Source: Plasmodiophora brassicae (taxonomy: Eukaryota). Taken from it: a stretch of DNA of 64,000 bases. Every line of letters starts with the position of its first letter. Within the stretch, counting starts at the first letter, position 1. The position numbers and the translations under genes were made by a program. The notes under the pieces were generated by a model. The model was not told the DNA's origin, ran no database searches, and saw nothing but the letters and a program-made list of their open reading frames with translations. Location of the stretch: the NCBI GenBank assembly GCA_036867785.1, contig CP145420.1, positions 496,001 through 560,000 on the forward strand. The letters are read 5' to 3'. Below are positions 1 to 64,000 of this stretch, piece after piece.

Positions 1-1
1 C

Positions 2-652
2 CAGGGCGTCTCCGCTGGCCAGCAATCATCATACGGCGAGGTCGAAGACGGATCCCTGCAGACGTTCAACTTTGGGAGCGGCGAGAAACGAGCCGCTCAA
101 CGAGCCCTGGTCCAGCAAGGCCTGTTCGGGTACGCGCCCAGCTACGGCGAGCAGGTCGGCAGCGCGTCCAGCGACAACACGAACGGGTTCGTCTCGAAGC
201 AGAGCGTGCTTCAGACGGGAAGGACGGCGGCCGGGCTGGCAGCAGCGCACGACAACGTTGGGACGCTGCAGGCCGGTCGAGGATACTACGCGTTCACGCC
301 GGTTGGGGTCGCCGGGGTCGGCGTCGGCATCGACCAGGTCGGGTGGGATCGCGGCGCGCACCAGGTGCAAGCGGTGAACGAGTTCGCGAACAACGCGTAC
401 GATAACGCTGCGCTGGTCAACCACAATCGGCAGACGGCGGGCGCGGATTCGAAGGTGGCCCTGGGAGCGGGCGTGATCCCTGGCGGGGCAAGCCTGGGCG
501 TTACACGTGCCGGCGTGACCAACGATGGCACGAGCTACGGGGAGCGCTCTGTGGGCAACGACCTCGCCACGCGCCAGACGACGTCCGCGTTGAACACGTT
601 TGATGTGGGCGGACAGACGGTTGTCGGTGCCACCGGCGCGCTTCTTCCTTGA
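2..652 (+). CDS. 5'-truncated Gly/Ala/Gln-rich protein of unknown function
   Basis: The frame is open from position 2 to TGA 650-652, upstream of ORF 206..652. Codon usage is GC3-rich and SYGE recurs three times. Confidence 0.7.
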   Translation, partial: QGVSAGQQSSYGEVEDGSLQTFNFGSGEKRAAQRALVQQGLFGYAPSYGEQVGSASSDNTNGFVSKQSVLQTGRTAAGLAAAHDNVGTLQAGRGYYAFTPVGVAGVGVGIDQVGWDRGAHQVQAVNEFANNAYDNAALVNHNRQTAGADSKVALGAGVIPGGASLGVTRAGVTNDGTSYGERSVGNDLATRQTTSALNTFDVGGQTVVGATGALLP

Positions 653-795
653 CGCACGGCCGTCATTGCGATCGGGCAGTAATGTACTCTACCTGGGCCG
701 TTGCACGCTGTACGAACCGGTACTGTCCCCATCGCGATGATTTGAAATGTAAACCCGAAAGGTTGCGAGCTATAGAGTACAACACAAACAGTGGT

Positions 796-1239
796 TTAGT
801 GCGTTTCATCGTCCAACGTCTGAATCTGTAGACGGCTGGCCGCCCTGGGAGCTTGACGTGGATCGAGCACGTCCTTCGCCCGGCCGCGGCCCTGTGTCTG
901 CATTCGCTTCATTGCAACGGCTCGCAGTTTGAGGGCACCGGAGTGGGCGGCACGGAGGAGATTGTGGTTACGCATCATGGCCTGGACACGCTGGAGACTC
1001 GATGCCCGCGATGCCGTTCCGTTCACTACAGTGGACGAAGAAGAGGGCAAAACGGACGCGTCGAGAACAGCTTGATAGACGGTCGCGTGAGATCGATCCA
1101 AATAGTGGCCCAACGCGTGCGCTTCCTCGAAGATTCGTCTCGCCGCTGCCCGTTCGAGCAGGCCCCGTCGCAGATCGTCTTCGCTCGTCGACGTTGCTAC
1201 CGCGCATGCAACCATACCGATCACCAGCCACCCGTACAT
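796..1239 (-). CDS. Small putative secreted protein (147 aa), effector candidate
   Basis: Internal ATG of ORF 796..1440 gives MYGWLVIGMVACAVATS (signal-peptide-like) followed by a helical, charged mature region. No intron is needed. Confidence 0.55.
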   Translation of the reverse strand: MYGWLVIGMVACAVATSTSEDDLRRGLLERAAARRIFEEAHALGHYLDRSHATVYQAVLDASVLPSSSSTVVNGTASRASSLQRVQAMMRNHNLLRAAHSGALKLRAVAMKRMQTQGRGRAKDVLDPRQAPRAASRLQIQTLDDETH

Positions 1240-2242
1240 TTCTGCCTCAGAAGTCAGAACAACAATGGGCGGACTGCCACGCCAGGTCTCAGAAAATGCG
1301 GGCGACCATGAAACTGCGCGGCGCGCGCCCGCACGCGCCACGCGATTTGCTCTAAACAAAGCCAGGGGCTGGATCGCCCCGCCATAGTTCCTGGAATGAT
1401 CTCCGTATCGAAACCGACAACAACGACCCGCTGTTCGCACTGAACGGTTTTGCGAACCTCCACATCCACTCTGCCTCGAGTTGCTTGATCCACGTTCACG
1501 CTGGCGAATAGTAATGGAGCCAGGTGAACAGCGATATCCGGGTGAAGGTCATGACCCGGCCGTTCCCTATCGTTACCGGCAACGCTGAGATGGCCCCCGT
1601 CTGCTCTTCCATAGTCGCGTACCTGACCTACAATCTCGATGGCCACTGCTTCATTGAGCAACCGTCTGGACGTTGACGACGCCAAACGAGCTCGCATGAG
1701 GGGGGACTCAACGCCATCGACACGGGCGCCAAATGTGGTTTCTAGGTGAACATGCCTATTGTCGGACGAGTGCAGTGTCTTCACATCGACGCCACGACAT
1801 CAGATTAGCACCCCGCAGCGACAGTAACGCGAACGTCGTCGGCTCTAGCGTTGGCATATCGCCTGTTTCCGCCTGCGGTCACATACCGCACCAGGGCTGC
1901 CTTCATCAGTCAACGGATTCCAGCTAAAGATGCGAATACGACCGACGGTAACAGCCTAGGTAACTCGCAGACATAACCGGCTGATGAATGACTATTCTCC
2001 AACGAGACATTCTTCACCTGAGTCTCCCGGCATAGATACCGCCAACGACAACTTCTACAAGTGAGTCCCTGGTTACTTCCCAGGCAGAAGGCCAATTTTC
2101 CTCTCCTGTTGCTACCACGCGTTATCACACAGCAGTCTATGTAAGGCGTAATGCCCTCGCGAAGGCACTGCTTTTGAGATTCATAGAAATTACACGATCG
2201 TTACCGCGCACGTCAGATGAACGGCGATACTGTGTTTCACCG

Positions 2243-5200
2243 TTACAGGACAACGTCAGTGCTGAGATCGAACTGGGCGGATACTGTTGCAGGTCCGCGA
2301 GAGTATTCAAGCAGCAGAATGCTGTTGTCGAAATCGAACTCGTTGTCGGCGGATTTCAGGTATACATTCTACGCGAGAACGTTAATACTGATGGCCGCAT
2401 AGTACTGGGTTGCGCGTTTGTACCTGAGCGGAAGTACGGATATCCCTTGGCGTCAGACGTGGTTCTTGCTGAGCAGTCAGCGACGCCGAAACCAAGGCCT
2501 GTAATTCACTGGTGATGTCGATGAAGGTCCTGATGCCGAACTGGGCACTCTGAACATGAGGCGTGCACTGCTGAAGGTTACGCTCTAGCCAGTCAAATAA
2601 ATCTTGGGCCTACATGCAACGAGTTCATTGCCAACTATGATGCACGAATCCCGGCAGTGGTACCTCTTCTGGCGACCCGCATTTAATTGTTTGCTTGTTC
2701 GACCCGACGCGGACAGATACGCCATCGGGCTTGGACGATAGCTCAATCGCACGAATGTGTTGCAGGAACAACGAGAACCGAATAGAGGCTAACTCTATGT
2801 CCTGCTCGGTGTTGCCTTGCCGTGTCTTTCCAACCAGTAGCCGGAAGTTGGAGATCAACACAAGCATGGACTTGCGCTTGGAAGCGTCTTTCGACTCATA
2901 GAAAGTGTGACTCGAGTCGATGTACACCTCTTGCTGAAGCTGATCTTCTGTCAGGACGGGTACCTCAGTAACTGCATAGTGTCAGCTACAAATAATGTCC
3001 TAAACACGGCCACACTGTTACCAAGCAATGACTGCGACATGCGCAATGCGGCTTGTCCTACGAAATTCGTGAGTCGTTACAGAATCACGACCAGATAATC
3101 GAATGGGACCCAAACCTCTAGCAGCCTTAGCATTGTAGACGCCAATCACGCCGACCTTTGGAATATAACGGGGTCGCCGAGACCGTCCAGTGGCGAACAT
3201 TGCATTTGGGCCACCGACGACATTCTGCAGGCCTTGTACAGTGTGTGTTCCGAAATCGACAAGGCCAACAACAGGCTTGGCGATTAGGCCAGCTGAACCC
3301 TGGGCTATGCCTTTGAGGAAGCCCAGCGGACCACCAGCACGCGCGCCTTCCACTGGTTTCTTGACGATCCCCGTTATGCCTCCGAAAACACCAGAACCGA
3401 ACGCAATAAGGCCTGGCGCATGGGTTTAGGCCAGTAAACCCCTGTTGACAGTAGGAAACTGTACCTGTCCCAATGTTATGGGTTTCTGTTCCTTGGGATG
3501 CTTCGCGAACCCGTTGGCGCGCATCCTAGCCAGTCATTAGAATAAAACCTTTGCAAATGGACCGACTAACACGGACATGCTCTCGCTGCATCAGGTACTC
3601 TTTGTCCATCGTCAGAGCCGACAACCCTGAGCTGATACTCGAGGTGATTTGACTTGCCGAGGAGAGGACACCCCCAACTGTGTGCCGGACAAACTCACGA
3701 GAACCTGACGCAAGGCCTTTTCCGAACTCCAACGGACTCGAGACAATACCTTGTGCTGGATCGTAGACAAGGTGTTTGACACCGGTACCAATATTCGATA
3801 CAAGCCCGACAGGATCACCCAATACCGACAAAGACCCGAGGACCTTGTAAACCTGTCGAAGCATCTGCACGATGTAGTGCCTCTTGACTGGAGCTAAAAT
3901 TACGTCAAGTGATCCGAAGACATCGTTGATTTCAAATGAAGAGATTCGGATAGGAGCGCCCTAAAGTTCGCATAAGCTCACAGAAGGAACCCGCGACGAC
4001 GAATACAGACATTGACAGCAGCAAAGGTAATACCCGCTGCCCCAAGAAGAATATCGACAGGAGTTGTCCAGCGTGAATCGCTGACAACAGCACGATGTGG
4101 CCTCAGCGTAGGCTAAATACGCTGTAAGTAAGGGCATGCAGAGAAGTACAGTACCAAGCGATTACATGGAGCGTTAAGTTGATTGCAATGGGATGCAGGA
4201 GAAGACGTTTAACGAACAGGTTAGATGCAGACTCTGAATAACAACCATTCAGAGAGTGCCAGACGCATTGGTATTCCACGAGTGCTGACCAGAAACAGGG
4301 TGTTGCATGGATTCCTCAAAACTGAGCGCGCGACGTTCGTCAACGGACATTTCCGCCAAAACAGTGTCGGAGACCCTCGTCACGAAGTGGAAAAGGTCGA
4401 TGACAAAATCTTCCTCAATCAGAACATCCACTTCCTGCAGGAGGACATTGACAAATTCCAAATTGATGAAACCTGACGGGTCTGATCAGATCCCATAGAA
4501 CCGTCACGAACCGTGCCTGTCGTACCCAGAGTTTGGCTCCGCGAGGAACTCAGCATCGACAACTGGAATAATGGAGGAGGCATGGCGGACGAGGCTGCGG
4601 GCAGCCGTCGTGCGATCACGACCGGGAAAAGGGCAGTGTAACTCTGGTTGTCGACTTGCGCGTTCTCAATGACGGCAAAGAATCCCTGGATGATGCTAAA
4701 TCAGGTAGCAGCTCCGAAGAACGTAACAAATCCTACTATTCCGTCGTCCGACAAAGACGCCCCGATGTGCATGTTGCTCATTGAAATGTAAGCCAGTTCG
4801 GCAGGAACTGAGTCGACTAATGAAATTCCAAGCTTCGCCAAGAACCTGGATGCCATCGGTTAGTCAAAAGCACCAAAGACAATTTTCGGTTATACAAATT
4901 CAGATTTGTTGTAGGCGAAGTGGATGGAGGGGGATATCCGTTAGGCAGCTCAGATGAGGACAAGCTTATGCAGATTTCGTTGGATCCGTCTGCAAGCTTG
5001 ATCCAGCACTCCTCAGAATCCTGAAGGAAACCCGTTTTAAGGTAAACCTCCGAGAGGTACACGTATGTTATGACCTTCGCAAGTGAAACATCGCCAGTTG
5101 ATACATGCTCGTAAGATATGGTGTTCGATGAGTGATCAAGAGTCTCCATCAGCAATGCCAGACGGACATTGGTTGTTGATCCAACCTGCCGTCAAGGTCA

Positions 5201-8200
5201 GCAAATACTCTACTCAATATCAATTCGCCCCTTTTACATAAACAGCTTTTACGCTGCTGTCGGTACGGAATACAAATGGTTGTCTCAGCATTCCCGAAAT
5301 AATGTTTCCAGCATAATCTGTAACAACAGACACAGACTCCAGACCCTACTTCCCCATGTCAATTATCGTTATGTAGGTCGACCACGCGCATAATGACCTC
5401 ATCAGGTCCAGGAACGTTAGCAGTAAAACGACAGAGGAGCCTCATTGACACCGGTTTGGCAAAACCACTGTCTGCAGAGGCAGCTGGAACGGGTTCCAAC
5501 AGTTGTCCACTGACGAATATTCAGCTCAATATTACACGTTAATGCTGAACTGATACCTTTCGTTTTTCAACGGTGCGACACTGTCAAAGTATGCTCGATT
5601 ATCAGGAGGCGCGTCTCTGCAGCTAAGGGTTAACGGCCAGTACATGCAGGCGAAGAACTGGAATTACAAGAACAGTGAAGAAGAGAGCACAGGACCGCGA
5701 ACATCAACAACAGACAGCGCGAATTCGATTATTCGAGGCGCACTCTTCAGTGACGCCGACGTGCGTTCTTTGCCTGTTGGTACAATCGCTTGCGTTGGCT
5801 CCTCCAGTTCATAAGTTGACTCTGGCTGATGTGGGACACGTGCGGCTTCCAGAAGCTTGGCAAGCCTTGCCAGAGTTGCTTGTTGGTTCGCAATGTCCTT
5901 ATCGAGCACTATAGCTAAATCAGTGTCTAGGCCGACCTGAACGGACTGATGAAGTACTGTTGATTGATTCTCGAAGTGCGTCGAGGCGCGAATGCAGATA
6001 GCGAATTCTAAGGTGAACTCTACCCCGGACTTCCTTGTCAACACCCAACACAGGGAACCAGCGATCAATAGGTTGGAGATCAGAAGGCCGGCCAAGCTTT
6101 CCAAGAGGCACAACGAGGCCGCCTAAGAGAACGTCGTTGCCAGCACCGCGAGATGCAAAGAAGGATATAGTGAGAGGACCCATTACAACATTTCCTTCAG
6201 TTCCGAAGAAAACTTGCAGGTCCCAGAAGGGGTCAACAAAATCGCGCGTTACTGAATATAGATGTCAGACCCAGTTATGGAAGCGCCTATACCGGTACAT
6301 GGCCCACTTACTTTGCGTTCTCTTCTCAACGCCGGCGTATGACACTACTCCATATACCGCGGAATGCTTAGGAGCCTCCATGTTGCTTGACTCCACCTAC
6401 CAATATCAATCAAACTCCAATTTTGCTGCATCCGTTTAAATGTCCACACCAGGTCAACGAACAGCAGACCGTGTGTGTCTTCACTCTCGTCGGATTGTAG
6501 TAACGACAGCTCCAGCTTCTTGGCACTCCATTGTGAGACCTGGCAGTGTTGTCAGAAGAGCTTAACAGGGCCGCGGAAGACGATTGATACAAGATTTGCC
6601 AAACGCTGGTGAATAACTTTCTGGCTCTCTGCAAGGGAACGCATATTCCGGACCTTCTCCTGAATGCAAATAGTCCGCTTGTATCCCGACACTTTTACCG
6701 ACGCAATAAGCGAATGAGGAACAGGGTCGTCCACATCCACGGATACTTTCTCTTCCTGAGACACTATTGAGAACCAGATATCACAATGTGGTATACAAGA
6801 ACTACCCTAGGAAGCGACCAGTCGAATTCAATGTGATCGAGGGGTTCACCTGAACGAGTCATCGTGCTGTCCAATTTCAAGGTAATGGTCGGTGGACGCC
6901 CTTTATCGTCCCACGCATATGGACAACGTTCACCGGGTGGAACATGGAGCCACTGATTGGTGCTTTTCTGTCTGAACCAGACATGGGACATGGCCGTTCG
7001 GTTGATAACAGTAATCGGCGCAAGAGCAGCAGGTAGGCATGAGAGAACAACAAAATTCGAGAAGACACCATTATACTGAACTTGAACACGAACGAGACGG
7101 TCCTTGTCCCTTGCAGATCTAAGATAAATTGTGTCGTCTAAGACACCTTGCACTGAGACCGGAGAGCACCTACAGTTTGGGACTGCTCAGTTATTGTTAC
7201 TATCAGTCGGCCAGCTGCTTTACCATTCGTTGTCATCCCCGTCAAATTTAAAAGTTAGCATTTCCTTTAGATCCCGATCCGGCCATGAGTGAATAATGAA
7301 CCGCTCCTGCGATGACGCAGCCCACTGCGTGCCCGACCCAAACTGTTTGATTGAAACAGAGAAGGGCAAGCCATTGAATAGCACAAAACGGTGAGAGAAT
7401 ATAACCTAGGGGGCATGAGTAAAATTCCATCTCATTAGCAGCAGCAATACCTTTTTCGTTCGCGTGAACGGAGCAGAACACAAGGCAACTGTAACGTTAA
7501 ATTGGAAACACTGGCGGCCTGCGATGATCGATACGAAATCGCTCGACCCGGCAGCGTTGATAGCAACGGCCTCAGACCACGTCGAGTTCGTCTTATTGAG
7601 ACGGACATGACAACGCCCGTTGGAAGAATTGAACATAAGAGGCTGCCTTAGTGGTTCCTTGGGATCAGCATCTGATTGGATGTCGATATCGGCAGGTGGA
7701 TAGAATGGAGGGACAAAAATGGACTACAGCATGTTAATCAAGACGTTACACAGTTCGATGGCCTCTAACCTTATCGGCAGACACGGACAAGCAGTCCCCT
7801 CCAGGCAATGAAGTCATGTCGTATATCCAGTACGGGACGTAGAGCAGTAACCGGGAGCTGGTCAGCTCTGCTTGTACGACAAGAGTGTAATTGTTCGACG
7901 CGTCAACGCAAGCCAAAGATGGTGCTTGAGATGAGGGACCGATTGTAACCGGCTTGCTCCAATGACTAAGTTCAAAATTAGCATCACAATAATCAGAGGA
8001 GCTAATATCCCCACACCTCATAAAAGGCAGCATTATCTCAAAATGGAAAGTGTCTTCAGGCGACACGACCATAAGAGGGAGCTCCTCTTCGGATTCCAGC
8101 GCCTCTGTTTCGAAACCTTTTTGGCTGCCAGCTTTGCGGATGCGAACTTGACAGGGAAGGGTAAGAAGATTTTGAAGGATCAGTGGAGGAGTGAATATGA

Positions 8201-11200
8201 ACTCGTGCAAGCCTTCTACCCCTCTCTTGTATACGACACCAACCATAAGGTCGTACGTTTCATCAGTCGCCTGTGACAGTATGAGAACAAACAAGACAGC
8301 ATGAGCGAGTGAGCGACTTTGAATCTCAGTAATGTGGACCCGTTGGCGAGGTTCAATACAGCAGGTGACAATTTCGAGTCTAGGGGAAGACACAGTAAGT
8401 GAGTGCAATAGAACAGCACATTCAAACAAGAATACCCTTGAGCGAGACGACAAGCTGCAAGTTCGAATCACGAACAGCAACGGGTAACCAGTAGGTCTCA
8501 TCTGGGGCGACATCTACTGAAGAGTTCAGAGGTCAGACAATTAACATTCCACTTCGAAAAGTGACCTTTCGACTCGACAACCATAATGGATTTGGTACGG
8601 TTGCGAATGCAGAATGCTGAGTGTACATCGAGAACTTTCGACATGCCCAACTCGGATGTGTCAACAAAGACGCGAACAGTCGACAAAGGCGACTTGGCAG
8701 AGGCTTCGCGGTGCAGCCAGAATGACTGACAGCCGGTACGGCTAACGTCGACCTAGCATACAACTGATGAGCAAATACTGGGGAGGAAGCCATATGAGAC
8801 TCTGTCGCACTTCGGTTATTGTTGTCCATTCGGGCCCGAAAGACAACGAGACTTTGGCACCGTCTTGACTGTTCTGAAGAGGTAGCTCGCAACTTGAACC
8901 AGGATCAACAGGCACAGACTCGATTGTTGGAACCAAAACGGTTACTATCGCCTAATAGGGAATGGGTCGTCAATATAAACGTATCGCTTGACAAGCCCCA
9001 AGTACCTCAGTGTGATTTTGGATTGTAAGTCTATTCCTGTTCAAGATTTCAATTCGATCAGAGTTCTTTCTTGATCGAGGAGAGCCAGCCGTGTCCGCTT
9101 CTGAGCTTGATGTTAAAGCAGCGCTCGGGGAATACAAGTTTGCATGCACACCTTTACGTATTAACTGGACAGAATACATGAGAGAGTCCACAAGTCCAGC
9201 AGTAATGTTAATGTCCAGGACGCCCTCAATCGCTGCAATATATTAACAGCCAGAACCGCTCCGACACAACACCCCATTTGATTACCCATGGTTGCCTCCG
9301 TACTGGACGCGGTTTGCGTCAAGCGAACGGATACCCGGGACGGTTCGATAAGCGGTTCATAACTGGAATTCGAGGTATTGAAATATCGGACGGCTACCCA
9401 CATGCCAACAAACCTGTCTTCGTGCTTAGTCCATTGTTTCTCCAAGCTCAAGCCCAAACGTACAAATGCCGGGCGTAGCCGAACGAATACACTTGCGATC
9501 GCGAATCAACGAGAGCAATCAGTTCCGCAACAGGAATCCGCTGTTGATCTTGACCTCCGAAACAGTCGTTTACAATGTCGATTCTGATGCTTTCCAGCCC
9601 TATCCCGACCGATTCATGAAGAGCCCAGCGAGAAAGTATACTCTGAGACTCTATTGAGGGTCCCTGTAGGTAGCTCCGTCAACAATATGGCCACAACAAA
9701 CACAATAGTAAAAACCCTTTACCAGCGACTCTTCATCAAGAATCTCGATCTTGGGGAGATTAGTGTCTTCCATATTTGCCTCTTGCTCTCGGTTTGCTTC
9801 CCCAACTGGTTGAATACTGGCAAGAGCCTAGGTAAGCAGCTCACAAATACGAACCGTAATCGACGCATAACATATTCTTACATCCTGGACTACTCGAGCG
9901 GAGCTGCTCAAAAGCAAAACGGCAGAGTACGATACAACGAGGTGTACCGGCTTCATCGTAATATTTGCCGAAATGAATTTCGGCGCGCCAAGCGAGGAAA
10001 GGCCACTCGTCGCCTGAAACCTCAACTTAGTTCCACATACCTCGTTGTGTACCTTAAGCAGCCTACTTGTAGTGAACAGTCAATTGGATGAAGAACAGGG
10101 AGGATTGCGTCTTTAGCTTTTCGATCCATTTGCAATTTCTGAACACCAGCAACGACGTTCCAAGCTGCAGGAGATTGCCAGCTCGCATCAGTTTCTATCT
10201 CGCAGCCAACAAGTAAGAACTCGTCAACGCGTTCTAACGAATGAAGGACGAGTCTGATGTTGATATGGGACTTCAGACGCACATTTGGCCCTGTAACTTA
10301 AGATCAGCCAGGGACTTTACACTAAATGAACAAACGAATTACCTGCTTCTACGAATGCAACGTCAAGTTTGGTTGACGCAATGGTGATATTAAGCTCGGG
10401 TAACTGAGACGCCAACTTGGGCGGAAGAGGCTTCGCATCGTCGACAGCCTGAATCCCATAAAGCGCCCGCATTCGCGTAGGAGCTAAGCGATAATCGGAA
10501 TTGTAACAGTCGATGAACTTGTCAAATCTAAATACAGATAGTTAGTCCAGCAGCGAGTGAGTCATAAATGTCTTCGTACTGTTCTCTTCCAGCACAGAAG
10601 ATCATTGGGCTGGATCGAACCGCAACGTGCGACTCGTCGTCCATCCTCATTTCAAGAAATGAAACATCAAGCAGCTCTTCAGTAAACTCGTCCAGGCCTG
10701 CATTCCCGAACCCGATAAAAATTCCACTGACGCGTCCAAGAGTGGCCCTAATACAAATATTTAATGGCAATGGCAGCACTCGACGAACCCACCAACCCGT
10801 CTGTCTTGAGTACTACATCCGCCAGTGTTGCCTTCAAGGCGTCGTTTTCGTCCTTCTCTTTCGCAATGGCAAGCTGGAGTCCACCCAGGACGATATCGAA
10901 CGTGGTATCGCGCCATAATAATGAAGACAGAGGTGAACCTGACCTGTGACTCTCGTCACTGTCGGCATGTTCACTCTTCGGAACCAGGGAAAGAAGCTTT
11001 GGAATTGCGCTGAAACGGGTCATGTCCAGCAATTCCTTGATAAGAGCGCAGCGAACGTTAATGCGCAACCCAGAAGCCCTTGTAAAGAGATTGACGCGAT
11101 TCTCAGCAATAGAGCCGTGCACGTCAATGAGATATGGCGCCTCCTCATCAGGTAGCTTTGCCATGCAGATTGGGTGTCGTAGCCAATGAGACTCCTCAAC

Positions 11201-14200
11201 AAGAAAGTCCTGAAACGTGCCTCAGTAGAAAGCCTTCGTGTGGATATCAATTTCTCTGATACCTCCATACTGATGCTGGTAGCGGTGAAGGTGAACTCCT
11301 GTGTGTTAACGCTGAATCGAGAATATGCACCAGCGACGTTACCCAGCGACGCAGTTATCACAGGTGTTAGAGGATTTGCAAGGAGCCGAATAATGGCACC
11401 ACCGAACATTGCCTTGAAACTTGTCGAGGGTGACGGAGCTTCTGTCGACGGCTGCAACGCATAGCTTTCCTGACGCTGCAAGTCGGGCAAGGAACCTGGC
11501 CTCGACAGTGGCCGACCGACTTCGATCAGCGACATCTGGGATATGTTCAGATTACATACTCGCACGAAATCGGTGAAGAAACCCATTACCATCACGACTG
11601 CCGTATCATATAGCGTCAGAGGTTCGAGAGTGACTTCAACCTGACCAGCTTCGACACTTATCGAATTTTCGAAACCTTCGAATAATGGAGACTCGGGACG
11701 GCATTGCCTATCGCGGACGTCAGTGCCAGTGAGCATAATAATTATTGAACGGAGCCTACAGGTAGTGAACACCCAAGAACGCTTGAGATGCTGAAGGATT
11801 GTCGGAAATCGCCTCTGGATATGACGAGCGTGAACGCACAAAATCGATATCCGACAAGCACTCGTGAACAGCAAATTCTGCTATAGCCGCCCTGACATCC
11901 ATGTCGAGCACCCGTTTTGTAACATTCAACGACATTGTTGATAGGCCCGCAGAGACAATGTCACGCTCCTCCGAAGCAACGGTTAACGAGAGCCCGCTGA
12001 AGCTTATGTTCGCCATTGCAAGGACATTGCTTCGTTCCTTCTCCGTGTATACCGGAACCTGCTGCAAACTTCAGCGTTCAAGAACATGCGCACGCTGTAG
12101 CACCAACATACGGCAGCTTGATCCTTCATCATCGGGGAAATCGGCTCGTGACGAGCAACCTCACTAGTTGCAGCAGGGACGTCATTTGTCGGTACAGCGT
12201 CAGGCTCAGTGCGGAAATCCTGGGCCATCACGACAAAGCGGTGTACTTGCTTAGGAGAAATACGGATATCGAAGGGAAGCACATTCATGTCGAACGTCAG
12301 GGAAGGGAGAACATCCGAGTCGATAAGGACGCAGATGCCAACTTGGACAGTCATGTCGATTGGGCGCAGAATACGTTCACGTTGGTCTATCGTTGAACAG
12401 TGAGAACTCATACCAAGATGCAGCAAATAAAACAGGACCTTCCAAATGCGACCGCCACTGTTGTCCTCCAGCCGCAAAGAATAATTCAATCTGAGTCACA
12501 TCCAAGGAGAGCCGATCGTAGAACCGGGTATACAAGGGATTCCTTAGGTCGCGGATGTCAGCTGCAGTAATGCCTTGCAGCTCGCCAGTAGTAGGCGCTT
12601 TGCTTGCCGCAGGGGCTGTAGATATGAGGAAACTGCCGAGATCAATAACCAAACACGACGTGTCAGATCGTGATGAACATTCCGGCACCTTTGGGACCAA
12701 TCAGATAAAACGCTGTCAGGTACGGTTACATGGAACGTACTATCATCGTTGGAGCCGACATCTTCAGTTCTATGACCATAGACGGGCGCCGGATAAGGGC
12801 AATATCCTCGGGCGATGTAGACGCAATCGCAGCAGTAACCGTGCTGACCATTGTCTGAGCACCGTCCTCCTCAGAGGCATCGCCAGTAAACTGTGCCGCT
12901 GCATCGTCGGCCGCTGATGAAGGCGACCCTTGTTTTTCGAGGAAACGGGTTAGCCGTTGAATCAGAGACTGATCGACAATGAGGTCCAGCTAACATGACC
13001 ATGTTAGTTATGGGAAATAGGATAAAATGGCGAAATACGAACGTACAGGCTCAATTCCTCCTGAAACGGAGACCCCAATATTTGAACCAGCAGGCTCTAT
13101 TCCGATGTGCAGTTTCGCCACGGACGTTACAGAATCTGTTTGAACCGGTTCCAGAGACGAACGGTACAGGATCTCAGGGAATGCCACCTGGAGGAACGTG
13201 AGCTTAGCTCGAATGGGCCGGACCCATTTACAGACCAACCTCCGGCAGCGACGAATTATGAATGAAGGCGTCTTGAAGCGACAAATCGACGCTTATCGTA
13301 GAAGATTCGCTTGCTGTCGCGTCAGCCCTCATATCGGAAATCCCGAATCGGACCAGGGTAAACTGAACAGTTGTCAATGCAAGAATGAATAATTCGGGGT
13401 GGGAGACTCACATCGCCAGACATAACCGTCAGTGAGACCTCCGGCAATCGAAAGGCCAAAGCCAATACGATTTGTTCTTCGGAAGAGTCATGCTGTATGT
13501 CTTCAATCTCGGGTGGAGGCAGGTCGACATCAACAGGTATGTCACCCAGGACGTCCCTAGATGCTGTGAACCACGACAAAACGCGGGTCGCCAGCCCTGG
13601 TGCTTTACGGTCGCTCTTGCGGAAAATCTCGTACTTCACAGATGGTCCAGCACGAGCTAATGCCTCATCGAGCTCTGACAGGACGACTTTTCTGGAGGGT
13701 AATGTCAGAAACCTCAATAAAGAATCACCACTAATCGCTTGCCTGTATGTTTCAATCTCTTTTGCCGTATGCTCCATCTCCAACTCGGCAAGACGAGCTG
13801 ATTCATCAAGAGTCAAGTCAGGGAATGTGCACCCGGTGGCATAAAGGGACTTTTTGTAGAGCTCCATATACTCCTTATCAAGTACGTCGAGATTCGACGG
13901 GCGTCCTTGAAACAGGTCTTTGCCAAGTAAGGCTTGGAGATGAGATGATGCTTTGTCCACAGCATCGGTAAGAAGCATCGCAGCACGATACTGCTCTTGA
14001 GACAGAGCGAACTGAATTTTTTCAACGTCGAAATCGACCTAACAGCAACTGAATACGAATGAAATAATTAACCACATGTAATGCCTACCTTGATACGGGG
14101 TGACGCAGAATGACCTTGGTGCATCGTCACGTGCAGTTGAAAAGATATCGGGTTCATGACGAAAGATGGAGGCGTGTCCGCCATCTCTGTGTGCATAACG

Positions 14201-15372
14201 TAACGATACTGAGGTTCATGGGGCGGAGCCTGCGAAACAGTCATTCGTGACGGCATTGACCGGTTGGAGAATAGGTATAGACCTCATCTTCCTCAAGGTC
14301 GACTTTGAGCATAGTAGATCCGACGTTATCACCAGTGTTCAGGTATACGAACAGTCGATCCAATGACAAACACTGACACAGCGTCAGTCGCCACGTAGTA
14401 TTGCTTGTGTAGAAATATACCTTAAAGAGCGCATCTTCAATGCCATTGACGACTGAAGGCTTGAAGTTCTCGTCGGTAGTACAAAGATACAGCTCACGCA
14501 GCCGCAAGCCACATGCAAGACCATCCATTTCAAGGCGTACGTGCACATGACGAACACGAACTTTCAGGTTTGCCACAATTTTTGAGACAATCTGCACCAG
14601 GTTAAGGAGACGTGGTCGGTTCTAAAAGATTTTGCACCAACCCTTTCCACTGTCGACAGATTCTTGCTCGACGAGTCCAACGTAAAGTCGGCATTATCAG
14701 CGGGGTCCTCACCTCGTTCCAGGGATGCGCGCTTGCGTTGTGCTCGGACAATGGCTTTACCGTGTCGTCCAACGAAACCCACATCTGGATCAAAGGTGCG
14801 GTTCTCCCAGGACTAGTAGACACAAGTCAAATGTCTCGTTCAAGTACTCTACTATGTAACGAACCTGAAGGCGCGCCTGCTTCGAGGCTCGGCGGGAAGA
14901 GATCACCGTCTCTCGAAGCTGATCACGGTTGATGTCTGCGAAATTTTTTCTCGGTGTAGCTGACATGTACACGTGTGAAATGTCAACCTCAACCGGCTTG
15001 CTGAAACCTCCGCGCCAATCGCATACAAGCCTGCACAGTTCATGTTAGCGCTCCACCAAGCGGGGACATTCAGCACCGAACTCTATGCGATCGATCACGC
15101 AGGCATTGACATGCAGTGCGATGCCAGTCTCGTTAACTGCTTGTTCCCGCAACATGATGTGCCGAAGCACCGCCCTAACAAGTTCGTGTCAAAGTGCGAC
15201 GAACGTCGTCTCGTAACCTAAATACCTTCCAGTCCACAAGTCCACATCGATATCGCCTGCACGGTATGTAATCAACAGGATGACCCCACATTGCGCTACG
15301 AGGCGGTCTACCCTGGAAATCAAAGTACGGGCCGAGGACCCGATTCAGGATGGTTCGCACGATCGCCTGCAT
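2243..15372 (-). CDS. VPS13: VPS13-family bridge-like lipid transfer protein, multi-exon
   Basis: Chorein-N start MQAIVRTILNRVLGPY and KIVANLKVRVRHVHVRLE. VAB-like segments such as LLLYVPYWIYDMTSLP and ITVINRT...PYAWDD. C2-like segment near 6000-6400. ATG2_C-like VLGSLSVLGDPVGLVSNIGTGVK and GFLKGIAQGSAGLIAKPVVG. Terminal PH at about 2560-2930. Spliced to TAA at 2243. Internal exon borders not all resolved. Confidence 0.93.
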
Positions 15373-17231
15373 CGTGCAGGCTCTGAAACGTTACCGGCTG
15401 CCTGGTCCAGGCAGCCACCCGCTTCCGATAATGCCGGGCGCACTGCTTACCGACCCGACGTCCGTTTGAAGTTCTCGAAACGCGCACGCTATTTTGATGA
15501 AAGCACCCGGCTGCGTCGGGAATGCCGGATGCCTCCGAGAGGGCGAGGAACATTCTCAAACTGCGCCGCGCTGCCCATCTCGGAACACCAGCAGAGCTCT
15601 GCTACAGAGAAGAGACGGATGGCGTGATAGATGACTCGGGATGGCGTCTATCATCGGACAGTGGACAGCGAAAACGAGCATGACCAGCCTGAATATGATC
15701 ATACGCTTGCACAAAACAATGATTACACAAAGGCAATTTACAGCTGCGAACGAATCTGGGAAGCCAAGCGGACGGCATTCATTGCGTCTCCAGGTCCTCG
15801 CCGGAGATGTGAACCAAACGCCAGAAAATGGGGTTTCGTATAGCTACCACTCAACAGCACGACGTCGTCTGGCCCCGGAATGAAGACAGCAAACAACTGA
15901 CAGTCTGGACCCTTGTTTCCCAAGCATGCTTGATGTTTGGGCGTTGGTCAGTCCTCAGCTCGGCCCCGTAACAATACGGCCAGTAGATATCCTGACGCCA
16001 TCACGTTGCACCTGAACATCGATCTTGTAACCGAGCGGCCAATTCAAATAATCAAATACAAAGCCTCCGGCGTCTCCTTGAGCATCAAATGCAACGCCTC
16101 CGACGTGCCCCTGAACACAATTGTTATGAGTACTGTTTCCTTGAAGGCCTCTCCTGAGCGATCTCCTCGGATATCTGGCAATCGGCGCAGTCTTGGTCAT
16201 CGTCTTCGTTCTGTTCAACGTCGTTGTCGTCGTCGACATCGTTTCCCTTTGCGTGATGAGCGGCAACGTGAAAGCGACCGAGGGCTTGCTTGAATGGAGT
16301 TTACTACGTCTACAGACCATCTCCTTCGCCCATCTGTGCAGCTGGGGCTAGTTTGATATCGAAACGACATGACAGGCGCACCCTTTTTCGGGGCCTTGCG
16401 CTCGTTAGTGGGCACGGGCAGCGAGAGGTTCGCCGTCTCTCGTTTCCGTACGTTCAGGTTGCTGGTTGATCGGCCGCTTGTAGTGAGGACCCAGGAACCT
16501 GGGTACTACGTGCGGCCGTTGATCAGACAATGCAAAGGGTTTAACTCATGATACATTGCCCCAGTACCCGTGGTGGCAGCGATTCGAAGCTGCCCTTGAT
16601 ACCCTGACGGGGATCACTGATGATACGCGCATCACGTTTCAGAAACCGGTTATGACTCCATGGCATTAATACTCCATAAGACAAATTCCATGCTCTCAAC
16701 TTCGATGTGGTAGTGTCTCTCAAGTGGCTTGGCATGATTGAAAGTGCTAAAGTAAGACCATTCGACACGGTTGCCTTCAGGATGTGCAAACTCGTTAGGC
16801 CACCAGTCGCGGGCGCCGTAAGCACCATGAACACTCCTGAGCATGACTCACTAACACGGCGTTATGCAGGATGGACGTCCGCTTGCGACGCTAGCTCAGC
16901 GCGTCCCGGTTCTCACGTACGCATCGTCGAGACGGCGTCGCGGGCAGGCGGCCATTGAGCGATGCTGCACCATTCAAAGTGGAGCCTGGCGGGGATCATA
17001 GCTCCCGATTGTACGGCCTATAGGTACCGGAGGCATTGGCTTCCCAGGATCGTCTAGGTAGTATGCGAGTGGGGTCGCGTCACAAGGCCCTGCTCGAGTG
17101 CGCCTGCGCGTGCACACCATTACGAAAAGTTGCGTCCGGCACACTCTGATCTGGTTGGGCGCATCCATCACCACATCATCATCACAATCATCACAGGTCA
17201 CCCAGCCAACGACGACAACAACCGCTCGCCC

Positions 17232-18191
17232 ATGTCGACAGCCGTCCTGCCACCGCCCGACATCGTCCTGAACGGCGCCGACGCCGGCCAGCCGTCTGAG
17301 GCGCTGGCGCCGCCCGTCACCCACGACAACGGCACCGCCAATAACGGTGCGCTGCGACGATCGTCGCGCCAGCCCAAGCCGGTCGCGTCGTCGGCCATGC
17401 AGGTGGACAGCGACTTCGTCGCCAGTGCTGTGGCGGCAGGCAGTGGCGACGGACAGGCGACACCAGCGTCATCGCCGGTGCCGTCGCAGGCGCGTCCCGA
17501 CGTCGTCGTTCGTGATGACGGCGCCGGCGGTATGGTCGTCGTCGTTCGCCAATGGAAATCGTCGGACGCGCGTCGTCCTCGACCGCCTCCAGCACGATCC
17601 ACCGTGCCACGTCGGCGAGCGCCGGCGACCCAGCCGCGCCGGTTGTCGTTGCCGGCGCCGGCCAGGACGACGACGCATCTCGAAGACCCAGTAGAGGCGG
17701 CGCTGCCGTTGTTGGCGTTGATGGAGAGCTGTGGAGGGGCGAACGGAGTGCCGACAACGAACATGTCGGACGACGACGATGAGGATTGCTATGATGGCGA
17801 CCCGTTCAACAGCAATGTCGACAACTGCTCCGATTACGTGTGCATCATGGTCGGCGGGCCGAACTGGTCGCGGCGAGGATGCGGTGGCGACCTGATCGGC
17901 GATTTGGTCGACGATATGGACGAGGACGATGCGGACGAGAAGGTCAACATGGAATTCTGGGTGGCGCCCAGGCAGAGCCTGTTGCAAAAGGACCTGAATC
18001 AGCTGGAGGACATCAACAACTACGAACTGGAGAGGAGCGCAGGCGGGTCGCTTCACGACCGTATGAGGTATATCAAGCAATTGTTCAAGCAGCATAGCTT
18101 CCGTCGAGTTCGCGACCTGTACAAGGCTCGACGCAAAGGACATCTCACGATCGCACGCTACATCTCCTTGCTCTATTTCGTCCGTCTATGA
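17232..18191 (+). CDS. Hypothetical intronless protein: disordered N-terminus, acidic linker, ordered basic C-terminus
   Basis: Long ORF (first ATG 17232) with strong GC3 bias. No family recognised. Confidence 0.65.
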   Translation: MSTAVLPPPDIVLNGADAGQPSEALAPPVTHDNGTANNGALRRSSRQPKPVASSAMQVDSDFVASAVAAGSGDGQATPASSPVPSQARPDVVVRDDGAGGMVVVVRQWKSSDARRPRPPPARSTVPRRRAPATQPRRLSLPAPARTTTHLEDPVEAALPLLALMESCGGANGVPTTNMSDDDDEDCYDGDPFNSNVDNCSDYVCIMVGGPNWSRRGCGGDLIGDLVDDMDEDDADEKVNMEFWVAPRQSLLQKDLNQLEDINNYELERSAGGSLHDRMRYIKQLFKQHSFRRVRDLYKARRKGHLTIARYISLLYFVRL

Positions 18192-18345
18192 TATCCCAGC
18201 CGTTGCCGGTTTCTCGTCGCCGCGTACTATCTTTTATTGGAAGCGGAATACAGGTCCGACTTCGCCCCGTTTACACTTTGGTTTTCTCCTTTCTGTACAA
18301 TGCTACCATCAATATATACATCTGTGAAATGCGCCCATAGCGCCA

Positions 18346-18706
18346 TTACCCTTCATCTGTCCACAAGCAGTTCCAGAACGCTCGCCATGGCTGACCCATC
18401 TCAGTTGGGCTGTTCACCAGCGCCTTGATAACTGTGGTGCAAATCGATTGAGGCAGGCAGGTAGGTGTGTGCTCGATACCGCACACGTACAGTCTTCCAA
18501 CCGATCGTTACATCGGTGCGGGCGCTCTTCACGATAGGGCAGCTCGCCGTTCTTCATCTTCTCTCGCTGGGGCCAACCGCGGCCGTCAGTCATCCCATGG
18601 AGCAGCGAAGACACATGCAGCAAACCGCAATGCGAGCGAACTCGGCACGGTACGCGGCGCCGATCTCCGCGTCCCTGGCGCGGTCGCCAGTGCCTCCTGG
18701 GTCCAT
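18346..18706 (-). CDS. 80-aa three-exon microprotein with a CHCH/CX9C-like pattern
   Basis: Exons 18706-18626, 18566-18491 and 18431-18346, separated by two 59-nt GT-AG introns, splice in frame to MDPGGTGDRARDAEIGAAYRAEFARIAREKMKNGELPYREERPHRCNDRLEDFIKALVNSPTEMGQPWRAFWNCLWTDEG*. Confidence 0.65.
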
Positions 18707-20016
18707 GCCGATGGCGGACAAGGCGCTATGGTCCACCGAGGCAACGTCTCCCAGCCGTTATGCTTTTTTGCGATTCGGCTGGCCCTCAGCGCTCACGAGC
18801 CACGACTCACGACCGATTTCGACAGGCGCCGAATTTGAGCACACAGAAATAAGGAATGAAAAACGATGCGAACTTGATGGTATGCAGGGTGTGGCAGCCT
18901 CGTGGAATGTCACGTTCGGCGATTTGCAGTGTATGCCGTCCTGTCGGGTGTCCTGGGCACGCCTCGATCGCTCGATCCCAGTGGCATGGGCTCCGGTGAG
19001 ATGTGTTTTGTAGACCCGGGTGCTGACTGTGTAAGTCTGGCAGGAAGGGGCGAGCAAGTTCATATTTTATGTGCGGATGTGTGTGACCGCGGAGCCGACT
19101 GCGCTCTGGTCCTTCCAGCCACATCCTAGAGGGCACGAACTGAAGTGGCGCCCATGTCAATAATGAAGTACTTGATGCGTCACCATGCGAGGAGAAACAG
19201 GACGCTATCCAGCGGTTGGCCGTCTTCGCAATGACTGTCTCACGGCAGGTAACGCAGGCCGATTGCTCTGGACCAGTTCGATTACGTCACGGCGCGCGTG
19301 ACGTCTGGGCCTGTGCTCCAGGCGCGCAGGTTAGTTGTGGCTTTGGAGTCGAGAACATCCTAGAAACGTCACAGGCCCACTGACTGCATCCTTGCCGCAT
19401 CAGTCGGCATCACGTCGCTGTTAGCACCAGTCCACATAGCGCAGTCGTCACATTGAGATGATGAAGGAGCATGAGACGAATTTCCCGCCAGGCACGCGCA
19501 TTCAACGGGGTAGCGCTGAGAAGATCGCCAAGATACTGGGCCTAGACCTGGACGTGATCCGCGAGCATTCCCGAAACGGGACCGCCCTCGGCGTGAACCT
19601 CGACATTGTCGGGCCCCGAATCCACCCGCAGCGAGACCCCGACCAGATGCTGGACCTCCGTGACCAACCAGACTGGCAGCCTGATCCCATTGTTCCCGAC
19701 GGGACCAAGCACACCCGAGTTACGGACCCGGCCGCCTGATAAACAGCACGCCTGCCGCAGACTTCCTGATCGTTGGTCGGGAACGAAAACGACACGTCTC
19801 CCGCGAATCAAAACCCGAATAGGCGTTTGTCGTCGACGAAGTCGGGAAGTGCCAACGGCCTGGGACACTGTCAAAATGGGAGCCGGAAGCCGAGAACCCA
19901 CGAACGCAGTCCGTATGGCGTAACGTTGCGTAGGCGATTCGGGGACACTGACGAAGCAGAGGCCGCTGCCAAGTCCTTGATGGGCTTGTGGTCAGCCTGC
20001 CTGCAGCAACTGTGTC

Positions 20017-21866
20017 ATGGCTCCGCGCCGAGAATGTCTGCGCGTGTTCATGGAGGACGGGTCCTGGACGACGCTTGACGCCACGGATACCAGTACTGTC
20101 CAGGTGCTTTCGCCGACAGGCGCCGATCCGCATCCTCCTGCGTGATAACTATCGTTGTGTAGCACCTTTCCAATGTCCTACAGCGCAAGCGTAGACTTGA
20201 CCAAATGCGGGTGCCGGTGTTCACTCTATCCTACAAATATGACGGAAGTCGGTATAATGGGGCTGTTCAGGTTCCACAGAGTCTGACCATGTCCTGGGTA
20301 GATCAATTCGAACGGACGCTTACACGGCATGAATGCCCTATTGTGATTATGGATGCGTTGGAAAAACACGGAAGTAGGAAGGAACCCACCGGAACAATGA
20401 GCATCTATCTGACTTCCTTATAGGGCTTGGGTCACCAGTCATTCGTGTCCGTCAGGTTGACGGCGATGAACGGGATGCCTATGAGCGCGAGCTTCAACCC
20501 AACAGGTCTCCAGCGCAAATCATTGGTAACAGTAGACGTTTGCCTTTGCAAACAGCGCATCGTCTAAGGTCAGTTGTAGACGTGCGTGATGAGTGCCATG
20601 GATATCTCGATATGCTAACGGGAGGGCATGAGCTGTTTACCCGATATTGGGTTGTGCTAAGTGAGGGCAAATTGTTCTGGTTTAAATCCCGTCACGATAG
20701 AAAGGTATGCGTTTAATTTATGCTCGCGGTAGACTTGTGTCTTACGGTGGCGATTGACAGGTGAGAGGTCACATCGACTTAGACGATGTGATCGTGAGAT
20801 CGGATAAAGTTAACCTGGTGGGACTATTCGGGCGTGTCTATCCTGGCGTTGGTCCCAGCGCATACGTGCTGCGCATCATGAAGCCAGACAAGCTTGTCCA
20901 GTTCCGCATGGACTCCATCGAGCAACTTCGCACCTGGTCGTCAAGCCTTCGGCTGCATTGCGAAGCTGATTCCGTACAAGAGTCTCCTGATCAGCGATGC
21001 TCCGTCGCCTGACTCTGTTGTACAGGACCCCAATGGCTTGCTTGATAATGCGTGCCTCCAGATCGATACGGAAGAGCATGACTTCTGGACGGCACACGAG
21101 GACATCGTCCGAAGCATTTCGAGCATGCAAAACCTTGTGGGCAATCCGTTCGCATTCCAAGCCTTCCTATCGTTTCTCGAGGAAACGCATTCGCAAGATG
21201 GTATGCAGGGAGTGTGTACTAACATGCTTTATCGTGAACCGTGCTGTGGTGTAGGACTGTTATTCTGGTTTGCTGTTAATCAGTTTGTTACGACATCATT
21301 GCACGAAGACCAAGCCATGAACGTCGCCGAAGCGATTTTCGAAAAGTTCTTGGCTACTGGTATGCTGAGCTGCTGCCACAACGATAAGTCGCCGCCGTTC
21401 ATTGTTTCTGGCAGGGGCTCCCCGCGAGATCGGCATTTCTCCTTCAGAGCAATCGGATATTCAGGCGTTGCTGCGTAGGAGACCTCTTGACCGGGCACTA
21501 TTTGATCAGCTCTCACGACGGATTATGTCGGAGTTGGAGCAGGAAAAGTACCCTGAATTTAAGCGGAGCGCATGCTATCGTCGGATACTGTTGAACACAA
21601 GACATGTGCCTGACTGCGCACCCTTACTCGGCAACGCGTCGAGACTTTCCACATCCTCGACATCGTCACTCTCTAACTACTCCGGCCGTAATTCCTTAAG
21701 CGCAGGATCTTATCGAACACCTCCATTTCCACTCTCAAACTACCGTCTTTCCCGCGAAATACCATATTCAAGTGGAACTCCAACAGGTGACGGCACCGTT
21801 GCCTCCAGTCGAGGCCGCATACGAAGCGGCTACTGTACATTATCGCCCATCGTCAAAAGCACTTAA
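20017..21866 (+). CDS. RA(ubiquitin-like)-PH-RGS domain protein; 5' end may extend to about 19458
   Basis: Spliced reading gives LRVFMEDGSWTTL...FERTLTRHECPIVI (RA-like), GYLDML..FTRYWVVLSEGKLFWFKS..VRGHIDL..EQLRTWSSSL (PH), and AFQAFLSFLEETHSQDGLLFWFAV..IFEKFL..GAPREIGI..LFD..YPEFKRS (RGS). Confidence 0.8.
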
Positions 21867-22084
21867 CATCTGTGTTCAATATAAGTCAGTTATTTTATTT
21901 CGCTCTCCCTGTGTCGCCCCTGTGTTCATGCCGAGAGACACGAGTTTTGCAATCGTACTGGACTGGTTGACTGTCCCGGTCCCGCCCGAAGTGACGACTC
22001 ACTCAGTGAGGCCCCGATGGGCGACGATGATCCAAAATTTCCGCCCCGTGATTTTTTGGTCGTCAGATCGAGTTCGACTTGACG

Positions 22085-22818
22085 ATGGCGTTCGGGTATG
22101 AAGGCGCGATGATGGGCGTGGAGCCGCCTACGACCGGCGAGCACATGCTGGGGACGACTATCATGGCCGTGGCGTTTGATGGGGGCGTGGTGGTCGGTGC
22201 CGATTCGCGGACGTCGACGGGGGCGTACGTCGCGAACCGCGTGTCGGACAAGCTGACGAAACTTCATGACCGAATCTACTGTTGCCGGTCTGGGTCAGCC
22301 GCCGACACCCAGGCCATTGCTGATATTGTCAAGTACTATCTCGATGTGCATAGGTTGGCAGGATTCATGTGTCCCAAGGGTCACCGATTGAGTTTACCTT
22401 GAATTGTAGCATCGAGATTGGCGATCTTCCCGAGGTCTCAGTTGCCGCTCATCTTGCACGACGTTTGTGCTATGATTACAAGGACTCGCTGCTCGCCGGT
22501 CTCATCATTGGCGGATGGGACAAGAGGAACGGCGGGTCGGTGTACACGGTCACGCTTGGCGGATCAGTCGTGAAGCAGGACTATTCGATCGGCGGTTCTG
22601 GATCGTCGTACATCTACGGCTACTGCGATGCCCATTTCCGTAAGGGCATGACAAAGGAGGAGTGCCAGAAGTTCGTTCGTCACGCAATCTCACATGCCAT
22701 TGCGCGGGATGGATCATCTGGAGGCGTCATCCGTCTTGCTACTATCGATGCAAACGGCGCTGAGCGGGTGATGGTGCCTGGCGACCAGCTGCCATACCTG
22801 GCAGAAAAGAACTACTAG
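22085..22818 (+). CDS. PSMB6: 20S proteasome subunit beta type-1 (beta1/PRE3), one intron
   Basis: Propeptide ending [55 protein letters not shown]. Confidence 0.96.
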
Positions 22819-22922
22819 ACGCTCTCCCGAGAACACCTCCTGTCGAATACATTTCGAGCAAATTGTCTCTGGACAGTCTTGGTTCGCCGACACAAATCAG
22901 ACGATGGTGTATTCCATATCTT

Positions 22923-23975
22923 TCAGTACCAATCGTGCACCTTGCCTTCGTACCAGAACTTTCCAGATGGCGAACCCTCGGGGAGCTGAGCGAGCTTCAA
23001 TGGGGTTTGGATACCCTCTTCGACAGACAGATGGGCGTGAGGGCCCGTCATGTCCGTCCGAACATACCCTGTGCGTACACGAGTTAACTGATGGTACCCA
23101 AGGAAACGGGCGTTGCTAGAAGCACCAGGGCAGCAACAGTTGATTAGAATGCCGGCGTTCTTGTATGAGTTGTCGCGGGCCATAATGCGGGTCAACATCG
23201 ATACGCCAACCTTGCTGATGCCATACGCTGACTTGGGCCAACCCTTACTTTCCCAGACACCATCGCGAACATCGGAGATGAATTCCTCCATCAAATCATT
23301 GAGCCTAGTGGCAAGCGCATCAATGGAGGACTAAAACGAATCAGAATCTCCCGAGACCCATCAATCGTCAGGTTGTCGGCGAGGAAGCGGCCACGCAGAG
23401 ACTCACTGCAACTGCCCAGTGCCTTGCAGGACACCGTGCTGGAGATGCTAACGACGCGTGCATTGCGACGCATCAGCGGTAGAAACTCGTTCATGCAGAA
23501 CAGCACTCCGTAGTAGTTCGTACGAATAGTGCCGCGCGCGACCCTGCCACGTTCATTACATGTCAGGGATACGAACGTCGATGTGCCACACCGCTGAAAT
23601 GGTTACTTTTCATCGAACGCGTCGCCTTTCCAAGCCATGCCGGCGTTATTGATAAGGATATCCAGGCCTGCAGCAATCTCGCGGTAAGATCAGATAGAAG
23701 ACACGTAGGTACGACGTCGACAGCAGATTGTCACCTCCATAATCCGCTTTGATTGTCATTGCGGCTTTCCCGATTGAAGCTACGTCGTCGACATCAACCA
23801 CAAGGAGGCGGACGTTGTCGCGGCCAATCTTCTTGACCGCTTCCTCTCCACGTGCGGCGGAACGGGACCCTAGCAGAACGGTGATGTTTGGGGCGCCCGA
23901 ACTGGCCAGGGCCTGCACCAGCCCGAACCCAATGCCCTTGTTCGCCCCCGTCACGAGCGCTACGCGGCTGCTCAT
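22923..23975 (-). CDS. Carbonyl reductase (CBR1-like short-chain dehydrogenase/reductase), multi-exon
   Basis: VALVTGANKGIG NAD(P)-binding motif, YGISK catalytic YxxxK, INCCCPG.VRTDM, and a terminal PSGKFW. Confidence 0.92.
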
Positions 23976-25553
23976 TTCGTTCCAGAAATTTGTCCGCCGG
24001 CCAGCTTCACTGATTCGAAATGACAGGTCCTTGCACGTCGTACTCGAAGCGGGATAGCCTTCTATGGCCCCAGCTTCAGTCATTACCTAATTCTTCGAAA
24101 TTCATACCCTTCAGGTTTGATGGCTATCCCACATTTAATGGCAGCTCCCTTGTCCACATTGGCTGTCCGGGCTCTATTCTCGCTGAAGAAGCATACACCA
24201 CTGCAGCCATCACACGCAATGCCTGACACACAGCAATGACGTTCGTAGCGATGCTGCTGCGGTTCAGCGACAGCTTGCATCAAATGAGAGACTGCCTGGC
24301 ATGAGACTATAGGTAGATATATATGCACACGGTTGTATTACTACGTTGATTGAGAGATAACTGTGCGACATCGACAACACGTGCATGGTCCCTACGGCAA
24401 AGTAATCTCTCATAAGAGCACGTTCGACAAACGTAGATAGCAGTAAGGGCGATCATGCGAAACGTAAACATGTCAGAAACAGCCATAAAGTGTCTTCGAC
24501 AACTTATGATGCAGTATAAACCAGAACTGCATCGTTCGGACTGGTGCCAGATGGTCATCACTCATGGAACAACAGAGAACAGAAACCGGGAAAAACGTTG
24601 TTACCTAAGGGCACATGTTAGATACAGTACATGATTGACAGGCAATAAAACACATCGTGCATCAGACTTTCGAAAACGAAACATCATCCCCACGAGAAAG
24701 AATCGGAAGAGGGAGCTAAGTTCTGTCATCATTTGGAAATAGGAAACCGACCCAACAAGATACCACAATCCAATGACAACACCATACGCAGGTGCCTACC
24801 TGTGATGTTGAGAACCGTCAGCCTCAAGGCGAAATGCCCGTGCGGTGTTGTTGGACAGCGAGATCGCCTGCAAGACCTACAGATGCCGCCACGGAGTCCG
24901 TGAACTAGGTACCGTATATGGGCTGCTGCCCTAAGATAACTCGCGAGTCTCGCGACGCGGGGACTTGATACGAAAGCCCCTGGAGCTCCCAATTCCCATC
25001 CCATTCCCGGCCTCTGACGTGTGGACAGATCCCTGACAGTCTCCGGCCCTGAAGAGCAGATCTATAATGATGTCATCGAGCGAAATGCTGCAACGGGCCG
25101 GGAAGATTGACAACGTGCTAACTGCTAAGGCGACGCAGAAGCGGCTGAGCAGGTGGACGCCGGCTTCAGGAATTCGGTTTACGGCCAATGGGTGACTCCT
25201 GGTCGTCTAGAGAATGCCGTCGCCACAGCTCTGTTCGGCGACCTTCACGCAGAGTCGATGACGGTCTGCTCCCGCAAACCCCGTCGGCGCGTCCATTGCC
25301 GTCTGTTATGGTGAAACACAGCCATACTTCATCCACCGAGACGTGCCCGTCAGACATCGGCGTCATTACCTCGCGAAATGCTCCGATTTGAAAACGCAGG
25401 AACGACTATAATGCAGCATCCAGACTGTGAGCACGGTGCAAATGAGGACGCCAATACGTATGAGCAGAGCAGCGGCACGGTATGGGACAGAGGAAACCTG
25501 GTGAACAGGTTGCGGCAACTCCTTAGGCACAAGGCCGATATTAATCCCCGCGT

Positions 25554-26249
25554 TTATGACGACGAGTTGGCTCGCGACAGTTGACTCTGCTGGTCGTGAG
25601 CAACTGGACCCCGTGCAGTGACCTGGCATTGCACCGTTCATCAACACAAACCGCTCGAAGATCGAGGTCGTCGGAAGATAGCGAACCTTAAAGTCGCAGC
25701 CTCCACCAACGACAAAGGTGTTGCGAGGCGTCAGCAACAGGTGACCCATTCGAACTGGCACATCTTGGCAGATGATCTTGACCCCGTGCGTGCCAGACAG
25801 AGCATCCGACATCGGTTTCCGTTCGACCGCAAACGCATATCGAGCGCCATCCGTCAAACACAGTTTCAATGTCCGTTTGCCCTACGACACCGATATGCGT
25901 AAGGGCGCCGTCCAGCGCCTCTCCTGCTGGTCCCTACTGGCGGTCTGTCCTGCTCATCATGCTTTCGACCAATATCTGCCCCATCCACAACTTGTAGAAG
26001 CCGTCGCCCTGCATACAGGTTCATCAGAAGAGATGCGATCCAGCAGGGCAGCAATTGATTCGGACCAGGGAGACAGTCGACAGACAGCATGTTCTCGGGA
26101 ATGCATGGTACGCAGCACTCATGCGCATGCGCCAACGCCAGCTGCTCCATGACGCACCGAGAGTCACCCTGGCAGTGGGCCAGCGTCTCTCGTAGCCAGT
26201 CTGCTGCGACGGCACCCTCCAGCGCACTCGGCAACGACACCGGCGCCAT
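25554..26249 (-). CDS. RMI1-like N-terminal OB-fold protein (RMI1/TDRD3 type), short form
   Basis: LLQVVDGADIG, RTLKLCLTDG..AFAVE, GVKI..DVPVRMGHLLLTPRNTFVVGG. Three GT-AG introns; stop inferred at 25554. Confidence 0.75.
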
Positions 26250-26365
26250 AAATTGGGTGTTTTAGGTACCAACCGGTCACTGCGTTGAGGATCCCAATTC
26301 CCAGGGCACCATGAGCAGATATTCCTCTGGCATGATCGAATCCAGCTGTACGACAACTGTATGCG

Positions 26366-29260
26366 ATGCAGAGTGCCGGCCGTCGACCTTCTCCGGTTCT
26401 ACCAACCCTGGCGGAAGGCGAAGACGAGACAAATGACAAACCCAACGCAGATCCGCCCGGACAGCCGCAATCGGATCAGCTGCCGCTAATGACGTCCGCT
26501 CCAAAGCTGACGCGGCCGTTAAGCTTCCTGGAACGTCAACAGAGCGACCTGCAACAGCGCCACCACCGCCGTCGAATGCTAGCGAATGGGGCCGAATCCG
26601 TCGTCCACAAGCCGGCCCCGGCGATACCGACGGGCCCATTCGTCAGAACGTCCCGCGCCGTTCCCGTATCGGTTCGGGACCTGACCCATCTATCGGACAT
26701 CGCCGGCGAGGCCGCCGACCGCGAGACCTGGACGTCCTGGCGCACGCCGGCGCTTCGCCAGCGCCGCCTCGACAAAGGCATGTCGTCCGCGTTCTTCACG
26801 CACCTCGAACAGGTCCCCCAGGCCGGCCACGATCGTTCTGCGCCGATCACTGCCTACGTCGACGCCTGCCGCAGGGTCATGGTCCCGGTCCGCCCCATCG
26901 TCATCAACGACCAGGGCGCGGACCTGTGCGCCCGCGCCATGGAGCTGATCGACGGCCACGCCGTCGCCGTCAGATGCGCGCTGGAGGCCAGCGGCGCCAC
27001 GTCCGTCGACCTGGCTGACAACTGCATCGGGCCGGTCGGCACGGAGGTCCTGCTGTCGGCCCCGCAGCTGCGCAAAGTCGTCCTGTCCGGGAACCGGCTC
27101 GGCCGGCACGGCGCAGTTGTCTGCGCGCAGTTCCTCGTCCTGCACCAGCGCTGCCAGCTCATGCAGCTCGATATCGCCGGCAACGCCGTCGGCGCTTACG
27201 GCGCCCAGCTCGTTGTCGACGCCATGCTGACGAACCGGACGCTCACGTCGCTGAACGTCGCCAGGAATGCGGTCGGCGATGACGGCGCGCGACACATCGG
27301 TCGACTGCTGAACGACGCGATGTCGACGCTGCGGAACCTGGACATCAGCGGGAACGGCATCACAGAGGACGGGTTCGCGTATGTTGCGACCGGCCTGGAA
27401 AGGAATCGCCGTTTATGCACATTGATTGCGTCGGGGAATTCGCTGATGAAGACGGGCGTGCTGCTGGCCAGCGTCCTGGAACGGCACCCGGCGATGCGGC
27501 GGGTCGACATTGGCAACTGCGACGTCGGCGTCGATTCGGGCATGGTCCTTACCAGGGCTCTGCGTCTGAACCCGCGCATCGAGGAGATCGTCCTGAACGG
27601 GAACCCGCTGGGGACATCAGCCCGGGCCATCGTCTGGTGCCTGGTGACAACGTCGGCCGCAAGCCGCGTCCAGCGCCACCTGCACTTATCCAACTGCACT
27701 ACGGTCGAGGAGGATGCTGACGACCCGTTCCTGTTCGACCCGAGGTCGCCGGGTGGGCCTCGGGTCCTCGACATGGCGTCGCCATTCCATCAAGCCGTTG
27801 CCACCGAGGTGCTGGCCATGGCGACGCTGCCGGGGATCACATCGCTGACGAACGTGTCGATCGGGATGCGGGACGCGCCCGGTGTCCTCGACGTGCGCCG
27901 ACCGGACCCCTGGGCGACGCTGCCCGCCAGGGGCGTCGTCCAGTTCGACTTCATGTGGTACCCGCGGCCGACGCAGCTGGCCGATGCCCTCAGCGACAGC
28001 GAATTCGGGTCGGTGATGCGTCTGCTGTCCGACCCGCTGCTCGTCACCGATATCGACCGGCTTCGCCTGTTCGAGTCGTCCTGCTCCAGCCTCACGTACC
28101 GCGACACGCAGATCCGCGACGTCCTGTCATTGTTCACCCCCGGCAGCCCTGAGCGAATCGTCGCCGCCGCTCACCTCCTGATCTCCTCCGTGCGCACGTC
28201 GCCCGGCGACCCGCTGGCGTCGCTGTTCGCCCCGAACGACCGCGTCCTGGTCGACCGGGCCACGCACCTGTTCAGCAGGACGAACCCGACCGGGCACTAC
28301 CGGCTGAACCTGTCGTCGGCCGTCGACCGGCACATCGCCCAGGTCCTGGTCGACGTCAGCGGGTGGCACGCGCTGCAGTCGCGGAACGGGGCCCCGGGCC
28401 TGTCCCAGAGCTGCAACGGGCACCTGTGGCGCAACGAAACGCTCGACGGCGCCCCCTTCGTGTTCGCCCCGCCCATGCGCCTGCCGCCGCGCGGCATCCT
28501 CGACCTGGACTTTGTGCTGCGGTCGACGGACGTGTCGGCGGCGGCGTCGGTGCCGGCGCTGGCGCACGACTTTGTCGACCTGCTGCAGACGCTCAACGGG
28601 TACCTGGACGACGAGGACGGCGGCGTCGTTCAGGAGGTGCAGCACCGTGTGGTGGACTGGGTCGACTTCGAGCCCGTGTCGATCCCGGCGATCTCGAACG
28701 TGGAGCGCGCCCTGGGCGCGCTGCGCCGCCTGTGCTCGACCGATCTGCTGCTCGCCGAGCAGGCGGCGGTCGTGCTGCGGTGCTTCAGGACGATGCCGGG
28801 GCGGGTCGACGCGTTCGTCTGCATGTACGGGAGGATCATCGGCGACCAGGCCGTCCGGCACCTGTTCCAGAGCATGTTCGACGCGTCGTCCCAGATCACG
28901 TTAATGTCGCGCCTGGGCCCGCTGGCGCTCTGGAGCCCGTTCGTCCCCGTCCCGTCGTACAGCGTCGAGCTAAGGCACGCGGACGCGCGCCTCCTCGTCG
29001 GGCACATCCTGCGGATGGTCCTGGTCGAGCGGCGCCTGCAGGTCAGGAACGCGGTCCTGGACGGCCGCCCGATCAACATCCCGGCGGTCTGGATCGCGCA
29101 GATGCCCGATCGGGGCACGCTCCGGTTCGACCTGGCCGTCGCCGAACCGAACCTCGCCGTTCGCCAGCGCATCGCCAGGAGCGTCCTCGGGTGGGACCCG
29201 GGCGTTATCCAGGCCGCCATAGACGCCATGGGCAGCACGACCCTCCATAGCCACGTATAA
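26366..29260 (+). CDS. RNI-like leucine-rich repeat protein with three C-terminal repeat modules
   Basis: 964-aa intronless ORF with LxxLxLxxNxxGxxGA repeats (LTSLNVARNAVGDDGA, LRNLDISGNGITEDG). Confidence 0.85.
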   Translation: MQSAGRRPSPVLPTLAEGEDETNDKPNADPPGQPQSDQLPLMTSAPKLTRPLSFLERQQSDLQQRHHRRRMLANGAESVVHKPAPAIPTGPFVRTSRAVPVSVRDLTHLSDIAGEAADRETWTSWRTPALRQRRLDKGMSSAFFTHLEQVPQAGHDRSAPITAYVDACRRVMVPVRPIVINDQGADLCARAMELIDGHAVAVRCALEASGATSVDLADNCIGPVGTEVLLSAPQLRKVVLSGNRLGRHGAVVCAQFLVLHQRCQLMQLDIAGNAVGAYGAQLVVDAMLTNRTLTSLNVARNAVGDDGARHIGRLLNDAMSTLRNLDISGNGITEDGFAYVATGLERNRRLCTLIASGNSLMKTGVLLASVLERHPAMRRVDIGNCDVGVDSGMVLTRALRLNPRIEEIVLNGNPLGTSARAIVWCLVTTSAASRVQRHLHLSNCTTVEEDADDPFLFDPRSPGGPRVLDMASPFHQAVATEVLAMATLPGITSLTNVSIGMRDAPGVLDVRRPDPWATLPARGVVQFDFMWYPRPTQLADALSDSEFGSVMRLLSDPLLVTDIDRLRLFESSCSSLTYRDTQIRDVLSLFTPGSPERIVAAAHLLISSVRTSPGDPLASLFAPNDRVLVDRATHLFSRTNPTGHYRLNLSSAVDRHIAQVLVDVSGWHALQSRNGAPGLSQSCNGHLWRNETLDGAPFVFAPPMRLPPRGILDLDFVLRSTDVSAAASVPALAHDFVDLLQTLNGYLDDEDGGVVQEVQHRVVDWVDFEPVSIPAISNVERALGALRRLCSTDLLLAEQAAVVLRCFRTMPGRVDAFVCMYGRIIGDQAVRHLFQSMFDASSQITLMSRLGPLALWSPFVPVPSYSVELRHADARLLVGHILRMVLVERRLQVRNAVLDGRPINIPAVWIAQMPDRGTLRFDLAVAEPNLAVRQRIARSVLGWDPGVIQAAIDAMGSTTLHSHV

Positions 29261-29280
29261 ACACGGAACCGTGTAGGACG

Positions 29281-32200
29281 TTAGGTGTCAGAGGCTGTCG
29301 TGAACGGCTTCCGAGCGGCACCCGTCCTTGGTTTGGCCGGCGGACGCGTCTTTGGCTTGTCGGCCGTCTGTTTGCGTCGCGCCAGGCGTCGGCGTTGCTG
29401 TTTGGCGGCGTCGGCACCGTTGTGGAACGCGGTGACCTCCAGGGCGGCTCTCGAGACGAACGCTTGGTCGGACGATACGAGGTCGTGGATCGTCCTGCAG
29501 AACTCCTGCCCCATCGTCTAGAGGGCGTGCGTCCATCAGAACAACGTCACGTGCGACGCTGGCAACCGATCCGTTACTTCGTAATGGGTCGGGTTGTACA
29601 GCAATCCTTTCAGCGGGCCGAACGAACTTCCGCTGAACTGTGCGCCCCAGTTATCAGCACCGACCGTCAGCGCGTTTGCTCAGCGACCAGACGTACTGTC
29701 GCCTCCAGCGTGAAGCAGAACGTCAGCGGGAGCTCGCGCCACAGAACCACCTGGTCAAAAGGCGTCGGCCGGCCGCCCACAGCAATCACCCCAGACAGCG
29801 AACCTTACCCGTGCGGTGCCGGCTCGTGATTTCTGCACGCTGAAACAGCATTGCTCCATGCTGAACAGGCTGTAGGCGCGGCGCGCCACCATGGTCGGGA
29901 AGATGCGCTCCTTGTTGGGGAAGTCGGCGCCGACCGTCGCCAGCCAGGAGGGTCGGGTCGCCGCGGGCCCTGCGCGCTCCTCCATCGGGCGGGTCGACGG
30001 CGCACAGTCGTCCTCGTCGTTGCCGTACATCATGAAGTTGGACGTGATGCTGTGCCCGTGGAAGTCGCAGAACAGGAGCAGCGTGCGCGTACGCGCCAGC
30101 CCCTGGATCATTCGTTTCGCGTGGTACACCACGGGGCTCGTCGACTCCCGCGGGTTCATCCACTGCCGGTTCTGGTCGTGGCCCGACAGCGAGCACCGGT
30201 AGTTGCCCTCGATGACGCCGTCCGGGTTCAGCATCGGGATCAGCTTGAAGACGACGCTGTCCCGGAGCAGGATCGCCGTGTCGGACGATCCTGTCAGGAA
30301 CTCCAGGGCGCCCTTCATCACCCAGGACGCGTTCGTCTCCCCCGGGTGGATGCGCGCCGTCAGCACGACGACGGGACGCTGCTCGATCGACGCCTGGCTC
30401 GACTTGAAGTTCGTTATCGTCAGAACTGGGGCCACCGACGTCAGCAGCGAAGCGAAGGGCGCACCGTCAGCAGCAGGCGCGCTTACGATCGACAGCGTTG
30501 CCGCCGCGCGAGTAACACAGAACCTGGCGCCGAAGGAACGCGCTATGGGCGGTGCTCGACTCCAGCGACGCCAGGCACGCCCGCTGGAACGAGAACGTGA
30601 ACGGGTAGCAGTGCGCCAGGAACACGGTGTCGTTGTCGTACGGGAACGTCATCGTGAACGTCAACGTGAAGTGGTACTCGTGCTCCAGGGCGTCGTCCTC
30701 TGTCGCCGTCCACTTCTTCGCCTTGCGCTTCAGCAGGTGGGCGTGCGGCTTCTGCAGATAGTTCTGGAAGTAGGCGATGTCGGTGGCGGTCTGGACGCGC
30801 GCCCACGACCGCCCCTGCAGGTCGAAGGCCTGCTGCGAGAACATCACCGGGCGCATGCCCCGGTTGAACGCGCTGTCCGGTTTCTCCAGGTTGACAATGT
30901 TGAACTTGTACGGCGCGTTCGCCCGCGTGTCCTGCACCCGGAACAGGAACCACTGGGTGCGCCCCACCGCGTTGATGTCCGACGACAGGATCAGGTCGTA
31001 CTCTGTCTCCCCGGTCCGAATCGCTCGGAACAGGTTCCCTGTCACCAGCAGCTGGTCATCGGCGGCGCTCGTCAGCCATGCGTCACTGCCGCCGACCGGA
31101 TTCGAATCTGGACTCGAAAGTTAGCGATGGCGTCTCGTATGGCGACGGGTCCGTCTGCTGGACCAGGAACGACGGGGCATCGTCCTGGTCAGTCGCGTCC
31201 GCCGCAGGCGCTCCTGGCCCATCATCTGGAATGGCGTTCGTGTCGTTCGCGTTGTAGGTCGTCTTGGGCGAGGAGCTGGACGCGGGCACCTGCAGGAATG
31301 CCCCATCGTGGAAACTTCGATCGTAGACGACCCGCATCTGGGGGCAGGTCAGCAGACGAACGACACGCATCGTGACGCGCCGTTGGCCTACAGGGGACGC
31401 GTTGGCGACCCGGAACCGGTTCGTCGATGCGTTCATGGTGGTCAGCACCATGGACGGTGGGGCGACGTGCTGCTGCTCGATGGCGGTCGTGTCGATGCCC
31501 GGGCGCCCGTTCGCCTTCGCCATGACCAGGCAGTCCGGGCACGCCAGCATGCGCCGAACGCTCTTGGGCGCGTCGGCCGCTCGCAACTCGACGGCCGCCC
31601 TGCCCGCCCCCCATGGTCGTCAGGCGCGTCCACCCGGCAGGGCACGCACGACCGATACCTGTTGAAGAACGCGATGCTGGCCGGGTCGCGAGGATCCCAC
31701 AGCTCGGGCGAGAAGTGCACCGGGTCGAAGTCGGCGTCGATCGGCGACGAACCGGGTGCCGGGTCAGCGCCTGCCGCCTCGCCGGCCCGGTCGTCGTCGT
31801 CCACGTCCGAACAGCTGTCGTCGGACGCGTACCCGTCGTCCACGTCGGGCGCGTCGTCGTTCGGGAACTTGAGCGGCAGGAAGTTGCTCTTCAGGTTGTA
31901 GATGGAGTCGGGGGCGGCCGCGCCGTGGTGGCGCTGGAGGTGCCACAGGACCAGGCAGGCGAGGCGGACGGCGGCGGGCTTCATCAGGTGGTGGTCGATC
32001 AGCGCCAGGATGGCGTCGAACCCGCCGCTGTCCTGGATGACGCGGGCGCCGTCCTCCACGCTGGCCACGTTCCTCAGCATGCGCATCAGGACGACGAACG
32101 TCTTGTACACGAACTTGTACTGGGCCAGGGCGTCGTAGATGAACTGGACGAACCCGTTGTCGAGGACCTTGCCGATCGCCAGCCGGCTGGCGCACAGGCG

Positions 32201-33029
32201 TTCCAGCAGGGCGAGCGCTGAGGAGAAGACGCGCGCGTTCGCCAGGTGCCGACGCGACGCCTGCACGACGAGGTCGATGCCGCGAACCTTGGCGATGACG
32301 GCCGTGCTTGCAGGCGACCGCTTCACCATCAGCGCCAGGAAGTCCAGCGACAGACGCGTCAGCTTCTGGTCGCTGTCGAACGACGTCTGCCCCAGCAGCT
32401 CTACGACGCTGACCAGCCCGCCTGTACAACGACGATGAACGCCCGGGGGGAGCGATCGACGGGGGCGCTCGCCGACCTTGAAGCCGGACCATAACGGCGG
32501 CACGCTTGTCCACCGAGCAGACGTCGATGAGGACGCGCACACAGTTGACGTTGATGGTCGGGTGCCTCGGGTGGCACTTCATGGCGAACATCACCGACGA
32601 CAGGACGCCGGATCCGTACCCGGCCATGGCGAACTCTTTCCGGGACCCGGTCTACAGCAACACGGCGGGCGCCGACGTCAGACGGGCGCTGCCCTGCGAT
32701 GTGGGTGGGGGGCGCACACGGTCCCGACCATCGTGCTGGCCGCTTGCGTCAGCGCCTCGGTGATGTCGACGTGCCCGGGGAACCTGGGCAGGCAGGTCAC
32801 GATGGCGTCCAGGCAGTCGCCCACCACGACTTGCGATCGCGTGTTCTGTAGAACTAGGCAGGGAGGTAGGGCGAACCGTCAGCGGGGGGCAGGGACCGCA
32901 CCCGGCGCCGATTGTACCGATAGCGGAGGCGAACGCCTTGAGCGCCTGGGCCGCTGCCAGGACGGCGTCCGGTTCGGTCGCGCTGCGCAACCTGGCCAGC
33001 ATGTCGGCACGATCCGACGTGAGCGCCAT
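29281..33029 (-). CDS. AGTPBP1: Cytosolic carboxypeptidase 1/Nna1 (M14D tubulin deglutamylase) with N-terminal ARM-like region
   Basis: FESRFESGNL, QWFLF, HCYPFTFS, zinc motif ARIHPGE, PMLNPDGV..GNYR, NRQW, DFHGHS, FTLEA. Helical-repeat N-terminus. Confidence 0.88.
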
Positions 33030-33249
33030 TGCAACAAGCGCTGTCGTCGGCGTGGGTGTTGCTGACCACGTTCGGTAACGTTTGGGCGGGGAGGTCCCGC
33101 CTCCCCGCCCAGCAATATGTAGGTAGATGGGGCGGGGGGTCCTGTCCACAATTGGTCGGCCGATGCCGTCCACCCGATGAAGCGGCCGATTACGACGTCC
33201 GGGGTACCTACGCCGGCGCCATTTCGATAATCGTGTGTGAGGGTACGTC

Positions 33250-33651
33250 ATGATGAAGATTGCCGCTGCGGTTGCAGGCGTCCTGTTCGCGCATTGCAGC
33301 GCTCAAATGTTGTCGACGAGCGATTCGTCACCGGCAGCGGGGTCCCCCTTCAACGCGACAACGCCCACCATGGTACCGACGACAGGAAGCACGACACCAC
33401 TGGACGCCAGCACGTCTGGATCGGGGCACTCGGCCCATGACCCTAGTTCGACGAATTCAACAGGTACCCATGGTTTGGCAAGCCCTGGCGGAACCAGTCC
33501 GGGCGCGACGGCCCCTGAGGGCGCCAATTCGACCTCGGCAACGACGCCGACCGGGGCGAACAACAAGCCCGCGGTCGTGTCTGGCGCGTCGCCTGCTGCT
33601 GGCGTCGTCCACACTGCGTTTGCCATCGCGTTCCTCATCGTTGCCTGCTGA
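33250..33651 (+). CDS. Small Ser/Thr/Pro-rich secreted, probably GPI-anchored surface protein
   Basis: Signal peptide MMKIAAAVAGVLFAHCSA, mucin-like core, SGA omega-like site and hydrophobic tail FAIAFLIVAC. Confidence 0.8.
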   Translation: MMKIAAAVAGVLFAHCSAQMLSTSDSSPAAGSPFNATTPTMVPTTGSTTPLDASTSGSGHSAHDPSSTNSTGTHGLASPGGTSPGATAPEGANSTSATTPTGANNKPAVVSGASPAAGVVHTAFAIAFLIVAC

Positions 33652-33799
33652 CGCTGCAACGTACTACTACTACAGCAGTCGTGTGCAGCTAGGAACGATT
33701 CGTGCGACTGCCGTTCAATGGACTGGATCAGTGGCCGCCCCCGTTCGGTGCGCGCGTGCAGCCACGGAGATCCCCGCCACTGACGCACCGTCGCGCCGC

Positions 33800-35122
33800 A
33801 TGTCTTCTGTGGAGCTGACGGTGCCCGACGACCGCCAGCTAGTGGCCGTCGAGGTCCCCGGCCGGGTCGACAATGTCGGCAACGCGGTCCAGGCGCTCGG
33901 CGGGATGGACGCGATCGCCGAGGCGTTCAGCGGCGCGGGCCCCGGGTTGACGCTCGCGTTGCGCCCGGACGACCCGTACGAGATCCGCCTGGACGGGGCC
34001 GTGCACGACTCGACAACGCTGCTCCTGGCCGTTCGCCGCAATGCCCCACCCGTGGTGGTCGGTCGCGTCAGGCGACAAATTCGATTTGACGGCCTGGCGG
34101 ATTTCCAGGTCGTTGACGACGGGTCGCAGGACCTTGCCCCGCCCATTGCGTTCTCGCACGTCGTCGCGCCACGTGAGTACCGCTTCCTGGATCAGTCGAC
34201 CGCGACGCAGGAGAAGCGCATCAAGTCGCGCCTGGAGGACCACTTCAAGCGGTTCTCCAGGTTCGCGCTGCTCCCGTTCGAATCGGCCGCCGTCCCGTCT
34301 GCGCCCGAGGCGGGTTCGTTCTCCGCGTCCGACAAGGCCCTGTCGCACCCGGTGACGACCCTGCTGAAGCAGGAGTTCGAGTCGCGCCCCGTCATCTCCA
34401 AGCGCCGCCTGCTGTACACGATGCAGCAGCTGAACCAGGACCGGCGCAGCGTCCTGCGATACGTCCACAGCGTGGCGTACCGGTTCTCGGGTGGGCCCTG
34501 GCGAGGCCTGTGGTGCCGATACGGGTACGACCCACGACGCGACCCGTCCAGCCTGCCCTATCAGTGCATCGACGTCCGGATCCGCGACGACCTGCTGCTG
34601 ATGGAGGCGGCGAACCGGACCGAGCCGATCGCCGACGACGACGAGGAGGCGGTGCCCGCCCCGGCCCCCGGTACGAAGCGGAGGAAGCGCGTGTTCAACG
34701 GGCTGAACCCGTCGCATCCCGACGTGAAGCTCGTCGTGCTGCCGACCGATATCGACTTCAGCGCGCCGCCCCGCCGCGTGTTCTCGCTCTACCAGCTGTG
34801 CGATCTGAGCGGCCCCGAATTGCAATCGGTCGTCCTGCGCATGCGCCCGACGGCCATGTGCACGAAGCGGCACGGCTGGGCGAACCCGGCCGACATTGCC
34901 GACCTGCGCGCGGCCATGCGATCCCGTATCGACGCCTGGACGAGGCTCGCCGCCCAGCGGGCGCAGTCGTCGTCGGCGTCCTGGCAGAAGCTGTTGCACG
35001 ACGCCGCTGGGGCGGCCGCCGCCGCCCACGCCGACGACGACTTCCCGGCCGACCACGACGGGCTCGAGCTCGACGATTCCGAGGAGGCGACCTCGCCAGA
35101 CGAATTCGAGGTGTACGACTAG
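33800..35122 (+). CDS. GTF3C5: RNA polymerase III factor TFIIIC subunit tau95/Sfc1
   Basis: VAVEVPGRV..AVQALGG, FDGLADFQ, FESRPV, AYRFSGGPWRGLWCRYGYDPR, YQLCDL, and an acidic C-tail. Confidence 0.9.
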   Translation: MSSVELTVPDDRQLVAVEVPGRVDNVGNAVQALGGMDAIAEAFSGAGPGLTLALRPDDPYEIRLDGAVHDSTTLLLAVRRNAPPVVVGRVRRQIRFDGLADFQVVDDGSQDLAPPIAFSHVVAPREYRFLDQSTATQEKRIKSRLEDHFKRFSRFALLPFESAAVPSAPEAGSFSASDKALSHPVTTLLKQEFESRPVISKRRLLYTMQQLNQDRRSVLRYVHSVAYRFSGGPWRGLWCRYGYDPRRDPSSLPYQCIDVRIRDDLLLMEAANRTEPIADDDEEAVPAPAPGTKRRKRVFNGLNPSHPDVKLVVLPTDIDFSAPPRRVFSLYQLCDLSGPELQSVVLRMRPTAMCTKRHGWANPADIADLRAAMRSRIDAWTRLAAQRAQSSSASWQKLLHDAAGAAAAAHADDDFPADHDGLELDDSEEATSPDEFEVYD

Positions 35123-35194
35123 CAGCTAATATAATCATCACGTTTCAGGAGGAGCAGGCCGGGGTGTGGAGGATGGCGACAGTGGCTGTGTAGG

Positions 35195-36248
35195 TCAATA
35201 GCGCTGTGGGGGCGGCGGGCCGCCCATGTACCCTCCACGAGGCGGGCCCCGGGCCGCCGGGCGTCCAGCGGCGCCCATCCGCTGGCGAAGAACGGCGACC
35301 TGCTGTTGCATCTCGGGCGACAGCGTCGCCAGCTGCTCCGGGGACATCGTCATGATCGTCTAGGGACACAATGAGACGCGGGGCAGCAGCGATGAGCGTC
35401 CGACCGCGACGACCTGGAGCAGCTGCGCCTTCTGCGGCGGGAGCGATGGCATCGGTCGGCGCTGGCGCACGGGGGGCGGCGGTCCCCCGTGGAACGCAGG
35501 CGGCTGCCGACGTGGATCGAACGCTGGCGGCGCTTGCTGAGGAGGCAGCGGGCCCATGTCGTACTGCCCGCGAGGGGGCAGCGGCCCGGGCGGGAACTGC
35601 CACGTGTGTCAGCAGATGACAGTCGGGGAAACGGTGAACGAGGTCTACCTCGGCAGGTGGGGCGATGGGCGGTACAGTGACCGCACTGAGGCTCTGGATG
35701 TCCTCAGGTTTGACGGCGTCGAATATGACGAGGATTCGCAGCATGGCCTGCGCCAGCTGCTGGTTCTCGTGCAGCAGCCGACGGGCGCCATCCGGGTCGC
35801 TGGCGATCAGCTGCTTCATCTGCGATAGGACCTCACACTGCTGCTCATTGGACAGGCTGTCGACAACGGCCCCGATGGCGTCGACTCCCATGCGCTCTTT
35901 CGCGACAGACGGAGGCGCACCTGCCGGCCCGCCGGCGGCCGGCGCTGGCGTACCTTGCATGCCCCTGCCAAAGTGGCTGCCCGCCTGGTCATCATCCGCC
36001 GTATCGACGCGAAGCGGGCGCCCATGGAAGTTGATGCCGTTCAGGTTCCGGATGGCACTTCGGGCCGTCTCCGCGTCCTTGTACTCGCAGAACCCGAACC
36101 CCTTCGGCTTGCCCGTCTCGCGGTCGTTGACCAGCCGGAAGCTGACAACGGTACCGACCTCCGAGAACTGCTCCGCGAGCTGCTGCTCTGTGCCGTCGTA
36201 CGGGATGTTCCCGACGAAGACGACCCGCGAGTCGTCGCGCGACGCCAT
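35195..36248 (-). CDS. CSTF2: Cleavage stimulation factor 64 kDa subunit (CstF64/Rna15)
   Basis: [33 protein letters not shown], hinge EVLSQMK..ARRLL, spliced C-terminal [21 protein letters not shown]. Confidence 0.92.
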
Positions 36249-36365
36249 CGACGACCACCACGGACTGAATACTCCGCAGCTGCACACTTCCCGTGACGAG
36301 CACCAACATAGCCGCAACCTGAAGCGCCACATGTGCCATTTATCATCACCATCGTTCGCTGCTGA

Positions 36366-37292
36366 TCATTTACGCCTGCGATCGTCGTCGTCGTCGTCAT
36401 CGGCGTCATCGTCGTGGTCATCGTCATCGTCGTCGCCGTCGTCGTCGCGGTGGTGTTTCCGGCGCACCTGGATCCACTCCGTCTTGTCATGGTGGTGCTT
36501 GTGCTTCTTCTTTGGCGGTTTGTCGGCCGCTGCCGGGGAGGCGGGTGGCGGCACGGCCGGAGGCATCATGCCGAGATTGAGCGCGATGACGGGTTGCGGT
36601 GGGGACTGTGCGGGCACCGGCGACGACATAGCCGGCGCTGGTGTCGGAGCAGGCGTCGGAGCCGGTGTTGGGGCGGGTGTCGGCGCCGGTGTTGGAGCCG
36701 GTGTCGGTGCCGGCGTCGGGGCAGGCATCGGGGCAGGCATCGGGGCAGGCATCGGGGCATGCATCGGGGCAGGCATCGGGGCAGGTGTCGGCGCCGGTGC
36801 TGGAGGCGCTGATGTACTCGGTGGCACTCTGTTGACGTTCATCATGCCGTTGTCGAGGAAGGCTCCGTTGCCGGCACCACCGGCAGTCCCATTCGACGAC
36901 ATTGTCGCCGCTGTGCTGTCATCCGGCGTGCAGGTCACCACAACGACCAGCCGTTTCGAAACGCTCGGGCACGGGTCGCCAAGCAGACTGGCGCTAGGTA
37001 CCATCGTGCACCCGTTCTTGCCGACGCACGCCTGGGAAGCCATGCTGGTAGCTTGGGGCGCATTGCAGGACCCCAACGTGTAGTTGCCGGGCGCATGACG
37101 AACCGGATTGCCATAGGACGCGAATAGGACATCGGTGATGGTGAACCCCGCCTCACAGTTCAGGCTCAGGACGTAGTTCTCGGGAGCGGCCGCAACGTGC
37201 GTGTGGGCCACCGTGGTGGGCGCGTGCGACGCCGTGTTGTCCGACTGACCGGCGGCAAACCCGACGAGGGCCGCGACAACAACGACAAGCAT
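36366..37292 (-). CDS. Secreted SUEL (galactose/rhamnose-binding) lectin with Pro-rich stalk and His/Asp-rich tail
   Basis: Signal peptide; [43 protein letters not shown]. Confidence 0.85.
36632..36800 (-). repeat. 12-bp coding tandem repeat encoding (PAPM)n(PAPT)n
   Basis: Near-perfect GGGGCAGGCATC units at about 36718-36786 and degenerate GGTGTCGG/GGTGTTGG units on the + strand. Confidence 0.9.
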
Positions 37293-38115
37293 GGCTGTCG
37301 TTCGATTTCAGATTGACAGCGTCGTCGGCGTCGGCGGAAGCGTACGTTGCCGTCGTGACTCACGACCGCAACGACGTGACGTCACTATATGCGATCCACG
37401 AGCGGATCAGTGGACATCAGAGCGCCTGGTCCACAACGATGGGTACTCGGTCAGGGGCTCAGGGGCCAGCGCGCTATTGATAGCACGTGGGGGTGACGGA
37501 AATATCGAGCAGGCAAGTCAGGCGCGCGCCTACAGGCACCCACAGCCCGATAGGCCACGTCACCGGGCGACGTCGCCCGCTCCAACGTCGGGTGCTCGGA
37601 TCGAAGTCCGGGAGGGAGGTGGGCGCCAGTCATTCGGATTGGAGGCCGCTCGGCATCGCATCGTTCGTCCGATCATGCACCCATTCCGCACGAACTCCAA
37701 CCTCGACGAGGCGACGCATCGCGTTGAGGTATGGGCGGCGATCCAGGTTGACGCACGCCGCCATGGCCAAGTAACTCTGTCACCCAGTGGCCGCTAGTCG
37801 CATCCGTCTTCCAGCAACCGGTCGATCCCCACGTGCCAACCGCCACACGCCTGTTCGGTGATGCACAACGGCGACCCGCCAGTCGAGAGGACGTCCAGCT
37901 CGTGGAAGGGCACTGGGTTCCGTTCAACAACTCGCGCCTGGCAGCCGCGTCTGGACTCCATTCTGTACACGCAACCACGTTCGCCAAGATCGTTGTCTAA
38001 ATTATCATCCTGCCGCAGCACCACTATTCCCCGACGAATACAACGTGCATACCGAGTCCGTTCGTTGCTGCGCCAGTCCCTTCCCATATCAGTCGTCAGG
38101 TGTTTATAATCCAGC

Positions 38116-38598
38116 TCATTTGGAGGGGCTGTGCGGCTGAGTGGACGATCCGGACACCAAAGTACTGTGATCGGAAACGTTCGGTGCCTCCTGCGTCATA
38201 TTCTTGCTCGCGAGAGGCGCTGCCGTGCCGTTACCGGATGGGGTGCATAACGCAACGACGACGAGTTTCTTCTTGGTATCTAGGCATGGGTCGCTGTTGA
38301 AGACGAGGTTGTCGGAGACGATTCGGCACTGGGCGCGTCGCAGGCACCGCTGGGCGACGATGCGCTCTGAATTCGACGCGTGGCATTCGCCCGTTGTGTA
38401 ATTGCCCGGCCCGTGCCGCACAGGTGTCCCATACGACGCGAACGTGATGTTCGTGATCGTGAACGATACCTGACAGGACAGGTCCATGACGAACCCTTGC
38501 GGAGCGGCACCAACTGTCAGGTAGGGGTCCAATGACGTATCGTTGCCGTGAAACGAGGCAAGGCAGGTGCCTGCTAACACTGCCACCATGCACGCCAT
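38116..38598 (-). CDS. Second, shorter secreted SUEL lectin (paralogue)
   Basis: MACMVAVLAGTCLA signal; LSC..ITNITFASYGTPVRHGPGNYTTGEC..RCLRRAQC..DPCLDTKKKLVVVALC. Confidence 0.8.
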   Translation of the reverse strand: MACMVAVLAGTCLASFHGNDTSLDPYLTVGAAPQGFVMDLSCQVSFTITNITFASYGTPVRHGPGNYTTGECHASNSERIVAQRCLRRAQCRIVSDNLVFNSDPCLDTKKKLVVVALCTPSGNGTAAPLASKNMTQEAPNVSDHSTLVSGSSTQPHSPSK

Positions 38599-38788
38599 AG
38601 TACTCCATGGTGATGACGATGGTCTCCGCGTCATCGCCTCGACAGGCAAATGCCAGCACGGAACCGAGGTCTCCCCAAGTGACTCACGACCTTCAGGTTG
38701 AGACGACTGCCCTGCGGAACCAACGACGAAGTCTGCTGAACGGCCGTTGAACGTACGAACCATGTATATATACACAGTACTGTGAGGC

Positions 38789-40375
38789 TTACGTGGAAGT
38801 GCTGCTAGGTTGGTTGCGAACAATTTCGAACCGTTGCATGACCTGTGAAGCGGTGCGACTGTGCCCGGATTCAGACACGTTCAGCAGGAACGTATCGGCG
38901 AGAATGTGGGGCTTCGTCCGATCCGGATCAGAGCGCGCAGCGCCAGACTGGGCCGTCCCTGGCGGTTTCGGCCTCAGCGCCATGACGGTGGACATGACCG
39001 CAACGGGTTTCAGCAGCGACCCGACGCATCGCAGGACGTCGGACGCATACGCTGCGTTCCCGCCCATGATCCAGCGCAGGGTGTACCCGATAAGATGGCC
39101 TCTAAACGTGAGCGCCAGCAGTGAGTACACGCACGCGCATACGACGATTCGTGTCAGGACGCTGTGCAGGAAGTCGATCCTGACCGATGTGGCCTGCAGG
39201 TCGAACGCCGACGTAATCCTACGAAGCGTCAGGATCAGCAGCACAGCGAACACGAGAAACGTGAACGATATGATGAGCAGGACGGTGAAGGACACCCACT
39301 TGCCGTAGTTCGTCCACGATGTTAGGCCGTTCGATAAAAGAAGCGGAATGGAGGTCATGCCAAAGTCCAGGGCGAACAGGATGACGGATACCACAGTTCT
39401 GTCGCGGTACAGTTAGCGATTGATGAAGCATAAACAGGTGCCGACCACGACGCACAGGAAGGTGTAGGATGTCAGCCAGGATCGATGCCATCCCATTAGA
39501 CGGTGGTGGACGCGAAACGTGGTGAACGCCAGCAGAAGCCCGGCAAGAATAATCCTATCAGAACGGTCACCCTGACGCCTTGCGTCGTACCACGGGGACA
39601 CGTACCAGGGCACACCGCCATGGCGAAGCCAAAGGAAAACGCCTAACGGCACAGGGTACACTGAAGTCTGCATGAACGCGATGCACGTTGAATATATCCC
39701 GCGAATGATCTGCACGAGGGTCGCAATGGTCAGGAACACCAGGCACAGCTTTGACGAGCGATCCAGCTTGAAAGGAGGCGAAGCGCGGTACGATTGGTAC
39801 AATCGTCGGGCGATCATCAGCAAAGCGACGACGTTCAGCATCATCAGAACGAGGAGTACCGACTTCACCCTCCACGACGACATCATTTGGAGTTGCAAGT
39901 TAGGCTCGTCGCTGGTCAAGCTGATTAAGTCGTGCGGATGCGACGCGACGTGATCAAGCAGGGTGCGCCCGTCAATCCGACCGATTTCGACCACTGGGAT
40001 CTCCACAGGCTCAGGCATCGTCGCCTGAAACAGTCCCGCTACGACGCCAGCAAGATCGATGCTTGTATGGAGGATGAGCGCCTTGCAGCCAGCGGCATGG
40101 CAACGTTTCATCCAGAGGAAGCTCTCGTAGGCGGTCAGGTCCCGGGACAGCGGTTGCCCTAACAGGACGATGGCCTTCGACATGTCCCTATCGTTAGTCG
40201 TTGTTTGGGCAACGACAACGCGCGTCGGCGGGATCGGCAGGAAGCGTTCGTCGCGGATGCCAAGGACGACTGGGGTGTTCAGCCGCAGAACTTTGGTACG
40301 CGCCCCGGCATCCCAGACGACGATCGATGCTATTACAGGCACGAGCACGACGCAGGACACAGCTCGCCATATCAT
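38789..40375 (-). CDS. Signal peptide + PA-like ectodomain + seven-transmembrane receptor-like protein
   Basis: ORFs 39413..40399 and 38789..39394 join through GT-AG introns. KAIVLL..AAGCKALIL..IPVVEI is a PA-like pattern. Seven hydrophobic segments and a polar C-tail follow. Confidence 0.7.
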
Positions 40376-40924
40376 GGTATTAGCCCACTGAGCGCGCAAC
40401 GAACCACATCGTCATTAATCCGATTATCGATCCAGACCTAGTCGAAGCCGGAGTTTATGTCGCTGGTTCAGGCCATGCCGAGCTGCTGGTTAATAACGTC
40501 CAGAGAGTATTACATGCCGTACGGTCAGGTCTTCGGTTTGATCAGGTGCCCTAGCCTACGGCGAGGTCAGCATCCGGTACCCCCGTCGGATACGCACGCA
40601 CGCTCACGTCGCCATCATCAGTGCCGACAAGTCGACGAGCCGCTTCCGAAGCCCTCTGCACAGCTCGCACGGCGCCGGCTCAGCGCCCGGCCTGCCCTTG
40701 TCACCGCCGTTCTCCATCGATGCTCCGGCGCCAGAGATCCGATGATGCAGCGCACTCCGCACTTCCGCGTCTGCGTGACAGCGCCCGCGCAGCAGTCGAA
40801 CCGATCCGACCGTCTACCTATGTACCTACCGTACACAGTTCGCGCGCGGCGCGCTCTACACCGCTTCAGTGCCGATGGAGCCGGCGGCATAAAAGTGCCC
40901 AACTGGGGGATTGAAGCCAAAGGT

Positions 40925-43900
40925 TCATGTCGAGGCAGTCGCCGGGGAGATGTCGCCGAACGCGTGCCGGAAGACGTCATCGTATGTGGAGCAGAAGTGA
41001 AACTGGACGCCCTCGCGTACGTTTGCCGGTAGCTCGTCGACGTCGCTGCGATTGGCTTCCGGGAACAGCAGGTTCGTCATGCCGATTCGTCGGGCGGCGA
41101 TGACCTTTTCCTTAACGCCGCCGATTCGCAGGACTTTACCAGTCAGGGAGACCTCCCCCGTCATGGCGACCTCGGGCCGTGTAGGCCGCCCCATCGCAAG
41201 CGATAACAGAGCAGTGACCATGGTAATGCCGGCAGATGGTCCTTCCTTTGGTGTCGCTCCTGCAGAAACCGTACCTGAGCTAGCAGTCACCAGGAACCGG
41301 TCAGGGGCTCACCTTCAGGGACATGAAGATGGACGACTGTCTCTGCGAAAAACTTATTGTCCGGTTGAAGATCTCGCAGATAGCGCTTCGCAAGAGAGTA
41401 CGCGATCGAAGAGCTTTCTTTCATGACCTGTGAACAAAGGTTACCTCCGGAGCGGGCTCGTCATTCCAGGAACATACATCGCCGAGGTGTCCCGTCACCT
41501 GGATCGACCCAGTCTGAGTATCTTTGACGCGGTCCACTGCAGCAGCTTCGATGTAGAGAACTAAAGAGACCGGTCTGAGGTTTCGCTTCTCGAGAGACGA
41601 TCAGTTGTCCTTTACCTGAACCTCCCATCGCCGTCCAGGCAAGACCCGTAACAACGCCAGACGGGACGCTGTCAAACAGCCGATCTGACGTGAAAATCGG
41701 CTTGCCGACGAACTGCGATAGGTTGTCGGCATCGATACGAATGGGGAGCGTCGCCGAGCCGCCATCAGCTTCAACGATCTTCCTTGCTGACTTCCTGTAT
41801 ATCTGTTCGATCCTCTTGTCAAGCTCACGAACACCGGCCTCACGGCAGTAGCCGCGAATCAGCGCATCAAGGGCCGACGTCGTCAGATCAACTTGCTCTG
41901 TAGTGACACCCGTTCGCGTCCGAGCAATTTGGCTAAGATACCGATTCGCGATTTCCATCTGCGGCATACGTGAGTTCTTTGGCTGGAGCACAGGAAAGAC
42001 ACATTGACCTTCTCCGAGTGAATGTACCCGGACAAGCGAATGAATTCAATTCGATCTGCAAGCGGGCGCGGTATGGACTCTTCGGTATTGGCGGTACAGA
42101 TGAACAGTACCTTCGATAGGTCAACGGGTGCGTCCTGACAAGACGATGTGGTAAGCACGAGCCTTCGAAAACAACAGCCGCAACCGTACGAGATAGTAGT
42201 CAACGAAGGAGCTGTTCTGCTCCGGATCCAGGACCTCAAGCAACGCAGAGCTGGGATCGCCTTGGACGCCACGTCCCATCTTGTCGATCTCATCAATGAG
42301 AACAACGGGATTGGTTGTTTGCGTAGATTTAAGACACTGAATGAGCTTTCCGGGCATTGCACCGATATAAGTGCGACGATGGCCCTTAATTTCAGCGACA
42401 TCGGACAGACCACCAACGCTGGCCATAAACATGAGTAAACATCGCCGGTGCCACTGCCCGCTGAATGCACGTACCTGAATCGGAAGAACTTCCTACCCAA
42501 GCTGTTGGCAATGGATCGGGCAATGGAGGTCTTGCCCACTCCTGGTGGGCCAACAAGACAAAGAATTCGTCCACGAGGCGCTTCTCCCAAGAGCTTTCCG
42601 ACAGCGATAAACTCAAGAATTCGATCCTTGACATCCTCGAGCCCGTAGTGCTCCTCGTCGAGAACGGCTCTCGCCTTGACAATGTCAAACGCCTCTGGCG
42701 TTACGAGTCCCCAAGGCATGATTGTCAGCCAGTCCAGGTAGTTGCGAGTGACGTTGAATTCCGATGAAGATGATTCCAGGTGGGACAGCTTGCGAGATTC
42801 TTCGTCGATGACCTTCACAATCTCAGGCGGAGGGTGACGCGAATCGAGGCGAGCCCGGAACTGGGCGACAACCTCCTCCTTGTCGTCCTTCTCGAGGCCC
42901 AGTTCTTTCTTGATTGACTTCAACTGCTCATTCAGCAGGAACGTACGCTGGTTCTTCGATAGCTTCTCCTCGACGGAACGGCTGATGTCCTGCTGCATCT
43001 TGGATATCTCCAGTTCCTTCTTCAGCAGAAGCAACGCCTTGGAAAGACGGTCAACCGGGTCGAATGCTTCCAGGATTTCCTGCAGGTCATCGCCATCGGC
43101 AGATGTAAGCTGGGCAGCAATGTCGGCCAGCAGCCCCGATTTCTCCATGCTGTTGATGTCGACCGTCTGGATGAACAGTTCGAGCTGCTCTTTGAACACG
43201 GGGTTCAACGCCCGAATTTCCTTCATCGTCGACATGATTTCGAGCTTATACGCTTTCAGCGTGCTCGCTTCACCCCTGGAATCCTTCTCGAGTCGTTTCT
43301 CATCGAAATGATCGATCTCGCAGACCGCAACTGGAGACGACGACAGCATCGACGTTGCTCGAATGCGTCTATGCCCCATAACGAATGCCTGCGCCTCCGT
43401 CACGTTACCGTCCAGTGTAACTGCTGTGAACACAGAACGTCAAGCGCCGCTGAGAGGAGCCTGCGATGGCAATAGAGCTTACTTGGAATCATGCGGAACA
43501 CCTGGCCGAGTGTGCCGACGTGGTGGATTTCATCCATGGACGTGATTGCGTTTGCGTGCTCGAGGAGGATGGGCGCAGGTGTCTCATCTCCCGGCAGCTT
43601 CTTCCTGTAGAACATGCCGACGTAAGGATTGCCGGAGTCAAGCGTCTTGTTCAGTTCTTCGATAACAGCCTTGTTCTGCAGCCGGATTGGATACGCCAGT
43701 CCAGGAAACAGTGGTCGCCTGGCCAATGGGATACATATAACAGATCCAGGGCGAGGAACATCAGCACCCAGCGGCATCAGCGCGTTGCCCTTCGAGCGGC
43801 TCGCATTGCCCTCATCTTCCCCGTTACTACTGCCGGAGTTGTGATCATCATCGCCCTCGCCATCCACGATATCCTTCGTGGAAAACGGGCGCATGGGCGA

Positions 43901-43966
43901 CCACCTGACCCCGGCCGCCGCATGCAGCCGGGATCGGAAGGGTCGCAGTCCCAGGGCCAACAGCAT
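40925..43966 (-). CDS. LONP1: Mitochondrial Lon protease (PIM1/LONP1), multi-exon
   Basis: Mitochondrial presequence, RPLFPG, Walker [65 protein letters not shown]. Confidence 0.96.
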
Positions 43967-44960
43967 TGCCGGTCAGGAGCACGACGGACAGTCGACAGCG
44001 CCGCAACCCCGCACGAAAATTGGGAATGCAGTCCCGGAGCCGACGACCCGTCCCGTCGCCAGGCGGTGTCGACCCGAGGAAACCCTGGCCAACTGGATGG
44101 CTATGCTTCACTGGAACGGTCATACGGCCCTATCGTAAATGACGGAGAACACGGCTGCAATTTGGGAACCCCGTCTTCGTTAAGCCGTACGGTTCACAAT
44201 CTCTATTTCATTCTGTCTTCTGACACACTTGAAACCCTTGTCGAAATCGCAGCACAAACACTACTGTTTGCGGCGACAATCTACAACGCGCTCCTGGGTG
44301 ACGCTCACACCCGTAAAATACGCGCTGAGAACGGTAGTTGCCTTCGTATCAGTGTCGTCCTACTTCACGCTGGGCTACTTGTTGTCTGCTACTGTTACGA
44401 CCACCAGCCAGACTAGAGGACCGAGAGAAATAGGTGATATCGCCTCGTGGAACACGACGCCAACCGTTTCGGCTTGGCTTGGAACCCTGTCAAGCGCGTG
44501 CAACGCGATCATCATGCATGCCGCGTCCATGATTACCAGTTGATCCGCGATAGGATTCGAATTCCGGATGAACGTCCACCTAATCCTTCTGGCATGCACT
44601 GACTGATCGCGCCGCCATTGTGATTCAGACGTGACGCCGCTTCAAGCCTATCCATGGCCATCCCTGTAGTACGCAACCGCAGCGAAACACCATGCGTCGT
44701 CAGTACCGTGCTTCATTCGTTTGCGCCGTCAGTGTTATTTCAAACACTCATGCGGTCATGCCCTGAGGTTTTCATGTACCTACGTACAAATTAACAGATT
44801 TCGTCATGCTTGATCCGGTGTTGGGCCTAGTTTGTTCGCGTCAAAGGACAGAAGAGCTGCGCAGGGGATGGTGACAACGTCCTCAAACAAGCCCGGTCGC
44901 TGATTTTAACGTCGCGCCTGTATGTACGGTAGATATGTGGAACCTGCAAAACTGCAAAAA

Positions 44961-45046
44961 TCTCCCCACCCGGAATCGAACCAGGAACCGCCCGATAACA
45001 GATCACTATCTACAGTCAGACGCTCTGCCAATTGAGCTATGGAGAG
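44961..45046 (-). tRNA. tRNA-Tyr(GTA) with a 13-nt intron
   Basis: Reverse complement CTCTCCA-TAGCTCAATTGGCAGAGC-GTCTGACTGTAG[ATAGTGATCTGTT]ATCGGGCGGTTCCTGGTTCGATTCCGGGTGGGGAGA. A and B boxes are intact, the stems pair, and a T5 Pol III terminator follows. Confidence 0.93.
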
Positions 45047-45111
45047 AAACTCGACGTTCGGCGTGTCCCGCAAGAGCATACTTCAACAATACACCACAAT
45101 GTGTTGATTGC

Positions 45112-46458
45112 ATGCCTTCTTCGACCTCGTTGTATGCGCAGACGTTCAACCCGATATCAAGCGTCCTGGGGACCGCGTATAAAACGTACGACCTTGAAGC
45201 TGATAGCGCACATCGGATATTTTATGTGACGAGCGCGTGGCCGGCCATCGCGATCGGCAGTCGAGACATGTACCCAGGTAACTCATGACGCAGTGCCTCA
45301 ATGATAGCTGAGCCTAACGTTGAACGACAGGTATCGCATACGAGGCTGCACGGCGCGCTGTCGATATCGTGACCCAATCCTGTACGGCGCCTTGCGACGT
45401 CGTTGCCTCCAACTAAACCGGACGTGGTGTAGGTCCTGGGGATACGTTACGCTTTACTGTCAAAGGTAGAGGAGCCCATGGCATCGTAATCGAGTATGTC
45501 ACCCAGCCAACTGCCTAACTCAGGGAAGCGCCTTACGTCAAGCGATGTGCAGCCGGCAGTCAGCGTTGCGTCTGTTCATTTATGGTGCACAATGCTAACC
45601 GGATATCGCATTGCAGATGAGCAAATGTGATACATTCCTGGACTTTTATCGGCAGGATGCTAGCGGACCAGTTAAATTCGGCACCGCTGACGTCCAGTAC
45701 GGGATGACGAAACCCATGTGGAAGGATTTGGTGTATCCATTACAGGATGTCTGCGACCACGACGTTGACCGCATTATCATCGTTCGTTGTTTCATCTTGG
45801 CGCCTGGTTGGTTGCCCCTGACTCGTTGCGACCCTGTGCTGATTGCTATCACGTAGACAATTCGCCGGCACTCGTAGGGGTTGGGCGCTTCACTGTTCGA
45901 CAGCTGATCGAAGCGGGCAAGAATCTACGCGTCAACATGGAACATCCATCGGGCAATCCATGCGCCGGTCGGCTCAAGTTCTCCAGTGTCTCCGTCCAGC
46001 GCGTCATGGGGTCATCCACACACCAGGTCGAATTCTCGACCATCGTACCCGCGTCGTCAGGAGATTATTATCAGTTGGATTGTCCATCGTATGAGCCTCC
46101 CGTCATATTGCCAGGCGGGTCGTCAGCGCCCATATGGGTCGACCCAAGGCCGCCTCCACAGGACCGATTCGATCGTCCACCGCCTCCGATCGTCGCAGCG
46201 CTCCCGCCACCGCCTACCACAGAGTACACACCACCTTCTATACCGCAAACGCCTCCCGTACCCCAAGGCGACTCCGCTGCCGCCGACTACCTGAACCTGA
46301 TCGCGAACCCGCCCGACCCTCCAGTGCCCACTGTGTACACCTTCGAAGATCAGCATGGTGTACCGCCAGCCCAATTCTACAGCACGTTCAGCACGACAGG
46401 TCGCAGTACAACCCCGAAGAAGCCGGCTCCATCTGCACCCGATCCTTCTGGCGTCTAA
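45112..46458 (+). CDS. Copine-type C2-domain protein with Pro-rich tail and no VWA domain
   Basis: Spliced TLRFTVKGKRL..SKCDTFLDFYR..TKPMWK..DVCDHDVDR.IIVRCF..VGVGRFTVRQL resembles copine C2B. PPPP-rich C-terminus. 5' exons are tentative. Confidence 0.65.
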
Positions 46459-46531
46459 CGTGCCTCACAGACACAATACAGACGTCAGTCATATTATCTA
46501 TGGTTGTATTCGACCGAGTGATAACCTGCTG

Positions 46532-48763
46532 CTAGTCTATGCGGAGGACCAGCGGTTGCCCATGGAAGGACCTGGACATGGACAACGCCCAAGGCACCTG
46601 AGGCGTCGCTCCTGTCAGCTCCAGCTCCCGTTGTCGAATGCTGTCCAGCCACGCCCACTTGGCGTTCTCGGCACTGATATGCTTTACATGTCGTGGTCGA
46701 CGTTGTCGTTGTACACCAGCGGTCGTCTTCCAGACTGCCGTCTCCGTCTGCAGGTTCTGCTGCTGGACGATCATCTGCCTCCTGCTACAAGCCGATGGAC
46801 GCAGGTCGTCGTTCAGCGACTTTGTGCGACGATGGCGTGGTACGTCGCCGCCATTGGCATTCTCGACGGCCATGACCCAGTGATGCGGGATCTGTCCCAC
46901 TGACAACGGTGACGATAGTATCGGGGCCGACACCGACCCCGAACTGTGGCATCGTCGCAGAGGCCGCCGCTCCGTATTCCTGGAGGTGTACAGATCGAGT
47001 GCGATACGGTCGTCGGCGTCGACGACAGCGGCGCCGATGTCGTCAGTGTCCGGACCACGACGGTCGACATGGACGTCGAGATCCAGCGATTTGACGGACA
47101 GGTAACGGGAATGCTTTCGCTGCGCCTGCGAGCGGATACGGGTTCGGCGGCCGGCGCTGTTGATGTGCTCAGATGACGGCAACGCCGCCGGGACTGGACC
47201 TGAATCGTTGGTGGTGGGACTGGGCGCTGGGTCTGCTGCGGAGGTGGCAGGACCGTTCGTTTCGTTGCGGATGTCCCGCCTGCCGTCGTCAAACGGGGCG
47301 ACCGATGTCGTAGTGCCTGCCGATATGCATCTCGTCAGGCGTCGTAAGGTCGACGTCGCCCCTGACGACACCGCAGTCGAGGGTATCGGCGGCGACGAAC
47401 ATGTGGTCGTTCCGTTTGACACGCCATCAGGCACCCCAGGAGGTCGCGGCGAAGGACGATAACCAGGAGAACGTCCCGGCTGCAAACCGCTCGACAGTGG
47501 CCTCTCGACGCATCGGCGTCGCGAGGGGCCGCCCTGGAACGATGTCCGGACATTGAAACACGCTGCCGACGCCGTTCGCCCCAACTTCATCCGTGCCTCG
47601 ATCTCCATCTGATACATGCTCGACGCGATTGCCGCTTTGCGCGCGTCACTGCTGCGGTGCGACCGCCGCTCCGACGTCACCGCAGTGGCCGGTCCCGCGC
47701 GTCGCATTGCCAATTCCGCTGCCCGCGTCGATGCCGCCGCCACGCGCCTCGCCAACGCCGTCTTCGTTGTTCTCGGTGGCAGCAGCAGCAGCGGCGCCTT
47801 CGTCGGCATCGGCGTGCCATCGTCCGCCTTCGCAGGCGCAATGCCGCTGCCGCTGCCGAATCGTTCGAGACTGTTCCTGGCCGGCGGCCCGCGGGGAAGG
47901 TCGACGTGCAGCATCAGGCCGCATTGCTTCGCGGCGGCTTCAGTCGGCGGGTCGGCGGGGAGCTCCGTGCGGATGCCGCAATTCGGCGTGTCCGGGCTTC
48001 GACCTGATGAGTCCGAGTGCACCGGGGTCGGCGGAAGGCGTTGACGGCGCTGGAGCCAGGGCGGGTCGTCCGACTTAATGGCGGCGATCGCAACGATGTC
48101 GTCATCGTCGTCGTTGGCGCTGGCTGATGATGTGATCTCGGAGACCGTCCGCCAGCGTCGACGCCCACCGCGGTTGTCGTTGCTGTCGACAACGACGTCG
48201 GTGATCTGTTCGAAGATGGCGGCGAACAGGGCCTCCTTGCCGTCTCCTGCGATCTCTTCGTCGTTATCGACATCGGAATTCGGCTGCGTCATTGAGGTCC
48301 ACCAGGCGCCAAAGTCGTCCAGGGCGCGACGAAACCGTTCGTGGTCGAGATCGCACGTCACGGTTCGTTGCCGCACCGCGTGCGTCAGGCACTGGTCGAG
48401 ATCCGGACGACGACCGCTCATCGCGGTGGCCACCTTCGTCAGCAACGTATTGAACTGTTCGGGCGTGATCTTCTCCGCCTGCTGCTGACCATCACCCTCG
48501 TCACCTGCAGGTGGATCCGTCAGCATCGCCCAGAACAGGTCAACGTGATCGGGAGCATGACGTCGGCAACGTTGCTGCTGTACAGGTGACGACGCCTTTG
48601 GCCTGCTAGCTGGGAAGATACCAACAGGCGGCGCGATGAGGGCGGGCGGTACCCGACGCCTATCATACGGTGCCAATAGACTGTCCTGTCCGATGGCGGT
48701 GACCATTGCCCGGAACGCCTGGGCCGACAGCAACCTCAGCGGAACCTGTTGCACGAACACCAT
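46532..48763 (-). CDS. Hypothetical 743-aa protein: EF-hand-like N-terminal region plus long disordered tail
   Basis: Long ORF with ITPEQFNTLL and LDHERFRRAL..W helical motifs; the remainder is low complexity. Confidence 0.65.
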   Translation of the reverse strand: MVFVQQVPLRLLSAQAFRAMVTAIGQDSLLAPYDRRRVPPALIAPPVGIFPASRPKASSPVQQQRCRRHAPDHVDLFWAMLTDPPAGDEGDGQQQAEKITPEQFNTLLTKVATAMSGRRPDLDQCLTHAVRQRTVTCDLDHERFRRALDDFGAWWTSMTQPNSDVDNDEEIAGDGKEALFAAIFEQITDVVVDSNDNRGGRRRWRTVSEITSSASANDDDDDIVAIAAIKSDDPPWLQRRQRLPPTPVHSDSSGRSPDTPNCGIRTELPADPPTEAAAKQCGLMLHVDLPRGPPARNSLERFGSGSGIAPAKADDGTPMPTKAPLLLLPPRTTKTALARRVAAASTRAAELAMRRAGPATAVTSERRSHRSSDARKAAIASSMYQMEIEARMKLGRTASAACFNVRTSFQGGPSRRRCVERPLSSGLQPGRSPGYRPSPRPPGVPDGVSNGTTTCSSPPIPSTAVSSGATSTLRRLTRCISAGTTTSVAPFDDGRRDIRNETNGPATSAADPAPSPTTNDSGPVPAALPSSEHINSAGRRTRIRSQAQRKHSRYLSVKSLDLDVHVDRRGPDTDDIGAAVVDADDRIALDLYTSRNTERRPLRRCHSSGSVSAPILSSPLSVGQIPHHWVMAVENANGGDVPRHRRTKSLNDDLRPSACSRRQMIVQQQNLQTETAVWKTTAGVQRQRRPRHVKHISAENAKWAWLDSIRQRELELTGATPQVPWALSMSRSFHGQPLVLRID

Positions 48764-48880
48764 GCTGGTCTACCGTCGACGATTGTGGTTGCATGCCCTC
48801 AGCGACCCGGGGCACGATCGCAGATCGATTATCATCCAATCGTATCTCAAAGTGTAGTAGTTAGGTATTCAGATTGATCA

Positions 48881-50245
48881 TTACACTACGAACGAAATGG
48901 CAGCCGACATCATCAGGACGACGGGTACCATACAGAATACGCCAATGGCGGCCATTTTCAGGTGGGTGACAGCGCCCACCACCTTGAACTGGTCGCGAAG
49001 CATGCCCGTCCACATGACGCCGGCCAGTGATCCGACCATGCTGAGGTTGGCGCCAAAGTTACTGCCAGCGATGGCGGCGAAGACCGTTGCCGACCAGAGG
49101 CGATCTGGCAATGCGGCCCGAAACTCGTTCTGCTTCATGATGCTGACGGCCAGGATGCTCATCGGCTGGTTGTTGATCAGGTTGCAGGCCAGCACGCTGA
49201 CGACCATCGCGACTAACGTCGCCGAGAACACGTTGGCGTTGGCGAACATGGTACCGAGCGCGGTTGCGGCCGACTTGGAGAACCCGTTCGCTTCCAGGCC
49301 GCCGACAATAACAAACATACCCGAGACGAACGGCACAATGCTCCATGGTAGTTGCTTGCAGATGGCCTGGACACGTGATAGACGTCTCACGTACACCGCA
49401 TCAGCCACAACCATGACCACTGCCGCTACGAGGCAGATCACCCAGAGGTCCAACTGGCACCATGGCGACAGCACCAACGCCAACAATGTCGACAGGAAAA
49501 CGACGACAGCGACGACAGTGATGGATCGATCATGCTGGGGACGATGACAGTCCTCGAATGGGCGGGGTGGGGCGTCCTCCTGGGCTAGCAGGTGCTGTTG
49601 GTATCGGAAGTCCCTGCGGACGTACAGGACCAGGAAGACGAACAGGGTGCCAGTGGCGATCATCGCCGGGATGATCATGACCCGAATGTAGGAATTGAAG
49701 TCGAGGCCGAATGCGACCCCGATGATGATATTCGTTGGGTTAGAGATCAAGAGCGCCGCGCTGGCGGTGTTGGTGGAAAGAAACTGGGCGAATAGTAACG
49801 GGCCGGGGTCCAGCGCTTTGCGCTCGCAAAGGTGGCAGATGATGGGGGTGACGGTTAAAATGACGATGTCGTTCGACGTGAAGACGGTCAGCAGTGAACA
49901 CAGGACAAAGACGGATGCGAACAAGCGCATGTACGATGTTCCGGCACTGTCGATGACAGCTCTCGAGATCGTATGCAGGACGCCGGTCTCGTTCAACGAC
50001 ATGCAAACGTACGCCAACGACAGGAACAGGATGATGACTGTATAGGGCGCCAACATGGCGTCACCGACGATTGCATGAACAACATTGTCGAGAGTAACGG
50101 CGCCCGTCGCTAGTAGCAAGGCCACGCTGATGACAGGCGCTGTTGCCATGTTCAGGTGGAGCTTCTTCGCTGGACGAAGTGTCATTACAATAGTGAAGCC
50201 GGCGGCCAGCAGGCAGAGGACGACATTCGCCACTGCCGGTTGCAT
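48881..50245 (-). CDS. ArsB/NhaD-superfamily anion permease (ArsB/Lsi2-like)
   Basis: Intronless, about 11-12 TM segments; FTSNDIVILTVTPII, LLISNPTNII, LPWSIVPF, NLINNQPM, GSNFGANLSMVGSLAG. Confidence 0.88.
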   Translation of the reverse strand: MQPAVANVVLCLLAAGFTIVMTLRPAKKLHLNMATAPVISVALLLATGAVTLDNVVHAIVGDAMLAPYTVIILFLSLAYVCMSLNETGVLHTISRAVIDSAGTSYMRLFASVFVLCSLLTVFTSNDIVILTVTPIICHLCERKALDPGPLLFAQFLSTNTASAALLISNPTNIIIGVAFGLDFNSYIRVMIIPAMIATGTLFVFLVLYVRRDFRYQQHLLAQEDAPPRPFEDCHRPQHDRSITVVAVVVFLSTLLALVLSPWCQLDLWVICLVAAVVMVVADAVYVRRLSRVQAICKQLPWSIVPFVSGMFVIVGGLEANGFSKSAATALGTMFANANVFSATLVAMVVSVLACNLINNQPMSILAVSIMKQNEFRAALPDRLWSATVFAAIAGSNFGANLSMVGSLAGVMWTGMLRDQFKVVGAVTHLKMAAIGVFCMVPVVLMMSAAISFVV

Positions 50246-50629
50246 CACAGGGGCACCTCGGTCGAACTATATGTAATATGACCAGGTACTGTTGCTCGAT
50301 CCGGTCTACTCAAGCATTGGAGGCCAATCGCCGAATCAAGACACCAGTGTCTGTTCAAGCGCCGCTCGTAGACGACCGCAAGGCACGCGTTCAGCTTGCC
50401 TTGGGTCGGTTCAAAGGTTGCTGCAAGCCTGTGAAGATCTGATGATAGGCGTGAAAGTCTACCGGATTATGTATTTAGGTACTCCTTCGGTTTGACCAAC
50501 GCGTACATGCTGAAACGGTACTCGTTGGAACCTACCCAGTGTGCCCCCGCAAAGTCAACGTCGAGTACGACGCCGGATCTGCGGTTATCTCAGAGCGCGT
50601 CGATGACGAAAAGCATGTATTGTACCTAA

Positions 50630-50688
50630 CTGATGACTGATGAGTAGCTGATGACTGATGGCTGTTGAATGATGACTGATGAGTGATG
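50630..50688 (+). repeat. Three copies of TGATGACTGATG upstream of FARSB
   Basis: Copies start at 50631, 50649 and 50670, about 100 nt before the ATG. Confidence 0.7.
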
Positions 50689-50789
50689 TCAGATGTGCCG
50701 CCCACAAATCACCTCAGTCGGCGTCGCAGCTGCGGACTCCGCATTCCGCAAGCAGTGCGCAGGTCGCTTGGGCTAGGTACAGCAGCGCC

Positions 50790-53202
50790 ATGCCCATCGT
50801 CAGCGTCCTCCGCGACAAACTCTTCGAGGCCCTGGGCGAATCCTTCAGTACGTGACGTACACTTGTCACCGTCGCTATCCTTGTTACAGCTGATTCTGCC
50901 TTGCTCCAGCCTTGGAGGAATTCGAGCAGCTATGCTTCGACTTCGGGATTGAGCTCGACGATGTGGTGCGTTTATGTCGCAGACATTGGCTAACATGCGG
51001 GCTGAGTCACCCTTCGTAGACGTCTGAGGCCGCAATGTTCGCGAAAATGAAAGGCGTTGAAGCCGCGCCGAACTTATCCACCGATGTCATCTACAAGATC
51101 GACATCCCGGCGAACCGATATGACCTGCTGTGCCTGGAAGGGCTTGCCCGAGCGCTTCGTGTGTACCGACAGTCGGAAGACCCGCCTGAATATATCGTTG
51201 ACGATGTCGCCGACCCTCTCACGATGCGCGTTTCGCCGTCGACCAAGCAGATTCGTCCCTACGTTGTTGCAGCCGTCCTGCGAAACGTGTCGTTCAACGC
51301 CACGACGTTCAAGTCGTTCATCGATCTGCAGGACAAACTTCACCAGAACATTTGCAGAGAGCGCAGCCTGGTTGCGATCGGGACTCATGACCTGGACACC
51401 ATCACGCCACCTTTCACGTACGAAGCACTCCCGCCCAATGACATTTCGTTCCGCGCTCTTAAGGAGGACAAGGTTATGACTGCCGCCCAACTGTTCGGGC
51501 ATTACCGGGCGCAGGCACAGTGTGAGGTACTAGTGTGTCCAGTATCCCATGTCGTTACGTGCACTCATGTCTCTGAAGGTGCGCAAATACCTGCCACTGA
51601 TTGAATCATCGCCCGTGTACCCTGTGATTCGCGACTCGAAGGGCAACGTACTGTCACTGCCGCCAATCATCAATTCGCACCTGTCGCGGATCACACTGGA
51701 CACGCGTAACGTGTTCATCGAAGTGACGGCAACGGATCTCACCAAAGCCCACATTGTCTTAAACACTATCGTCTGCATGTTCGGCCAGTACACGACGCCG
51801 AGGGCGTTCGTCGCCGAGCCTGTCAACATTGTCGACTGGGAAGGTCGTCCGGTTGAGCGAACGCCGACGCTCAAGGTCCAGCAATACCAGACGACGGCGG
51901 ATTACATTAACCGGGGCATCGGGACTTCCATCAAGCCCGATGACATGGTTGGGTTACTGAACCGCATGCAAATCAAGGTTTGTCAGCTCCTCTCACTGTT
52001 GGCACCACTCGGGTTCACACAACATCCTCATAGGCGACACTGGCAAACGATGGAACGATTACCTGCGAAGTTCCGCCGACACGCTCGGATGTCCTTCATC
52101 CTTGTGATATTATGGGTACGCCTATGCATCGGTTCTAGGCAGAACAGACGCTGTAACTGCTGCCTGGTAGAGGATGTTGCTATCGGATACGGTTTCAACC
52201 GAATCGCGAAAACGTTGCCAAAGTGCTACACGATGGCGCGTCAGCAGCCGGTGGCTGTCCTGTCCGATCTCCTGCGAGGAGGGCTAGCCGAGGCTGGGTT
52301 CACTGAGGTTAGCGTTCTATACTAGACAGGGCATCTCGGCTTATACTCATTTGTGTCGTTAAAGGTTCTCACTTGGGCCCTTGTGTCAAAGTCGGAGAAT
52401 TATGAGAAGGTTCGCCAGCAAGATGACGGTCGTGGTGTCACGGTTGGGAATCCCAAGACGGCCGAATTCGAAATGGTGCGAACTTCGCTAACACCTGGTA
52501 AGACATGACGCTAGCTTCCCCAGCTGTCCAACCGCAAACTGAGGCAACGCTAGGCCTGTTGAAGACTCTTGCGCACAACCGTGCGAATTTGAACCTTCCC
52601 ATCCGGCTGTTTGAACTATCCGACGTTGTCTTCATCGACCCAGGCAATGCCAATGGGGCCCGTAACGAGAGGAGGATCGGTACGTAGTCGTAAATGTCGG
52701 TCTTATGTAAACGTTCGTCACATGGGTCCACAGCCGCTCTCTACTGTGCGCGCTCTGCTGGCTTCGATATCATCCACGGCTTGCTCGATCGTATCATGAC
52801 CTTGAACAACGTTCGTCATGGAGACAGCGAGGAGTTAGTAACAGCTTCACCTTGCTGCCACATACGCTTCATCTGACTGTGCGTTGCAGAGAACGCCACA
52901 GCGGTTCTAAGCCTCCCATTGGCATGTACGTCGTGACAGGATCCGCGAACACGACCTTTGTACCGAATCTGTGCGCCGACATTATGTTTACTGCCGCCGG
53001 CAGCGAACGGTATTCACCCACCCGCGTGGACCTAAAGCCAACTGATCTAACGGGTCGGTTCCCACCTAGATCCGTATGTCTGGGATCGATGGGCGTCATC
53101 CACCCGGAGGTCCTGGAGAAATTCCACATCGATTCGCCGTGCTCCCTTCTGGAAATCAGCATCGAGCCATTGCTCGTCGCCGGCAAGCCCATCTCCAGCT
53201 GA
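50790..53202 (+). CDS. FARSB: Cytosolic phenylalanyl-tRNA synthetase beta subunit, multi-exon
   Basis: MPIVSVLRDKLFEALG, IDIPANRYDLLCLEG, IDLQDKLHQNICR.R.LVAIGTHD, LSLPPIINS, EDVAIGYGFN, GVIHPEVLEKF. Confidence 0.96.
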
Positions 53203-53340
53203 TCCCTGTCCGCCCGTGTTCCAATACATTTACTGTCTTAATCGTGCCGTCATCACTGCTTGTGTCGTCCAGCGGCGTGATAGGTGTCGCCTTTGGGCGT
53301 CGTCGTGCCTCGTGGCCCCGTGGCGGACATTTGCCCCGTC

Positions 53341-55883
53341 ATGGCCGTTGCCGACGCAATCGACGATGTCATGGACGAGTCCAGCGAGTCGCACGACGAC
53401 GATGACGACGAGGAAGAGGACGAAGAGAGCGCCGCCATCGCACGTGTCGCTGAACTGAAATCCCAGGTCCCCACGCGATATGACGCCATGGCGGGGTTGC
53501 AATTCGTTATTGACTTGTGCTCGGGCCAGCTGTCGTTCAACCCCAGCTATGAGACGTTCGACGCGTATATTCAGGCGCTGCGCAGCGCGATGCAATTCGA
53601 TGAACTGGGCGCTGTGCGCCAGGAGATGGCCAGCAGGTTCCCGTTGGAGCCTCGTAATTCGTGCGACAATCACGGCGCTCAGAACCGGGTCTCATTCCCG
53701 CGCAACAGGTCTGTGGCTGGAATGGATCGAGGACGAGCAGCGGGTGGGCGCCGACACGGGCACCGTTGTCGACCTGTTCGAGCGCGCCCTGTCTGACTTC
53801 GTGTCGGTGGATCTCTGGGTTCGGTATGCGACTTTCATGGGTGCGGACGCACGGCCGATCTTCGAGAGAGCGGTGGACTCGTGCGGCACACATTTCGCCG
53901 AGGGCGCACGGCTCTGGGCCGCCTTCCGTGAATTCGAATCCGACCGCCCCGAACGTGTCCAGAAGCTGTTCGCGCGGCAACTTGGCATTCCGCTGCAGGG
54001 CCTCCCGGATCTCTTCCACGAGTACGAGGCCTGGTGAGCCCGCTCCGGATCACACCACCATGCCCTTTCGCTGACGTGGACACAGGTCCAACACCGCTCT
54101 CGGACAGCCGCCACGACCTGTGCCGTCTCACGAGAAGGCGCTCACTGTCCTAAAGCAGCTGCTGCCGTTTGAGAAGGCCGTTGCTGAGCGCGGCGATGAA
54201 GCGTCGTGGGACGACTATATCGCCGCCCAGGTGGGCGAGAAGTCGCCCCATCTGGCCCGATGCACGATGCTGTTCGAGCGCGCTCTGACGGTACACTTCG
54301 CGTCCGAGTCGCTGTGGGAGCGCTACGTTATCTTCTCCCGTGTCCACTCCCGCCCGGATCTGCTTCGCGTCTGTCGACGAGCCGTTCGTAACTGCCCCTG
54401 GAGCGCGACGCTCTGGTCGCAGTTCATTGCGTCGTCGTCTGTCAACGATGACGACGGCTTGTCGGCGTCGAATGCGATCTTGGACGAAGCCGTATCTGTG
54501 CTGTCGTCGACGTCGAGTGATGGCGTTGTCCGCGTCCTCCTCGAAATGTGCTATGCCGTCAGGCGCGCGTCGGACCCAGTCGACGGGGCGACCTTGCGAT
54601 CGCTGTTCGAGCGTGCCCTCACGTACGACCAGTACAGCGACGGCCGCACGCTGACGGAACCTGCGTTCCGCCTGTATTCGTTCTGGGCCGAGATGGACGT
54701 CGCCCTGTTCGACGACCGCAAGACGGCCCGGGACCACTGGGACGTCATCCTGCGTCGCGACGGGCGAAGCTGTGCCGTCTGGACGCAGTACGTCGAGTTC
54801 GAGCGGCGCGCCGGCGACATCGAGCGCGTGCGCACCGCCTTCAAACGGGCGACGCACGCCTTGCAGAACACGGGGCCGGATTCGCTGGACCCGATCTGTC
54901 GCCTGTGGTTGCAGATCGAGGCCGAATCCGGCACGGTTGCGTCGCTCGACGACGCCACGTTGCGCTGCCAGGCTATTCTTCGACGCCGCGATCGTGCCGA
55001 GCAACGTCGTGCGGCGGCTGCTGCTGCTATGGCGCCTCAACAGTCGTCGTCGACGGCGGCCAAACGCCGATCGGAGCCAGCTGTGGCCGAGGACAAGACA
55101 CGGCCCGCGAAACGCGTCCGCTTCGAATCGGAATCGTCACCTGATGGCCAGCAGCAGCAGGCGGGCGTGCGCGCTTCACCTGGCTGCTCAGCGTTCGTCC
55201 AGAACGTTGCCCGGGAGACTGACGAGGGCAGGCTGACGTCGGCGTTCGCCGCCTACGGGAACGTCGCCAGCGTTCGGATTCCCGTCGACGCGCGCGGCAG
55301 GAGACGTGGCTTCGCCTACGTCACGCTGGAGTCGCCCGAACAAGTCCAGAGCGCGATCGGCGGGCTGGACCAGACGGAGCTCGACGGGCGCATTATCACC
55401 GTCCAGAAAGCGGGCGTGTCGGGAGCGATCGCGCGCCGTCACGAGGCTGACGCCGGGGCGACGCTCTTCGTCAAAGGGTTCAGCCGGGATCTGTCGCAGG
55501 CGGATGTCGAGGTCGCCCTGAAGAGCCAGTTCGGCAAGCATGGCGTCGTTCGCCAGGTTCGAATCCCGCCGGGCGCGCGCGGCAAGCTGAAAGGGTTCGC
55601 GTACGTCGAGTTCGCGTCCAGCGATGCTGCCCGAGCCGCCCTGGCCGAGAACGCGTTCCAGTTAGGCGGCCTACCCGTCTCTGTGGCCATGTCGAACCCG
55701 CCCAGGAAGAACGAGGATGACCGGGGGGCACCGCCGGTCCCGACGTTCTCCCAATCGAAACGCCACGTCCGCCTGGACGTGGCCGCGGAAGACGGAACGT
55801 CGCCTGATGGCGCTCCCGCACGAGCCACAGCGCCCAAGAGCAATGCAGACTTCCGCAAGCTTGCCCTGGGCCGGGCAACGTAG
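53341..55883 (+). CDS. SART3: SART3/Prp24 U6 snRNP recycling factor
   Basis: HAT repeats (LFERALSDFVSVDLW, RAVRNCPWSATLW), two RRMs (RGFAYV, KGFAYVEF) and the C-terminal LSm-binding motif SNADFRKL. Confidence 0.92.
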
Positions 55884-56027
55884 CGTGTCAATATATAAGG
55901 TCTTCCTTGTGAAGTGCACGAGACGCGTGGTTGGCGAACGCGTGTAGGATGATGATGATGTGGGTGAAGGCGTATCGGAGGTTGCGGCCTTCCGAGCCTG
56001 TGAAGGGTGGGCCGGCCCCGCCGCCAA

Positions 56028-57544
56028 ATGCAGGGCGCTGATGGCGCCATCCCGAACGCTCACACGAGCGTCGCCTTCAGATGGTCGCTCTACTGGTTCT
56101 ACTTCACGCTGGGCGTCAACCTGGCTCTCCCGGTACGTCGCTGTCTGGGTGGGTGGTCCCCCCCGGGTTCGCGTATGACCGGCGCCCGTACAGGTCCTGC
56201 CGACGAAGACGCTGCTGATGGACGACCTGAAAGTCGAGCCGGCGACGATGGCGTTCACGATGAGCTGTATGAACCTGCCCTGGAGCGTGAAACCGCTATA
56301 CGGGTTCGTGTCCGATTCGTACCCGATCAGGGGGCGACGTCGCCTGCCCTACGTTGCCTTCGGTCTGTCCATCTGCGCGTGCGCCGCCCTGTCCCTGGCG
56401 AAGGTCGGCGCCGCGTCCGGGCTCCTGCCCGTCTTCCTGCTCCTGTTCCTGTGGTCGCTGGCGCTGGTCGTCGCTGACGCCGCCTGCGATTCGCTACTGG
56501 CCGACAACGTCCAGCTGGAGACACGATCCGAGCTCGGCACGTTGCAGTCTGGCGTCTGGATCGCCAGGTCCATCGGCAGCCTGCTGGCGTCCATCTTTGC
56601 CGGGGTCGCCATGGACTATTTCAAGTTGTCGTCCAGCCACATGTTCGCCCTGTCCGGGTGCCTGTCCCTGTCCGGGCTGGCCTCCGTGATCTTCATCGTC
56701 GAGGCGCGAGCGCCCCCCGACCAGTGCAGCATTGTCGCCCGCCTGCGCGACCTGCTCGCCTTCTGGTCCCACGAGCACATCTGGAAGACATGCGCCTTCG
56801 TGTTCATGTTCTCAGCGATGCCGACCAGCGGCGACGTCATCTTCTACTTCATGAGGTACGCGTCGGCGTCTCCGTTGTCTAACGCGACTCATGGGATACT
56901 ACTGGCGGGTCAGGCAGAGGCTCGGGTTCTCGTTGGCGTTCCTCGGCGTGCTGAACGTGGCCGGACACGCGTCCTACGTGATCGGGTCCTGGGTCTATCG
57001 CGACTACCTGCGCCTGATGCCGTTCAGGTCGATGCTGAAGCGGACGATCTGGGCGGCGTTCGTCGTGGGCATCTCGACGCTGCTCCTTGTCCAGCGGTGG
57101 AACCTGGTGCTGCACGTTCCCGACTGGGCGTTCGTGCTCGGCGACACGGCGTTCGTGGCCGCGTGCTCCCAGATCGCCTTCATGCCGATCGCCGTGCTGG
57201 CCGCCAAGGTGGCGCCCAAGGGCGCCGAAGGCACGATCTACAACTCCGTCATCTCGGTCTTCAACCTGGGCAGCGTCGTCAGCGAGTTCACCGGCGGCCT
57301 GCTGACCAAAGCGCTGGGCGTCCGCGAGGGCGACTTCGACAACCTCTGGGCCCTGATCGTCATCTGCAACCTGACGACGCTGTTGCCCGTCCCGCTCCTG
57401 TCGATGTTGCCCGACATTGGCAACGCCAAAGACGGCGCCAGCGACGACGAGGCCTCGTTATCAGACGTCAGCGTAGGCGGCGCCGGTATGGAGCCCAGTA
57501 AACGCGACAATGTCACCGAGATGACGCCGCTCTTCGAGAAGTAA
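56028..57544 (+). CDS. BT1-family folate/biopterin transporter (MFS), two introns
   Basis: LPWSVKPLYGFVSDSYPIRGRRRLPY; MPIAVLAAKVAPKGAEGT; GDFDNLW. Confidence 0.92.
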
Positions 57545-57581
57545 CCGGGCATATATCTTATACACGTGTCGCCATACGGGG

Positions 57582-59540
57582 TCATCGGTGCTCATGGCGT
57601 TCCCGTTCTTCGCGAAGGCGCTGCGCTTTGGCGGCCTTCTCGGCCTCCAACGCCATTTCTTTCTCGACGCCGGCCGTGTCGAACACAGGGACAGGTTGCG
57701 ATTCGGCGTACGCCTTGCCGAAGAAGACGGGATCCTGGGCGGCCTGGTCGGCGTACCGCAGGAGCGCTTCGCGAGGGTCCTCGCTGCGGGGGTCGTGCGA
57801 TCGTACAACGTGCTTCGCTACGTAGTCGGAGACGGTCGACTCGAGGGCGGCGCCTTTGCCGAATCCCGAGACGGGGATCTGCGGGATCTTCGCCTTGATT
57901 GGGTCCAGGGCCTGCTTCTCGCGTTGCCGCTTCTTGCTGAGACCTTGCTGGCCGAACACGTGCACAGCCGGGGCGAACTGGTGGAAGTCCATCGGCTCTT
58001 TCCGTTTGGGTTTCTTGCCGGCGCACAGCAGCGCGCCCTTCGTGCTCCATCGCGGGTCGTACAGGACGTGGACGTTGAAGTCGGCGCCGCCGACCACGAT
58101 CTGATTCAGGGTTGGGCTCCAGAGAGCTCGGACGGCGCTCCCGTCGCAGACGTCCACAGATTGCACGACGGAGAGCTCGGTGCGGTCAATGAAGACGAGC
58201 CGCCCTCGACCCTGGCCACGTTTCACGGAAACGCACCCGACGATAAGGCGCTCGTCGGGCGACAGGATCACGTCGGTCTCAGGGAAGAAGTTGGGCAGGT
58301 CATCGAACACCTTCAGAGGCGCCTTCGAGCTGCGAAGATCCCAGACCTTGATGGTGTCGTCCCCACCACGCGACACGAGCTGGCGACAGTCGCTGGTGAG
58401 CACAATGCTCGACGTGTCGGTGTTGGCCGCGTGCCCCGAAGCGATATACACATCTGGGCGATTGAATCTGCCGTCGTTCTTCCAGATCTGCAGGGATCCG
58501 TCTTGACAGGCGGCGGCGAGGTATCTGCCGTCGGCGCTGGCCGTGCAAGCCGTCACCGGCAGGCGTCCACGTGCCGCCTTCACCTTGATCGTGTCGCGCG
58601 CCTTTGTTGGCCGGTTCACATCCCAGAGGCGGAGAGTGCCATCGCCAGCGGCCGTCATCACAACGTTCGGGTCGTGGTGCATCCAGAGGCCGCCGACGCA
58701 CCCGACCGTGTGCCCGCTCGTGTGCTTCATGTCCCGGATGTACCTATGCGAACCCGTTACTCATCTCGGGGCACACGACGCCGACAACGACGACGTAATT
58801 GCCCCCACGTACATGTCGCCTCTGGCGAACTCAACCAGAGGTCTGCCTTCCCGGTCGTGGATCTTGGCACGCGACGCAGCCGTGACGACGAGGACGCGGT
58901 CGGGCGCCGGGTACGAGTACGACAGGCTGACGATCTGCTGGCCGCTGTCCGGCTCGACCTCGCGGAACGCCTTCCCGCGCTTGTCCATGCCGTTGAAATC
59001 CCACAGCCGCATCATGTAGTCGTAGCCGCCCGTCAGCAAGCGCGACCCGGATCGCTCCAGCGCCAGCGCCGACACCGCTTTCGTGTGCCCGTGCATCGTG
59101 AACTCATGCGTCACCGGCAGGCGCCACTCCTCGATCGTCGACATCGCGTCCGCGCGTTCGCCGGAGCGGGACGGTGCCGCCGTTGGTGGTGATACGCCCG
59201 GACCGAAATCGTCGTCATTGTCCTCGGTGGCAGACGGCGGCCTGTGCTCGGGCACGGCAGGGACCGCGAACCCGTGCGATGCGCCCGCCGTCGGAAGACT
59301 CGGCCCGAAATCGTCGCCGTCGTCGTCGTCGTCGACCACCTTTCGCGGCGGCGGGACGGCGGCCGGCACAGCAAATTGCGTCGGCATCGGCGGCCCGAAA
59401 TCATCATCGTCGACGACGACGGCGCCGTCGCTGACGGGCGTCCGGGGCTGGCCGTCGTCAGCGGCCATCGACGACGGGCGGTCATCGGCGTAGCCCCGGG
59501 AGCGTCGCAGACGCCGCATCTCCTCGAGATCGTCGTCCAT
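57582..59540 (-). CDS. WDR70: WD repeat-containing protein 70
   Basis: HGHTKAVSAL..GSRLLTGGYDY..WDFNGMD; GDMY|IRDMKHTSGH; SRGGDDTIKVWDLR; EDPREALLRYA. Confidence 0.92.
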
Positions 59541-59910
59541 GACGAGAAACGCACTCCGTGGCGCGATGTGCAGCTCCCTGTCGTCGACGGTTCGCACGTG
59601 CCGGTGCCGGACCGCTGACACACACACACACACAACAGCTGTGCGTGCACACTCCTTACTGCACGGTATGTATTGTACAACGCACCCGGTTAGTGTGCCC
59701 GTGCTGTGTGCGGGGGGCGTGCTAGCTTGTGGACCCGAGGACCCGGGAACGGTACACACCGTAGCCTGACGGCGCTATCGCTGGCATTTGTGCACAAAGT
59801 GTGTGACGGGGAGGTGCTGGGGGAAGCGGCATACTAGATCCAACACCACACAACGACAGGACGTACTGCCCAAGGCCGACAACGCCCATCCGATTGACCT
59901 AGGCGCGTCG

Positions 59911-61970
59911 ATGGCGTCGTCTGGCATCAGTGCTACGCGCCAGGCTGCTCTGAAGGTGCCACCGACACTGTAAGCGTGTTGTTACAGCGTGCTTCGCACA
60001 GCACCTTGCCAATAGCGGGTACGTGCAGGTACGTCCCCACGCTGAACGCGGACTTCATTGTCAACGACCCGATCGTCAGCGAGAATCAGCTCGAGCGTCG
60101 GCACCTGGCCGACCTACTCGTCAGCGTCCTGCCGGGCCGGGTCGCCGCGCTTGCCGGATCACTCGTTCGCGCCTATGGCGACCTGGCCGACGACCACCCG
60201 ATGGTGTCCGGGTACTGGATGGTGATCAGCGCGCTCGGTGGCCTCGACGTCAACGTCCGGTCGGTTCTCGGCAGGGACACCGGCGACCTTGGTGACATCG
60301 TTGGCGCACTGTGCCACGACTATCTTCGCGTTGCTGGGGAATCCGGCTCACGGGCCGCCCTCCTCTCCGACCGCCTTCTGACCGCCTCCGACGCCGTCGT
60401 CAAGCGCTTGCTCACCCTGTCTCCCATCTCAGTCCGGTACCTGCTGGCCGATGAACTCCTAATCATGGCGCGCGTCCTGCGACGCATGCTCGGGGCGCTG
60501 ACTAGCGCCAGCGCCGCTGTCCAACTCGCTGTGAACGCCGCCGTCGGGTCCGACGCCTCCACCTTTGACCGACTCGTGGCCTGCAACTCGCTTCCCCGAC
60601 GGTCGCCCGACATCGCGCTCCTGGTGGCGTGCCTGTCCGGCAACACGATCGCTGTGCAATCGCTGCTGAACGCAGTGCCCCGCTCGCGCATGTCGTTAGC
60701 GTTAAGGGCGGCTGTCGTCGGCCGCCATGCACATGTCGTCGACATGCTGCTGGGGAGAGACGGGGTCGACGCTGGCGATAAAGACGGTTGGGCGCTGTTC
60801 GCCGCTGTCGAGCGCGGGTCGCTCCCGATCGTACAACGACTCCTGGCCGACCCGCTCTGCATCCGCGCCGACGCGCACAACAGCCTCGCGCTCGTCGTCG
60901 CTGCCAGCAAGGGTCAGGCGGACGTCATGCGGCACCTGCTCAGCAATCGCCTCACCCGCGCGAACGCCGTTGACGTGAGCACGCGGGCGCACGCGGGAGT
61001 AACCATCCAGGCCGGCTGACGTTCTGTGCAGTCGTGGGCGCTTCGGGTGGCGGCCAACAACGGGCAGGTGGAGGCCGTCCGGATCCTCCTGGGCACGACC
61101 TCTGTGGACCCAACCGCCAACGACTCTGAAGCGTACGATGTGCAGCGTGCCGTCGACGTCGGATGGATGGCTCAGGTTGCACCCTTAGGCTTTGGCGAGC
61201 GGCGGGCAACGGCCGAGCTGACGTCGTCTCTGAATTGTATAACCGTCACCAGGAGCGACATGTCGGCGCGTTGGCTGATGTTGTATTACCCCAGGCTGAG
61301 AGATCGGCGTGCCGACCCCGGCGCCCGAGGCGGTTTAGCGTTAGCCTTGGCGGCAGCGATGGGGCACGACGCCGTCGTCGACGTTCTGCTACGGGACGAG
61401 CGTGTCGACGTTAGCACCAATTGGTACGCGGCGTTACGCGCGGCGATCTCTGGGCAGAACGTTGCCTGTGTGGATCGCATCCTGCAGGAGGAGGGTGTAC
61501 GCGACGCGCTGGACGCTTCGTTCGCGTGGCCGTCGATCCCGCAATCGTTACGGGACGCGATCGGCGCCATCGCCAGGGAATGCGACGACACCGTCTCGGA
61601 GCGGAACTGGGCCGACGACGCCATCTGGCCGAACTGGCAGTGCACGTCCCCGTCCGTCATCATTCGCCTGTTGCGGGCCGGCCTCGCGTTCCAGGACGAC
61701 GAGCACCGGCGCCCGAACCGATGGCAACGCACCGCCGTCAGCAGCGCCAGACGGCACCTGCGGCACGCGCGTGACGCTGCCGTACGAACCATCGCACGCC
61801 TGGCGACACCCCGTTCCCGGCTGCCCCTTCCCGACAGCATCCGCGCCCTGATCGCTCTGTTCTGGATCCCCGATCATCATGGCCTGGAAGCGTTCACCGA
61901 CGCGGACAGGCGCCGCGAGGTGGACCGGATCGCGGGCCGGATCCGGACCCGCCTCCGCGCCGAACGATGA
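59911..61970 (+). CDS. Ankyrin-repeat protein, multi-exon
   Basis: Repeats ALRAAVVGRHAHVVDMLL, ALRVAANNGQVEAVRILL, AAAMGHDAVVDVLLRDERVD. GT-AG introns join the ORFs. Confidence 0.82.
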
Positions 61971-62154
61971 TAGCGGCGCGGGTACGAATGAACCAATTCA
62001 TCCGCGACAGGCGGCCGTCAGTCGCGGTCCGGGTGCAGTCCCGCAGTTCTTCTGCACCGTTGCTGCAGTTCGCGACTCGCGCGGGTCCTGCGCTGCTGGC
62101 ACGGCAATCCGGGAACGAACAACGGAGCTGCATAGAATAGACGACGGATGCGCT

Positions 62155-64000
62155 TTATCGACGACGGCCGGGGCCCTTGCTGTACGTGATCGGGGCGATG
62201 ACGGCGCCGACGCGGCAGGTGACCGCGGGGGCGATCAGGTCGGCGTGCCCGCCGGCCGAGTTCCACTCGCGGCCGATCGGCACCTGCAGGCTGCGCTCGT
62301 ACTGCTCCCTGGACGTGAACGGGAACGGCACGCTGCCGACCTTGTACTTGGCCGACTTGCGGTCCACCTTCTCGTTGATGATCACGTGCGACATGGACCC
62401 GTCCCGGCGGCGATCCAGCAGCGTCTGCTTCTTGCGCTGGAGCTCGTGGGCGCGCTTTGCGGCGCGTTTACGCGACGCCCGGGAAGCCGTGACGCCATCG
62501 CCGGCCCACGACCCCCATCCCGGCATGGTTGCCGGGTGCTCTTGCTCCAGGTCGGGCAGCTCCGATTCGGCAACTGCCGCCTTCTCCGCTGCAAACTCCC
62601 GTCCTTCATCGCCGGCCGTCGGGAACGCACGGCGAACCAGCTCGCGACGCTCGGCCGACGCACCATCGTCCAGCAGCACGAACTTGTCGTCGTTGTCATC
62701 GTCGTCGTCGTCGGCGCTGACGACCTCGGTGTCCAGTACGACGTCATCGTTGGCCGCCTTACGCTCTCGGGCGGCAATTGCCGACGAGTTCACGTTCAGC
62801 CACGGGTTGTCGTCGTCCTGCTGTTTCGACACAGACGACACGGGACCGGCTGTTCGGGAACGGAACGCTGCACCAGATGCCACCGCTACCGACTGCAACG
62901 ACGTCCCAGTCGCTTCGAAGCGCTTGTCGGTGGGAGCCGCAGGTTCAGTCGACGACGCTGGTGCCAGACCGCCAAACGTACGACGACCAGAAACGGCGGG
63001 TTTCCCCTCGGCAGGCGCTTCTTTGTCGCTATCATTGTCGTCATCGTCCTCTTCGGCAGCACGCTGAAGCTCCTTGAGCATGGCCTCGGCTTCCGCTTTC
63101 TGCTTCGCGGCGGCCTTGACCATGAACTTGAGACCAAAGACGCCACGTTTGCCTTCGACGGGGACGTCGTCCTTGATCTCCTGGGCCAGCGCCTCGATCT
63201 CCGCGTCGTCATCATTGTCGTCGTCCGACGATCCGGCGCCTTTGACGGATCGAATCCGATCGCGAAGCGCCTCCATGTTACGCTGCTGGTCGGCGACCCG
63301 GGCGCGAACCTCAGGGTCGACGACGCCACCGTGCTTCAGCGCTGATTTCATCCACTTGCTCGTGTTCTTGACGCGCAGGCTCATGCGGGCGTTGATACGC
63401 TCGAGTTCGCGTTTCTCCCTCACCTCATCGTCCTCGCCGTCTTCGTCGTCGCCCTCGTGCTTGGCGCGTTGCTTCTTCAGCATCTTCCTGAACTTCTTCG
63501 ACTTGATCTTCTTGATGCGTTTCGCACGAAGCTCGTGGTAGAACATCAGGGCGCGCATACGCGCGATTTCGGCATGGCGCTTCTCGATCTCCTCGGGCGA
63601 CGCCGAGTCATTCGTCGACAGCAACGGGTCGTCGTTCTTGCAGACGGATCGTTCGTCGAGCTTGTACATCTTGAGGAGTGCATCCAGGTCGGTTTCCAGT
63701 GACGTCGTCGGAGTGAATTTGGCCGTCAGCGACGCCGTCGATTCGACGATCTTGTGGTCTTTGAGCGGGAAGGAAACGCGCGCCGCTTCCCGATTCGCTT
63801 TCACCAGGTGGGTCCACTTGTCCAGCTCCTTGCTCGTGCTCGTAAACGCGACGTTCCGTTCCAGACGCTGACGATGGGCGGGTTCCAGTGGTACGTCAGC
63901 GACCTTCTCGTGGCGGTCCGTGGCGAGTTTATCCAGAGAAGCCTTCATGGACGCGAAGGAGGCCGATGAACGCAGAGGATCGACGAGCGCGTCGATGGAC
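62155..64000 (-). CDS. UTP14: U3 snoRNA-associated protein 14 (5'-truncated by the window end)
   Basis: KWTHLVKANREA, AKRIKKIKSKKFRK, PGWGSWAG, VIINEK, VPFPF..QYERSLQVPIGREWN. The frame stays open to the window end. Confidence 0.95.
   Translation of the reverse strand, partial: SIDALVDPLRSSASFASMKASLDKLATDRHEKVADVPLEPAHRQRLERNVAFTSTSKELDKWTHLVKANREAARVSFPLKDHKIVESTASLTAKFTPTTSLETDLDALLKMYKLDERSVCKNDDPLLSTNDSASPEEIEKRHAEIARMRALMFYHELRAKRIKKIKSKKFRKMLKKQRAKHEGDDEDGEDDEVREKRELERINARMSLRVKNTSKWMKSALKHGGVVDPEVRARVADQQRNMEALRDRIRSVKGAGSSDDDNDDDAEIEALAQEIKDDVPVEGKRGVFGLKFMVKAAAKQKAEAEAMLKELQRAAEEDDDDNDSDKEAPAEGKPAVSGRRTFGGLAPASSTEPAAPTDKRFEATGTSLQSVAVASGAAFRSRTAGPVSSVSKQQDDDNPWLNVNSSAIAARERKAANDDVVLDTEVVSADDDDDDNDDKFVLLDDGASAERRELVRRAFPTAGDEGREFAAEKAAVAESELPDLEQEHPATMPGWGSWAGDGVTASRASRKRAAKRAHELQRKKQTLLDRRRDGSMSHVIINEKVDRKSAKYKVGSVPFPFTSREQYERSLQVPIGREWNSAGGHADLIAPAVTCRVGAVIAPITYSKGPGRRR

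What the first reader, a model, noticed from the sequence alone, without database searches (positions are those of the whole stretch)
20017..21866. RA-PH-RGS architecture: a possible Ras-to-G-alpha coupling protein
Seen after splicing: an RA/ubiquitin-like domain (about 20030-20370), PH (about 20590-20965) and RGS (about 21130-21590). Established: tandem RA-PH defines the Grb7/10/14 and RIAM/lamellipodin Ras/Rap effectors, and RGS domains are G-alpha GAPs. I do not know this exact three-domain order from model organisms. Inference: a coincidence detector recruited by Ras-GTP and phosphoinositides that switches off heterotrimeric G signalling.
Basis: partly seen in the sequence, partly recalled or inferred. 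Interest (0 to 1): 0.7.

Follow-up and report, generated by a model that had tools for sequence, protein, structure and literature searches.

The report
Ras-binding RGS adaptor of Rhizaria
The clubroot parasite makes a real, spliced protein that joins a Ras-binding domain, a lipid-binding-type domain and a G-protein switch-off domain; it belongs to an apparently unnamed family of related amoeboid protists, but the parasite's copy has lost the residues for lipid binding and for switching G proteins off, so it probably acts as a Ras-recruited adaptor.

Summary
Window 20017-21866 (+) is Plasmodiophora brassicae PBRA_003351: 9 exons, 471 aa. All 8 introns are spliced in 4 of 4 runs laid, so RA, PH and RGS lie on one transcript. 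All three domains pass Pfam cut-offs and fold as expected.

The architecture is not unique. At least 18 other proteins carry RA-PH-RGS with a conserved PH-RGS linker helix. Five of the six named sources are Rhizaria (Spongospora, Lapot, Paulinella, Amorphochlora, Elphidium); one euglenid record is doubtful.

The proposed mechanism fits only in part. The RA domain keeps its basic residues and models onto the genome's own Ras (0.83, best control 0.00; a textbook pair). The PH domain has lost the K-x-G...[K/R]-x-R lipid motif that 26 of 28 relatives keep whole. The RGS domain has Gly at both the Asn88 and Asn128 positions of RGS4, whereas 28 of 30 other RGS domains in this genome keep Asn128.

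Best reading: a Ras-GTP-recruited adaptor with a GAP-poor RGS domain, derived from a rhizarian Ras-plus-phosphoinositide-gated RGS. Coupling Ras to G-alpha is already known from RGS12/14. New variant of a known kind; moderate interest.

The parts
20017..21866 (+). Gene PBRA_003351, 9 exons, 471 aa RA-PH-RGS protein (P0002)
20029..20461 (+). RA / beta-grasp domain, aa 5-94, exons 1-4; conserved R9, K38, R39
   Evidence: Pfam RA, RA_2, RA_3; model; conservation; Ras complex model
20594..20961 (+). PH domain, aa 121-224, exons 5-6
   Evidence: Pfam PH; Z 14.8 to DAPP1 PH
20612..20647 (+). Degenerate PH phosphoinositide motif: M127, T129, T136, Y138 where relatives have K, G, K/R, R
21029..21115 (+). 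Family-conserved long linker helix between PH and RGS, aa 230-258; E245 kept in 25 of 26 rows counted
   Evidence: models; linker profile
21122..21596 (+). RGS domain, aa 261-382, exons 7-9
   Evidence: Pfam RGS E 4e-19; RGS8 E 6e-12; Z 16.8
21191..21256 (+). SQDG in place of SEEN (RGS4 Glu87-Asn88 read Asp286-Gly287); the Gly codon is split by intron 7
21432..21434 (+). Gly328 at the RGS4 Asn128 position (EIGIS against EVNID)
21612..21863 (+). Disordered Ser-rich tail, aa 388-471 (20 of 84 residues Ser; pLDDT under 50)
20104..20162 (+). intron 1
20248..20301 (+). intron 2
20374..20423 (+). intron 3
20526..20579 (+). intron 4 (in frame, joins RA side to PH side)
20705..20760 (+). intron 5
20974..21025 (+). 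intron 6
21201..21254 (+). intron 7 (in frame)
21360..21414 (+). intron 8

Best explanation
PBRA_003351 is the phytomyxid member of a rhizarian RA-PH-RGS family. Shown: one spliced protein with three folded domains; the RA surface is conserved; the PH lipid motif and the two RGS asparagines are lost. Inferred: GTP-loaded Ras at the membrane binds RA strand beta2 and the end of helix alpha1 and recruits the protein. Because the PH pocket is degenerate, recruitment depends on Ras alone, not on Ras plus lipid. The RGS domain then works as a protein-binding module (weak G-alpha binding or another partner, as in the non-GAP RGS-homology domains of axin or sorting nexins; recalled) and not as an efficient GAP. 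The wider family keeps the lipid motif and mostly the Glu-Asn dyad, so it was probably a Ras-plus-phosphoinositide AND gate that delivers a G-alpha-binding, at best weakly active, RGS domain.
For: Splicing and identity. RA: K38 is kept in 21 of 23 and R/K39 in 20 of 23 relatives with a residue there. These match the alpha1 lysine needed in Grb14 (Lys140) and RIAM (K213) (passages; the residue match is my inference from strand/helix position). The genome encodes a canonical Ras with YDPTIEDSY and a CAAX end. The complex model scored 0.83 in 3 of 3 runs, best of 3 controls 0.00, runs agreeing in at least 93% of contacts, partner pLDDT at least 81, contacts RA 7, 14-21, 37-40 on Ras switch I (on eukaryotes the mark was reached by 71 of 105 solved and 2 of 126 unrelated pairs). 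PH: K 27/28, G 28/28, K/R 28/28, R 27/28 in relatives, against M/T/T/Y here and M/P/S/R in Spongospora; mutating the like triad inactivates the RIAM PH domain (K327A/K331A/R333A). RGS: Asn88, Asn128 and Asp163 are the three critical G-alpha contacts of RGS4 (passage), and Glu87/Asn88 to Ala abolishes GAP activity (passage); here they read Gly, Gly, Glu. Control: the 30 best-scoring of 82 RGS matches in this genome keep Asn128 in 28 and Arg167 in 27. The two phytomyxid proteins sit on a long shared stem (1.4 changes per column, support 100).
Against: RA-Ras is a textbook pair and solved RA-PH/Ras complexes exist (4k81, 4kvg), so the pass may come from memory and shows likeness, not binding. R9 was not among the confident contacts, and the beta2 basic residue of Grb14 (Arg120) appears to have no counterpart (W17-T18-T19). 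The Ras chain carried a 19-residue intron read-through and alignments were not used. A second Ras-type gene exists and was not modelled. The RGS fold, Glu326 and Glu363 are well kept, Asp286 and Glu365 are conservative changes, and Asn88 is kept in only 16 of the 30 control domains, so motif loss does not prove loss of GAP activity. The control set is biased towards canonical domains because it was picked by Pfam score. Several family rows are near copies (7 of 28 are foraminiferan-like), so the counts overstate independence. No partner for a scaffold role was identified.
Confidence: 0.55

Rival explanations
1. Ras-gated GAP for a matched, divergent G-alpha. The RGS domain is still active but has co-evolved with G-alpha subunits whose switch I Thr182 is replaced by Ile or Val; Gly at the Asn88 position would make room for the bulkier residue.
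For: Of 20 G-alpha switch I segments recovered from 38 loci, 16 have Thr, 1 Ser, 2 Ile (L047, L055) and 1 Val (L060) at the Thr182 position. Asn88 contacts Thr182 in RGS4. The Gly is shared with Spongospora, so it is fixed and not random decay. The genome has a large G-alpha and RGS set (85 and 82 exon-level matches).
Against: Asn128, which orients the catalytic Gln, is also lost, and the Arg167 position is Glu. No pairing evidence was obtained and no RGS/G-alpha complex was modelled. G-alpha subunits without Thr182 may simply be RGS-insensitive.
Confidence: 0.17
2. One reading: Ras-GTP plus phosphoinositide recruit the protein, which switches off canonical G-alpha.
For: All three folds are intact. 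Two genes with a PI3K Ras-binding domain upstream of a PI3/PI4-kinase domain exist in the genome, so Ras-linked 3-phosphoinositide synthesis is plausible. For the wider family the PH motif is kept, and Glu87 in 24 and Asn88 in 16 of 26 rows.
Against: In this protein all four PH motif positions and both RGS asparagines are changed. Even the wider family keeps Asn128 in only 2 of 26 rows and Arg167 in 1 of 25.
Confidence: 0.15
3. The RA domain does not bind Ras (it binds Rap-like or other partners, or is structural), and the protein is a generic multi-domain scaffold.
For: RA Pfam scores are modest (28.9 bits); the beta2 basic residue appears absent; many RA domains bind Ras weakly or not at all (recalled); a complex pass does not tell which family member binds.
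Against: The alpha1 basic pair and beta1 Arg are conserved across the family, including in the fast-evolving phytomyxid copies that lost the other motifs; the modelled interface is the canonical one.
Confidence: 0.13

Closest known systems
RGS12 / RGS14 (RGS-RBD-RBD-GoLoco)
   Same: One chain holds a Ras-binding ubiquitin-like domain and an RGS domain; RGS14 is an H-Ras effector and a G-alpha GAP (PMC2655719, abstract). This is the closest known logic.
   Different: Reverse order, Raf-type RBDs rather than an RA domain, GoLoco instead of PH, intact GAP residues (recalled), animal-only architecture (PMC3971589 passage). Best read as convergence; no homology beyond the RGS domain was seen (RGS14 E 4e-05, RGS part only).
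Grb7/10/14 and MRL proteins (RIAM, lamellipodin)
   Same: RA followed by PH; the best Foldseek hits for both models (E 3e-10 to 2e-8); RA_2 profile hit; alpha1 basic residues.
   Different: RGS instead of BPS-SH2 or proline-rich tails. The packed RA-PH unit was not reproduced (rmsd 14-17 A; inconclusive). The PH sequence is closer to TAPP1/DAPP1/cytohesin types, and the lipid motif is lost in this copy.
Canonical R4-type RGS GAPs (RGS4, RGS8)
   Same: Same nine-helix fold, 28-29% identity, Z 16.8, rmsd 1.9 A over 130 residues.
   Different: Asn88 and Asn128 positions are Gly, Asp163 is Glu, Arg167 is Glu.
'RA//RGS' architecture in de Mendoza et al. 2014 (PMC3971589, supplementary file 3)
   Same: An RA plus RGS combination was already catalogued among many eukaryotic RGS architectures.
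   Different: No PH is listed with it, and the species cannot be read from the text of the heat map; it may or may not be a member of this family.

Membership tests
Canonical RGS GAP | RGS-box fold | tested here: met
   Pfam RGS 69.6 bits; Z 16.8, rmsd 1.9 A, 130 aligned to RGS8
Canonical RGS GAP | Glu87-Asn88 dyad | tested here: not met
   SQDG against SEEN of RGS8: Asp286-Gly287. Placing RGS4 numbers on this motif is recalled; their role is
Canonical RGS GAP | Asn128 (or Ser/Gln substitute; substitutes recalled) | tested here: not met
   EIGIS against EVNID: Gly328; 28 of 30 control RGS domains of this genome keep Asn
Canonical RGS GAP | Asp163 | tested here: inconclusive
   Glu365, a conservative change; the controls keep Asp in only 11 of 30
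Canonical RGS GAP | Measured acceleration of G-alpha GTP hydrolysis | not testable with these tools
   needs an assay
Grb7/10/14 and MRL | RA domain directly followed by PH | tested here: met
Grb7/10/14 and MRL | Basic residue at the end of RA helix alpha1 contacting switch I (Grb14 Lys140, RIAM K213) | tested here: met
   K38/R39 conserved and in contact with Ras switch I Asp in the model; a model, not a measurement
Grb7/10/14 and MRL | RA and PH packed as one structural unit | tested here: inconclusive
   rmsd 14-17 A to 3tca, 4k81, 3hk0, 4gn1 in both models, but pTM is only 0.46 and 0.56 with 24-33 sequences
Grb7/10/14 and MRL | PH basic triad for phosphoinositide binding | tested here: not met
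   M127, T136, Y138 in this protein; kept in relatives
Grb7/10/14 and MRL | C-terminal BPS-SH2 (Grb) or proline-rich Ena/VASP region (MRL) | tested here: not met
   no SH2 or BPS hit at E up to 1; RGS follows PH
RGS12/14 (R12) | RGS-RBD-RBD-GoLoco order | tested here: not met
   order is RA-PH-RGS, no GoLoco or RBD hit in P0002
RGS12/14 (R12) | Binds activated Ras | tested here: inconclusive
   model passes, 0.83 against 0.00, textbook pair

The most novel reading that the evidence does not exclude
Rhizaria evolved, independently of animal RGS12/14, a Ras- and PIP3-gated regulator of heterotrimeric G proteins. In the plant-parasitic phytomyxids it was rewired into a lipid-independent, Ras-only switch whose altered RGS surface is matched to a private set of G-alpha subunits carrying Ile or Val at the switch I Thr182 position, giving an insulated Ras-to-G-alpha channel.
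Probability: 0.15. Interest if true: 0.7.

Novelty: new variant of a known kind. Interest (0 to 1): 0.42.

Why it matters
It defines a conserved signalling family in Rhizaria, a supergroup with large G-protein systems and few functionally studied parts. It shows the RA-PH tandem outside animals, and gives a second, probably convergent, route to the Ras-plus-RGS logic of RGS14. The family also offers a natural experiment: relatives with intact PH and Glu-Asn motifs against two parasite copies that lost them while keeping the Ras surface. The limits: RGS domain shuffling is known to be pervasive in protists, and nothing links this gene to infection.

Tried and rejected
(1) Artefact of gene prediction: rejected, since all 8 joints lie on single contigs in 4 of 4 runs.
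(2) The 348-aa database form P0001 (SPQ99703.1, labelled 'mitochondrion'): it leaves the model at residue 342. The runs show no joint or indel there, so I treat it as another assembly's or annotation's variant; not traced further.
(3) Paralogues: the search of the own genome with P0002 found only RGS-part matches elsewhere. The Pfam RA search found nothing, not even this gene, because of short exons, so it says nothing. A profile search of the own genome was not available, so a divergent paralogue is not excluded.
(4) Word-index searches found no full-length relatives and only 9 rows with the profile; the family came from the exhaustive search.
(5) The ESM Atlas gave no RA-PH-RGS cluster and only leads under 0.9 to Grb/RAPH1; it covers only clusters of 50 or more members.
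(6) Packed RA-PH unit: not seen in two models; inconclusive.
(7) Monophyly of the family's RGS domains: 24 of 25 fall in one branch of support 80 together with 3 other rows, and P0023 falls outside (FastTree, 121 columns; 35 of 120 eligible other rows picked at random, 15 of 30 own-genome domains). Weak; not claimed. The full-length tree is the quick tree, as the careful search did not finish.
(8) Euglenozoan range: P0058 (Ploeotia vitrea transcriptome) nests in a 96-support RGS branch with Lapot and Paulinella; contamination or transfer is as likely as inheritance, so I do not count it as range.
(9) Weak Pfam hits PAE and PMT_C2 (E 0.09-0.28) are below cut-off and ignored.
(10) Literature: 'RA-PH-RGS' 0 papers. 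Plasmodiophora with RGS gave 3, 1 and 1 listings, none on topic by title and abstract start. RGS architecture with Rhizaria gave 1 paper. Anantharaman et al. 2011 and Bradford et al. 2013 were not read and may list this architecture. Supplementary file 1 of PMC3971589 could not be searched, part 1 of its file 3 was seen only as search snippets, and its heat map is a picture.
(11) Earlier scan notes by sequence and by words: nothing.

Full report
SOURCE AND GENE. The window is G000:C11:496001-560000 of a 25.3-Mb, 20-contig genome; the protein's database records name Plasmodiophora brassicae. From the sequence I built a model with 9 exons and 8 GT..AG introns of 50-59 nt that gives 471 residues without a stop. 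I laid 4 of the 24 runs listed. All 4 show all 8 joints on one contig each, with no other letters or indels. The runs are only guessed to be RNA, and contig depth cannot rank expression, but the exact skips show splicing. The model equals P0002 = CEP03744.1 / PBRA_003351.

DOMAINS. Pfam gives RA 5-81, PH 121-224 and RGS 261-378, each above its curated cut-off. AlphaFold2 on a 24-sequence alignment gives confident domains (pLDDT mostly 80-97), a long helix 230-258 between PH and RGS, a disordered tail from 388, and low overall pTM 0.46, so domain placement is not resolved. Foldseek ranks the RA-PH structures of RIAM, Grb14, Grb10 and lamellipodin first (E about 1e-9) but at rmsd 14-17 A. A second model, of the Lapot protein (pLDDT 89.5, pTM 0.56), gave the same result. 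The packed RA-PH unit of those animal proteins (PMC3742580 and PMC3471229, passages) is therefore neither shown nor excluded. The RGS part matches RGS8 at Z 16.8, rmsd 1.9 A, 130 residues.

FAMILY. The exhaustive search found 565 proteins at E up to 0.001 and listed 150. I scanned 27 of them with Pfam at E up to 0.01: 17 carry RA-type, PH and RGS domains in this order, 6 PH and RGS, 3 RGS only, 1 PH only. A second scan of 59 proteins (47 more from that list, 12) added one. That makes 18 other proteins, a lower bound. They share the PH-RGS linker helix (the profile was built from most of these rows, so that score is partly circular). Of 20 looked up, 6 name an organism: Spongospora subterranea (39% identity), Lapot gusevi, Paulinella micropora, Elphidium margaritaceum, Amorphochlora amoebiformis and Ploeotia vitrea; 14 name none. 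Lapot and Elphidium are Rhizaria and Ploeotia is a euglenid; the other three as Rhizaria is recalled. The Ploeotia row nests among rhizarian rows and may be a contaminant or a transfer. The two phytomyxid proteins form a pair with support 100 on a long stem (quick tree).

RA SURFACE. In 28 family rows (5 of 33 left out: the two phytomyxids and three near-duplicate fragments), K38 is kept in 21 of 23 with a residue there, R/K39 in 20 of 23 and R/K9 in 16 of 21. Grb14 uses a beta1 Lys, a beta2 Arg and an alpha1 Lys against Ras switch I; RIAM needs K213. The beta2 basic residue appears to have no counterpart here. The genome has one canonical Ras (YDPTIEDSY, CAAX end) and a second Ras-type gene (YDPTIEDDF) among the 30 loci and 11 regions that I read. 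The complex model of RA 1-100 with that Ras, GTP and Mg scored 0.83 three times, best of 3 controls 0.00, contacts agreeing at 93% or more, partner pLDDT 81 or more. RA residues 7, 14-21 and 37-40 lie on switch I. On eukaryotes that mark was reached by 71 of 105 solved and 2 of 126 unrelated pairs. This is a textbook pair, so the pass shows likeness and not binding; R9 was not among the confident contacts.

PH POCKET. Relatives have K-x-G...[K/R]-x-R in strands beta1-beta2: K 27 of 28, G 28, K/R 28, R 27; whole in 26 of 28. P. brassicae has M, T, T, Y and Spongospora M, P, S, R. The like triad is required in RIAM; that a 3-phosphate signature motif exists is stated in PMC4735990 (passage), while its exact form is recalled. 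Loss of the lipid kinase does not explain this: two genes carry a PI3K Ras-binding domain upstream of a PI3/PI4-kinase domain.

RGS SURFACE. Against RGS8, SEEN reads SQDG, EVNID reads EIGIS, and EKDSYPRF reads EQEKYPEF. RGS4 Asn88, Asn128 and Asp163 are the critical G-alpha contacts (PMC8252600, passage), and the Glu87/Asn88 double change abolishes GAP activity (PMC10794492, passage citing Srinivasa 1998); mapping these numbers onto the motifs, and the role of Arg167, are recalled. The wider family keeps Glu87 in 24 and Asn88 in 16 of 26 rows but Asn128 in only 2 of 26 (alignment there is less sure) and Arg167 in 1 of 25. The 30 best of 82 RGS matches in this genome keep Asn128 in 28, Arg167 in 27, Glu87 in 28, Asn88 in 16 and Asp163 in 11 (this control is biased to canonical domains). 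So the whole family is atypical, and the phytomyxid copies more so. Against a simple 'dead' reading: the fold is intact, the Gly at Asn88 is shared with Spongospora, and 3 of 20 G-alpha switch I segments recovered from 38 loci carry Ile or Val at Thr182, the residue Asn88 contacts. That leaves a matched-pair model open; I did not test it.

MECHANISM. Most likely (0.55): Ras-GTP recruits the protein through RA; the PH domain no longer reads phosphoinositides; the RGS domain is a binding module with little or no GAP activity. Shown steps are the gene, the domains and the motif states. Ras binding is modelled. Everything about G-alpha is inferred.

COMPARISON AND NOVELTY. It works like RGS14 in holding a Ras-binding domain and an RGS domain in one chain (PMC2655719, abstract), and like Grb/MRL proteins in its front half, but it fails the membership tests of both and of canonical RGS GAPs. 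De Mendoza et al. 2014 describe pervasive RGS domain shuffling and rhizarian RGS expansion (passages); their architecture list has RA//RGS but no RA-PH-RGS in the part I read (supplementary file 3, part 2). My searches found no description of the family; subscription papers, including Anantharaman et al. 2011, were not covered.

VERDICT. Real, expressed as a spliced transcript, single-copy as far as tested, and a member of an apparently undescribed rhizarian family. New variant of a known kind; interest 0.42.

Noticed in passing
window 19980-20078 (+): An out-of-frame upstream ATG opens a 32-codon frame that overlaps the start of the gene; two short in-frame upstream frames start at 19876 and 19915. 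The transcripts cover this region, so translation may be damped.
   Followed up: no
window 21875-22033: A short low-depth contig in run X3 ends in a T run on the + strand at 21875, which would fit the poly(A) end of an antisense RNA between this gene and the next (one contig, depth 2.4).
   Followed up: no
window 19300-19900: Covered without joints in 4 of 4 runs; the 99-codon open frame 19440-19739 (+) has no Pfam hit.
   Followed up: partly
window 22052-26000 and beyond: Neighbours are ordinary housekeeping genes: proteasome subunit (22052-22818 +), short-chain dehydrogenase (22923-24086 -), RMI1 (about 25366-25881 -), an LRR protein (26336-29260 +), TFIIIC Tau95, Lon protease, CitMHS transporter, RRM/HAT protein, BT1 transporter, ankyrin protein. 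No signalling cluster.
   Followed up: partly
G000 whole genome: 82 RGS and 85 G-alpha exon-level matches: a very large G-protein system for a 25-Mb parasite genome. My paper searches found no study of it.
   Followed up: partly
L047, L055, L060 (G000:C20:461-466 kb; C10:292 kb); L048: G-alpha genes with Ile, Ile and Val at the switch I Thr182 position, and one with Ala: possibly RGS-insensitive or atypically regulated.
   Followed up: partly
G000:C5:396-399 kb and C5:321-324 kb: Two genes with a PI3K Ras-binding domain upstream of a PI3/PI4-kinase domain, suggesting class I-like Ras-activated PI3 kinases.
   Followed up: no
P0001 (SPQ99703.1): A 348-aa form of this gene is labelled '(mitochondrion)' in its source record although the gene lies on a nuclear-type contig with spliceosomal introns; it diverges at residue 342.
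   Followed up: partly
P0013, P0025, P0027, P0033, P0140: Other unusual RGS architectures among the hits: RhoGAP+RGS+MORN, RasGAP+RGS, RGS+G-gamma repeats, RGS+amino-acid permease, ankyrin+Ras+RGS; sources not looked up.
   Followed up: no
L073 and L079 (G000:C15:521-523 kb): A small GTPase gene with a tandem, altered second copy that has stops inside the match.
   Followed up: no
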